From NCBI RefSeq assembly GCF_000143415.4, contig NW_003314278.1:2376408-2440407 (forward strand): a stretch of DNA of 64,000 nt, read 5' to 3'. Shown piece by piece: positions 1-64,000 of this stretch (the stretch's first letter is position 1; every line of letters starts with the position of its first letter). Source of the DNA: Selaginella moellendorffii. Taxonomy: Eukaryota; Plantae; Lycopodiophyta. Made by a program: the position numbers and the translations under genes. The notes beneath the pieces are model-generated. The model ran no database searches. It was not told where the DNA came from and saw nothing but the letters and a program-made list of their open reading frames with translations.

Positions 1-1
1 G

Positions 2-196
2 CTCAACTCAGCCGTCTACCCGGGTGGTCCGCCGGTGCCGGTTCCAAGCCCGAAGCTCCTCAAGTACGTGGACATAACCGAGATGACCAAGGGAGCCCAC
101 GACATGCCGGGCCATTGGATAGTAACCGGCGCGAAGCTGGACGTGGACAGGGGCCGGATAGCGCTACGCTTGAAGTACTCGGTGCTGCATTATTGA
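2..196 (+). CDS. 3' end of a plant MACPF-domain protein (CAD1/NSL1 family), truncated by the window edge
   Basis: Frame 2 reads LNSAVYPGGPPVPVPSPKLLKYVDITEMTKGAHDMPGHWIVTGAKLDVDRGRIALRLKYSVLHY*, the characteristic C-terminus of plant MACPF proteins. Confidence 0.85.
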   Translation, partial: LNSAVYPGGPPVPVPSPKLLKYVDITEMTKGAHDMPGHWIVTGAKLDVDRGRIALRLKYSVLHY

Positions 197-716
197 TGTA
201 TAATTGGAATCGCGCGCGCGGCTTGATCATCCCTATCCCCTTCTTTTGACGCAAAGTTGGCGATCTTCTTCGTTCGTTACCTTGTGAAAAAAATTCTCGC
301 ATCAAAACGTTGTATTTAGTATTGATACAATATAGTTGTTATTGTTTGCGCACACGCATTGATTGATGGAAGCTTGGACGACCGTGAATCACGATAATGG
401 TGGGGAAAGGGATAAAGGATCCTTAAACCTAACCAGCGAACGTGGAAATTGGGGTGCTGGAGCCCTAAGGGAGATGCGGCTCTTTCGTACGCCGGTACGG
501 TAGGACACAGCAAGCGCTGCGACGGAGCGAGCGAGCATGGGAAATGGGGGTTTTGCGCCCCGGCGCCACGCCAATCCTCGGCATTCTCACCGCTCTCTCG
601 GCGCGATGTAAGCTCTCTCTCGATTCTTTGCTCTCGATTTCACATTCGTCTCCTCTTCTCTGCTAGAATCCGGCGGCGCAGCTCCGATATTTTGATCTAG
701 TTCTTGCGCGATCGGC

Positions 717-2066
717 ATGGGTGTGGCGCTCGCGCCGCACAAGAATCCGCAGCAGCAGCAGCAGCAGCATCCAGCGCCGGCGGAGCCGCAGCAAGACTGC
801 GCGAGGCTTGCATGCTGTCGCCGCTGCTCCTCGATCCCTTCCTCGTCCTCCAAGGAGAACAGCCGGCCGAATCAGGAGCTCGAGCGCAGCGCCAGGGCTC
901 CCCAATCTTCGGCGTCGTCGTCGCCCGCGGCGGCGGCGGCGATGCCGGTCACGGCGATCAAGAATCACAAAAAGAAGAAGAAGAAAAAGCCGCAGCATGC
1001 AACAGTGGCGCCGCCGGCTGGATCGTCGTCACCGCCAGCGTCATCTCCGTCGTGGATCGAAGAGGAGGAATTCGTGTCTCTGCTCAAGGCCCAGGATTTG
1101 CAGCCCACCGTGGAGGCGCTTCGCTGCTCCTGCGCCGCGAGCTCGCAGCACCAGGATCTGGCCGAGATCGACAAGGTTCTCGAGGTAGTGGCGCCGAAAG
1201 TCTTGTCCACTTCGTGCGCTAGGAATCCACCACCTTGCGTGTGCCGGCTCAAGAACCCGGGGCGTTTGCGGAAGCTCTCGCTCCAATCCGTGTGGGACTG
1301 GTTCGAGGAGCCCAGCATCTGTGGGATCCAGGTGAAATCGTGCGGAGAAGGCGACGATCGCTTCGATGCTTACCTGGTGCCTTACATCTCCGCCATCCGG
1401 CTGTTTGGGAACCGATCCGACGAGACCGTGCCGCTCCTCTTCGAGTTTTACGAGACCGAGCAGCTCACGCTCCGGCTTCCACTCCACCACAGGTAAAGCT
1501 CTTTTCTTTTGAGTTTGTATCGGACTTTAGCTTTGTCTCTAGAATCCAGGAACTTCTCAAGGAAAATCCCAGCTCTTGCATCATCAATGGCGACCCTACA
1601 CTTCTCGAGCGGTGCTCGTTTCGGAGCCTTCATCCATCATCTTGGTAAGCTTGCGTACTTTGGTTTCTACTCTTTGGTGTTTGGCCTTGAAAGCTATCGA
1701 CATTTATCACAGGTTTGCCGTTGCATGGTATCCAATCTACAAGGTTCCAGAGGGCCAGTTCCGCTGTGTCTTTCTAACGTACCATTCCCTGGGTCACGTC
1801 CAAGCAAGTGGATCCCTTCCGGTTCTTGGCCTCCAAACTTACCACTGCCAGGTTTGCCTGAAACATGCTCATATCGTTTCTCCAATCTTTCACAGGTCGA
1901 GCAATGGTTCACTCTCAAACAAGGGAACGAAGATTGCTCCGAGACGCTAAAGCAACGATTGACAAGCCTTGATCGTGCTGCTCTAGTCATGTCGAGAGGA
2001 TCGGACCCCGTGTCTCAAAAGTTCCAGCACTCGGACTACGAGTTTTTTACAAGCCGAAAGTACTGA
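717..2066 (+). CDS. DUF789-family protein (spliced, short GT-AG introns)
   Basis: Motifs LQSVWDWFEEPSICG, YLVPYISAIRLF, LFEFYETEQ..RLPL, FAVAWYPIYKVP, FLTYHSL and terminal HSDYEFF join across introns starting at 1493, 1644 and 1852. Confidence 0.8.
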
Positions 2067-2245
2067 CTCCCCTCCTGTATCCTAAGCTTACAGACACTCG
2101 CACACGTCAGTGTGTCCAAATTTTGATCGCTTTATAAAACTGGAAGTTACCTCCGTCCACCAACACAATCCTTGGTGTATTTGCTATCGAAGATCGATCG
2201 GCCTTTACATCATCTATATCCGTGGGCTGTTCTTGCGACGGGTTT

Positions 2246-4119
2246 TCAGTGTACGCCAGTCACCGTCTTCCCCAAAATCCAGAGCACTAGCGAGAGCTCA
2301 AGTGCGAAGAGTGTGTACAGGGATCCTCGGTCCAGCACGAAGCCGTAGACTGAAATCCCCGGGGAGTTATGTTGCAAGTATCTCACTGCGAGCAAAAGAA
2401 AGAAATATTACTCGAGAAAGTTTTAAGGAAGCGCAGCTCCAGGTACTTACGAAATGACTGCTGTTGCCTAAAGTAACACTCGTTGTCGTAATGCGAATCC
2501 TGGCTCTTCGCAGAGAACAAGTCGCAGGCCTTGATATCGGACTGTTGTCTCAGCAACGGGTAACATGGTGGAGTCGCGGTTTTGAAGGCTGGCTTGTTAA
2601 AGTCGCTTGTCATGGCGCTGCACGTCCACACCGCATGCCACTCGCTGACGAGGGAGATGAGTTTCTGGGCTCTGTGCGTGATCTTGGAGGCCCCATTCAT
2701 GCAAGTCAGGATCCCGGAGAGCTGAACCGCAGAGGAAACCTGCAAAGTTCGCGCTGAAGTTAGAAAACAGAAGCTCCCAAGCGGGAGGTAAGAGCTATAC
2801 TTACTGCTAGGCTGCCTGCGATGAAGAAGTGGACGCTCTCCTTGTATGATAGGATGAAGAACAGCGATATGAACTGGCTGCTGGTGATGATGAACATGCT
2901 GGCAAGGATGAAGATCCGGCACCTGTGGCTGATCTTGAAGAGCTGCTTCCGGATCCTTACGTGCTCCAGCAACAGCTCTGGAACGTCGAGGCTCTTGGCC
3001 AGGAGCGTGCTGTAGCCTTGGAGGCGCAAGATTTGCAGGGAACACATGAGCCGGAAGAGCACGCACATGAGCAGGAAGACTCCGGCCTTGTAGAGCCAGG
3101 AGAGCATGACCAAGGTGCACATAACCGAGCGGAGGGCGGGGCCGTGTGGGATCCCAGGGAGCGCGACTGTGGCGCGCGAGAACCACCATATCTCCCGGAC
3201 GAGCTTCACCACCATTGATGGGAGGATGATCATGGCCAGCAGCCGGAAGGCAAACTGCGAGACAACAAAGAAAGCGTAATTGGATGAATCAACGCGAACT
3301 TAAAAAACGAGAGTTTTAGCTAGATGAATAGATGACTCATATGCAAGTTTTGGATCGTCCTGGTGCACGGAAAAAGAGAAAGAAAGTAGAGAGTTCAACC
3401 TAGACTCAACAAAAACAATCTTCTAAATCGCGTCCAAGTGGCAACAAGTGTCGGTTGGAGCTGAGATGATATTTGCAATGAACGATGCAGACAAGCAAGT
3501 GCTATGCACCAGAGCAATATGTAAACGAAAGAACTCAGATCAAGCACACCATAGACCACGAAGTTAAAAGATCAAAGGAAGTTCTTACGTTAACTTTGGC
3601 TCGGTAGTTCTGTTGTACCTCCTGGGACTCTCGATCCAGCTTCTCGAGCATCAAAACTTTGCGAAGGCCGTGCCGCCTGAGGAGGAAAGAGAGGCAAGCA
3701 AAGGATACGATCGCCAATGCCGACTCCGAGACGTAGACGAGCCTCTCGAATGGGAGCTGGCGGTGGTAGCATCTGGAGCAAGAGGTGGCCACGCTATTGA
3801 TGACCGGCAGCACGATTGCAAAGAGGAGAAAGATGATCCAGGAGAAGGCGATCCTCACCGGCGTCGATTGATCCAGCCCAATCCATAGGAGGCTTAGCCG
3901 GAAGCGCTGGAGCTCGTCGCGAGGATTGGACAGCAGGCGGCATAGCGATCGCTGGTGGTGGGCGTCCGGCGGCGAGCCGCCATTGATTTTGCCCTCTTCG
4001 AGATCCCAGGTCACCGAGCGCCGGGGGGAATCCGAGCTCGCCCGCAGCGATCGATTCTTCTCTGCCAGCAGCGCCACCGCCGCCGCGGTGAAATCGTTGT
4101 AGATGTCGTGATGCGCCAT
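2246..4119 (-). CDS. DUF3537-family multi-pass membrane protein (spliced)
   Basis: DELQRFRLSLLWIGLDQS, GLRKVLMLEKL, HVRIRKQLFKISHRCRIF, ASKITHRAQ, C-terminal GISVYGFVLDRG..LWILGKT; stop at 2246-2248. Confidence 0.85.
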
Positions 4120-4497
4120 GGAACCGGAGAGGATTTCGCCAAGGAACCAGATATTTCGAGCCTTGGGTGGATCCCTTCGATCGATCGCTGTGCAATGCGG
4201 CCGGGATTTTGATGCGCGAGCTTGCCTGGAATCACGATCGAGGCGATCGAGGCGATCGCGGTGGCGCCCGGCACATGAGAATCCACATGGAGTGGCGCCT
4301 TTCTTTTAGAGTCCGCCCATGGACTCTTGTGTGCGCTGCTACAAGGGAGAACTTTTTGTTTGCGCGGAGGGAAACGCGATGGTGCCACGTGGTATGGCGA
4401 TTCACCGTCGCTTTTATTTGCTGTGCTTTCTAAAGCACGGGAAAAGAGCTGGAAGAAGGTGCGAAGGCTTTGCTTTGCCCTAGAACAAAGAGAAGGG

Positions 4498-5370
4498 ATG
4501 AGTTTTAGGGTTGGAGGGGGGATCCAGCGATTTGGATCCAGGATTGTCCATGCCAAGGACGCGATCAAGGACACATTCTTGTCAACCAAGGTAAGCGACT
4601 AGATCGATCATGGATTTGAGCTAGAGGTGGATTGAGCTAGAATTCTTCCTTGGGGCGATTTTTCTAGAATGTTTTTGAGCAACACAAGCTCGTCTTTACC
4701 ATTGGGACTTCGGTTCTCTCGGCTGGGGCTGCTTGGGCAGGTGATTGATTTCTAGGATGGATGTTTGTACTGATCTCTTTTCGTTTTTAATTTTTCTTTT
4801 CTTCCTTGTTTCTAGGCTACGTGGGGCGTCAAGTTCATCAGCAACATGTAGAAAATCGGCTCAACTCCATAGAAAACGCTGTAAGTTTATCGGCATCTTG
4901 GACAATTTCCTCTCTTTTCTCGCTCAACTTGAAAAATTTCTCTTTTTCTATTCTAGATGAAATCGCAAACGGGTTTGCCAGAAGATGAAATCCTGGCAAT
5001 GACGAGGAGGGGCGTGAGCTTCAAGACGTGCTTTGCCTCAGTTGGAACGGCATCAGTGATCACGTATGGTTTTCTCTAGAACGTTTTGGTTTCGGTGCTC
5101 AAAGGTGTGATCCATTCAAACAGGTACATTCTTGGCTTTAGATCCGGGAGAAAGTTCACGCTGGCCAGAATCGAGAAGCAAAAGCAGCGGCTCCTGCTAG
5201 CCACGAACAATCCCAAAGTTCCAATCTCGCAGCGGCCGATAGCTCTTAAGCTCCAGCAGAGATTGAACGCTATCAAGATGCGAACCAGCGGCTGGAGGAG
5301 GAAGAAAAGTGGTAGCAACCAGCAGAAGAACGTCCGGGAAGAGGAAGAGCTCTATCCGGGTTGTGCATAG
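4498..5370 (+). CDS. Small protein of unknown function with hydrophobic segments (5 exons)
   Basis: Exons join through canonical GT-AG sites: MSFRVGGG..DTFLSTK|NVFEQHKLVFTIGTSVLSAGAAWAG|YVGRQVHQQHVENRLNSIENA|MKSQ..VIT|YILGFRSGRK..YPGCA*. Confidence 0.7.
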
Positions 5371-5918
5371 ATAGATACATCGATAGATCGATGGGCGACG
5401 CTGCAATTTTGATGTACAGAGATTTCTAGCTAAAGATCCGAGATTTTGTGTGTCTACTCCCTCATAGATCGTCAAATTTTTCTCAACACTGCGTTTCAGA
5501 CAAGGCTGAAATCTTTTTGAGTGGTAATCACAGGGAGACGATGAGATCCAAGCCATCAGAAGCAATCAATCAGCTCTTATCCTCGAGCCCGCGAGGAGCT
5601 CTCAGAGCCACTGCGCATAGAATTGTAGCTCATCACACGGCAGGAGCCCTAATTTCTGGCAAAATTTTAGGGTTCTTCCGAATGATAAACCCTAGGAACA
5701 GTAAAAGCGATTCGAACCACAAACTTTCGAACAGTTCGTATTGTGCTTTAGGGTTCTTACGAGTGCGTGGAATCGAAGGAAGGAATGCTAGGTAGGAAAT
5801 CTCTCGCGGGCATGAAGATCGCTGGGGGCGCTGGTGATCGGCAGTGATCGGCACGCAGGGGCTTCTTCTCCTGTTTTTTTTCGGTGTCGTTTTGGTTGCT
5901 CTTCTTTCTTGATCAAAG

Positions 5919-7850
5919 ATGGCTATGGTAGAAGCGCGAGAAGATTGGGGAAAAACCTCCGACCTCGCATGGAGCAGCGGCGTGGCTCCCTGGTCGGTGC
6001 TCATCGCGGGCTTGCCCAGGAACTCCATGACGTCGCAGGCGCTCCAGAGCCTGGCCAGGGAGGCGGTGGGCGGATTCGAGATGGTCCCGGACGGCATGGA
6101 GCTTGTAAACTTTGCGCGGATCTTCTCTCCTCCCGGCGCCACCGCCGAGGAGGACTGCGCCGTGGTAGGCTTCTCCTGCGAGGCCGTGGCGGAGCTCTTC
6201 CTGGATTCGTGGCCCGAGCTCCAGCTCCCGCATGGCATCGAGAGCACCAAGTTGACGTTCGCGAGGAACTTCCGGTCGAGCAAGAGGGTGGATTCCAGGC
6301 AGGAGATAATGCACGACTTGGTTTGCTCGGCTCCGTCACCCCTCGAGGAGAGGTTTGTGGTTTACGTGAGTGGCTTGCCGGAGGAGTGGATCGATCAAGC
6401 GCGGCTCCGGGACTACTTTGCGCAGATCGTCAAGGAGTACCAGAGCGAGGAGGTGGTGAGGTCGGTTCACGTATCGTCGCTGCTCAAGGACGCGTATGTG
6501 GAGCTCACCAGCGACGTGACGGCGGATCTCGTGTTCTACAGGAGCAAGCGAGATAGACTTCTGGACAAGATCTCCAAGGAGGTGTTTATGTGTCGTGGAG
6601 TCGGCTCTATCCCCTTGCTCCACTGGAAGCTCCCCCGAATCAAAGCAGCAGCAGCGGAAGAAGCTAGTCTCAAAAATGGTGGCGAGAGTGAGAAGAAGGC
6701 CACCTTTCTGGACTTTCTCAAGAACCAGCCGGGTATTCCTGGAAAGGCTCTGGATCTAAACGTCCCCCCGCCACTGGCAAGCAATCCCGAGACCGCGCCT
6801 CCTCCTCCTCCGGCAAGCAGTCCGAAGGCCGCGCCTCCTCCTCCGGCGAGCACTCTCGAGGACGCACCTCCTCCTCCTCGTCCGGCAAGCAATCGCGAGA
6901 CCACGCATCTTCGTCCTCGTCCTGCTCTCGTTGCTGCTCCATGCGCGGGGAGAGCACTCAAGGTTGAGACCGAGAGGGACGACGCCAACTTCCAGTCCCG
7001 GGCTGCCAACTTCAACGTTGCTCCCATGCAACGGCCGTGCGAGAACAATCACGATAGCGCGATGACGAACAACGATACCATGTCCGTCTGCGACTCGGAG
7101 AGCGTGGACAGCTTTCAGAGAGGCCAGCGCTCCCGGAATGACAGTCTCAACCGCAGCTCCGTCTTCGTTGGATCCCTGGCCGAGCACAACCCGACCAAGC
7201 TCAAGGAGCTCTTCCACACCCTCCTCCGGAAGAGCATGCCGCTGGTGTCGCCCGACTCCATCCGCGTACGCTGGGCTCGGGGGAAGAGCTTCTGCCTGGT
7301 GGGGCTTCGATCCGAGAAGGCGGCACAGATGCTCATGGACGCATACATGGAGCACACCCGAGACGCTCACATACCGGGCTTTCCCCTGGCGATCTACAGG
7401 CACCGGGGATACCAGCGGCCTGGGACGGAGGTTTACAGTGATTCCTCCGTGGACGAGTCCGGCTTGGTGCTCGTCCAGGGGCTCCCCCCGCGTTTACACG
7501 CGTGCCTGGTCCAGGGAGCTCTCACCGAGCTGCTGGAGACGGCGCTGGCTGGCGCCAGGAAGTTCCACTCCAACATGGCCCGGAATTTCTTTTCCTACTT
7601 CAGGTATGATCCGATGTTTGGGACCGCCAGGGTGAGATTCAAATCCCGCGTCGCTTGCGAGCACTTGCTGACGCTCAAGAACTGCCGGCTGGAGCTCGCG
7701 GGTGGCGTCATAAGCTTGGAGCGCGAAGCGTCGCCGCCGGGGTTTGGCGATCACTTGGACCAGGATTTCATGGACGGGAACTGGAAGCGCAAGAGGCCGT
7801 TTAGCGCAGAACAGAGCCACGCCAAGCAAGCTAGACAAAGCTACTACTGA
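5919..7850 (+). CDS. Intronless 643-aa protein with about four degenerate RRM-like segments and a Pro-rich repeat linker
   Basis: Long GC-rich ORF; RNP2-like VLIAGLP, VYVSGLP, VFVGSL, VLVQGLP; RNP1-like KDAYVEL, KSFCLVGL, GTARVRF; KRKRP near the C-terminus. Confidence 0.6.
   Translation: MAMVEAREDWGKTSDLAWSSGVAPWSVLIAGLPRNSMTSQALQSLAREAVGGFEMVPDGMELVNFARIFSPPGATAEEDCAVVGFSCEAVAELFLDSWPELQLPHGIESTKLTFARNFRSSKRVDSRQEIMHDLVCSAPSPLEERFVVYVSGLPEEWIDQARLRDYFAQIVKEYQSEEVVRSVHVSSLLKDAYVELTSDVTADLVFYRSKRDRLLDKISKEVFMCRGVGSIPLLHWKLPRIKAAAAEEASLKNGGESEKKATFLDFLKNQPGIPGKALDLNVPPPLASNPETAPPPPPASSPKAAPPPPASTLEDAPPPPRPASNRETTHLRPRPALVAAPCAGRALKVETERDDANFQSRAANFNVAPMQRPCENNHDSAMTNNDTMSVCDSESVDSFQRGQRSRNDSLNRSSVFVGSLAEHNPTKLKELFHTLLRKSMPLVSPDSIRVRWARGKSFCLVGLRSEKAAQMLMDAYMEHTRDAHIPGFPLAIYRHRGYQRPGTEVYSDSSVDESGLVLVQGLPPRLHACLVQGALTELLETALAGARKFHSNMARNFFSYFRYDPMFGTARVRFKSRVACEHLLTLKNCRLELAGGVISLEREASPPGFGDHLDQDFMDGNWKRKRPFSAEQSHAKQARQSYY
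6764..6925 (+). repeat. ~36-bp coding tandem repeat (PPPPAS units, about 4 copies)
   Basis: Recurrent cctcctcctccggcaagc units encoding PPPLASNPETA / PPPPPASSPKAA / PPPPPASTLEDA / PPPPRPASNRET. Confidence 0.8.
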
Positions 7851-8379
7851 GGTGAGCACCACAGGTTCTATACACGAAAGCAAAGTCTTTCCCCAGTTTT
7901 ATTAGCTAGTACACTTGTTATGACTTCTTTTATATTTATCTAAGCCACCTGCAGGAGAGAAAAAATGCTGCTTGGCCATCACGTATTTTGACTTCAGCAT
8001 GCGCTCCCTTCCCTTGTATCCCTCCTCGCCATCCTTGAACCACACCGTCACCAACTTAAGCCTTTATGACCCAAATCTTCTTGTTCTCCACTGGTTGCAT
8101 TGTTCTTTCGCTTTATTCTAGCCGCCTTTTCTGTTTCCATTTGATCTTCTTTATAGATGCATAACAACAACGCCAGGCTGTTTTCGGTCATGTATTCTTG
8201 TGTATCGATCTATCTTGTAAGAAAGAAAATCAATAGCTAAAGTTTTTTTTTGTGTGTGTGTTTATTCTGATCAACTAAATTATCAATCGATCAGATACCC
8301 ACTGGACTATCTTCTATAGTATTGACCACCACATGCTTGTGAGGGGACCTTCCTCGCTGTCACCATAATCTGGATTGTT

Positions 8380-8700
8380 TTGAAGAAGAACAAAATCTTG
8401 TTCAGCTACTCTTGCTTGGACAGCCGCCTTAGTTTCTTGCAGCAATTCCTGCCTCCTTCTCATGCTTCCTATTTTCCCTCATTGCCGTGAGCTCTGCTTT
8501 TTTTTAATTTCCTTCAAATGTTTGAGCTCGCAGTAAAATGGAGGCTGGGTTCCCATTAAGGTAGCAAGAAAAGCTATGGACAAGGTTCTCACAGCTGAGA
8601 ACATCCTTGCAGGCTGGAGAATAACAAGTTTATTTCATATTAGTTCAACTTCTATGGTGTATCACTGTAAGCCACAGAGTGAAGATAACTTAAAGCCATT
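8380..8700. pseudogene. Possible pogo/Fot1-like transposase remnant
   Basis: DKVLTAENILAGWRITSLF resembles the NIxAGWxxTGLFP motif after the DDE_1 domain; a charged coiled-coil remnant lies on the opposite strand. Confidence 0.3.
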
Positions 8701-8927
8701 TCTGAATGCTACTGTTGGAGGGAAATGGACATGGACCTCAGCCACATTTCAATGTCAATAGCAGATTTACTACTCATCTCACTATGCTTTCAATTTGCAA
8801 GTCAGGAACCAACACCACAAATGATGTGTTTCAACCATTTCTCCATCTGTCCTTGTGCAAGGAATCTTCTTTATATTGTTCCAATTTTATCTTGTGTCTC
8901 CAAAAAAAAAATTTTCTTAATGGAGCT

Positions 8928-9185
8928 TGTGAGGCCAAGTGTACGGCCCAAGTGTGGGACCAAGTGAGGGCCAAGTGTACAGTTACGATGCCGTATACTA
9001 ATATTAGCATGGATGTGAAGGCTAAGTGTACAGTTACGATGCCGTATATTAAATTAGCATAGTGGGATTTTGGTAACCGTCGGATTAATTTCAATCCGGA
9101 CCACTCGCTCTTGTATATAAGCTAGGGTTTTTGGGCTAATTGATATGCACATTTCTGTATTCCTTTTTCCATATTCCAAGCACTC
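8928..9185 (+). mobile_element. Gypsy family A LTR (9016-9185) preceded by stuttered partial copies of the LTR 5' end
   Basis: Matches LTR 10045-10215; partial starts tgag(g)gccaagtgtac at 8930 and 8965. Confidence 0.85.
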
Positions 9186-10044
9186 TCCAAGGACAATCAA
9201 AGGTGCCCCTCAACTCCACCAATGTGAGTGCTTGGAATATGGAAAAGGGAATACAGAAATGTGCATATCATTTAACCCAAAAACCCTAGTTTATATACAG
9301 GAGCGAGTGGTCCAAATTGAAACTAATCCGATGGCTACCAAAATCCCACTACGTTAATATTAGTATACGGCATCGTAACCGTACACTTGGCCCTCATATC
9401 ATCCCCCCCTCTCAGGATAATGGAAGACTATCAGGGTTCTCTTGTAGACGGGCCGGGATCTGGAGGAACATCAGGAGGAGGCATCGGCGGATCTGTAGAT
9501 GGTATTAACTTCTCCTGATCCCTTTGTATGAAGCGTTTCAACTGTTACATATGCACAATCTCTGGAGGATCGGCCTGCTAGACATCATGCTGAACCTCAT
9601 AAACTTGTGATCCAACTTGCCACAACACCCGATACGGTCCTTTCCGCTGTGCAAGGAGCCCCTTAGACAAACCACGTACCGTAAGATGGGGAAAACGGAC
9701 TAACACCAAATCATCCACTTTGTACTCCGCAGGTGGACGATGACGGGAGCTGTAGCGCTGTTGTTGTCCCACTTGTACGCGGCCTAAGTGTTCGGCAGAC
9801 TCCGCTCGGACAAGTGGAAGAATGCTTGTCAAATATTGATCCCATGACCTAGCATCTGCAGCTCGTGGCAATCGCGAAGGTAAACCCAGCTCCGTTGGTA
9901 ATATTGGATCATGACCATATAGAAGTTTATATAGTGAAGCACCAACAGAACTCTGCACCCCAGTGACATATGCATACCGAAGAGACGGCAAATAACCATC
10001 CCAATCCAAATGCTGAAAGTTCACATACTTCGCAATCATCCCCT
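9186..10044 (-). mobile_element. Inverted family A fragment: integrase 3' part, PPT, LTR (9225-9396), PBS
   Basis: Near-identical reverse complement of 14833-15652, followed on the minus strand by the PBS/leader seen at 10216-10265. Confidence 0.9.
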
Positions 10045-10450
10045 TGAGGGCCAAGTGTACGGCTATGATGCCGTATACTAATATTAGCATAGTGGGATTT
10101 TGGTAGCCGTCGGATTAGTTTCAATCTGGACCACTCGCTCCTGTATATAAACTAGGGTTTTTGGGCTAACTGATATGCACATTTCTGTATTCCCTTTCCA
10201 TATTCCAAGCACTCACATTGGTGGAGGTGAGGGGCACCTTTGATTGTCCCTGAGGAGTGCTTGGATTTGGGATTTTGGTTTAGATCTAGCTTTTGCATTG
10301 TCTAGATCTAGCTTTTTCCATTTCCTTCTTTTTGTTCTTTCCTTTCAGGATTTTGGTTTAGATCTAGCTTTTTGCATTGTTTAGATCTACCATTTCCTTC
10401 TAGCTTTTTGTCATTTCTCTTCTTTTGCTCTTTCTTTTTCATTTGTTTCC

Positions 10451-11983
10451 ATGGCAGATCAGCAATCTCCTCCTTTGACTCTCGAGCAGCAATTGGTCCA
10501 ATTGCTTGATGCTATGCGCTTGCAATTGAACTGTAAGCTCCTGAGTTTGGACTTCCCAGGAGGTCACCCAGCCCAGTACTATTCAAACCCAAGGACGCTT
10601 AACTCTAAATATCCCAAGACCCTTAACCGATTAGAAAAGGGGGTGCACTCTTGTTCATGGGCCCTTTCCCTCTATATTTGAACCCCTATGGATCGTCTCT
10701 CGAGTCGTTCCCTTTGGTTGCTTACAATCCACCACGCTTCCCTGCAAGTTCACGCCCTCGTGAACGGAAGCTGAAAGCCGCAGCTCTCCCGAGAGCCCCG
10801 CTCTCTTGACACCCTACCCCTCGGGTCGAGCCCAGTGGGAGCAAACTGGACCAGCCAGATGTCAATCAACATGTGGTGCGATTCCCCTAGCCAACCAACA
10901 GAGTCGGACCCGAGACCTCTCTGATACCAAATGTAAGCTCCTGAGTTTGGACTTCCCGGGAGGTCACCCAGCCCAGTACTATTCAAACCCAAGGACGTTT
11001 AACTCTAAATATCCCAAGACCCTTAACCGATTAGAAAAGGGGGTGCACTCTTGTTCATGGGCCCTTTCCCTCTATATTTGAACCCCTATGGATCATCTCT
11101 CGAGTCGTTCCCTTTGGTTGCTTACATGAACAACCAAACTCAATTGATGGCGGCATTCACGGCACGTGGTCCAACTCCTCCTGCTCTTGGTGCCAATCCT
11201 TGCGTTTGGCTGGAGTTCGTTCGTGGGAATCCCGGGGATGATGTGTACCATTGGTTCGATCACTTCACGGTGATTGCCACATATCATTCTTGGGATGATG
11301 CTCGACTTTTACGTGAGTTTCTCACATATCTCCAAGGGACGGCGTTGCAGTGGTATAATGGATTGAGTGCGGCCACTTGTGAGGATTGGAGTGTTCTTCC
11401 GGATGTCTTCAAACGCGCCTTCGGACATGCCGACAATTGTGACGATGCCTTCCAACAATTGCATCGTCTTCGCCAAGGGCCATCTGAGTCGGTGATGCAA
11501 TTTAGCGTTCGTTTCCGAAGTTTTTTGCTTCGTGCGGAGCCCAATATGTCGGAGCGGATCAAGCTAGGAATGTTGTGGCCAGCACTTCGTCAAGATCTTG
11601 TCGGCCTTGTGCATGCACTTGCTCCTGCCACCCTTGATGATGCTCTTCGCTTGGCACAACGTTATGAGACGTCGCCTCTTCCACTTCTCGCTGCACGTCC
11701 TTCCACTCCACTTTCTATGAGTGATGGTTCTATTCCCATGGAGGTTGATGCTGTTGCTCCTCGAGTCCAAGGACAAGGACAAGGACGTGGTCGTGGCCGT
11801 GATGTTTGTTGCTGGGCGTGTGATGAAGTTGGTCATACTTATCGGCGTTGTCGGCGCTTTCCGGATTGGCGACCTCTATTTCCTGGGTGGAGACCTTGGC
11901 GTCAACAACGTCCCGTTGGTGCTGCTGCAGTGGAAGGTTTGGACACCGAGATGAATCCGGGAAACGAGGAGTCGCGCGAGTAA
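10451..11983 (+). pseudogene. gag: gag of family A, interrupted by a TRIM insertion
   Basis: Removing 10532-11131 restores the frame MADQQ..LQLNNQTQLM..; Retrotrans_gag-like core (YLQGTALQWY, LRQGPSESVMQF) and zinc knuckle CWACDEVGHTYRRC. Confidence 0.9.
10532..11126 (-). mobile_element. Cassandra-type TRIM (595 bp) with a 5S rRNA-derived domain in both LTRs
   Basis: 195-bp LTRs 10532-10726 and 10932-11126 (TGTAAGC...GCTTACA, 3 differences); TSD TGAAC (10527-31 and 11127-31); PBS TGGTATCAGAG (initiator Met type); purine-rich tract before the 3' LTR; 205-bp non-coding interior; 5S box A to box C segment at 10549-10604 and 10949-11004. Confidence 0.95.
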
Positions 11984-12022
11984 TGGAGGGACCTTGTGCG
12001 AATAAGTCAGTGACCCCTCCAT
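11959..12022 (+). promoter_or_regulatory. Predicted -1 ribosomal frameshift signal (slippery heptamer plus pseudoknot)
   Basis: G GGA AAC in gag phase, 6-nt spacer, stem 1 11972-80/11993-12001, stem 2 11983-90/12015-22; pol is in the -1 frame. Confidence 0.8.
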
Positions 12023-15000
12023 CTTTCTTTCGGGAGTATCATCAAGGGGTTCACTCGGCACCAGTTCATCCAGTGTTTACTTTCCAAGCTCATCTTTATA
12101 ACAAGAGGTCTCCTATTATTCTCTCCGTGTTGGTTGATACAGGTTCGAGTTTATCTTCTATTGCTCGACCTGTTGCCACACGTTGTCGTCTACACTTGCG
12201 TCGTGCGGCAGAACTAGTTTTCATTCTTTATGGCAACGGCCGTACACATGCATGTGCACGGGATGAGGCAGACCTGGTTGTGCGTGTAGGCGATCTCGAG
12301 CTTGAGTTGCAGTCATTGCGGGTGGTGCCGAGTCAAGCTTTTGACCTCATTCTTGGTATGGATTGGTTGCAGCGCAATCATACCAAGTGTGACTTTGAGG
12401 CTTCTCCCCCTTGTCTCATACTTCCTTATGTTTCCTCCATTCCTCTCACATCTGTACCTCTTCGTCCCTCTACTTCTACCTCTGCTTCCATTACTTTTGT
12501 TCCCCCACTATTTCCTCCTGTGTTTCCATTTTGTTCTGCTCTTCCCTTTTCCGATCCCTTCGACGATCTTTGTGTTGCAGCAGTTGACCGGCTCATGAAG
12601 GAGTATTCTAATCTCTTTGACTTTGACCTATCGTCTGGAGCCAAGATTGCTATACGTCATCCGATTCCAACAGGGGATGCTCGTCCAATCAAGGTTTTTG
12701 TTCGTCGTCGGTCACCAAAGGAAATCAAGATTTTACATGCAAATGTCCAGGAGATATTGGAGAAGGGGGTTATTCTGAAGTCGCGAAGTCCTTGGGTATG
12801 TGAACCTCATCTTGTGACGAAGCCTGATGGGAGTATTCGTTTCTGCATCGACTATCATCCGTTAAACGACGTAACGATCCCGGATGTGTACCCTCTTCCT
12901 CACATTGTTGATCTCTTGGATCGTCTGGGGCGAAGTCGTTGGTTTACCAAGCTAGATCTTGCTTCTGGGTACTGGCAAGTACTGATGGCCGAAGAAGATA
13001 TTCCTAAGACTACTTTTCGTACACCATTTGGTTTGTATGAGTTCTTGGTGATGCCATTTGGTTTGAACAATGCTCCAGCAACTTTTCAACGGATGATGGA
13101 CGAGGTTCTTTGCGATATGCCGGAGGTGACTGCTGACTTCATTGATGATGTCTTGATCCACTTGGAGGGGACATGGGAGGAGCACGTTCGTGATGTTTGT
13201 AAAGTGTTGGATCGGCTACGTAACGTTGGTTTAAAGCTGAAGCGGTCGAAGTGCGTGTTTGGATCCAAGGACACAACTTATCTTGGGTACCGTATTTCTC
13301 GTGAGGGTTTGCAAGTTGATCCTGACAAACTTGTGGCTGTTCTAAAGTTCCTTACTCCGAAGTGTGTGAATGATGTGCAGCGCTTCTTGGGCAAGATGCA
13401 GTATCTTGGGCGTTTTGTGGATCATCTTTCTGATCGCACTACGCCATTGCGAGCGTTGCTGAAGTCATCAACATCATCTTTCATCTGGTCTCCGGATTAT
13501 GAGCGGGCGTTTGGGGATCTCAAAAAGTTATTAACAACTCCTCCGGTTTTGGCATATCCTGACTACACTCGACCTTTTATTTTGCGCGTGGATGCTTTTG
13601 ACATTGGTCTTGGAGGTGTGTTAATGCAAGAGAGCTCGAGTGTGCCTGGTCAATGCCATCCCATTGCATATATAAGCCGTACATTATAACCAGTGGAGAT
13701 GAACTACTCCACAACAGAGAAGGAGTGTTTAGCAGCAGTTTGGGGTTTCGAGAAACTTCATGCATATCTACATGGTTCTTGGACGTTACTTGAAGGTGAC
13801 CATACTGCTGTTACTTCGTTATTAAAGCGAAAGAACTTAGTTGGTCGTACTACTCGGTAGGCTTTGAAGCTTCAGATATATGATTTTGATGTTGTTCACC
13901 GCCTAAGGAGTTCTATGGCTGATGCTGATGCCCTTTCTCGAGCTCTTCTTCCTTCTTCATTCTCTTCTCATGTTTCTGACGAGCCTGTCGTTCCAGCATC
14001 TATGGATTTTCTAGACGAAGATTCTGTGCCGTCGGCGGTTGCTATACTTGACGTTCAGTGTCCACAAGGTGCAGAGCAAGATCTACCTTCGCTTGATGAG
14101 GTTCGCGAGGCTCAAAAGATTGAGCCATGGATTCGAAGGCTTCGAGATGGGTTTGAGAATCTTACATCACTTGCTGATGACTTGCCTTTCCGGCATTTAC
14201 ATTCTCAATATCGTCTTGAAGGTGGCCTTCTTTATTTTGTGGGGACAGATTCTGATGATCATTTACGGCTGGTGGTGCCTTCTATCTTTATTCCGCGGTT
14301 TCTCCATGCCTACCATGATTCTCCTATTCTAGGTGGGCATATAGGACATCGTTGTGTAATCGAGAAGCTACGCAGGTCTTTCTATTTGCCAGAGATGCGA
14401 CGTGATATTATCCGGTATGTGCGTAGCTGCGTTTGGTGCCAAGCTCGTAATACTCCCCCTCGGACTGCGGAAGGACGGTTGGAGTCAATTGCAGTTTCCC
14501 GTGCATTTGAATTGGTGGCATTTGATCTTATGGGACCTTTTCCACGGTCAACTGCTGGCAATGAGTATGTTATTATTGCTTCTAACTATTTGACTCATTA
14601 GGTGGAAGTTGGTGCTCTTGCTAGTGCCTCTGCAACTGCTGTTGGATACTTCCTCCTCAATCGAGTGGTGTTCCAACATTCTTGTCCAGAGCGGATTCTT
14701 TCAGATAATGGTCCCGCTTTTATGGCTGAGGCGTTTCATGTTTTGACGTCTCGGTTGGGGATTCGCCACACTTTCACGAGTGCTTATCATCCACAATCAG
14801 ACGGTCTGGTGGAACGGCTCGTTCGGATGTTCAAGGGGATGATTGCGAAGTATGTGAACTTTCAGCATTCGGATTGGGATGGTTATTTGCCGTCTCTTCG
14901 GTATGCATATATCACTGGGGTGCAGAGTTCTGTTGGTGCTTCACCATATAAACTCCTATATAGTCATGATCCAATATTACCAACGGAGCTGGGTTTACCT

Positions 15001-15447
15001 TCGTGATTGCCACGAGCTACAGATGCTAGGTCATGGGATCAATATTTGACAAGCATTCTTCCACTTGTCCGAGCGGAGTCTGCCGAACACTTAGGCCGCG
15101 TACAAGTGGGACAACAACGGCGCTACAACTCCCGTCATCGTCCACCTGCGGAGTACAAAGTGGATGATTTGGTGTTAGTCCGTTTTCCCCATCTTACGGT
15201 ACGTGGTTTGTCTAAGGGGCTCCTTGCACAGCGGAAAAGACCATATCGGGTGTTGCAGCAAGTTGGACCACAAGTTTATGAGGTTCGGCATGACGTTCAG
15301 CAGGCTGATCCTCCAGAGATTGTGCATGTGCAGCAGTTGGAACGCTTCATACAAAGGGATCAAGAGCAGTTAATACCATCTATAGATCCGTCGATGCCTC
15401 CTCCTGATGTTCCTCCAAATCCCGGCCCGTCTACAAAAGAACCCTAA
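11962..15447 (+). pseudogene. pol: pol of family A (PR-RT-RNase H-INT) with four in-frame stops
   Basis: LVDTGS and LILGMDWL (PR); LDLASGYWQ, MPFGLNNAP, FIDD (RT); NYSTTEKE (RH); H..GH..CVWC, FDLMGP, SDNGP, RPY (INT); stops at 13687, 13858, 14599 and 15004, all explicable by transitions (the inverted copy has CGA at the last). Confidence 0.92.
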
Positions 15448-15652
15448 TGGTCTTCCATTATCCTGAGAGGGGGGGATGATGTGAGGGCCAAGTGTACGAC
15501 TACGATGCCGTATACTAATATTAGCGTAGTGGGATTTTGGTAGCCGTCGGATCAGTTTCAATCCGGACCACTCGCTCCTGTATATAAGCTAGGGTTTTTG
15601 GGCTAATTGATATGCACATTTCTGTATTCCCTTTCCATATTCCAAGCACTCA

Positions 15653-15786
15653 GAAAAGATGATTTATTAAAATTTAAATATAAAAAAAAGGGCCCATAAG
15701 CAAAAATAAACCCCCTTTTTCAATTGGTTAAGGGTTTTGGGTTTAAGTAATTTTCTTCTTGGGAAGTTTAAATTCAAGAATTTACA
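15653..15786 (+). mobile_element. Heavily decayed Cassandra-type LTR fragment
   Basis: agggcccata..cccccttttt..ggttaagggt..gggaagtttaaattcaagaatttaca follows the LTR consensus. Confidence 0.55.
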
Positions 15787-15902
15787 ATTTATAAGCGGTA
15801 TCAATTTTTTTTTATCCCTTTGTTATGAAGGTAACCTCAACTTTGTTGGTAGTATTAGGTAATGACTAATGCAATTTGAATGATTAAAGTTCATGTACTT
15901 TG

Positions 15903-16603
15903 AGTAAGCTCTTAAGTTTGAACTTTGCAAAAGGTTATCGAGCCCAATATTATTTAAACCAATGACCCTTAACCTTAAGTATCACAAGACTTTTAGCCGA
16001 TTGGAAAAATGGGTGTACTTTTATTCATAGATCTTTTCTCTTTATATTTAAACCCTTATAGATTATTTATTGAATCATTTATTGAATCATTCCACTCTAC
16101 CCCTCAAGTCAGGTCTAGCTAGAACAAATTGGACCTACCAAATGTCAATTAACATATGCTGCAATTCCCGTAGCCAACTAGCAAAGTCAAACCTAAGACC
16201 CTTTCTGATACCTCCATAGAGCCCTTAACAAACCAACAGAGTCAAACTTGAGCCCTTCTTTAATACCTCCCGAGAGCTTTGCTTTCTTGACACCCTACCC
16301 TTTAAGTCAGGCCCAGCTAGAGCAAATTAGACCCACCAAATGTCAATTAACATGTGGTGCAATTTCTTTAGCCAATTAATAGAGTCAAACCTAAGACCCT
16401 CTTAAATACAAAATGTAAAGCTCCTGAGTTTAGACAATTCCCAGGAGATCACTCAACCCAGTACTATTCAAACCCAAGAATGCTTAACCTTAAGTATCCC
16501 AATACCCTTAATCAATTAAAAAAAGAAATGCACTAGGCCTTTTCACTTTATATTTGAACCCTTATGAATCATCTCTCGAAATCATTCTCTTTACTTGTTT
16601 ATA
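15903..16603 (-). mobile_element. Decayed Cassandra-type TRIM inserted in the integrase of the old A copy
   Basis: Two degenerate LTRs (~15903-16090, 16413-16603), partly duplicated interior, TSD ctttg/ttttg; flanks rejoin as the integrase MIAKY/VNF region. Confidence 0.8.
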
Positions 16604-17385
16604 TTTTGCAATCATCCTTTTGAAAGTCCAATCGAACTATTTTACCAAACCATCCATATATAGATGATTAGCACTTGTGAGAGTGTGATATATCCTCTGC
16701 TAAGATGTTAAAACATGAAATACCTCACTATGAAACACAAATCCCTAAGCCCTAAGGTAGAGCTGAAAAAGTGCCACATGGTAGTGGTCGAAGTGGAAGT
16801 CCAACAAGCATAACATGTTTGGACCAAAAGCTTTGATTTGGAAAGTCAAGAGCAAAGTGCTTAAGAAATGAGTAACAACTCAAACCCTGAACTCATACTC
16901 CAAGAATTGTATAAGGACAAAAGCTTTTATTCCTTTAACAATTCAGCCAAAACTTCAGCTAGCAATCTAATCCACTCTTGCCCACAGTGCGGGCACATTG
17001 TACTCACTCACTATTCACTAGATAACCTTGTTTGTTTTGCATGTCACCGCACTCGAATATGTTGTATCACTGCATTGGCTCTATGCTATGCTCCATTGTT
17101 TTACCTTTTTTACTTATACCACACTCCACTTGTCATTCTTCTCTCTACCCTAACTTCTCTTAACTTCCTCCCACCTCCCTATATTCTTTTGAAATATTCA
17201 AATATTCCTTTAAAATCTTCTCAGCTCCTACTTATTTTCTTCTCATAAAGCTCTTAACTAAAAAAAATTACAAAAAGAGAAAATTTCTACCATCAACAAT
17301 AAGCATGAAGCAATCAATGAATGAGTCTCTATAAAGGGACACAAAAAGGACTGACACATAGCAAGTGGCATGACATATAGAAGTG

Positions 17386-17600
17386 TCGAGATCAAATCTA
17401 AGATAGAATTCGAGATGGAGTTCGAGAAGGAGTCTAAGAAGAAATTTGAGATGGAGTTTGAAAAGGAATCCAAGATGGAGTCTGCGAAGGAATCCGAGAT
17501 GGGGACCAAGACCGAGATCGAGACCGAGACCAAGACTGACTGAGACTGGGGCCAAGACCTAATTCAAGACCACATTTGAGTCCAAGTCCAAGTCCAAGGG
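17386..17600. repeat. Degenerate 6/12-bp tandem array (gagatggagttc-like)
   Basis: Periodic (c)gagaNNgagtt/tc units; related array at 22760-22930. Confidence 0.75.
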
Positions 17601-17911
17601 TGAAAGCCCAAAGCATCATTTCTTAGACCTTAGGGGGTTTAATGAGATCCAAAAGGATAGTAGGAGGAGGACTCCAATTTATCAAAGAAAGGTCAATATG
17701 ACCAAGGAAGGTTATATCTATGTGGTGGATAATAATATAACCACTGAAACTAAAGTGAACACGAATAGACAAATAGGGAATTTAGTGAAGTGTTCAAGAG
17801 TTGGTTTTAGTTCCCCAGAAGATCGAATGGTCGATGCTTCCAGTCCAAATGCCTACCTACTTGGAATACCTAGTGTGGCTCATCAGAACCTTGCTTTAGC
17901 TATATAGCAAG

Positions 17912-18729
17912 TGTAAGCAACCAAAGAGAACGACTTGAGAGGCAATCCATAAAGGTTTAAATATAAAGGGATAGGGCCTATGAATAAAAGTGCACCCCTT
18001 TTTCTAATCAGTTAAGGGTCTTGGGATATTTAGGGTTAAGCGTCCTTGGGTTTAAATAATACTGGGCTGGGTGACCTCCCAAGAAGTCCAAACTCAGGAG
18101 CTTACATTTGGTATCAGAGGGGTCTCGAGTCCGACTCTGTTGGTTGACTAGGGGAATCGCACCATATGTTGATTGACATTTGGCAGGTCCAGGTTAGCTA
18201 GGGGAATCGCACCACATGTTAATTGACATCTGGCAGGTCCAGTTTGCTCCCGCTGAGCTCGACCCAAGGGGTAGGGTGTCAAGAGAGCAAGGCTCTAGGG
18301 GAATCACACCATATGTTGATTGACATCTAGCAGGTCTAATTTGCTCCCGCTGGGCTCGACTCGAGGGGTAGGGTGTCAAGAGAGCGAGGCTCTCGGGAGA
18401 GCTGTGGCTCTCAGCTTTTGTTCACGAGGGCTCGACTCGAGGGGTAGGGTGTCAAGAGAGCGAGGCTCTCGGGAGAGCTGTGGCTCTCAGCTTTTGTTCA
18501 CGAGGGTGTGAACTTGCAGGGAAGCGTGGTAGATTATAAGCAACCAAAGAGAATGACTTGAGAGGCGATCTATAAGAGTTCAAATATAGAAGGAAAGGGC
18601 CCATGAATAAAAGTGCACCCCCTTTTTCAATCGGTTAAGGATCTTGGGATACTTGGAGTTAAGCGTCCTTGGGTTTGAATAATACTGGGCTGGGTGACCT
18701 CCCGGGAAGTCCAAACTCAAGAGCTTACA
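17912..18729 (+). mobile_element. Cassandra-type TRIM with an internally amplified middle region
   Basis: 195-bp LTRs 17912-18106 and 18535-18729; PBS tggtatcagag at 18109; 5S domain in each LTR; tandem duplications in the interior; TSD imperfect. Confidence 0.9.
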
Positions 18730-21700
18730 GCTAAGACACCTAAGGGTAGAAGGTGAGGAGAGTGTAGAGCCCCAGTGTTTCAAAACATTATCCCAAATCC
18801 TAGATTGGGGAAAGGAGGAAGAACAATTCTCATGTGTAATGACTAAAGATACAATCACATAGTGAGGAAGCCTAACGGTCAAGATTCCATAACATATGGC
18901 CTAGTCAAATGGTATGGTACAAATGGTCTTAGATTACTAATAAAATAAGGGTAAAAAAACATAGCCTTAGTGTAATAGGCTAAAATGTTAATAATACTTT
19001 TGGGGTGTTGGTCATAGGATTAGAAATATGGAGTATTTGGACCAAGTGCAAAGGCTAAGTGGTATAGATGTTATTTATGAGTTAGCATATTCCCAAGTCG
19101 TGAATAGAACTTATAAAGGTTGTGAGTGAGACTCCTTCAAATGATCAAAGATGTGGCTAAGTGACTAAAGTAGAAAGAAAAATTTAATCACTTACACTCA
19201 GTTATAAATATAGAACCATTATCTAAGAGAATCCACTTCAGATATGAATATTCGAACACCACTTAATTGAGAAGGAAGTATTCAATAGTAGTTGTAGATA
19301 CATTAGCAAGAGCACTAACATCCACCCAATAAGTTAAGTAGTCAAAAGTAATAATGATGTATTCATTGCTAGTAATCAATTTTGAAAAAGGCCCTATCAA
19401 ATCAAATACCACAAACTCAAACAAACATGAAACTATAATTCACTTCAACTATCCTTCCACAACATAAGGGGGAATATTATGAACTTGGCACTAAATGCAA
19501 TTGCATATATACTGAATAACATCATGTCATATTTCTAGTTAATAGAAAGACTTGTGTAGCTTCTTAGTCACACAACGATGTCCCATACGCCTTCTTAAAA
19601 TAGAGGAGTCATGAAAAAAGTATAAAATAAAGATCAAAAGCACCACCAATTGTAAATAATCATCACGATCAGTCCTCACAAAATAAAGAAGGTCATCTTC
19701 AAGGTGATATTAAGAATATAAATGCCAAAAAGGCAAGTCATCAACAAGTGATGCATAATTTTTAAATCCATCACAAATCCTTTGGATCTATAATTTAATT
19801 TTTTAAGCCTTATGAACTTTATTAGGAGAAGATAAATCTTGCTCTACATTTCATGAATACTAAACATCTAGTATAGCAATTGTTGATGGTATGGAATCCT
19901 TGTTTAAAAAACCCATTAATGCTAAAATAACATAGTCATAAAAAATATAAGAAGAGAGTTAAGAAGGAGATAAGCTCAAGAAAGGGTGTCAACATCAGCT
20001 ATAAAAACTCCCTAGGCAATGAATAACCTTAAAATCATATATCTAAAGCTTCAAAACCCACTAAATAATATAATCAATTAAATTCTTCCCTTTCAATAAT
20101 GAAGTAATTGCAATATGATAACCTTTAGTAAATTGGTTGCAATATATGGCTAATATATGTAATGGGATGACACTGACAAAGCATACTCATGCTCTTTTAT
20201 ATCAATACACCCCTAAGACTAATATCAGAAGCATCTATGCATAAAATAAAATATCATTTGTAATCAAAATATACCAAAATAGAAGGAGGCATTTAAGATC
20301 TATAAATGCCCATTTCTAGTTCTCAAATTAAATGAACAACAATGTTAACAACAATGTTAACAACTTTAGAAACACTCTCAATGGTGCAATATGATCAGAA
20401 AGATGATAAAGAAAATGATTGAAATATTGTACCTTGCCTAAAAAGTATTGCATATCATTCACACACTTTGGAGTAGGGAACTTTAGAATAACCACAAATT
20501 TATTAAGATTAACTTACAAACCTTTATAAGAAATATAATAAGTGGTAACCTTAGACCCAAATATGCATTTAAACCACTTATTAACTTCCCCAACCAATCC
20601 AACACCTTGCAAACATCACAAACATGCTCTTCCTATATCCCCTCAAAATAGATTAAGATATCATTGATGAAGTTAATAATCACCTTTCGCATATTGTAAA
20701 GAACCTTATTCATTATCTATTGAAAAGGCACTAGAACATTGTTTAAACCAAATAATATCATCAAGAATTCATACAAACTAAATAGTGTATAAAATATAGT
20801 TTTGGAAACATTTTCCTTAGCTATTAGTACTTACTAGTATCTAAAATTTAATTAATTAATTAATTAATTTCCTTTAATTTGGTAAATAAATAACTTCTTC
20901 CTAGACGATTCAATAGATAGTAGTGTGTACATATCTAGGGTAGTTACCTCATTTAATAGATGATAGTCGATGCCAAATTGATTCATCAAGCTTTATCACA
21001 ATATAAAGTTCACAAGTGTAAAGATTCTAAGACTTTCAGATAACACCTTTCATTAACATCTCTTTAATGTTTGTATATAAAATCTTGATTTCCTTTGATG
21101 ATCGATGCCAAACAAAAACCTTAATTAGATGAGCATCTCCTGTTAGAATAGGATGATACATTACAATCTTGGGCCCCAAATGATAGATTAAAGTCGAGAA
21201 GATTAACATACTTCTTCTTGAGCCGGTTAACCACTACAACATAAAAACTATCTAAGGGATATAAAAAGGGAATAAATTAGTAAGATGGAAACACAATAGG
21301 AAGTAAAAGGGTTATAAAAGTGATAAAAGTAAAAGGACATAGTGGTTCACTTTGAAATCCGAATCCAATTCTGCATTGACAATAATAGCGTGAAGCATTT
21401 TTCCTACTGCTATAATGAGAGGCTAGAAACAACAATCTTAGTTGGAGGGGATTGGTTACACAATAACGAGGAGAGGACCTCCATGCAACAATAGCATCAC
21501 TATTACTGGAGATTGTACACTCCTCATTAGTTCACCATACTATGGGATTTAAGACTGTACATCTTCAAGGGCATTTTGTAACTTTGAGAAACTTTAAGTG
21601 TTATATGGATGGAGATCAAGTGAGGTAGTGCCTCCACAAATTTTACAACTGACTTAAGTCCTTTACATTAATAGGTGTAGTCACATGGGAGAGATGAAGC

Positions 21701-22307
21701 TAGGGACTATAGATAAGGAATAAAGTTCACAACCACTAAAGATTGGGAGCATGTGTTTATGGAGTGAGCAGCATGGATCTGTGCTATATAGAACTAAACT
21801 CTAGTTCCCTTGATATAAACTGTACAAAACTAGACTCTAGTTCCTTTGATCCTTCTTTTGTCACTACCTCTCATATAACTCTTCATTTCTTGAAAGAAAT
21901 TTTATGTCAAATTACCATTGTAGTAGCATCAATAGAACATTGATGATGTTAAGGCTTCCATCTAGAAAATGAAGGATGTCAATTTGGAAAACACCAAAAA
22001 CACTTATATGTGTGGCCAACTTCATCACACATTTAACAATTAACATCACAGCCACAACCATATCCTTGTCCTTGCCCTTGAACACAAGTAGCAATAGCAT
22101 CCACCTCCATTAGAACAAGATCTATATAGCAATAAGTGAAATAAATAATGTCTCATAATGTTGTACCAGTTGAAAAGTGTTGTTAAGAGTGGTGAGAACA
22201 AATACATGCATAAGTTTCACAAGATTTTGATGAAATACTAGCGACAACATTCTTAATTTGATTTAAATCTAACCTACACATGCCATCATTTGGAAGGATA
22301 TGGGAAA

Positions 22308-22502
22308 TGTAAGTTTTTGAATTTGGACTTCTTGAAAGGTCACCCAGCTTAATATTATTCTAACCCAAAGACACTTAACCCCAAATATCCCAAGACTTTT
22401 AACCGATTGAAAAAGGGGGTGCATTCTTATTCATGGGCTCTTTCCCTTTATATTTGAACCCTATGGATCGTCTTTCTGAGTCATTTTCTTTGGTTTCTTA
22501 TA
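22308..22502 (-). mobile_element. Cassandra-type solo LTR within gag of the old A copy
   Basis: 195-bp degenerate LTR; flanks ggaaa/gaaaa. Confidence 0.8.
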
Positions 22503-22680
22503 GAAAACTCTCATAGATATAGGGCATCATCCCAATAATGATATCATTGTAAAATGATTGAACTAATTATATATATAATCCTTAGTATTCCCATAGAAGA
22601 ACTCTAGCTAGATGTGAGGATTAGCAGTAAAAGTAAAAGTTGCACAATATATTATAAATGCCACTATTAATTAAGTTTAA

Positions 22681-23560
22681 TGTAAGGAACCAACTCCCCA
22701 AGGTGTCGTAGGTTAAAGGATCCCCGAAAGCATGACCGAAATGACAAAGAGTTCATCGGATGGGACCGAGTCGAAGATCGAGTCCAAGACTGACTCTGAG
22801 ACCGAGTTCGAGATGGAATCCGAGGCCGAATCAGAGACCGAGTTTGAGACCGAGTTCGAGACAAAGTCCGAGATCCAAACTGGGTCCGAAACCGAGTCCG
22901 AGGTCGAGTCCGAAATCAAGTCCGAGATCGGGAAGGAACTCTCTAGTGGTGCTTCCAAACAAACTTGAGGTTGAGATTGGGGCCAAGGGGCCTTGGGTGG
23001 GAGTGAACATGGACTTGGGTGGTGCCGAAGGGGCCATCCAGGGAAGTGCTCAAGAGCAGCTCCCACTCCCAAAAAAGAAACCAACTACAGTGCTCCTGGC
23101 TCATGTGGAGTGGTGCCCCACTTGAGTACCTTGTGGCTCATTGGTACTCGCCCTTCCTAGGGGCTTGGGCCTTCCTTTCAGGCTGGAAGTAGGGGGGAGG
23201 GGGGGTAGAGGTACCCATACCGAGCTGTTAAGCCACGGTGTTTCGCCTCGATGTCCCGAAACAAGTGTTGCACCCAAGGCTTGGGATTTAGAGAGTCCTA
23301 TGATCAAGTCTTGCTGTACCAAGGGGTATTAGGAACCTGGAGGCTTGGTGTGCATGGCTGCTTGTGCCTATGGGGAGTGTAGCCAAACTTTAAGTCCAGT
23401 CTAACTCGAGGAGGGGGATTGTGGGAGAGATTTGGAAACCTGTGGATAGATAGCTAACACTCTATTGCTCATGTAGTGAGTAGTTGAAACCAAGTAAGAC
23501 CAAATAGGAGCTGGTACAATAGGTGGGAACTTTGGCGAGGGAACTTAGCACAAGCCAAGG
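22681..23560. mobile_element. Unclassified insertion with a 12-bp tandem array (22760-22930), related to 17386-17890; right boundary approximate
   Basis: GC-richer block interrupting the old A copy; starts TGTAAG; shares the array and the motifs gaagtgYtcaagag and tgtggctcat with 17800-17890. Confidence 0.5.
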
Positions 23561-24207
23561 CAATGTTGGTCGGATAGACGAGGTAAACTGGCAAATTGGA
23601 AAGAAAAAATTTGTAACTTACATTTGATTATTCAGTTGCAACCACATAACATCAAATACTGATGCTCTAGAATCCAAGGAGGAGAAGTCATGAAAAACTA
23701 GATCTAAACCAAAATTATAAATCCAAACACTTTTCAAGGATAATTGAAGTTACTTCTCACCTCTATCAGTATAAGTGCATAGAATATAAAATGGTATGCT
23801 AACTTGAAAACCATAGTTTATATAACAGAATAAGTGGTTCGGATTTAAATCAATCTGATAGTTACCAAAATCCCACTACACTAATAATAGTATACAAAAT
23901 TAAATCTGTACAATTTTATGATTTGTAAATAATTATTTAATTAAAAATTAATTATTATATAAAAAAATTGAGATTATTATATAGATTTAAAAGCTATTTA
24001 TTAAAAATATTATACTTTATATACATTATCTATTTCTCAATTTTCAACACTTATAATTGAAACTTTTGAGACATCATATTGTGATGTTCTTTTTAAAAAT
24101 TCAAATTTATATTAAACATTTGATATTAGTAGTGCTTAGAAAATTTCAATACAATTTTTAAATATGCTAAATAATTTATTGTGTGTTTCATAATGTTTGG
24201 TTCACTG

Positions 24208-24957
24208 AATAGTAGTGTTATTCTTCTCTCTTAATCCAATTGATCAAATGAAAGTTTATAACTATAAATATGTTAATAATTTATTAAAAACTATTAATAT
24301 TATTGCATATAAACCATTATATGGTAGAATAAAAAATAATATACAAGAAAGTGTTTATAGGAAAAATTTATAAATTATAAACATGCTTATAAATGCAAAA
24401 TGAATCTAAATGAATAACAACCAATAGATGGTAGAATATCCTAGAATATCCAAGTATATTCTAGGTTTATGCACTAACCAAAAAGAATTTATTTTTATTT
24501 TATTTAAAGTATTTATGAAATATCACTACTTTATAATTTAAATTATAGAAATATCATGAAGTTTTATTTAGTTTAAACCTTTTGTGAATATAAAATAACA
24601 CATCACCCAAAAGAATGATCAAAATTTCTATGCTATTTAATAAGTGTAAGATATCATAGTTGTAAACCTATTTTTCTCTTAAGAGATTATAATTTTTAGT
24701 TTGCTTAGGCAAACCTCTCTAGGGATTGCGATGGTACTGGATTATGCTTAGATATTCTAGGATATTCAACTATCTAGCAGTTTTTATTCATTTAAATTAA
24801 TCTTGTATTTCTAATTTATATACTTTCTAATATATATTTTTTTATTCTCCCATCTATGCAATAAGATTAATCTTGTATTTATAAATTACAAACATGCTTA
24901 TAATTATAAAATTTATTTGATTAGTTAGACTAATAAATAAGAATAACACTACTATTA
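24208..24957. mobile_element. AT-rich foldback/MITE-like element with long imperfect inverted arms
   Basis: aatagtagtgttattctt (24208) pairs with aagaataacactactatt (~24940); gaatatcctagaatatc (~24434) pairs with gatattctaggatattc (24751). Confidence 0.65.
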
Positions 24958-26596
24958 AGCAAACCAAATGTTTCTACATGAAATTCATATCAATTTATTT
25001 AAGGTACTAGACTTATGTCATTTTCATTCTTCTTTTATTAAATTGTGACACAGAAGGATGAACTTTTGACATACAATGCTTTAATGGTGCTGATCTCATT
25101 ATAAACCCGTTCTCTTTGGAAATGTGGTCATATTGTAGTTGAATTTAATATGTATTTATTTTATTGGCTTCCATCATTTTGTAATAATGTGAATTTATTT
25201 TTGGATGTAAATTATTTTATTTCCTTAATATCTACTATATGTGCTGGTCAAAACTCTTAACCTCACGAAGTTACATAGCAATTACTACTGTAAAATATCC
25301 TCCGAAATGAAATATGTAGCCCAAACATCATATTCTAGAGAACTTCCAGTGCAAAGAATTGTATTGGCCTTGTTCTGTTATGCCTCTAAAAGAAAGTTAG
25401 ACTTGGAAAGTTTTATCTAAAAATCAATACATGTTTTGCAAAATGGCTTGGTTGGTGGCACCCTCTGTAATAATTTTGTAAACTATAGGAATTCATAGTG
25501 CACATCTTTTTTCATACCCTCCTGGGAATTGTTTGAGCTTTAAACAAGTCGCCTCTCCTTGAGCACTTGACTCAATACCCGTGCCTTGCTCAGCTGCAGA
25601 GGTGCAGCACAAACCAGCAACGTACACCGATACGTCTGTGTGTATCACGAAAAGGATGAACTCAACTCGCCGGCTCATACATCCACATCCTCAAGAGCAT
25701 GCTCCTGCAGATTTTCCCCAACCCAAAATCCCAAAGGCTTGAAAGCAACAACCAAGCTTTGTCTTTCAAGCAAAAGCAAAGCTTTTGTCCGAACCGTGTA
25801 CCTCTAGCTGCTCAACGACAGTGTACGCACACGACTGTACAGTACTTGGAAGAGATCCCTCAACTCAACTCTTGCTTTTTCCCCCTGTTGGAAGTCAGAT
25901 TCGGAAGAGCAGGCTTTTACAGTCAGTCAGGTTCCTCCCTCCTTCTAGACTACTAAAACCAGAGAGAATCTACCACGGAATCCGGCGGGCAACAAGGGGA
26001 ATTTCAGCATCCGGAACCAGCATTCTTCCTCGAGAAGCCCAAATAAGCAGAGGACAGGAAACAAGGACGGAAATGGAACAAGGAAGCCAGCAAACGAAGC
26101 AAGCTCTCGGAAGCCATATCTATCCATGTATTAGGGCTCCTGCTGCTAATGCAGCACTCTGACTCTGACTCAAACCGGCTGCTTCAGAGACCCAACTGAC
26201 ACACGCTGAGGGTGAGAGACGAAGGAGAGGTGAGGTGATAAGAATTTTGTTTGCTTTTAAAACAAAGAAAGGCTCTGACCGAGAACATGCTGCCATATGC
26301 CTGATCATGAATACTGGAATAATCTCAGAAAGGTGCCGCTGCATTTTAAACAAGAGAAAGATCTGGCTGCCTGGCCGCTGCTGCAGCTGTTGCCGCTGCT
26401 GCTGCCGCTGATGCTGCTTTGACCGATTTCATCATCCATCATTCGCTCTTTCGTTTTCATTCATTCTGTTTGAGCTCACTCCTCTCATCTTTTCTATTCT
26501 CTTTGAAAACAAATGGTCCATGGTCTCGGGCGATTTTTAAAATGCCCTTCGCACTCACTCGAATTACTCGCGATGGAGCTTTCAATTGTCTGAGCC

Positions 26597-26627
<31 letters not shown>

Positions 26628-27891
26628 CTGCTGAGCTGAGCGCACTCCTGAAAGCGAATACGACGACCCGGAATTCTGAAGTATGGATTTGATTCCTCGC
26701 GGAAGACATATACAGAGAGACATGTCTCCATACACTCTCCTCTTTCCATTCATTTTTCTCATTTCCCGTATTGGATGCAGATATACACCATCAACTTGCA
26801 GAAATTTTTCTGTTATGTAATATCTTCTCTTCAAAAAGGATGGCACTTCTTCGAGGCCTAGGACCACCCCACTAAATACTAGCGCTTGGTACTACTATAC
26901 TACTCTACACTTCTACCTTGTCAAAGACCAAAGACTGCAAGTTCAATTCAACTCTCCATTTCTGTGTCAAGCGCTTTCGAAGACTGATTGAGCAAACAAC
27001 ACCACTACACACATAGACACACACACACACACATTCGGAGTGCGTCGTCCATTTCTCTTTCTTTCTTTCGCCCTCCATGGACGTCAGGAGCTCTGGGACA
27101 ATCAACAACAACGCTACGAGACGACACAACTTGAGTATATAAAAAAGCCCAGTGGAGGTTTTGTCAATCGCCCTCCCCACACTCCAACAATCAAGTTGGA
27201 AGCACAGCGACTGAGAATCTGAAAGAACATTAGCCTATTTAGTTTTTTCTTTTTTTCTCATGCATTTTTTCTCCTTTTCTTTTTTTTTTTTTTCCTTTTT
27301 TCCTTGGCTTCAGATGATGATAGCGATGATATGTTGGTTGATGATGATGAAACATTTACACAAGCAAAAACGACACTCGAGTTGTGGACTGAGCTCATCA
27401 GCCCTTCCGTCCGACCAACGCAACAGCATCTTTTCAATTCTTGTTCTTGATCCTCCTAGCTTCGACATTGCCCTTCGATCGACCCGGAACTTTCGGGCGG
27501 AGAGCTGGAACGGTCGAGATAATTGTCGTTTCGTGCTGGATTGTGCGTCCAGGAGCTGACTGGCGAGACCCACAAGTCTTTGATTGGGATACAAAGAGAG
27601 AAACGATGAAACGAAGGCCAAAGATGGTGGACGAGACGAACGAAGGGAAAAGAGACAACTTTTCTTATACTGAAAGAAACTCTAGGGAATTTAGAAACAA
27701 AAAACAAGAAGCTACGATGCTTAAATTCTCTCGCTGCGTGGCGCTCTAGATCCGTGACTCGAAAGAGAGAGAGAGAGAGAGAGAGAGAGGAAGGTAAAGG
27801 AAACTAGAAAGATTTGAGCGAACTAGAAACCACTTCCGACTCCTCCATGATCGATCGACGATGGATGATCCTCCTCTCACTCCTAACTCGC

Positions 27892-28290
27892 TCATAACCA
27901 GAGCGCCCCGGCCTCCTTGAGCTGAGGCACGAGCGAGCCGGAGATGTGGGCCGCCATCACCTGATCAAGGCCCCCGATGAGCTTGCCGCCGATGAAGACG
28001 GTGGGCACGACCTGCGAGTCGCCCATTATCCGGGCCAGGGCCTCCTCCATGTCGCCACCATCGCTCTCCTCGTCCATCTCGTACACGGTCGGGTTCACGC
28101 CCAGGCTGCACAGCAGGCTCTTGACGACGTGACACATGCAGCAGCTGCTCATGCTGAAGATCACCACCGCGTTCTCCGACACCATGCGCTCCACCCTCTC
28201 CATGGCGCTCAGCGCGCCGTGGCAGTGGCCGCCGCCGCCGGATCCCATGAGCTGGAATGCCGTCGAGGCGTGGCTGGAGATGTCGTACAT
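27892..28290 (-). CDS. CC-type (ROXY-like) glutaredoxin
   Basis: Intronless; CCMC active site, VPTVFIGG, C-terminal LVPQLKEAGALWL. Confidence 0.95.
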   Translation of the reverse strand: MYDISSHASTAFQLMGSGGGGHCHGALSAMERVERMVSENAVVIFSMSSCCMCHVVKSLLCSLGVNPTVYEMDEESDGGDMEEALARIMGDSQVVPTVFIGGKLIGGLDQVMAAHISGSLVPQLKEAGALWL

Positions 28291-29023
28291 TGTCACTCCC
28301 GAGAATTCGGAGAGATGCCGCGCGGAGGCCTGGAGAGCTAGCGCAGTTCGCAAAGATGGAGGAGGCGGAGGAACTGGAGCAAGCGTGCGAGAGAGCTTCT
28401 ATATTCTTCTGCGGAGAGAGGGACGAGGACGATTCAGGAACAAGACAGTGGCAGCCGAGAGCTGCGAGAGTGACAAGAGCTATCACAAGCGACAAATGTG
28501 CCTTGGCCAAGGAAATCTTGGATATGTCGTCGCGCGATCGATCACAGCACGGCCACAGCACAGCACAGAGAGAGCAGCACAGCGCGCGCCTCCTCCAAAG
28601 ACAAAAAGAGAGCTCGCTTCGTGGCTTCTTCTTTCTTCTTTCAAAGAAAACCAAGAAACGGGAGAGGCGAAGATCGACCGATCACACTGCTGCTTTGCCG
28701 ATGGAGAAAGATTCGCGGGGCGGAATTGGGAGCGGAGGAAAGAGAGCTGCCGCGGTAATCTTTCCGCCAGAGGCGAGGGAATGGGAGGCGGATCAAGAAG
28801 GCGCAGAGCTGTGGAGCGAGCAATGCGGCGGAGAAGCTAGCAGCATGCACGATCGCGATCGAGAGAGAAACACCCAAGAGCCCCGAAAGAAGCAAAATCC
28901 CTCTCCTCTCCCGGACGAAACCAGAAGAAATCCCGAAGAACACAAGCAACAAACAAAGCCAAAAACCAAAAGCGCTCTATGTGTTTTTACCACCCACTGT
29001 TACCGTGACCCCTCCCGGCATTG

Positions 29024-29209
29024 CTTTATATACAGGTGATTGGGTGGGGTAAAACAAGTTAAACGCCTTCTTTTCGTTTCACACCGGAAGAGAGAGAGTG
29101 CCGCGCATGCATGCATCCATCCCACATTCAGCCATCCCCATCCATCCAAGATTTTATCTTCCTGCCACGCAAGCACTGACGTGGCTGGTGCTTTCACTGT
29201 GCACGTCAG
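29024..29209 (-). promoter_or_regulatory. Putative glutaredoxin promoter: TATA box, RY motif and inverted TGACGTG pair
   Basis: TATATAAAG on the minus strand at ~29024-32; CATGCATG at ~29107; CTGACGTG (29176-83) and CACGTCAG (29202-09). Confidence 0.45.
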
Positions 29210-32200
29210 CGATACCGCCAGCGTGGAGAAAGGTCCCCACTTTCTCGCGCAAAAGCAGAGCCAAGAAAAGCTTGCATTGATATGAAACAATGAATTCAAA
29301 GGCTTACATCACATTGAAAACAGCCAGGGATGAGAATCTCGCAGTTGCAAGCTATTTTTGACCTAATCGGCATTGATACGTTAACATGGAGGAGGAGCAA
29401 TCACGCCTTTACAACAGGAATATCATACACTTGCAATAATGAATTGATCTACCAAAAGCAACGACGCAAACAGTTGATAGATTGCCCCCCAGATACGCAA
29501 TGAGTCCACCTTCTTAGGGTTGGCATTTTGACTTGGGGGAATCATTTTATCTTTTCCTCGACTCCCGATCGAAATCAGCTTGAATCACATCATTTGCGGC
29601 ATGGAATTTCAAAGGCCATGGTACTGGCCGCGGGGGCAATCATAGGTTTCCCACTTTGTTCAACCTACTCACGTGCGCTTGCAAGTTAAGAAATCCCCAC
29701 TGTTGATCATCGTTCCCATAAATCTAGTGCTTTTCTCATGTACTAAGTTCATTGCAATGGGACATTCCCAAACCCGCACATTGTCAAGTTCCATGGCGGA
29801 TCACCAGTGACCTAGTTTCCGCTAGACCCCCTTTTGAAATTTTCAGTCTCCATCTCTCTCTCGCCATACAAAGTTACACCAAAGCAAGGCAAGTGGTCTT
29901 TTTCCTTGCCAGCTGGTTAAGTAAGGCCAAAGCAAATTCTTATGTTTTACCAACCCCCACTGGCAAAAGTAAAATTTCGCTTGTCTCTTGATGATCCATC
30001 CCCACTACCATATCAAGAATGAGGATTGAAATGTTGCCATCAAGCAACGTCTCATGGACATCATGTGGCCATTTCCTTTTTGGCTTTGCAGCTGCCCGCG
30101 AAGCTTTGACGTCATGTATGCATCCCTACAAAGATCACTACCATCATCCATGATGTATGCATATTTCCATGGTTGGTAGTTTTTAATCACTTGCGACCCT
30201 CCCCAGAACTCGTCGGTTAAACCATAGCCTTTTGGGTCCGGAATAGAATGAGGTACCTACGTATAGTCTAGTAACGTCCGGGCGTGCCGTACCAACCCCC
30301 CATGGTAGATTTTCTCCCTTCAATCACCAAGGTTTAAGCTAATCATCTCCTCAATCATGGAGGCAATTTTTTTGTGCTCGAGTGTGAATTATAAAAACTT
30401 TGGGAGTTTGCGTTTTCGATACGTATTCCGAGGCCGGTCGTATGTACCAACCCAAATCCCTATGGCACCTGTGCGAGATATGTTAAATGCATGTGCTATG
30501 AGCCTATAGCTTAAACCTTGCTTGCACCATCGCCGCCGGCGCGTCTCCGGCTGCCACGTGTGAGCCGTCACCGCCACTGGCACCGCCCTTTTCCATACAT
30601 AATGCGATCGAGCGGCCTATAGACTACTGGCGGGGATTTGCCACGTGGGACGCCCCCTACGTTAGCGATTGCGTGGCGCGCTGTGTGTTTGGTATCTATG
30701 TCGGATCCTTTGCATGTGTGTGTGTGTGGTTGTGATATTGTAAAATCCCCACCTTTTCCAAGATTTAAAAAATCGATCACTATATGCTTGCCATATGCTC
30801 TGGATATCGCAAATCAGCAAACCGGAGCGTACATTCGTTGGTGTTTCTTTTCGCTTTTCCCTTTTGATTTCTTTTTTATTTTTTATTTGGGCCGCGTTGG
30901 TACGGCCCCGGCTAAAAGCCAAATCAGCAGCAGAGTCAGGTGGTCGTGGCTGCCGTCACGCAACCACGTCAGTGGGGATGACAGGATTTGTCCGCCCACG
31001 CGCCCCAGCCCTAAATTTTGCAAAGTTAGTCAGCCCTAAGTGTGTGACGCGCGCGTGCGCTTGCGTCGCTCTCCCTGCCTTGCATGTTTTCGATTTCTTA
31101 CGCCCTCGAGCCGATTTAAAACGGAGGGCGTAAGAAATCGCAAAAAAACATTGACCGTCCGGAAATTTTCTGCCTGCATGAAGTAAACAAGGATCTTGGT
31201 GTGGTGGCGCGATCTTCCAGGGAGCTAATTTGTGAGAAGCTAATAGGAGGAATTGGGGTTAATACGAGGAAAGCAGCAACAACCAGAACACTGATGGATG
31301 ATGGATGGAGAAAGGTCTCCTGCTGTTGAGATTCTCTCCATTAAAGGCGCGGGAAATGAATTGGGCGAGCAAGCAAGGACGTAGACGCCGACGGGCGGAC
31401 GGGGTGGGAGGGATGTGGAGTCAGGGGGTCGTCTCATCTCATCGTTGAATTCTCTCTTTGGAAGGGGAGATTTGATGTGGAAATCCGTGCAGAGAATGGA
31501 GCAATCTTTTTAGGGCTAGGGTGGTGGTGGTGGCACCATTTTCTTGATTCGCCCACCGTCATTCCATAGCCGCCCTCGCCGCCTTTGCGAGGAATCTGGA
31601 ATGCGGCCGGTACGAACGGACGGACGATTCCCAACGGACGGACAGAGGCCGTCGCGGAACAAGGACGGCGCCGGACACTCGTGGAATATCCCACGTATGT
31701 TCCTTTTTAAATTTTTTGTAATTGCGCGCTCTCAACGGTCAAGAAGAGGGAATGGGAAATTTTTCCAAAATCCCACTGGCAAGAATTTGACAATACAACC
31801 GAATCCAGCTCTGCGCTTGCTTGCAATGCTTACGATCAAATCCCATTCTCCGATGCGCAATTGACAGACATGCCACACAGGAAATATATATCTACTTGTC
31901 GATGTTGTTTGCTGTTGATGATTTGTCAAGGTGACGCAAGACTTTACCCATTGTTTTAGAATGAGAACCGCCCAGCTTGTCAAAGACAGGGACGAGATTG
32001 TAAACTAGAGAACAACTTGTGTCTTTCGATCTGTTTTTTACGGCTGTTTTTTACCTACCAGAGTCATGTTCCTGATGACGCAAGAGATCTCTCGAGCTAG
32101 ATCTAATCGAGAATAGCTTTGTAGTCCGTGCGGCATACGGACTTTCGGCTATCACAGGGGGAATAGCAGCTTTGCTCCTTGTGCATTCTAATCACACAAA

Positions 32201-32481
32201 ACCCCAAAAGCCCCCAACACCAGTGATCTATAGATACATTGCATGTACCAATGGAGACAAAAATACTCCCAGCATTTGAGAGATCGAAGCTAGCAATCAT
32301 CAAATTAATGCGGCCACCCCAAATGTTTCGCAATCCAGTCAAAGCTTGGGGTGGAAAGTTGCGTAAACAAATCAGGCCTGTTTTGAAGAAGTCGCTCCAA
32401 GGTCTGAAGGACACGATTTAAGAACCAGAGACAAAAAAATAAAAGATGGAAGGATGCAAACAAAAGCTTGATACCTGCGTG

Positions 32482-34399
32482 TCAGGAAGAAGTTGCCGCA
32501 CGCGCCTTTTTGTCGTTGCGAGTCCGCTTTCTTTTCTCCCTGTGAGTTTCCGTGTACTGCCTCTTGGACAGTAAGTTCTTCATGGCGAGCTCGGCGGCTT
32601 GTGCAGCCTCGGCCACCGCTGCGGCCACCGAGACTGATGAGTCGGAGGGACTTCCTTGCAATACCTTGAGCATACGGTCTCCGCCAGGAACTTCGGTATC
32701 GTCCAGTGCTTCGTACGAAGACGTGGCGGGAGATTTTTGTATAACTCGGAGGCGGGTTAACGCACCAGCAGCGGAAGCTTGGGCGAGTGATGTCAATTCT
32801 GTCACCTGTTCCGGTTTCAATGCTCGATCACCGACTTCCCTTGTCTCTGCTGCACCAGCAACGAGCCACAGCCTTTCTTTTCTATCGAATTGTAAACCGG
32901 TCGGGCATATAGGTTCTTGCCAAGAGATTTTCTAACAAGACAAAAACAGTCAAGAAAAGAAAAGAAAAACCATACCTGAAGAAACAAAAGCTTTTTGATA
33001 CCGAAGTCACAACGAAGTAGGATCACACCTGTAAGCCTATGCTTTGCAAAACAGTCAGTTAGTATATGCATGACGCAGGTACCAGAAACAGACACCTCTC
33101 AATTGTAGAAGCTACTACAGATCCGCTGGCTGACGTGTTGACAACGGCAGGAGCAACAAATGTATCGGTTTTATCAGTCTGTCCACAACAAAAGGACTTG
33201 AGACAAGGCAGATATATAGCAAAAATAGCAGAAAAGACCTGTAAGAGGTTGAAAATATTAATTGTATCCAGCAGGTGCCCCGAAACATGATCCCATAGAC
33301 GAATCTGTGTTGGGAAAGTACATGCAAAAAAATTGGTTGTAAATCGAATGTTTAAACTTACCGTAGAGTCGCCTCCTCCGGAAACTAATAACGCTTCTGA
33401 CGATCCATCACCCACAAATGCAAGGCAAGATACAAAACTGTAACAAGTTTAGCCCATGTCCACAAAGACAGACGTTGATAGTTGATGTTACCTTGTGTGA
33501 TCAAGACAGAAGCTTTGGATTTCGTAAGCTCCTAGCATGGGATTCTTTGGAAGTACACTTACCTGCAAGTGTGGAAGAGTCAGCAGGGAAGAAACCAAAG
33601 AGAGCACAGCCTACTGACACGAATTTTATAGTCTCTATCTGCCGTTACAACAAATTTGCCACAGGGAGACGTCTCCTGCAGACACCCGATTCAAGGATCA
33701 GCAAGCGAGTCAGAAGGAGAGCGAATAAACCCGACCAGGCTTGTGATTATGCTGCAGCAGTGCGCCAGAAGTTGAGCTGGTTCTTCGTTTGTGTCACTTT
33801 TGTCGTGCGCCAGAGTTGGGATAACATAAACCACTCCAAATTTGTCCGCGACCAACAGCCACTGGCCATCCCGACTGAAAGCCACAGCGCTGGTTTTCTT
33901 GTTCACAGGTCTGTAAGAGTGCTTAAAATGACGCTTCCAAAAAACATGAAGAAGAAGAAGAAGAAGAAGAAGAAAGATAAGTTACATGGTTTTCGAGCAC
34001 TTCCACGAGAATGTATCCCAAAGCTTGACGAGCTTATCGTCCCCGGCGGACGCGAAGAATGCACCGTCGTGACTAAATCCAGAAGCTCGAATCGCAGCGC
34101 GGTGGCCGGAAGAATCATCAACTGGAGTCACCGCTTCATTGCTCCTGGAAATAAATCACTCAGCCTCGCAAGCGCCAAGAGCGGAATTCTTACTCTAGAT
34201 CGAAGACTCGAAATCCAGCTCCCACTGAGACCACAATCGCGCGAGAATTGGGGTGAATGCTGATAATCGCTGGAGCCATAGCCTGGCTTTGCGAGCCCGG
34301 ATGGAATTGATCCTCACAAACCTCTTTCTCCTCCTCATCCTCGAGCTCGTCCTTGTCTCCTTCCGCTTCCGCCGTCGCCAAATCCTCCTCTCCAGCCAT
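32482..34399 (-). CDS. TRM82: tRNA m7G methyltransferase non-catalytic WD40 subunit (multi-exon)
   Basis: LLVADKFGVVY, LLAHCCSIITSL, VTADRDYKIRVS and LVSGGGDSTxRLWD motifs of plant WDR4/Trm82. Confidence 0.88.
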
Positions 34400-34542
34400 T
34401 GCTAGGGCTTTACTAGGGTATAGTCCGAGGTGGCATATTTCCCGTGAGTTTGGGACGCCATGTCATAGTCTATAAAGTAAAACTAATGTCAAAGCCATCA
34501 ACGCGTGGAGAGTAGAGATCTAGCCTAGGCGCGACCGATTAG

Positions 34543-35292
<750 letters not shown>

Positions 35293-35856
35293 TCAAGTTT
35301 GCTCGCGTCGTCCTCGTTCTTTTTTTTTCTCCTTTTTTCCCCCACTCTCTTGCTTCAGCTCTCTTTGTTTTTGTTTGGAAAGTTCTTTTCTTTCTTTCAT
35401 GTTAGGACGATTTCACCACGTCGCGAAGCTTTAAATTATTGTCCTTCCTTCTCTACGTTTTTAAGATCCTTCGCTAGGTACCTAAGTAATATTTTTACAC
35501 GCATTGGATGAGCCGTGGTTGGATTATCAGTAGCTTAACGTGCGGCTTCGTACGTAGTGGCCGCCGCATTTTAATTATTATCTGGACAGTGGCGGCCGTT
35601 AGATTCTGCAGATGGACGGACGCGGTTGCGCCACGCTCAAAAACGTGATTTCCCCCTCCCTCCAAGCCCTAATTCTAGCGCACTGCTTGGGCAGGGCGCG
35701 TGGACTGGAGCCCCGCTGTTCTTCCCGAGAGAATCATCCTCGCTGGATCTGGCGCTGCTGCACTGTTCTCCTTGCAGCTAAAGAGTAAGCTGCTGCAGAG
35801 ATTTCGTCCTCCTCGTCGCCCTCGGGATCTAGGCCTGGAATGAGGTGAGAGAATCG

Positions 35857-37452
35857 ATGAAGGCGTGCAATGGCGATGGCGATGAAGAGAAGCGATCGCG
35901 CGGCCCAGAGTTTGAGCCGGGGCCGATCCCTCCCTTGACGCCCGTGGACAAATACGGCTTCCTGAAGTCGGAGAGCGCCGCCGATGGATCCAACCCGGCG
36001 CGCGCAGCGGATCGCGACAGGTAGCGAGCCTCTGTTTGGAGTTTGTTTGATGGCATTGTCGTGTTCTTGATGGATTGGTTCTTACACGTTTTCTTCTTTT
36101 GTTTCTTCCTTGTAGAGAGGATCGAAGGCTCACAAAATGGAGAAAGATGATAGGCACAGGTGGTGCCGACTGGAGGCACTACGTAAGAAGGAAGCCCAAT
36201 GTGGTAAAGCGGCGCATCAGGAAAGGTATACCAGATCGGTTGCGAGGACTTGTCTGGCAGTTGATTTCCGGGAGCCGGGACTTGCTGCTCATGAACCAAG
36301 GTGTTTATGAGGTAGCTATGCTTTCGTTTTTTCCTTCGTTTTTCTTGAGTAGATTCCTCGTTCCTCGTTCTGTTCTTGTCTTTCCTGCTTGATGTTTAAG
36401 CTTTTCTTCTGGTGCACTGCGACTACTTTTTTTTTTTTCCACTCACGGGGATTCGTTTTTTACGCAGCAACTTGTTCTGTACGAGACTTCGTCCTCGGAG
36501 CTGGACATTATACGGGACATATCTCGTACTTTTCCGTCGCATGTTTTCTTCCAGCAGCGGCACGGGCCTGGCCAGCGCTCGCTGTACAATGTCTTGAAGG
36601 CTTACTCCGTTTACGACAGAGATGTTGGCTATGTCCAGGTAAGAGCGACACTTTCTCACGTTTGGAAACAATGTTGTTAAGCTCCTCGATCATCCATGAC
36701 CGCAGGGAATGGGTTTTTTAGCAGGCTTGCTGCTTTTGTACATGTGTGAGGAGGATGCGTTTTGGTTGCTTGTGGCGCTGTTGAAGGGCGCAGTTCATGC
36801 GCCAATGGAAGGCCTTTACTTGGTTTGTTTCATTGTTTGTTTGGACGTTCTACTGAGATCTAACTGCTTAACTCTAGGCTGGTTTGCCTTTGGTGCAACA
36901 GTATCTGTTTCAATTGGAACGGCTTGTCCGAGAGTATATCCCGAAACTTGGTGCTCATTTCGAAGAGGAAATGATAAACCCAAGCATGTACGCCAGCCAG
37001 TGGTTTATCACTGTTTTTTCTTATTCCTTTCCGTTCCCGCTAGCTCTTCGGATATGGGACGTTTTTCTGTACGAGGTTTGTATCTCTTTCTTGCTTATCT
37101 ATTTTTTTCTGAAGAGTTGCGAGGCTGCTATTATGTTGCAGGGAGTGAAGATTGTGTTTCGAGTAGGACTAGCGCTTCTGAAATACTGTCAAGATGATCT
37201 GGTCAAGCTTCCCTTCGAGAAGCTTGTCCATGCTCTCAGAAATTTCCCGGAGGATGTTCTCCAACCCAATCTTCTGCTACCGATGGCTTACTCGATCAAG
37301 GTACTCACAACAGCATTGCTCTCAACTTCTCACACGCCTTCGCATAACAGGTTTCGAAGAGGCTGGAGGAGCTAAGGCAGGAATACGAACGCATGACTAA
37401 TTTTTCTAAACCAGTGGAAGGCGCGATTGTCAAGAGAAGTTTCAGACGTTGA
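35857..37452 (+). CDS. TBC-domain Rab GTPase-activating protein (EVI5-like, multi-exon)
   Basis: RIRKGIPDRLRGLVW, IIRDISRTFP, VGYVQGMGF, YASQWFITVF. Confidence 0.93.
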
Positions 37453-37566
37453 GAGCTTGAAACAGTGGAAAGTTTCAAGCCCCACTTCCTTTTCTCTTGG
37501 CTTCCATCTCCGAGGTCTCTGGATTTTAGTGGTAGGATCCTCTCGCGGCATTGGTAGCAAACTATG

Positions 37567-39378
37567 TTACAGTCGACCGAGATTTCCAGTGTAAGTATCG
37601 GCAACCGAGACATAGGACGAACTATCATCTCTGTTAAGCTCCAGAAGCTTTCGTGCTATCTCTCCTCCAAACTCTACGTTCTCGAGAGTTTTACACGAGG
37701 CAAGCAGCGCTCCATAATCTGGAATTCGAGGAGTGTATGGCATCGTGCGGACGAGATTGGCCGCGCATTCCAAGTGTCCAGATCGGCCCAGAATGTCCAG
37801 CATGCCGCTGTAGTGCTCCCTCAGCGGTTGGATCCCATAGTCATTCTGGAACGAAATGACCACTTGCCGTGCGATCTCCACCATGCCTTGGTGCGTGCAC
37901 GCCGTGAGGACGCTCGAGATGGAAACCTCATCTGGGATTCCGGCGGCCACTTGCATCTCCCGGAAGAGCTCGATCGCTTCCCTGCCGTGCCCGGAATGCG
38001 CAGCTGCCGCGATCGCAGTGTTCCAAGATCCCAAATCGCGCTGCGGCATTCGATCGAAGATCGGGATCGCCAATTCTACGTCGCGAGTGAGCGAGGCGAG
38101 GAGGGTGTTCCAGGAATCGACATTGCGCTCCGGCATCTCGTGGAAGAGCGCCATCGCGCGGTGGGATTGCAGGTTTTGCGTGTAGGCCGCCAGCATCGCA
38201 TTCCAGGAGACGAGGCTGTGGCTGGGCATGGAATCAAACAGCGATTTGGCGTCGCCCAGGTAGCCGGATCGCGAGAATGCGACGAGCAGCGTCGTCCAGG
38301 AGACTGGATTCCTCTCCGGCATGCGATCAAACAGGAGCTTTGCTTGTTCCAGATGCCCGTTTTGGGCGTAGGCTTGCAGCATTCCCGTGGAGGAGACGAC
38401 GTTTTGCTCCGGCATCGCGGAGAAGACCTTGGCGGCCTCTTCCACTCGCCCGGCTCGAGAGAATCCCACCAGGAGCGTCGTCCACGACACAATGTCCCAC
38501 TCGCGCATCCTTTCGAAGAGATCGACTGCCCTGTTCATCGAATCCTTGAGAGTGTACGCTGCTAGCATCGTGTTGATGGAGACGAGGTTTCTCTCGGGCA
38601 TGGAAGCGAAGAGTTCTTCCGCAAGCTCGAGATTGTTCGTCCTAGCAGCGACGATCTCACCGATACCATCGTTGGATGTAGTAGCAAAAGCGTGAAGCAG
38701 GCCATTCCACACCACCAGCGACCATTCGGGCATCCGGTGGAGCAAAGTCACGGCCTCGACAAGATCCCCAGCCCGGGCATTTGCGATCACGATAGCGGTC
38801 CATGAGATTATGTTTCGCTCTGGCATCAAATCGAAGATCTTTCTCGCGCCATGAAGATATTCGTTTTCAAGAAACGATCCGAGAATCGAATTGTACGTGA
38901 CGGCATCCCACTCTGGCATTGAATCAAAGGTAAATTTTGCTTTATACAAATGCCCTTTTGCGTTATATGCGTCGATCATAGTTGTCCAGGAGACTATGTT
39001 TCTATACGGCATAGCGTCAAATATTTGTTTCACTGTTTCTACTTGACCATAGTCCTTGTACGCTGTCATTATAGTCGTCCAGGATATCACTGTTTTACTT
39101 GGCATAGCATTAAAGAAAGCACTTGCTTCGTCCAAATGCCCTTTTGTGGCATATGCCGAAAGCATGATATTCCAGGAGAAAGAATTGGGTGCGTGAATGG
39201 CATCGAAGACGCGACGAGCAGCCTCGACGCTGCCGCATCGCCCATACATTTGGACGATAAGATTGGAGATGTAAGCGTCTCGTTGGCAGTTAAATCTCCC
39301 CGACGCTTCGGTGTGGAGAATTTCGGCCTCGTCGGGAGAAACGCAAGCTCGAAGGCGCTGAGCGAAGGCCTCAACCAT
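37567..39378 (-). CDS. PLS-class PPR protein with an E-type C-terminus, no DYW domain
   Basis: 31-aa repeats FDxMPERNxxSW; C-terminal HYSGMLDILGRSG..MPYTP..SSYV. Confidence 0.93.
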   Translation of the reverse strand: MVEAFAQRLRACVSPDEAEILHTEASGRFNCQRDAYISNLIVQMYGRCGSVEAARRVFDAIHAPNSFSWNIMLSAYATKGHLDEASAFFNAMPSKTVISWTTIMTAYKDYGQVETVKQIFDAMPYRNIVSWTTMIDAYNAKGHLYKAKFTFDSMPEWDAVTYNSILGSFLENEYLHGARKIFDLMPERNIISWTAIVIANARAGDLVEAVTLLHRMPEWSLVVWNGLLHAFATTSNDGIGEIVAARTNNLELAEELFASMPERNLVSINTMLAAYTLKDSMNRAVDLFERMREWDIVSWTTLLVGFSRAGRVEEAAKVFSAMPEQNVVSSTGMLQAYAQNGHLEQAKLLFDRMPERNPVSWTTLLVAFSRSGYLGDAKSLFDSMPSHSLVSWNAMLAAYTQNLQSHRAMALFHEMPERNVDSWNTLLASLTRDVELAIPIFDRMPQRDLGSWNTAIAAAAHSGHGREAIELFREMQVAAGIPDEVSISSVLTACTHQGMVEIARQVVISFQNDYGIQPLREHYSGMLDILGRSGHLECAANLVRTMPYTPRIPDYGALLASCKTLENVEFGGEIARKLLELNRDDSSSYVSVADTYTGNLGRL

Positions 39379-39452
39379 GAAATTGGGATCTCACATTGCC
39401 TACATTTGCCGCTAGAACCATTAGAGACGAGGTTTTAGGGTTTTTTGTAGCA

Positions 39453-42400
39453 ATGAAGGAGATAGGCGCCATGAAGGCGCTGGCGTGGTACCGGGAGCTC
39501 GACATGGATTATCGATCCTTGAAAACAGGTCTGATCGATTTCTTTCTCTTCCCACCGCAGCATTCGACTCCTTCGATCTCTCTCTCAGGTGGACAATGCG
39601 AGGCGATCATGAATCTAGCCCCGCGGCTGCTGCAGTGGAGCCTGGAGCCCCCGGCTAACCAGGCCGCCGCCGATCACTTTGGGCTGGATCCCGGCCAGGA
39701 CCTAGCGTCCGCCAACGCGATCTTCTCGCGGCTCGCGGACTCTTTCAAGAATGGCAGCAATGTCATCCGGCTGTGCATTCTCAAGGTACTTCTCTATGTG
39801 TACAGAGGCCACAGGAAGGCCAGGACGTCGACTAAGTCCTTGCTTAGCGGTGAAAGGATCTCCGACTACGTCGAGGTGTTGAAGAAGGTGAAGACCGTTG
39901 CTAGGAGCACCGATCTCACAGCTCGGTGTCTCGCCATCCGGGCTCTTGGATGCTTGGCTCAGCTCGACTGTGATAGCAGTGACTTGCATCGGCTTGTTCT
40001 ACTGTCGATGGACTCCACTCACGAGCAGGAGGTAGTACGTTTGATTTGATCCTGCTGCTGTGAAAACTTGGTTCCTTGGTTTTTTAATTTGTAGGTGGAG
40101 GCTGCATTCTTTGCCGCGGGGTGTTTCTCCGAGAACTCGCCATCTTTTGCTGCTATGTGCTCCAGAAAGCTGAAGGATGTATTGGAAACATCAACTAGCC
40201 TCGACTTTGCGGCAATTCGTGTTTTGTCCAAAATGTGGATATCATCTGCAGTGGCGGCTGACGTTCACAAGGCAAGAGTTTGTTTGTTCTGTTTTTTCTT
40301 GTGGAATTGCTAATTTTTTTGTGTGCTTGTTTAAACTAGTTTGGAGAAGAGATGCTGCTTAAGCATCCCAACGACGAGGTTGCAAAGGTGACGCTAGCTG
40401 CTCTGAGCAACCTCGCCGGGAAGGCGAAATTATTACTTCCATCTCACGTTCGTCTGCTACTGGAGTATGCCAATTCGGATCGTGGAGCGTCTGTCCAGAT
40501 GCTTTCGCTGGTTTATCTGACCAAGTTATTACCTCAATCGATATATTACTTGGAATCTGTGGAGCAGGAGCTTGTGCCGCTCTTTACAGTGGTCAAAGAT
40601 ACGAACAAGCCTTCCGTGATACGCTGCCAAGCTTTGCGTCTTCTTCAAAAGGTAACCAGCCTCTCGGCCTTCCTCCTGGTCTTTCTGTTATTGAATTTCT
40701 CCTGTGTGCAAGGTGGCAACGAATTATCCTATAGAATGTTTGAGCCAATTCATTTCTCTCGGGGAAGTGAATTCTCAAGACGGACAGTGGTCTGTCAGTT
40801 TTCAAGCGCTCCGCCTGCTCGTAGAGCTTGTTTGCAAGCTTGAGCGCTCCAGACAACCATCGGACTCGGAAGTTACTGAACTCTTGAAGAAGATATCTTC
40901 GCTACTTTGCCATCGTCTTATCACGTCTCCTGATGGTGCTGCCGTTCATTGCTACCGTTTGACTCTGAGACTGGTCGTAAACTCTACGAAAGCCTGCTAT
41001 ATTCTTGTGGAATCTCTTGCTCAGAAGCTTCAGTCCACTATCACGAAGGACGAAGAACAAAACGACGTCTCCGGCGATACTGTCATGCGTGACGCGACCG
41101 ACGATTCATCAAATATAACTCTACTGGAGCCTACTTGTCGCTGCTTACTTATCTGTGCGACAAACCTGGATTTGAACGACTCGAAGATGACCACCATTTG
41201 CGAGCGGGTCACACGGGTTTCTCAGCTCCTGAGCTCTTCCGGTGCTTACGATAAAGCCTACATGGGCCTACTTCCAGCGGTTTTCAAAGTATCTCTGCTT
41301 GAAGGTTTAGATACTCCAGAGTACGCGCAACAAGCTGCCGAGGCATTGGTGCAGTCATCGAAGTTCTGGCCTGCATATAAACTTGCAAAGACCGCCTGCA
41401 TCTTTGGACAGTGGGACATCGCCGAAGGCATTTACCGAGTTATCTGCGATGTAGTCACGTCCGAGGCGTGCTATTTCTGGCTCAAGGCTCTTTTACAGCT
41501 ATGCTCCGCTGAAAAGCTCTGGTCTAAAACAGCAGGAGACGCAGGAAACGCGACATTTGTGGAAACAGGTTGTCAATCTCTACAGATGCTAAAATCATCG
41601 GTAAAATCATTGGAAGCCGGAGTTCAGCTGGACAGGTCTATAGAGTTTGAGTTTCAACGTCGGTTTGTGAGGCTTCGAATCCGACTATTGCAAATCATGA
41701 TGGAAGCTGTCGCGCTTTGCAACTCGGTTCTTCAACATCAGCGTGTACATGGCGGGGATCTTACTGCCAAGGGACTTCTTTTGACCTGTTACGGAAAGGC
41801 GCAGCTGATTGCGTCAGACTTTCAGGCTCTCGCTGGGGATTTCTACATCTTAAGTATTTCCTTCATCGGCATTGACAACGGCAGCCTGGAACTTTTATAC
41901 GCCAGGATGTTTGAATCCTCTCTCCTGGCGTTTTGTACAGCTTTTGCGTTTCTACCATGGCCCAGAGACACTTGCAACGGTTTGAAACGCTCGAGGACGA
42001 CGGCTTTCAGTTTCACTTACAAGGCGGACGTGTTTGAAGAAGTTGCCCACTTTATCCAGGGACGTACTATGCTGCAGCAGTTCTACGACGTGCTGGGACG
42101 CATCGCTGTTGGAGATTTACGCTACAGACGCAACGTTCCTTGGTTTAAAACACAACCAGCTACGCAGGTTGTAAAGAGTGTGTGGAAGCAGGCCTTGCAT
42201 CTGAAGTTCTCCGAGTCGAACGGGGCTACGTGGACTCAGGAGAAAGGGATTCCATTCTTAAACGAAGCTATGCGTCAGCTGTTCCGTGAGGAATATGTGC
42301 TGCCTAGATACTTCTTCAACTCGAGGTAAGCAGATATTCTACAATACTTTCTTATTAACTGAATGTTCCTCTGCTTCCAGGCCTCGAACGCAGCTGCGGT

Positions 42401-42825
42401 TGCATGCCCATACAAAAGAGCGTTATTTTAGTGTTCCCAGGGGCTCGCCTCTCTCTTTAAGTCTCGGCCTGGAGGTAATTAATCTACCAGCAGGTTTTGC
42501 GCTGAAGAGGTTGTCTTGCATCCTCGCGCTTTCCGGTTCTACGCAGCATGTCTCGAATTTTACTCGTGACACCAAAGACCATGTCCTTCTGAAATGGCTG
42601 GCTGGTCGAGACAACGTGTCAGAGTCAGAGAATACTTTAGCGTTCATTTCTTCGTCTCTGGAAGGCGAGCAGACCCAGGGGTTGTGTTCGTGTACTATAG
42701 ATGTCTCGAATCTTTCGCCAGGAGTTTACCAAGTATCATCACGCTTATGCGTCTGCACAGACAAAAGAGGTGTACAGTGGATGCTGAAGGGACCGCGCTT
42801 CGATCAAAAGTTAAAAGTTGTATAG
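39453..42825 (+). CDS. INTS7: Integrator complex subunit 7 homolog (multi-exon)
   Basis: N-terminus LDMDYRSLKTGGQCEAI..ANAIFSRLADSFKNGSNVIRLCILKV; ARM-like body; PRYFF motif before the C-terminal domain. Confidence 0.82.
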
Positions 42826-42971
42826 CTACAAGGTACTTCTTATGAATTATAATAACTCGTCTCATTGTTCTTGTTCGATTTTCAGCGCCAACGTTTTGCA
42901 GTCGAAAGCAAAAATACGAGTTTTCACTGAAGAGAGCTGATTGTTCTCATTTTCAAATGACGCGCTTCCAG

Positions 42972-44207
42972 CTATTTTGATTCTTCAGGTAAATTTTCCT
43001 GGCTCATCGTCATCTCTGGGATCTCACTGGCTAGTCCCCAGAGGTAGGCCACTGATCCAACGTATGGAACATAGCTTAGCAGACTCACCATCTTTCGCAT
43101 TCGCAGGCCTTCAACCTTCTTCAAGTTGCTCTGAACGAGCCAGACTTGGAATATCGAATAAAGGAAGACGTCCCACAGAAAAGCATATGCAACACGGTCT
43201 GTTCCTATATAATGGAGAAAATAGTTCCAGCGATCAACGATGTTCCCAAATCCTGCGTCAGGTCTGCCTCCCAAGCCCCAAGCTATCGATAGTGCACCAA
43301 CTATTCCACCGACTAAAGCGATTGGTTTTGCAGCAGAGAGTGCTGCTTGGCAAAACTTGCTTGGTGATTGGGACTTCGTAGGAACCTGTTCGTTCAACCG
43401 AATAGCCATGTAAGGTATGAGAAAGGCTGCAGTCATGTCTTTCATAGTTAGTGCTTTTGTCACGCGAAGCTCGTTTTTACCGTTCGTCAGAAACCACTGT
43501 CCCGCCCAGAGTGCTTCCAAGGACCCTTTGAACCGGTTGTTTCGAGCGTCAGAAAAGATAATGGGTCCGAAGAGCAGAGTCCATCCCATAACGATGTTGA
43601 AGAGCGCCTCGGCAGCCTATGGTTCCAAAATGTATGGTGGTGAGTAAATGTATGGTGGCTTTGTGAGGATGTACTCACCGGGTGAACCACAGGAGCGGTT
43701 ACTACGTGAAATCCAGCTGAAGAAGAGAACTGAACGTCAGAGATAAAATTGTGCCACACACACCAGCATTGGCGATAGGTAGTACAAAGAAGAAGTTTAG
43801 TGATAGTTGGAAAAGCATTGACAACGTTTCTTGGTCAATTGCCCATGCAGGATCTCCCTGGCAGCAAGAAGCTCAAAAAATCAAAGAAGAAGGCAAAAGA
43901 GCCGAGCTCTCACTGGTGCATATGGGAGAATGAACAGCCAGACAGCGTAGAAGCCAGTCATACTCCATAAAACGAGCCGGAGCGCGGCATTGCTGACGAA
44001 TCCTTCGTCCGGCGCTCGCCTAGCTTTGCAGACTACATTTCTTTCGACTGGACCGTCTCGACGGTAGGCTTTCGCAATTCTGCAGCTTACTAACCTGTGA
44101 TCTCTTGTGTGAAGCCACAGAAGTGCTTGGTGTCGTGGAATAACGCACTGCTTGTAACGTAAGCCCGAGCTCGGAGCTGCGGAAAGTATGACGCTCGCCA
44201 TAACCAT
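42972..44207 (-). CDS. Multi-pass membrane protein with a plastid transit-peptide-like N-terminus (multi-exon)
   Basis: WLFILPYAPGDP.., NFFFVLP, AFLIPYMAIRL, DRVAYAFLWD; Ser/Arg-rich N-terminus. Confidence 0.75.
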
Positions 44208-44264
44208 TTATAAAATGCTTTGTGTAGGGTTCCTTTGCCGCAGGGGGAGAGCTTTCATCAAGCG

Positions 44265-45081
44265 ATGAAACCACCACGAGCAATCTTGCTCGTGGCTGTG
44301 CTGGGCGCCATAGCTCATCTCATTAGAGGTACTCTTTCTTTTGCGCCATTTTAGTTGACTCTAGCGCTTGTGTGGCCACCAGGAAACGAAGTTGTGAAGT
44401 TTGCTAGAACGCTTGAGGGGAGTGGGTCGCACCGGGAGCTCAAAACCGATATCAGCCTGCAACTGGATAACAAGTTCCAGGGAGACTCGTGCAGGCTCTC
44501 CTTGGTAGAAAATCTCCCAAGCTCCGTTTTTGCCGATACGTTCCAACTCCAGCGCTTAACTCGGATGGGAAGTAAGTAACTCGTGTATGAAATCCTCCCC
44601 GAAGTGATGCAAAAGATGTGTTTTTGCAGGATATGAAGCAGCCCATGTATCCGGTGATCTCGATCTGGAGAGGCCAGCGTTTTTCTCTGGACCAGTCACC
44701 GTGAGAATACAAGTCTCGCTGGATCAAAACGCGAACGTCTTCCATGCCGAGACTTCACTCCCTTTACACGCTCGTTATGCGGTACAGTTACATCTTTAAT
44801 GTGCTACTAACCGAGTGTTTGTTCGTTCCTGGCAGCCGCTAGGCATTGACAGCTACCACCTCGTAAACTTGAGCTCTCCATCCGTGGCCGTGAGCTGCAA
44901 GAAGAATGCGGAAGAACTCCAACTCGAGCTCGCTGCAAGCGAAGAAGTCCAATGGCCAATTCCAGCAGGGAACCCCAACGACGCCAGCACTGTGAATCGA
45001 TTCACGGCGCTGGCCGCCGCTGCAGGGACGCTGGTCCTTTGCAGCATCTCAGTCATGAAGAAGAGGTGTCCTTGGTGTTGA
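44265..45081 (+). CDS. PIGX: PIG-X/PBN1-family GPI-mannosyltransferase I subunit (4 exons)
   Basis: Signal peptide; GSGSHREL, ENLPSSVFADTFQL, DLERPA, PLHARY, WPIPAG; C-terminal TM segment. Confidence 0.82.
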
Positions 45082-45175
45082 TTTCTCCTCTCTCTCTCTC
45101 GCTCGCGCGGAAAGTAAATGTTATCTTTTTTGGCACACACCTCACCACCTCGAAAGTAGGGTAGTAATTCTAGAA

Positions 45176-46256
45176 ATGGCTGACGAGAGGGAGAAGGTGT
45201 GGTTCGTCCGCGTCATACACAAGCCCGTCCGCTTCTCACACCTGGTATGTTCTAGCTTCCGCATGAATCATAGCGAAAACTCCAAACTTTTCTTGATTCT
45301 CTAGTCGGTTCCAAGGCGGCTCGCGAAGGATCAGCTCAAGAAGTTGTGCAACACCACCGTGTTCCTCCAGGACGAGCGCGGCCAGGAGTGGCCAATCGCC
45401 ACCAACGAGCACGCCTACTTCTGCTCGGGCTGGAACCGCCTCGCACGCGACAAGAGCCTCAAGGGAGGCGAGGTCATCCTCTTCATGCACGAAGGCCGCG
45501 GCCGCCTCCGCTTCAAGATCTTCGCCGCCGATGGAGCGGACCGCCAGGACTTCGGGACCGAGAGGTTCTGCGGGAGGCCACCCCGGATTGGAGGCCGAAA
45601 GATCGTCCGGAAGCCCAGGATCGTCAAGAAACCAGCGCCGAAGCTGGCGGTGCCGGTTTGCGTCCAGGCGGTGGTGAAAGAAGAAGTAGAGGAGAGTGGA
45701 ATGCTCGGTGATGCAGAGGCAGCAGTAGTAGCTATGGCGGAAGAACAATCTCCAGACGATCACGAGCCGGCAGTAGCTATGGCTGTAGAACCATCTCCAG
45801 AGCTCCCCCATCAGCGTGAAAGCTCCCCTCCTTTTCTCGAGCGGAACTTGAGGAGCCGGCCGCCGCTGGTGAGATCGAAGCTCCACCTCCACCGCCTCGC
45901 CATGGACGCGGCGCTGGCGTACAAATCTGACAAGCCAACGTTTATAGTCAAGATACAAGGCGACGAGACGGTTCTGGTAAGAGACAACGTTTACCTCGCA
46001 AGATGACTGGATGACTTTTTTTTTCCAGAGTGTGAGGAGGGAGTTTGCCGAAAGATATCTTCCTCGCAAGCCCGCCACGACCAGCGTGGTGGACGGGGAA
46101 TCGACGCTGTGGACGGTCAAGTGGCTGGGAATTCGAGCGTGCGTCCTGGGTGCCGGGTGGCCAGAGTTTGCGAAGCATCACGTCCTGAAGAAGCTGGACA
46201 TATGTCTGTTCGAACTCATCACCCAGAGAGCCTTCCAAGTTCGGATCTACAGGTAG
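45176..46256 (+). CDS. REM-type protein with two B3 domains
   Basis: GWNRLARDKSLKGGEVILF and GWPEFAKHHVLKKLDICLFEL..FQVRIYR. Confidence 0.85.
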
Positions 46257-46432
46257 AAAAACCAAAGCGACAAGCATCAAAATGCCACTGGCTTTAGGAA
46301 TGCCAGGCTTTATAGATATGGTTTCTCTTGCATCACAATCACAGTACCTGTATCTCACAAAACCGAAACTTTGCGTTTCTTCTGCCTCAGTCCGAGGACC
46401 GTGCACACGCGAGAATTGTTGCTGGCATGGCG

Positions 46433-47648
46433 TCAAACCTTTTGCTTCTTGACCTGGAACAAAAGCTTAGACACAATGCCAAGGCTTCATGTTTTTCTAG
46501 ACATACCTTTCGTTGTTTCTTCCGATCGGTCTCTTTGATTTCATCCGTCTCGACGACTTCCTCTTCCTCATCGCGTGTCAATGCGCCTGAAAAGTGCACA
46601 CCACCCATGAGATTCATCACAAGAAAACCAACGAAGAGCTCGCTTACCAACACCAGCACTGAAGCCGACAACGCAGGTGAGACGAGCTCGTGTATCGGCT
46701 TGCATTAGCGGCACTGGCTTCCCATCATCTTCTGCCTGTGACACCACTCGCAAATCCCACACCTTCACGGTCCCGTCCGACGAGGCCGAAACCAAAAGCT
46801 GGGAATCGCTCAGCCTGTCCACTCCCTTGACACGGCTCGCGTGAGCAGCGGCGATTCTATGCGCGGTTTTCCCAGACCGAAAGTCCCACACACTCACGCT
46901 GCAGTCTTCTCCTCCTGTGCACAAAAGCTCATCCTGATCAAAAGTCCCAGTCACTAGTTGCTAAAGAGAAAAAAGAAGAACAAAGAGTTCTATCAAGACT
47001 TACGTGAAATGGAGCCATGCACAGCACAGGTTTGTCATGATCCAGGGTCTGGAAAACCTTCCCATCCTCGGCATTGTGAATCTCCACAGCACTGCCGCAC
47101 GCCATCGCGTAGCTATGCTCCTTCTCGGGCAAGAAACTCACGAGCGAAGCCTCCCTCGCGACCTTAGTCTTGAAGCTACACCTCCCCCTGAGCAAGTTCC
47201 ACATTCGAAAGCCACCGTGTCGCTCCACCGAGATCGCCAGCTTCCCGGAGGAATGAATTGAGAGATCCAGAATCCCCGCATTGCCCCCTTTCATCGTCTT
47301 GAAGTGGATCCAGCTGCCGGCATCCCACACGCAAATGGTCCCATCCTCGGATGCGCTAAACAAGTGCGATGCCTTCCCGGTGGCGTCGGTGCCGAAGAAC
47401 TCGAGCGCCGTCACAGACGCCCTGTGCCCCTCCGCCACGCCCACGTCGCGATTGGCGGCGACGTCGAAGATGTGGATCGTGTCATCCGAGCCGCCAGTGA
47501 CGAGATCGCCGCCCCATCCCGCGGCGCATTTGATCGGCCCTAGATGCGATGGCCGCGAGAAGGATTGAGAGAGCTCGCCGGTGGCAAGGTCCGCGTCCCA
47601 TGCCCAGACGAAGCGCTCGTACGAGCCCGCTACGATCTTCTTCTTCAT
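46433..47648 (-). CDS. PAK1IP1/Mak11-like WD40 protein (spliced)
   Basis: IVAGSYER, SHLGPIK, TGGSDDTIHIFD, LSIHSSGKLAISV, MWNLLRGR, ARLTC. Confidence 0.85.
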
Positions 47649-47727
47649 TCTCTAAACCCTACTAAAACCCTAAACGCATCTCGTCGCATATTCTACTATT
47701 CAAACGAAAATGTTCAGTCGATTCTAA

Positions 47728-49848
47728 ATGAATGACCAGGTGGCCTTACTGAAAGCATATGCCCGCAATGGGCATATTGCACAAGCAGAGAAGATTCTCT
47801 ATGCAATGCCCGAGTGGAATCTTCTTGCCTGGACCACGCTGCTGGCCGCAAGTGTCCAGGCTGGGAATCTCAAAGAATGTAAAAGGATCTTTGAGGAGAC
47901 TCCACGAAGGGACATAGCGCTCTGGAACGTAATGCTTGCAGCATACACTCACACTGGGAATCTTGGTGAAGCAAAGGTCTTCTTTGATTCTATGCCTTGT
48001 TGGAATCTTCTCTCCTGGACAATACTTCTTGTGGGATACGCCCAAAATGGGTTTGTCACACAAGCCCGGAGAATGTTTGACAGGATGACTAACAGAAATC
48101 TCGTGACATGGAATGCACTGCTCTGGGCTTACGCACAAAACGGCGACTTAGGCAGTGCGACTTCCATCTTTAAAATCATGCCTCAGTACGACATAGTTTC
48201 ATATAACACAGCTCTTTCGGAAATTGCCCAAAAGGGGCATATTGAGGATACAAAGAAACTTTATAATGTATTGCCAGAGTGGAACGTCATCACCTATAAC
48301 ATTATGTTAGCTGCATATGAAACAAAAGGGCTTGTGGATGAAATTGAGAAAATGCTAGGAGAAATGCCCGAACGAGACCTTGTATCATATACCACACTTT
48401 TATCAGCTTATGCCCAAGTGGGGAATGTGAAATATACTCAGCTACTCTTTGATTGCATGCCACAACACAATTTAGTGTCATGGAATGTGCTTATGGCTGC
48501 TTGTGTCTGTCACGGTGATTTTGGTCTTTGCAAAAGCGTTTTTGATGCAATGCCCGAGCTGAACTTGGTATCTTGGAACTCAATGGTATCAGCCTATGCA
48601 GAAAGTGGTTATCTCATCCAGGCAAAACACGTACTATCTGTGATGCCAGCTTGGGACTGCGTATCGTGGACCACCTTGCTGGTAGCTTATTCCCAATACG
48701 GGTATCTTGATATTGCAAAAGCCTTGTTTGACCAGATACCCGAAAAGGATACCATTTGCTGGAACGCAATGGCGTCTGCATATGCCCAATCTGGGCATCT
48801 TCAAGAGGCCAAACAAATGATGGACTTGTGTCCGTATGTAAGTGTGCCGTCGTACAACACGGTTCTTGCTGGCTATTCCGGCACCCCTCACGTCCAAGAG
48901 GCAAAGCAGGTGTTCGATTCCATGCACTACCGCAATCTGGTTTCATGGTTGACAATGCTGTCGATGTACACACAAAGCGATAGCATCAGAGAGGCCAGGC
49001 ACCTGTTTGGTGAAATGCCCGAGAGAAACTTGGCCGCGTTCCACATCATGCTGGGGGCATTTGCCAGAAAGGAACTCCTGGAAGACGCCAAGAGTATCTA
49101 TGATAAAATTCCCGAGAAGACCATAGAATCGTGGTGTCTACTGGTGGCAGGATTCTCTCAACACGGGCATTTCATCTGCATAGATCCTCAGTACTTCGAG
49201 CAAGTTGACGATGCCGTTCGCAACCATGAGATGTTTAAAGCATATGCCCAGATTCGGCATCCTCACAAGAGCAAACACTATTTTGATCACTTGCAGACCA
49301 GAGATTCCGACACGTGGACGCAGATGCTGGTCGTGTACGGATACAACGGCCAGGTGGCAGAATCGGAGCGGCTGTTTTCCGCAATGCCCGAGCACGAAGA
49401 AGTAAGTTGGAGCACCATGCTTCTAGCATATGCCCAGAACGGGCATTTTGAAAAGGTGGTGGATTTGTATTACAGACTTGTGATGGTCACGAATCCCCGG
49501 CTGGTTTGCTTCGTGTCGGTGTTGGTCGCTTGCAGCCGCAAAGGAGACGTGGAATCTGGACGGCAGTGCTTTGGCTCGATCAAGTCTGACTTTGGCCTTG
49601 ACTACTCCAAGCAGCACTACAGTTGCATGCTGGATCTCTTGACGCGAGCTGGGCGGTTCCAAGACGCGACGGACCTCATCAGCAGCATGCCTTTCGAGCC
49701 GAGCGATGTGGAATGGAGATGCCTGCTCGCGGCTTGCAGATGCCGTGGCCACAGCGCGCTTGAAGCTCGAGGAACAGTGGGAAATGCCCTGGATACTGGA
49801 TCGACAGACTCGTCGACTTATGTTCTGGCAGCCAACGTCGTGTGTTGA
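47728..49848 (+). CDS. PLS-class PPR protein (long S-type array, partial E domain)
   Basis: 706-aa intronless ORF of ~31-aa repeats; HYSCMLDLLTRAG..MPFEP..W; no evident transit peptide. Confidence 0.9.
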   Translation: MNDQVALLKAYARNGHIAQAEKILYAMPEWNLLAWTTLLAASVQAGNLKECKRIFEETPRRDIALWNVMLAAYTHTGNLGEAKVFFDSMPCWNLLSWTILLVGYAQNGFVTQARRMFDRMTNRNLVTWNALLWAYAQNGDLGSATSIFKIMPQYDIVSYNTALSEIAQKGHIEDTKKLYNVLPEWNVITYNIMLAAYETKGLVDEIEKMLGEMPERDLVSYTTLLSAYAQVGNVKYTQLLFDCMPQHNLVSWNVLMAACVCHGDFGLCKSVFDAMPELNLVSWNSMVSAYAESGYLIQAKHVLSVMPAWDCVSWTTLLVAYSQYGYLDIAKALFDQIPEKDTICWNAMASAYAQSGHLQEAKQMMDLCPYVSVPSYNTVLAGYSGTPHVQEAKQVFDSMHYRNLVSWLTMLSMYTQSDSIREARHLFGEMPERNLAAFHIMLGAFARKELLEDAKSIYDKIPEKTIESWCLLVAGFSQHGHFICIDPQYFEQVDDAVRNHEMFKAYAQIRHPHKSKHYFDHLQTRDSDTWTQMLVVYGYNGQVAESERLFSAMPEHEEVSWSTMLLAYAQNGHFEKVVDLYYRLVMVTNPRLVCFVSVLVACSRKGDVESGRQCFGSIKSDFGLDYSKQHYSCMLDLLTRAGRFQDATDLISSMPFEPSDVEWRCLLAACRCRGHSALEARGTVGNALDTGSTDSSTYVLAANVVC

Positions 49849-50337
49849 TGGAGAGCTCTGGAAACAAAGACAAACACTGTTTGTGTCAGCCATGGACATG
49901 AAAACAGTGCGCAAAGAGGACGTATCACCCCTTTGAAAGCTCCCCGGAGAAGACCGACAGGCCAAAACTTTGGTGGTGTTTGAGATTCGCAACACAGCTG
50001 AGGTAATCCTTGAGAGTTTTCCATATTTTTGCCGCTATGGCCCTGCTCAACAAGTGATTACATGATTGGCATTGTCGATAAAGTCTACCGTAAAACGTGA
50101 AAACTCCTCCACGTGGAGGGGCCGGCTCGTCGTCAACACGCTGTTGATCGCCGAATTGAATCTTCCGTCCCCTCATCAGTTCTTTTGCTTAAGACCTGAG
50201 AAAAGGAAAAATATGGTGCTGGGAGACGCGGCGAGCTTACAAAGACGATTGTCGAGTTAAGTACCTCTCTCAGTCGCAGCTTTAGATTATAGCATGGATA
50301 GATTTCTTGAGCCAGCCATCTATCTTCGTCTGAGGCG

Positions 50338-51651
50338 ATGATGCCGTCAAGAGCACAAGACAATCATACTAGATCAATGGCTGCCAGCAGCAGCAAGAAG
50401 AGATCCCTGGAACAGAAGAACGATGAGCAAAACAACTTAGAATTTGGGAACAGCATCGACACGGACCTCTCTGGTTGCTTCCAAAAGTTCATCGCGAACT
50501 CCGTCGACACGGCCGGATCAAGCAGCAGCACCAACTGGGCTCCAGAGCTCCTGCAAGAATGCGCAAAGGCAGTGGACGAGAAAGATGGCCCGAGAGTCCA
50601 GTATCTCATGTGGGTGCTCAACGAGCTCTCCTCTCCATACGGCAACACGGAGCAAAGGCTCGCGTCGGCATTCCTCCAGGCCCTCTTCGCAAAGCTGACG
50701 AGAAGAGGCGGCCAGCACTACCGGAGCCTGTGCAGCGCCGCCGCCAAGAGCCACTCCTTCGCGTCGATGAAGAAGATGGTGCTCAAGTTCCAGGAGCTGA
50801 GCCCCTGGATGACGGTGGGGATGGTGGCGGCCAACGGAGCCATCCTGGAAGCGCTCGAGGGCGAGCGGAGTGTCCACATTGTGGACGTGAGCAACACCTT
50901 TTGCACCCAGTGGCCGACGCTCTTCGAGGCGCTGGCGATGAGAGCCGAGCATCCTCCACACCTGCGGGTCACAACGCTGCGGCTTAGCTCCAGAGAGGAG
51001 GAAGAGAGCTCCGAGCAAGTCATGAGAGAGATCACTCACCGGCTAGAGAAATTCGCGCGGCTCATGGGAATCCCCTTCGAGTTCTCGGTGCTCGCCGCCG
51101 TGGAGACGGAGGAGATCAATCCGGCAATGCTGGAGACCCGGAGCAACGAGGTGCTCATCGTGAATGCCATGAATTTCTTCCAGCACCAGCGCCACGGCCG
51201 CCCCCTCGCTGTTCTAGCCCGGGCCGTAAACCCGAAGGCCGTGATCGTGGTGGAGGACGAGGTGGACCTCTCCTCTCCTCAATTCCTGACGCGCTTCGCC
51301 GAGGCGCAGCGATTCTACTCCATGTTCTTCGAATCCCTCGACAGCAGCTTCCCCAGGACGAGCGGCGAGAGGATGATGCTGGAGCGCGTCGCCGGTAGGC
51401 GAATCGTGGCGGCGCTAGGCTGCGATGACGATCCCGCTGCGGGTGCACGGGCGCCAGAAAAATGGAACCTGGCGATGCAACGCGAGGCATTCGTGCCCAA
51501 GCCCCTGAAATCCGAGGTCGTGGACGACATTCAGGCGCTGCTCAAGCGCTACAAACCTGGATGGGGCCTCCAGCGTTGTGACATTGGCCTTTTCTTGACG
51601 TGGAAGGAAGAGAACGCCATCGCTGTCACAGTGTGGAAGCAACAACCCTAG
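50338..51651 (+). CDS. GRAS transcription factor, SHORT-ROOT subfamily
   Basis: LMWVLNELSSPYG.EQRLAS.FLQALF, KFQELSPW, VHIVDVSNTFCTQWPTL. Confidence 0.92.
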   Translation: MMPSRAQDNHTRSMAASSSKKRSLEQKNDEQNNLEFGNSIDTDLSGCFQKFIANSVDTAGSSSSTNWAPELLQECAKAVDEKDGPRVQYLMWVLNELSSPYGNTEQRLASAFLQALFAKLTRRGGQHYRSLCSAAAKSHSFASMKKMVLKFQELSPWMTVGMVAANGAILEALEGERSVHIVDVSNTFCTQWPTLFEALAMRAEHPPHLRVTTLRLSSREEEESSEQVMREITHRLEKFARLMGIPFEFSVLAAVETEEINPAMLETRSNEVLIVNAMNFFQHQRHGRPLAVLARAVNPKAVIVVEDEVDLSSPQFLTRFAEAQRFYSMFFESLDSSFPRTSGERMMLERVAGRRIVAALGCDDDPAAGARAPEKWNLAMQREAFVPKPLKSEVVDDIQALLKRYKPGWGLQRCDIGLFLTWKEENAIAVTVWKQQP

Positions 51652-53521
51652 CGCGGGGAAGAAACCATTTTGAAATATTATTAAATTTTACTTAGTATTC
51701 ATTTAGACTTAGCTATTTAAAACTGACTTTTTACAGTTATGTTCATATCTACAATGTAGATTACTCTTGCTTTTATAAATTATAAACATGTTTATAATTT
51801 ATAAACAAATTATCTCTTGACATTCGTTGACGGTAATTTGCAATCCTTGTCCAAGATAGAGAACTGTCTAAACAAGAACAAAGTATATTTATGTGCTTGA
51901 TTCACCTAACAATTATATAAAACAGGGTCTCACGAGTCTGAGGAAGGGGAGTACTTGGGTCCTTTAACTCAGTGATTGTTTTCCTCAATGTATGCTATAC
52001 TTGCTGGCTTGTTCAAGTTTTAACATGCTAATTTGGCTTGCTGTTGCTTGGCAGAGTATCCATGGATCGTGTTTATTGAGCTTTGCATGCTCACTCTCTG
52101 TCTGTTAGGTGATGAGGCGACCTAGCTATTGAATTAGGGCTGACTGACTTGGTTGTCTATCCAAGCTGCAAACCCAGACTTGCCAAGTGTTTTTCTAGCT
52201 GGCTGACTAACCATTCCTTGGATTTGGAGAGCCAAGACTAGGGAATGTCTATAGTTATAGGATGAAACTTTAAATGCTTTCATCAGAAAAAAAAAAAAGA
52301 AAGAAAGTATTTTGTGCAGTGACTCGCAATCTTCCTTCGGAAGTTCCTTTGGGAGCAGCATGCCATTCGCCCCATATGATCCAAGTGGAGGCTAAATTAA
52401 AATAAGCTTCAACTGTGATGGAGTATGTCGGGAATTAGAGGGCTTTAGTTTACTTCTAGCTACACAAGTAGTGATTTGCAGTTCCAGCAAACGCTTCACA
52501 TATAAGATTTAAAAAAAGAGATGTAAGTTTACAAGTATAAAAGAAAAAATAAGAACTTACTATTGTAAAGATAGATGAAGCAGCAGGTAGGAAGTGCTGT
52601 TTAGATTCACTTCTTGATCTGGGAGAATCTTGGGAAGCGTTAGGATGTATGAAGCATGCAAGTTTGCGGCTTCCAGGATGTTTGGAGGCAAGTGTATAAT
52701 CTACTGGGCAAGGAAAAAAAATGCTTCCATGGATCATATGTGAATAATATTAAGCATGTAACACATAACAAGTAATTAGGTAATATAACAAATGATATGG
52801 TAAATGTGGATAAAAATAAATCAAACTTGTTAGAGCCATATTTATTTCCATATTAATAAAATGTTTAAGAATATAGTTTTAATATTATAATATATATTTT
52901 CACTTACTTAAAAAATTACTCAATTTTTTAATGCATCTATCAAGTTTTTCAAATTGGAAAAAATTAGTATTAAAAACTGAGCAACAAAAACTTTTTAGAA
53001 CCAATAAATCATTAAAGGTAAAACATTTAAATAGCAAAACCATAAATCAAAATATAAAGTTTATTTATAAGTATTTTATTTTTATTTATTTTAAAAAATC
53101 TTTTTTATATATATATAAATATAATTTTAACTAATCCTTGCCAAAAAATTTAACCATATTTTTTATTTTTATATTTATAGTTTATACTTTTTATAATCTA
53201 TTTTGTTTTTTATTGTATTATATTTTATATTTTACTGAGATTTACTTAATTTTTATCAGTTTAGTAACAAAACTCGTTTCTACATTTTTGTAAAGTAGTT
53301 TAAACTTAAATAGCCCTTCTTTAAAATATAGTATATAAAAATATTTACATTAAAATTTATAGCTTTCACCATACTTTCACTATTAACCATTATCAAAAGA
53401 AAAAGCATGAAGGGGTAGCTACCCACAACTCAACCCATGATATAATTTACAATTTAGGATAATAAAAGGTAATTCATGTTTTTAAAAATCAAAATTATGG
53501 CTGATTAACTCACTTTATATT

Positions 53522-53526
<5 letters not shown>

Positions 53527-53552
<26 letters not shown>

Positions 53553-53571
53553 CTATCTATCTATCTATCTA

Positions 53572-53604
<33 letters not shown>
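53527..53604. repeat. Compound microsatellite (ATGT)n(ATCT)n(AT)n in an AT-rich spacer
   Basis: Directly visible. Confidence 0.95.
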
Positions 53605-53606
<2 letters not shown>

Positions 53607-54189
53607 CTCTACACATAAAACGATAAGATTTTTCATTTGGATTTCAATTACTAATAAAGGAAATAAATAGTTAAAACAAGAACTATGCAAAATAGAACTC
53701 AAAAAGACTATATAAATATAGTATTCTTCTAAGTGGTTGAAATAACAATTGTACTTTTGTAATTTTGTATATAGTCCACCTATGTGGACACTTTCTCTCT
53801 AACCTCTTGCCTCTGGCTCAAGTACTCATTCTAGAGAACGCTTGTTGGCTTAACTGCCATTCTAGAATATTTCTACTTTTCACTCAACCCCAAGCGTTCT
53901 TCCAATAATTGAAACTTACAGTTAATGCTGGAAGATTAATCGGCACCACCTTGGCTAGAAACGACGTTCCAGCCCGATTGATATACGAGCCGGGGCAGAT
54001 AAGAAGGAAATTACTGTTCATCGAGATAGAGACGACGGGCATATTCTCCGGCGGCTGCATGGCCGCTGGCACGTGTCTGGCCAAGCTGGCTGGCGTCATT
54101 TGATTTTTTTTCCTTTGCGTCTATGCCTGTATGGAAAACACAGACAAGGCGAGTGTAGAACAAACACTGTTTTGTATTTTCACTCTCCA

Positions 54190-55723
54190 ATGGCGCACGA
54201 AGCGAGCATCAAGGTCGAGATTCCCAGCCGCCTCGAGGAGCTCTGGGAGCTCTCGCCTCACCTCCCATCTCCACAGCGATTAAACGCCGCATTCGACAGC
54301 ATCGCGGTCTCTTCCTTTCCCCCACTCGGAGAAGCCAAAGGTGAGCTCCTCTTTCTCTTCTTGATCTTGTTTTAGCTATTTTCTTCATCGCTGCGCAGTG
54401 ATCGAAATAGCATCAGACGCGAGCATTGCGGAAGCTGTCCAGATTCTAGCGAGGAACAACGTTTTGAGCGCACCGGTGAGAGATGTGGAGGCCCCCGACG
54501 ACGCGAGCTGGATCGATCGGTACATAGGAATCGTCGAGTTTGCTGGGATCATCTTGTGGCTGCTCCAACAGGTTGGTCTCTCCAACTTCTGTTCTTTTCG
54601 TTTTCCTATGGTTGTGATTTGAAGCTGTGAGTGTTCCAGTCCGGAGTGTCCTCTCCCAAGGCTAGTGCAAAGCTAGAAAATTTGCAAGCAGCGGCACTCG
54701 CATCTTCGGGGAGCTTTGGACGTACAGCTGTTCCAGAGCCGTATCCACCGGAAATTTTAGAAAGCGATTTCTTTGAAGAACTTACTTCCTCGTCCTGCTA
54801 CAATCAAAGCAAGGTCAGTCCAGCAAAACAAAGATCAAAGAAAAAGACTTACACGAGAAGTTTCAGGTGAAAGACATCGTTGGATCGTTTAGATGGGCTC
54901 CATTCCTCCCGGTGCAAAAATCCGACACTCTTCTCACAGTGCTACTGCTGCTGTCGAATTATCACATGAAAAGCCTCCCGGTTGTGGAATCTGGACGAGC
55001 AGAGATACAAGGTCTCATCACGCAATCAGCAGTAGTTCATGTTCTCTCGCAGTGCATTGGCATACCTTGGTTCGACAGCCTCGGTAAGCTGTCGTTAGCA
55101 CAGCTTGGCCTCCCATCGACAACATCAGCCAAAATGTTGAAGGCATGCCAACCATCTCCTTCTTTTATCTCCTTCGTCGTTGTACCAATCTCTTTCATAA
55201 ACTTTCCAGATCGTGGAAGACGAGCCAGTTCTTCGAGCGTTTCGAGTGATGCGGTACCACAACGTTGGCGGCTTGCCTGTCATCACAAAGTCTGACAACA
55301 AACCAATCGGTAACATCAGTATCAGAGACGTCCGGTTTCTACTTACAGCCCCACAAGTTTACAAATCTCACCGGTATAGTCTCGTTGTAGTTCTCCAGTG
55401 CCAAACTTAGCTTTCCTCTCTGCAGAACAATAACAGCGAAGGATTTCCTCCAAGTTACAAAGTCGATCTTGCAAAAAGACCAGCCTTCCTCACCGATCCT
55501 CCACCCTGTCATCGTTTGCACGTCGAGTGAGAGGCTCCAGGACGTGATCTCCAAGCTGGACAGGGCCCGAATCCACCGCATCTACGTCGTGGACAAGCAC
55601 GGCCACCTCGAAGGTGTGGTGACCTTGAGAGACATCATCTCCAAGTTCGTGGACGAGCCTCCGGGTTACTTTGGAGATTTCTTCGCCGGCGTAGTTCCTG
55701 CCACAAGAACTTGCAAAGTGTGA
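54190..55723 (+). CDS. CBS-domain protein, SnRK1 gamma-like (KING1 type, multi-exon)
   Basis: ILARNNVLSAPV, DRYIGIVEFAGI, SFRWAPFLPV, IHRIYVVD..GVVTLRDIISKFV.EP.GYFGDFF. Confidence 0.9.
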
Positions 55724-55903
55724 ATTCTTCCTGTCAGTTACAGAATGGTAAGAACATACCAGTGAAACAAACTTGGATCTCCCAAGTTCGTGCAGCAGCG
55801 TCCGGACGCTTTATTGTGTAGTTCCTGCCACAAGGAACTCAAACATGCTGTAAATCTGTAAGAACAAACCCAGTGAAAGACTTGGATGAGTAGAGGATTT
55901 GGT

Positions 55904-56656
55904 TTATTGCGCTGCTGCCTCTTTCAAGCAAGATCTCATAACATCGCCAATCTTGGCACAGGCATCCAAGCAGAGCTCCAGTGATTCCGAGGCCCTGGAG
56001 CTGGACCATTCCCCGGTCATGGTAACTTGCGTGATCTCTTTTCTGGAGGGCATATAAGCCACCATGAGACTACCATCCTCGCAATTCTCTTCGCTCGTCG
56101 AGGGATCCAACAGGACCTGGCCTTGGATACTACTGGCCGACACCGCTGCTACTAGATCATACAAGACGATCCCCGCGTCGGCTAGAGCGAGCGATGCGCA
56201 AGTGACGATCACCGGAAGATCGCCACCCCCGGATTGAAGAACAAGCGCGAAGACGTCGACAGTGGTCTTGGGGAACGTTCGAAGATCCACAGCGCCCACC
56301 ACAGACTTGTAGAGCATTGATGAGAGATCCCTCTCCTCGGCATTGGCAGCGCCCATCTTCCCTCTCACAGGCGTCGCGAAGGAGCAGTACTTGACGTTGC
56401 AATTGAGCCGCCCAGCGTCGCTGAATGCCTCGGCCTTCTTGCTCTCGCGAGGCCCAAACACGGACACGATCACCTTGGTGTCGCCCGACTCCGCGTAGGC
56501 CGATCCCGCCGCCGCCCGGACGGCGCCGGTGCGCAAGAATGCCGCGCGGCACATCTGTGCGTGGCGCCCGTCGATCCTCTCCCCATCGCTGGAAAATACG
56601 GGGGCGCGATGGGGCTCCTCCTCCAGCGCCTGCGTCGATCGCTGCTGCCGCGCCAT
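55904..56656 (-). CDS. Exosome RNase PH-family subunit (MTR3/RRP41-like), intronless
   Basis: GSAYAESGDTKVIVSVFGPRE, FPKTTVDVFALVLQSGG, SLALADAGIVLYDLV. Confidence 0.9.
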   Translation of the reverse strand: MARQQRSTQALEEEPHRAPVFSSDGERIDGRHAQMCRAAFLRTGAVRAAAGSAYAESGDTKVIVSVFGPRESKKAEAFSDAGRLNCNVKYCSFATPVRGKMGAANAEERDLSSMLYKSVVGAVDLRTFPKTTVDVFALVLQSGGGDLPVIVTCASLALADAGIVLYDLVAAVSASSIQGQVLLDPSTSEENCEDGSLMVAYMPSRKEITQVTMTGEWSSSRASESLELCLDACAKIGDVMRSCLKEAAAQ

Positions 56657-56861
56657 CTCTCCCGCGCGTGCTTAAACCCCAAGGCCCCAAGAACCCTAAA
56701 AATGTGAGAGTTTAGGGCTCTTGCGATGAAGACGACGAAAGCGGGGAATGTAGCTCTTTTGTTTCCTTGTGTAGCCGCCGGCCAAGCATGGAATTTAGGA
56801 TTTATACTGGAGTACCTCGCGGATTCGATGCACTCGTGTTGGGATCCCCAGATCCAGCTCC

Positions 56862-58502
56862 ATGGCTTCGCCAAGTTCTGGCTTGACCGCTGCCGTGGGG
56901 ATCTCCGTCCTGGCTTTCAGCTTCGTCTCGGCGATCATCGTGGTCGCGATTTATTGTCTCAAGAGGAGCTTCTCGCATAGATCAGAGCCGATCGGATTTA
57001 TTTCGCTGGAACAAGGTAGGCACTCTTTTCCCTTTCTTTCTCCATCTAAGTAGTGGAATGTTTTTCACCAGTTGCTTGGAAGAAGGAAGCTAACAGCATT
57101 GATGTTCCAACGCAAGCACGCCCCTTCCAGCTCCTGGAAATCAAAGTTGCTACCGAGAGCTTTAGCAGGAAGCTTGGAGAAGGAGGATTCGGGCCAGTTT
57201 ATCACGGGATTCTCCCGGACGGCCATGAAATCGCAGTGAAGGTCCAGTCCTATGATTCCAAGCAAGGAGCGAACGAGTTCTTCAACGAGGTAAGCCCTTT
57301 GAAACACTGTTCTTTGTTTTGCTCTTGTTACAGTGGTATCACTCCAGGTCCAACTCCTGTCAAGAGCTCACCATCGTCACGTCGTCTCGCTGGTTGGCTA
57401 CTGCCACGAAGCGAATTCTCGGATGCTAGTTTACGAGTATCTCTCTGGAGGAACGCTCGAAAGAAGCCTTCACGGTAAGATAGTTTACTCGTCATGAATC
57501 GACTGCCATTGTTCTGGAACTCCAGATATCAGCTCGAAGACACTCTTCTCTTGGAAAACCAGGCTGAAAATCGCGCTTGATGCTGCCAAAGGTACGTTTT
57601 CGTGCTGTCGATGTTTTCGAGGAGCTCATTCACTCTTGCAGGGATCGAGTACCTGCACTGCGGCTGCAATCCTCCAATCATCCACCGAGACTTGAAGAGC
57701 GGCAACATCCTCTTGACGAGCGCAATGCAAGCCAAGGTTGCGGACTTTGGCCTCTCAAAGCTGGTGGAGGGAAGTCGCATCTTTACAGCAGTCAAGGGTA
57801 CGTCAGGCTATGTCGATCCTGAGTATGTTCTTCATCTCTTCCCATGATCTATCTTTCTCTTTGCGATACTGATCATTCAATCGTATTTTGGATGACACAG
57901 GTACTATGAAACTCAAGAGCTAACACAAAAGAGCGATGTTTACAGCTTTGGGGTGGTGCTGCTGGAGATCATCTCCGGAAGAGAAGCTTTGATCGACACC
58001 CCCAAGCCTCGCAAACAGCTCAAACTCAGCGATTGGGTAACTAAGAATTTGTTCTTTCCTTCTTCCACTTTTTCCATCGCTATAGCCGAGTCGCTCTTTC
58101 TTCCAGGCCAGGGGCTTCTTGCTGGAGCGGCGAATCCACAAGATCATAGACCCCATCTTCGACGCTGTCTATAACATCGAATCCATCTGGAAAGCCGCGG
58201 AGCTCGCCATGTTTTGCGTGGAGCCTCGAGCTGTCCACAGGCCTGCAATGCCGGAAGTTGTCCAAGAGCTAAAGCAAGCGCTGGACATCGAGGAAGGGAG
58301 AATCACTGTAGCAACGATCGAGGCTGCGACGCCCACGCCCTTGGCTCCCGTCCAGGCCGCAAAACACCACCACGCGCGTTCCGAGCCAGTTTACTACCAT
58401 CAAAACACTCGAAACTTTAGCTTCGGAACTTCTGAAGACGAATCTTACAGCTTCTCGAATTTGCGAGAGGTAAAAACAACTGAAGGAGAAACAACAACTT
58501 AG
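56862..58502 (+). CDS. Receptor-like Ser/Thr kinase with an N-terminal TM segment and no ectodomain (multi-exon)
   Basis: [48 protein letters not shown]. Confidence 0.9.
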
Positions 58503-58787
58503 CTCGTAACAGTCGCTGGAAGAGTGAAGACCCGAGACCCAGGACTGAGAGAATGAACTTAACTAGGACGAAGCAGCGTGAAAGGTCGGACGAAAGAAGA
58601 TCAACATAGTAAACGTAGCTCTCGACTGAACGATGAGATCAAAGGAAGGAAAAAAAAACCAGAGAACTTAGCTGCAAGTGGAGAATGGAGATCGAACGGA
58701 AGAAGATCCATAGCAAAAGTAGTGAACTTAGCTCTGAACTGAAAGATCCGATCAAAGGAAGCAAAGAAAAAAAATAAACCAGAGCAC

Positions 58788-59993
58788 TTAGCTGCAAGAG
58801 GAGAATGGCAGTGGCGTGCTACACCATGGACACACCGTGGAAGGATCGCTCTCGAAGAAACTGGCCAGGCGCATGGTTGTCTGGAGGGAGATCTTATTGG
58901 AGGAGATCATGTGAGTCAGCACGTGACTCAGCTTCTTGTTCCAGAGGCCCTCCACGTAGGCGAGAACCACGTCCCACGTCGGCAGCCCCACGGCGATGGC
59001 GTCCAGGTAGACCTCGAGGAATAGCTGATCGTAGTCGCGCAGTGGCATGCCATAATCCTGCTTCATCCCTTCCAGCCGCCGCAAGAGTAGCGATCGATCG
59101 CCGCGGCAGCTCCCCCAGTCGTCGTTGGGCATGAAGAATCTGACGAGCTCGGTCTTGAGCTCCTTCCAGCTCCGGATCCCTGGCGCCCCCGCGCGGCGCT
59201 CCGGCGTGAGATTGGGGGAATTCTTGGATCGCGGCGCCCCGCCATTGCGATCTTGGTGGGCGATCTTGGATGTTGGATCGTTCTTGTTGCATGGCGATGA
59301 CGAGCCGGAGCCGACAATGCGCCACCACTTGTGCGCGGCGCCCGAGAGATGGAAGACCGCGCAGTCGATCTTTTCCTGCTCGCTCATCGATGGGCCGCAA
59401 ATCTGGAAGAAACCGTCCATCTTGCTCACCCATTCCTCGATCGCGTCCGCGTCCCACTGCCCCTCGTAGACGGGGAGATCCACGCCCTTCCACCTGAAAA
59501 TCTCTAGCCGCTGGTGATCGAGATCGGGATCCCAGGACGAACTGGAGAGGGAATCCGGCGATGCCGATCCTGGTGCCGGTGACAAGAATCCGCCCCAGCC
59601 ATTCTCGTCCTCGTCGTCCGCGAATGGAAATTCCGGGATCACCAGAGGCGAGGATCGGGGGGAGGATCTGGGCGAGCTTTGGGGCTGGATCCTCCGCGGC
59701 GAAGGCGAGGGCGACGGCTGCCGCGGCCGCTGCTCGATCGCGGGATTCTCCTCGTCGGAGCGCACGAAGAGAGGATTGGCGTGTTCTTGGGGCTGCTGCT
59801 GCTGCTGCTGCTGCTGCCGGGGCGGGATTGGGACGATCTTGACGGCGTAGTGGTGGCGAACATCACTGATGCGCGAGCAGCAGCCGCCAAGATTCAATCC
59901 CAGGCCCATCCTGGCGTTGCGCCTGGAATCCACGAACGAAGGCGCCATGGCGGGCCTGTAAAAGCCAGATTCTTTGCGCTCGCCGCTATTCAT
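58788..59993 (-). CDS. Stand-alone retrotransposon Gag (capsid)-domain protein, ~401 aa, candidate domesticated gene
   Basis: LPVYEG..AIEEWVSKMDGFF..EKIDCAVFHLSGAAHKWW..SWKELKTELVRFF..MKQ..LRDY..YVEGL; intact ORF; no LTR, PBS or pol seen nearby. Confidence 0.8.
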   Translation of the reverse strand: MNSGERKESGFYRPAMAPSFVDSRRNARMGLGLNLGGCCSRISDVRHHYAVKIVPIPPRQQQQQQQQPQEHANPLFVRSDEENPAIEQRPRQPSPSPSPRRIQPQSSPRSSPRSSPLVIPEFPFADDEDENGWGGFLSPAPGSASPDSLSSSSWDPDLDHQRLEIFRWKGVDLPVYEGQWDADAIEEWVSKMDGFFQICGPSMSEQEKIDCAVFHLSGAAHKWWRIVGSGSSSPCNKNDPTSKIAHQDRNGGAPRSKNSPNLTPERRAGAPGIRSWKELKTELVRFFMPNDDWGSCRGDRSLLLRRLEGMKQDYGMPLRDYDQLFLEVYLDAIAVGLPTWDVVLAYVEGLWNKKLSHVLTHMISSNKISLQTTMRLASFFESDPSTVCPWCSTPLPFSSCS

Positions 59994-60734
59994 TGGCAAG
60001 AACACGAAGAACAAGGGCTCGCGCGGGGGAAAAGAAAACTCTGGGAAGAACACTAGCCCTAAGGAAATTTGACTAGTTCCGAACGTTGACGTTGACTAAC
60101 ATACACTCCTTTCAATGGCCCTTCTTTACACTAGAAGGAGCCTTGCATGGTCGGTATGCTGCACGACTTGATCCACATGTGCACCGAGTATGGAGCGTGG
60201 AGTGAGCAAGATTCTCAAACAACTCATAACACAGTTGCATTTTTGCATCCATCAATCTCATGCTTTAATAATGGGCACCACCAGATTATCAAAACAGAGA
60301 TAGAAAGATAGTGAACGCCAGGTTTCACTGCTGCATAGTTTTCAGGTCCTTGTTTGCTCTATGAAAGCCACCATAGCAGACAAATGTGCCTTCTCCTCAA
60401 GCACTCTTTGTCCAGCTTGCCAGAGCCTTAGAGAACAACGCAAGAAAAAGAAAAGTAATGAGAGTTTCCACGAAAACTCATGAAGAACAAGACAAGCAAA
60501 AGAAAACTAGGCATACTTTCAGTATCCTAGAGGCTTAGATTGCTCAAGAAGATGTGGCATACTTTCAATACCCGCTAGGCTTAGATTGCTCCATGCTGTT
60601 CCAACAACACCACCTGGGGACTGTGTTTTCCCCTAATTATTTCAGTTTCACCACATATGGTCTTTACATTATTTGTGGTAGATATCTCTACGGTGAAGAT
60701 ATGATTATTGAGGTGCCGTCATTGTTCTTTCTGG

Positions 60735-60990
60735 ATGAAGCATTGATCAGTTGGACCAGCGAGCAGCAAACTTCTATAGCTCTCTCATCAACAAAAGTTG
60801 AGTACACTAAAGCCTTGGCAGTACAAAAAGCAGTGTGGCTACAAGAAACAAATCAAAAGTCAAGCTCCACCTCTAGTGAAGAGTGACAAGCCATCTAACT
60901 ATGGAATCTGAGGTATCACTCAGATAAAACACTTTGATATCAAATTCAAGAGCAGGTACGCAAGAAGATTTCCTGGAGCATATCTCTACT
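60735..60990 (+). pseudogene. Ty1/Copia RNase H remnant
   Basis: LISWTSEQQTSIALSSTKVEY..AVWL resembles the Copia ISW.SKKQ.SVALSSTEAEY motif. Confidence 0.75.
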
Positions 60991-61499
60991 AAGTGCAACC
61001 AAAAGCATCTGATCTGTATATATAGTAACTCTATTGTAACTAAAATTGTGATGAGCTTAGTATATCTGCAGTCATTTCCTAGGTGGAGATATATAATCCA
61101 TTCAAATTTTGCTTGATGGCACTTCGATTGTCACATCTTTACTGAATATGAATTTGAATTTAGCACTATAGCCAACAGGCAGTTTTCACCCTTTTTCCCA
61201 GTTAAAACCTGTAAAACAGGTTTACCAAACTGGTTTATTTTTCAGTCCGATTATTATTTTACCAATTTAAAAGATTCAATCAATATATTCTTTTGAATAG
61301 AGACTTTATTGCTTTTTTAACCTACCTTTTCCCAAAGAGTAAAAGTATTTTTCAGTTTTTAACGCCCATGTTTAATTCTATAATTTTCAAAATGTTCTAT
61401 TTTCCATTCGAGAAAGTTATATGAAATTTCTGCCCTAAACATAAGAGTTGATGATATTCTAAACTCACGCTTTTTGAGTCTGTAACCTTATGATTTTTA

Positions 61500-62950
61500 G
61501 AACAGCAGCTGCATAGATGACGCCACAAGGCTGTTCGATGCAGATAGCCATGATCACCGCTTGTGCCGACCGCCCGTTTGGACGACACGGCAAGGTTCCC
61601 AGAGCAGGACATGTTCTCTTGGGATGCCCTCCTAGCCCCACTGCATTTGGACGTGGTGTCAACACTGATATCGGGTGGTACCCAATATCAGTGTCAGTAT
61701 CGGTGGTTTCCTCCACCAGGCCAAGAGACTCTCTGATAGAGTGCTGGATCGAAGCGTGATGCTGTGGACATCGGCCTCCAGGTTTGCATTCCTGGGCTGG
61801 TGTCTGTGGCACCCAAGGCTGAAAAGCTAGCGCTGTGTGAGATGGCCCTGCCTGCCTCAAGAAGCATCACCCCTCCTGGGTTCAGTTTTTTCCCCATTCT
61901 ACAACCAAGAAGCAAGTTTGTGTGACTAATGTTGGTTGGGCAATGAACAAGATCAAAACACTGGCAAGCTGAGATAAGAGGGGTACTCATCTTCGTCTTG
62001 AATCTGCAGGGCCTTCTCTACTTCAGGCTTTTCCAAACACGTCAAACACGTCGTGCTCTACCGTGGAGGTTGATGGGCTCGAGTTGGAACAAGCCATCAA
62101 TCTTCTCAATGGCCAAGATCTGCCACAATGGGAACGTGACATCGACATGCATTCTGGAGGAATGGAGGTTGATGGACTCGAGTGAGGGATCTCGATAAAT
62201 CCACACCAAGCCAAAGAGCTATGGAAAGCACTGGCAAGGCTGGATTACTAGATTAAGAACACTCCAACTGGATGTTTTTGCGAAAATCTCCAAGCCTGTG
62301 GTTTTTTTTTATGTATGAAGCTCAAATAGGGACTTGAGCAATCCAACCAGATCCAAAAATCAAATTCCACTAAATGGATATTTCCTAATTTTTGAAGTTA
62401 ATGTTTTTTACAGAAACAAAGAACAAAAAGTTATTTGAGCTAGAAAAAAAGAAAAACTGGGATCATCCAACGAGCTCTGTCTTTAGCTGACAATTATGTG
62501 TTGTATTTATCATCATTGGCATCCAAACCCTGTGTTCTTGGTTGCTCCAAGATGCTAAGCCTTGCAAGTCAGGATTTATCAGAGAACATTTGAGTGAAAG
62601 GAATACAAAGTTGAAAAACAAAGCTGGTTTTAGAATGCAAACCTGGAGGCCAAGCTACAAATGTCGTGGTTCCACTCCCGGGCAAGTATATCAATGTGCA
62701 AAACCACATTGGAACCATAGTCTTCTCTCCCATGCCACCGCTATATGAATCGACATCACAGCTTTGGGAGGGCAATGAAGGCTATGGTCTCCATCTGGCG
62801 ATGGTGATGGAGTGGCAATGCCATCAATTCGTGTGTGAAACAAAGACGCAATTTCCTGCAGCTCCATCCCCCAAGAAGGTAGAGCTTGCTGCCCAGAGCC
62901 TGGCACACGAATACCCATGCCTTTGGTGAGGAGGAATCCAGTGCCACTGG
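61500..62950. pseudogene. Scrambled kelch-repeat gene fragments plus a possible Copia gag scrap
   Basis: CQALGSKLYLLGG (minus strand, ~62860-62910); MQTWRP segment present in both orientations (~61780 and ~62640); LNGQDLPQWERDI at ~62105. Confidence 0.45.
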
Positions 62951-63109
62951 GTATCAAAACCTCTTATCGTCCAAGACTTGTCTGGCTCTGGAGTCTGGCG
63001 AATAGTTGATGATCAACTGCGAAAGGAGCAGCGCAAGTCTCCCGCACAGGGAAGCGTGCTGGATAGATGAGCTAAGCACCGGCAATGCGCATTCTTCTTG
63101 CTATCACTA

Positions 63110-63357
63110 TAATGCCCGGTTTGGACATATTGACAAGGAGATCAACGCCTTTCACTCGATTCAGGATCCAAATGTCTTCTCCTGGAAAATCCTTTTTCTT
63201 TTGCAGGAGAGGAAGTTTTTCGATGAGAAGTTCGTCCTACTAGACACCAAGACGTTGTGTGAGCTCAAGTTGGAAGTCGAAAGCCTTGAGATGGACTTGA
63301 CCAGTCGACTCTAGCTCGGATGATGGAAGGAAAGACACCGAAAGAGATCCGGACTAC
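63110..63357 (+). pseudogene. PPR scrap followed by a SKP1-like (ASK20/21-type) fragment
   Basis: ARFGHIDK..FHSIQDPNVFSW, then RKFFDEKFVLLDTKTLCEL..DLTSR..MEGKTPKEIR with a frameshift. Confidence 0.65.
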
Positions 63358-64000
63358 CAGACGATCTAACTTAAGTAGGAAGCTAATGTTATAGATCTCT
63401 AACAGGCATGATTACTCATTAAAGAGCTTGCGAACTGATTAATTCCTGCTCGGCTGTGGACAAGGAATGCATTTTTCTGGGAAGCTTTATCCAGATTGGA
63501 GATGTAGACATGGTGGCGTCGTTTAAATTGCAGCACAGCATGAGATGAAGCCAAAGAAAGGTTTGATCGATAAGAAGGATCAAATCTCATGAACACAATG
63601 TTAGAAGCATCAAATTCATGATCACGGCTCTTTCTCCCCAAGGTGGATATTGTGAAAAGCCTTGCTCTTTCAATTCGCTTAGGACCACCAAAACTACAAC
63701 ACAAGTCCGTCCACAAGCCATCCATCAGGCTGTCCGATCAGCAGGATTCCTCATCCCCTCCCGCTACTAGCGACAACTAATTAAGTTGCTTCGTTTCTTA
63801 CTTAGCTCAAGTTTAGGGTTCATCGTTGAAGGTCGGACGGGGGTTGTCCACTCTGCCCAGCGAGTAAAGAAAGTGAAGCTGTTTGCAACGAGAGGTATGA
63901 TCAACGGTAAAAGAAAGGCTAGTGGCAATCAAGAATTCGTGTTGAAACTCTCAACGTTTGAAGACGATGAAAAGGAGCCACATGATATGCTCAAACAACT

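Follow-up and report, generated by a model that had tools for sequence, protein, structure and literature searches.

A Gag-Only Open Reading Frame of Ty3/gypsy Descent in Selaginella moellendorffii: A Probable Lineage-Restricted Co-option

Introduction

Does an intact retrotransposon capsid frame that stands alone in a plant genome belong to the host, or is it a remnant that has yet to decay? The question is raised by a candidate gag gene in a 64,000-nucleotide stretch of Selaginella moellendorffii scaffold GL377582.1 (the window, i.e., the whole stretch of DNA that was analysed). The original prediction took the frame for a host-co-opted capsid protein. Our verdict is a lineage-restricted gag co-option, which is probable and as yet unproven. 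The fuller reading, of a gag-only host gene that derives from a Ty3/gypsy retrotransposon and is maintained by selection in S. moellendorffii, is one that we hold with somewhat better than even confidence. In its present appearance and its evolution, the open reading frame (ORF) resembles a host gene more than a defunct transposon.

The Locus and Its Deposited Records

The candidate gag ORF lies at 58788–59993 on the minus strand of the window and is intact, intronless, and GC-rich, as first described. It has 401 codons from ATG 59993 and spans 58788–60053 if counted from the first GTG. From base composition alone, the probability of 401 stop-free codons is ~9e-6. Open frames are more easily kept in GC-rich DNA, and the other frames of the candidate hold several overlapping ORFs of 83–199 aa. 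The encoded protein of 386–401 aa is predicted to have ~170 disordered N-terminal residues followed by a two-lobed capsid (CA). Its parts, and the neighboring features that bear on them, are as follows.

58788..59993, minus strand: whole ORF including the stop codon; 401 aa from ATG 59993, 386 aa from ATG 59948, 373 aa from ATG 59909
59502..59993, minus strand: N-terminal half (aa 1–164), low-complexity and S/P/R/Q-rich, with no detectable homolog
59874..59909, minus strand: MGLGLNLGGCCS motif (aa 29–40), starting at the third in-frame ATG; sequence seen, function putative
59793..59816, minus strand: CAG repeat encoding polyQ (aa 60–67), which holds the sole haplotype indel (6 bp, in frame)
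59646..59714, minus strand: Ser-Pro-Arg repeat tract (aa 94–116), including a 12-bp tandem repeat
59133..59477, minus strand: capsid N-lobe (aa 173–287), four predicted helices
59172..59288, minus strand: insertion (aa 236–274) of 39 residues between N-lobe helices 3 and 4
59058..59328, minus strand: deposited "intron" of model EFJ27556.1, 271 nt, frame-shifting, cutting out half of the capsid N-lobe
58848..59096, minus strand: capsid C-lobe (aa 300–382), five predicted helices
58791..58832, minus strand: C-terminal tail CPWCSTPLPFSSCS (aa 388–401), at the position where a linker and nucleocapsid (NC) would come
58583..58808, no strand assigned: ~113-bp unit in two repeats of 77–83% identity, 3' intergenic and extending into the end of the ORF

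The original prediction could not confirm that the gene is undescribed, and as a sequence it is not. It is already on deposit as the hypothetical protein EFJ27556.1 and its allele EFJ35728.1 (UniProt D8QWZ9), and UniProt labels the allele "Retrotransposon gag domain-containing protein." GenBank EFJ entries were the only ones recovered for this ORF, and their gene models conflict. The allele is modeled without an intron, and the 271-nt intron of EFJ27556.1 is probably a misprediction because it disrupts the frame and cuts half of the N-lobe, conserved gag helices included, out of the capsid. A RefSeq XP_ record exists for the other solo gag of the species, whereas none was seen for this ORF. 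The locus identifiers go unmentioned in the literature searched, and the 401-, 386-, and 399-aa versions, looked up as exact products for assembled transcripts, returned nothing on record.

A Capsid of Ty3/gypsy Descent

Each of the Ty3/gypsy capsid motifs first picked out by eye is present in the translation. Those of the N-lobe are LPVYEG (aa 173–178), EEWVSKMDGFF (186–196), LSGAAHKWW (216–224), and SWKELKTELVRFF (275–287), and those nearer the C terminus are KQDYGMPLRDY (311–321) and YVEGL (346–350). The invariant gag tryptophans (W188, W223, and W276) are in place, as is the nearly invariant W224. Two profile checks had been proposed. Retrotrans_gag (PF03732, Retrotrans_gag/PEG10_N-capsid) matches at 29.8 bits (E=7e-7, curated gathering cut-off 24.1) in two stretches with the insertion between them, and the allele scores 29.5 bits. 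Ty3_capsid (PF19259) gives no match even at E up to 10; this family does match both LOC112348553, another S. moellendorffii gag-only protein, and the gag of the window's gypsy element. A profile of the gag alignment matches dArc1/2, Ty3 capsid, Arc, PNMA2, and PEG10.

Structure prediction, also proposed at the outset, agrees with a capsid. The AlphaFold2 (AF2) model is a two-lobed, all-helical CA of nine helices (pLDDT 75–87) in which the insertion is disordered, and the C-lobe modeled alone reaches pLDDT 83 and pTM 0.75. In a fold search of the PDB, the 50 best matches were all retroelement capsids. The C-lobe model matches the Copia capsid (TMq 0.64, rmsd 3.3), the PEG10 CA-CTD (TMt 0.69), the Arc C-lobe, and the CA-CTD of Drt2 and Ty1 p22 (TM 0.57–0.67 for this pair). 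The top Foldseek matches are capsids throughout, with C-lobe TM values up to 0.64–0.69, yet every E-value is at least 0.017. When the PDB was searched with the single sequence, nothing beyond low-complexity noise to MCM3 came back.

The protein differs from other gags in several ways. The low-complexity N-terminal half, with its polyQ tract, is as rich in Gln, Pro, and Ser as had been described. The insertion of ~40 aa noted after KWWR proves by alignment to other gags to be 39 residues long, and two shorter ones, of 7 and 4 residues, are present as well. The long insertion is lineage-specific, GC-rich, predicted to be disordered, and in frame on both haplotypes. A missed intron was considered here and rejected: The segment is free of haplotype indels in addition to being GC-rich and in frame, and it offers no in-frame GT..AG solution.

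No CCHC knuckle is present, in line with the original description. The aligned transposable element (TE) gags carry CxxCxxxGHxxxxC after CA, whereas the candidate has a tail of the form C-x2-C-x4-P-x3-C that ends 14 residues past its first Cys. Reading this CPWC...C as a degenerate knuckle is unproven, given the spacing, the short distance to the last CA helix (7 residues), and the fact that the final 6 codons of the ORF fall within the ~113-bp repeated unit, which marks the end of the gag-derived sequence.

The other hallmarks of a retrotransposon are missing too, as had been claimed. The stop codon, said to lie ~290 bp from the convergent kinase gene, is separated by 285 bp from that of the kinase ORF, at 58502. 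This interval holds no pol, and a tblastn search with the pol of the window's gypsy element found nothing nearby. No LTR-like repeat occurs in 52–64 kb of the window, and no direct repeats of at least 40 nt flank the ORF. Together these observations support descent from a Ty3/gypsy (Metaviridae) capsid with loss of NC, pol, and LTRs. By this account, a gypsy element would have lost its nucleocapsid knuckle, protease, reverse transcriptase, integrase, and LTRs while the gag part was kept.

A Protein with Few and Distant Relatives

An exhaustive HMMER search of 1.84e9 representatives returned 11 matches, the best at E=3e-7. One of these, an abalone VWA/EGF protein (P0003), is spurious, and the others are TE-type gags with E values from 3e-7 to 7e-4. 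Identity of the candidate to any other gag is at most 30%. A word search with the whole protein yielded 8000 candidates but only the self match, being swamped by low-complexity words; repeated with the capsid region and then, for fragments, with a capsid piece alone, it recovered the self cluster only. No paralog or fragment was found among 5.8e9 clusters, and a scan of metagenome contigs gave no relative. In the tree, which left out two short fragments (P0006 and P0009), the stem branch of the candidate measures 2.15 changes per site; the tree is a polytomy and leaves the question of a sister relationship between the candidate and LOC112348553 (P0004) without resolution. An ortholog in another species was found neither in the protein databases, where lycophyte genomes are thinly represented, nor in metagenome contigs.

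Host Gene or Stranded Relic

The strongest competitor to co-option is a neutral relic, that is, an unexpressed gag fragment left behind in the fairly recent past by deletion of the remainder of a gypsy element, with high GC content helping to explain why no stop has yet appeared. We regard this as a possible reading, well short of even confidence. The failure to find an ortholog outside the species fits it, as do the inconsistent gene models with no RefSeq record seen and the long ORFs that this GC-rich stretch holds in its other frames.

The gene was said to sit among housekeeping genes, and this is true of its 3' side, where kinase, RNase PH, CBS, GRAS, and PPR genes follow. The 5' side at 60.0–63 kb is instead TE debris depleted in CpG, with a copia-type RNase H-like fragment among it. 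Debris adjoining one end and a repeated noncoding unit entering the other are what a relic might show. The composition of the ORF itself argues against one. Its GC3 is 0.79, close to the host genes GRAS (0.78) and RNase PH (0.72) and unlike the window's gypsy element (0.33–0.43). The reported lack of C-to-T decay holds up, with a CpG observed/expected ratio of 1.05 in the ORF that drops sharply at its 5' edge to 0.24–0.57 in the TE debris directly upstream. In GC3 and CpG content, the candidate is host-like. The arrangement is best explained as one locus, with a decayed patch of TE sequence on one side and the gene for a receptor-type kinase on the other.

On the other assembled haplotype, scaffold GL377568.1 carries an allele of 98% identity, likewise intact and at the same position among the same neighbors. 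In the selection test, which compares two haplotypes of one plant and draws on 11 substitutions, the Nei–Gojobori (NG86) method gives Sd=6, Nd=5, dS=0.022, dN=0.0055, and an omega of 0.25 (binomial P=0.023). The neighboring RNase PH gene gives dS 0.028 and dN 0.0035. The collinear upstream noncoding DNA predicts 29.6 mismatches in the ORF against the 11 observed (P=8e-5) and 8.9 indels against the one observed, which is in frame (P=1.3e-3); relative to the adjacent noncoding DNA, the ORF has 3- to 9-fold fewer indels and substitutions.

The signal is unevenly spread. The N-terminal half carries 4 synonymous (third-position) and 0 nonsynonymous differences (P=0.003), whereas the capsid half carries 2 synonymous and 5 nonsynonymous differences (omega ~0.7). 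Taken alone, the capsid half is compatible with neutrality, as a relic would be, and the selection signal stems from the non-capsid N-terminal half. As for the proposed check of syntenic orthologs and dN/dS, synteny is seen between the two haplotypes, and the low whole-ORF dN/dS may indicate purifying selection.

Against a relic stand the whole-ORF omega, the absence of nonsynonymous differences in the N-terminal half, the single in-frame indel where about nine were expected, and the retention of a capsid fold and a 401-codon frame at no more than 30% identity to any other gag. The claim of a host-co-opted capsid protein stands as regards its Ty3/gypsy capsid origin. Co-option is supported indirectly, through intactness on both haplotypes, constraint, the indel deficit, and host-like composition, from which we infer that the candidate is kept by selection as a host gene. 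Should it instead prove to be a relic that has not yet decayed, it would be an ordinary by-product of TE turnover and a warning against calling domestication from an open frame in GC-rich DNA and a gag match in Pfam.

Alternative Start Codons and Less Probable Readings

The start codon bears on what such a protein could do. The possible internal start at ATG 59909 (MGLGLNLGGCCS) does exist, as the third in-frame ATG, with A at -3 and G at +4. If, and only if, translation begins there, MGLGLN fits PROSITE PS00008, G-{EDRKHPFYW}-x(2)-[STAGCN]-{P}, with CC coming next, and the motif could be an N-myristoylation/palmitoylation site. Two in-frame ATGs (59993 and 59948) lie upstream; the second (MAPSF) has the best context of the starts, GCCATGG, and is the one used in the deposited allele model.

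An anchor of this kind belongs to a more ambitious reading in which the product, attached through a myristoylated Gly2 and palmitoylated Cys, would form virus-like shells and transfer RNA or protein from cell to cell in the manner of Arc and PNMA proteins. Both CA lobes are predicted, and the closest solved folds include the Arc, dArc1, PEG10, and Copia capsids, all of which assemble. Mammalian Arc and PNMA2 likewise have no zinc knuckle. We consider this reading improbable given the upstream starts, the interruption of the CA lobes by the 39-residue disordered loop and the 7-residue insertion, and the absence of a constraint signal in the capsid half. A shade less probable still is the boldest combination, an independent lycophyte gag domestication that would be the first non-angiosperm plant case, a membrane-anchored, self-assembling plant counterpart of Arc, and perhaps a member of a small GC3-rich gag-only family together with LOC112348553.

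Copy number was judged from annotated proteins and ~100 kb of DNA: The annotated proteins show the two alleles and no further copy, and no second copy was found in the window or at loci L002 and L003. A gypsy insertion 8 kb away (L002) is present on one haplotype only. Least probable of all is a still-mobile non-autonomous element or an endogenous caulimovirid in place of a fixed host locus. Gag-only non-autonomous LTR elements are known in plants and caulimovirid coat proteins are among the weak top matches in a viral fold library, but 52–64 kb holds no LTRs or other terminal repeats, the ORF occupies the same position on both haplotypes while the nearby gypsy insertion does not, no further copy is seen in the window or among annotated proteins, and a caulimovirid coat protein is rejected at the sequence level by a match to Metaviridae-type gag (PF03732) and not to the caulimovirid coat families.

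Comparison with Known Systems

In plants, the closest parallels to a co-opted gag gene are Crtg8 and Crtg11, angiosperm genes that arose by co-option of Ty3/gypsy gag (Wang & Han 2021, PMC8321522). The only systematic screen that we found describes four plant gag co-option events, all in angiosperms, and defines such genes by selection tests together with synteny or phylogeny that spans two or more plant families (PMC8321522). Like Crtg8 and Crtg11, the candidate is a plant gag-only gene of Ty3/gypsy derivation that sits amid host genes with no pol or LTRs; its own comparison is limited to two haplotypes of one lycophyte. No protein from an angiosperm matches it better than E=3e-7, and it therefore has no ortholog among the Crtg genes. 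If it is selectively maintained, plant gag co-option would extend to an early-diverging vascular plant, and the locus, with its one exon, would be a simple system in which to learn how plants use capsid-derived proteins, be it in transposon restriction, as scaffolds, or as particles.

Within the species, LOC112348553 (XP_024537088.1) is the natural comparison. It too is gag-only with no CCHC, ends just past the CA C-lobe, and is surrounded by host genes; pol is absent for 8 kb around it, and its GC3 is 0.80. The two proteins are 26% identical over 178 residues. LOC112348553 is 303 aa long, lacks the 39-residue insertion, and has a far stronger Pfam match (66 bits, plus Ty3_capsid).

The animal proteins Arc, dArc1, PNMA2, and PEG10, which derive from Metaviridae, share with the candidate a gag origin and a two-lobed CA fold (predicted here). 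Their origin is independent of the candidate's, with pairwise identities of 12–20%. The candidate also has a disordered N-lobe insertion and a low-complexity N terminus where Arc has a coiled-coil domain.

Ty1 p22/Drt2 of yeast, Fv1 of mouse, and RTL8 of mammals are CA-only Gag derivatives that poison the assembly of related elements. Like the candidate, they have kept CA and have no NC or pol. Ty1 p22/Drt2 and Fv1 derive from Ty1/copia or ERV-L lineages, RTL8 being the exception with an origin in the Metaviridae. Restriction by these proteins has been demonstrated in experiments (PMC10951436, PMC11684626). The haplotype-specific gypsy insertion indicates that related gypsy elements are active in the S. 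moellendorffii genome; an active gypsy family with a gag similar to the candidate's was not found. If the candidate is a host gene, its product would be expected to act through self- or hetero-association of its CA lobes, and since NC is absent, it would not package RNA as a transposon Gag does. An Arc-like capsid that carries RNA is the less likely role. Our best guess, by analogy with Ty1 p22/Drt2, Fv1, and RTL8, is a decoy or restriction-type Gag factor that would act against related gypsy elements, or else a scaffold.

The Frame and Its Deposited Records

The candidate lies between its convergent neighbor and a patch of transposon debris.

58788-59993, minus strand: candidate gag ORF, intronless, 401 aa
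58583-58808: two repeats of a ~113 bp unit (77-83% identity) in the space separating the gag ORF from the convergent kinase gene

The ORF listing of the window gives a minus-strand frame that is open from 60053 to 58788 and encodes 401 aa when read from the first ATG at 59993. A second in-frame ATG at 59948 begins MAPSF in the context GCCATGG, and a third at 59909 begins MGLGLNLGGCCS with A at -3 and G at +4. The putative lipid anchor would require initiation at this third ATG, which none of the results supports. Base composition puts the chance of 401 stop-free codons at ~9e-6; other frames of the same GC-rich stretch are also open, with ORFs of 83-199 aa. The stop codon was measured at 285 bp from that of the convergent kinase ORF (~290 bp in the original prediction). 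The final six codons and the stop are supplied by the last copy of the intergenic ~113 bp unit, so gag-derived sequence ends about where a linker and nucleocapsid would begin. As first described, LTRs and pol are missing: no LTR-like repeats were found within 52-64 kb of the window and no pol similarity nearby. The 64-kb window holds no second copy of the ORF.

The ORF is already annotated in databases on both haplotypes. Its product is GenBank EFJ27556.1 of Selaginella moellendorffii (SELMODRAFT_412422; 100% identity over the shared part), encoded on scaffold GL377582.1 (bases 2,425,335-2,446,355), whose sequence agrees exactly with the window for 15 kb. This 249-aa model takes out 59058-59328 (minus strand) as a 271-nt intron, which changes the frame, drops conserved gag helices, and is considered a mis-prediction. 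EFJ27556.1 shares its 90% cluster with a single other protein, EFJ35728.1 (SELMODRAFT_405327; UniProt D8QWZ9, "Retrotransposon gag domain-containing protein"), an intronless model of 384 aa starting at MAPSF. Its scaffold, GL377568.1, has the same neighbors as the window (PPR, kinase, RNase PH, and CBS) and is collinear with it for >10 kb at 92-97% identity, so EFJ35728.1 is the allele carried by the other assembled haplotype. The annotations of one gene on two haplotypes therefore disagree, one being spliced and the other intronless. No mention of SELMODRAFT_412422 or SELMODRAFT_405327 was found in the searchable literature.

Base Composition and Neighboring Transposable Elements

60554-60886, plus strand: RNase H-like ORF fragment inside a CpG-depleted patch (60001-63000)
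11051-14601, plus strand: window gypsy, a Ty3/gypsy element open over most of its length, coding for gag (with CCHC), protease, RT, RNase H, and the zinc-binding domain of integrase
18878-21153 of L002, the stretch of GL377568.1 carrying the allele: gypsy insertion specific to that haplotype, ~8 kb from the gag allele

The candidate has a GC content of 0.58/0.49/0.79 at codon positions 1/2/3. The window gypsy has a GC3 of only 0.33-0.43 and a CpG o/e of 0.85-0.95.

GC3 of the candidate, host genes, and the window gypsy
Candidate ORF: 0.79
GRAS gene: 0.78
RNase PH gene: 0.72
Window gypsy gag: 0.42
Window gypsy PR-RT: 0.43
Window gypsy IN: 0.33

CpG o/e is 1.05 in the ORF; upstream, the consecutive 500-bp bins of 60001-63000 have values of 0.57, 0.24, 0.46, 0.46, 0.51, and 0.35. 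The ORF has thus been spared the C-to-T decay that marks the neighboring debris, in agreement with the original prediction. The RNase H-like fragment in this patch has no Pfam match; from its conserved motif, we take it to be of copia type. The patch also holds a 46-bp direct repeat (60500-60591) and is common to both haplotypes, with many indels between them.

The insertion on the other haplotype, at which collinearity stops, shares 85-87% amino-acid identity with the window gypsy, a family that was probably recently active. Its recurrence indicates that active TE families are readily visible even in a small sample. An older, broken, AT-rich gypsy copy occupies 19329-22676 (minus strand; 41-58% amino-acid identity to the 11-14.6 kb element) in a region of 28-39% GC. 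Near the breakdown of collinearity, 52000-54000 is very AT-rich (GC 0.18-0.42) with TA microsatellites. Elsewhere in the window, a 643-aa ORF at 5919-7850 (plus strand), whose GC3 of 0.76 is host-like, lacks any Pfam match at E<=1e-3.

The Capsid Domain

All the capsid motifs originally described were located, at aa 173-350. Of the two profiles considered, Retrotrans_gag (PF03732) matches at 29.8 bits (E=7e-7; Pfam gathering cut-off 24.1 bits), the match being broken in two by an insertion; Ty3_capsid (PF19259) gives no match in the Pfam profile search. The capsid half was aligned with its ten best gag relatives and the window gypsy gag. The gag tryptophans are invariant across this alignment; the CCHC knuckle is present in the metagenomic gags and the window gypsy gag and, as predicted, absent from the candidate. 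Candidate-specific insertions comprise 39 residues (aa 236-274; ~40 had been estimated), 7 residues, and 4 residues.

An AlphaFold2 model built from the 11-row alignment has nine helices (pLDDT 75-87; mean pLDDT 65.8), with the 39-residue insertion and a short second insertion disordered. The capsid-like structure anticipated for the protein is supported by Foldseek, in which retroelement capsids make up all of the 50 best PDB matches (Arc, dArc1, Copia, PEG10, HIV CA), at weak significance (best E 0.017, none at E<=1e-3). Matches in a viral structure library, also weak, were to retroviral Gag and caulimovirid coat proteins. Modeled separately, the C-lobe (aa 296-401; pLDDT 83, pTM 0.75) can be superposed on the Copia capsid at TMq 0.64 (rmsd 3.3 Å) and on the PEG10 CA-CTD at TMt 0.69, as well as on the Arc C-lobe and the restriction-factor CA-CTDs of Ty1 p22 and Drt2 (TM 0.57-0.67). 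By sequence, the alignment-derived profile matches dArc2, dArc1, Ty3 capsid, Arc, PNMA2, and PEG10 in the PDB. Together, the modeled helices, fold matches, and profile matches support a predicted retroelement capsid fold.

Relatives of the Candidate

Exhaustive search of 1.84e9 representatives returned the self cluster and ten weak matches (E>=3e-7), one of them spurious. Word-indexed searches of 5.8e9 clusters with windows of different length gave nothing beyond self, and a metagenome scan for candidate relatives gave none. Together, these protein and metagenome searches indicate no annotated paralogs and no orthologs. The nearest within-species relative, at 26% identity, is a second gag-only ORF.

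8001-8912 of L003, a stretch of GL377595.1: LOC112348553 (XP_024537088.1), gag-only gene, 303 aa

LOC112348553 scores 66 bits against Retrotrans_gag and 50 bits against Ty3_capsid; it lacks a CCHC and stops directly after the capsid C-lobe. Host genes for a Cu-oxidase and ribosomal L18 flank it, pol is absent within 8 kb, and GC3 is 0.80. A small tree leaves the sister status of the two undecided. Solo gag ORFs of host-like composition may be recurrent in the S. moellendorffii genome.

Constraint Between Haplotypes

Between the alleles there are 11 substitutions and a single 6-bp indel, which falls in a CAG tract. Nei-Gojobori counts (S=275, N=919, Sd=6, Nd=5) give dS=0.022, dN=0.0055, and omega=0.25, a departure from neutrality at one-sided binomial P=0.023. 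The RNase PH neighbor has a similar dS (0.028; dN=0.0035), so synonymous sites of the gag ORF diverge at the local neutral rate. In upstream collinear non-coding DNA, 2.46% of positions are mismatched and a gap opens every 135 bp, rates that predict ~30 mismatches and ~9 indels in 1203 bp; the ORF has 11 (P=8e-5) and 1 (P=1.3e-3). In a post hoc split, all 4 changes in the N-terminal low-complexity half are synonymous (P=0.003), and those in the capsid half are 2 synonymous and 5 nonsynonymous (omega ~0.7), compatible with neutrality; Fisher's test between halves gives P=0.06. The constraint signal is real, if thin, and does not map to the capsid domain.

A Resident Gene or a Relic

The best-fitting reading, which we favor by a modest degree, is a gag-only gene resident for long enough that its identity to every known gag has fallen below 30%. 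The predicted capsid fold is kept, the frame is open in both alleles, codon composition is host-like, and nonsynonymous and indel polymorphisms are fewer than expected. The main rival, a gag relic that has not yet decayed, has perhaps one chance in three; the neutral-looking capsid half speaks for it, as does the lack of orthologs.

If the candidate is a resident gene, a capsid-only protein without a nucleocapsid would most plausibly work via CA-CA contacts. Arc, PNMA2, and PEG10 are precedents for capsid formation. Ty1 p22/Drt2, Fv1, and RTL8 are precedents for assembly poisoning (PMC10951436, PMC11684626). A decoy or scaffold role is favored over particle formation by analogy, because the lobes are predicted to be interrupted by disordered insertions and change in the capsid half looks relaxed or diversifying.

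Comparison with Plant gag Co-Options

Wang & Han (2021) screened 2,011 eukaryote proteomes, using cross-family synteny or phylogeny plus selection as criteria, and the four gag co-options that they reported in plants (Crtg8-11) are confined to angiosperms; Selaginella and lycophytes are absent from their text (PMC8321522). A screen demanding conservation above the family level would miss this ORF. If functional, the candidate would be a new lineage-restricted case of a known type of gag co-option.
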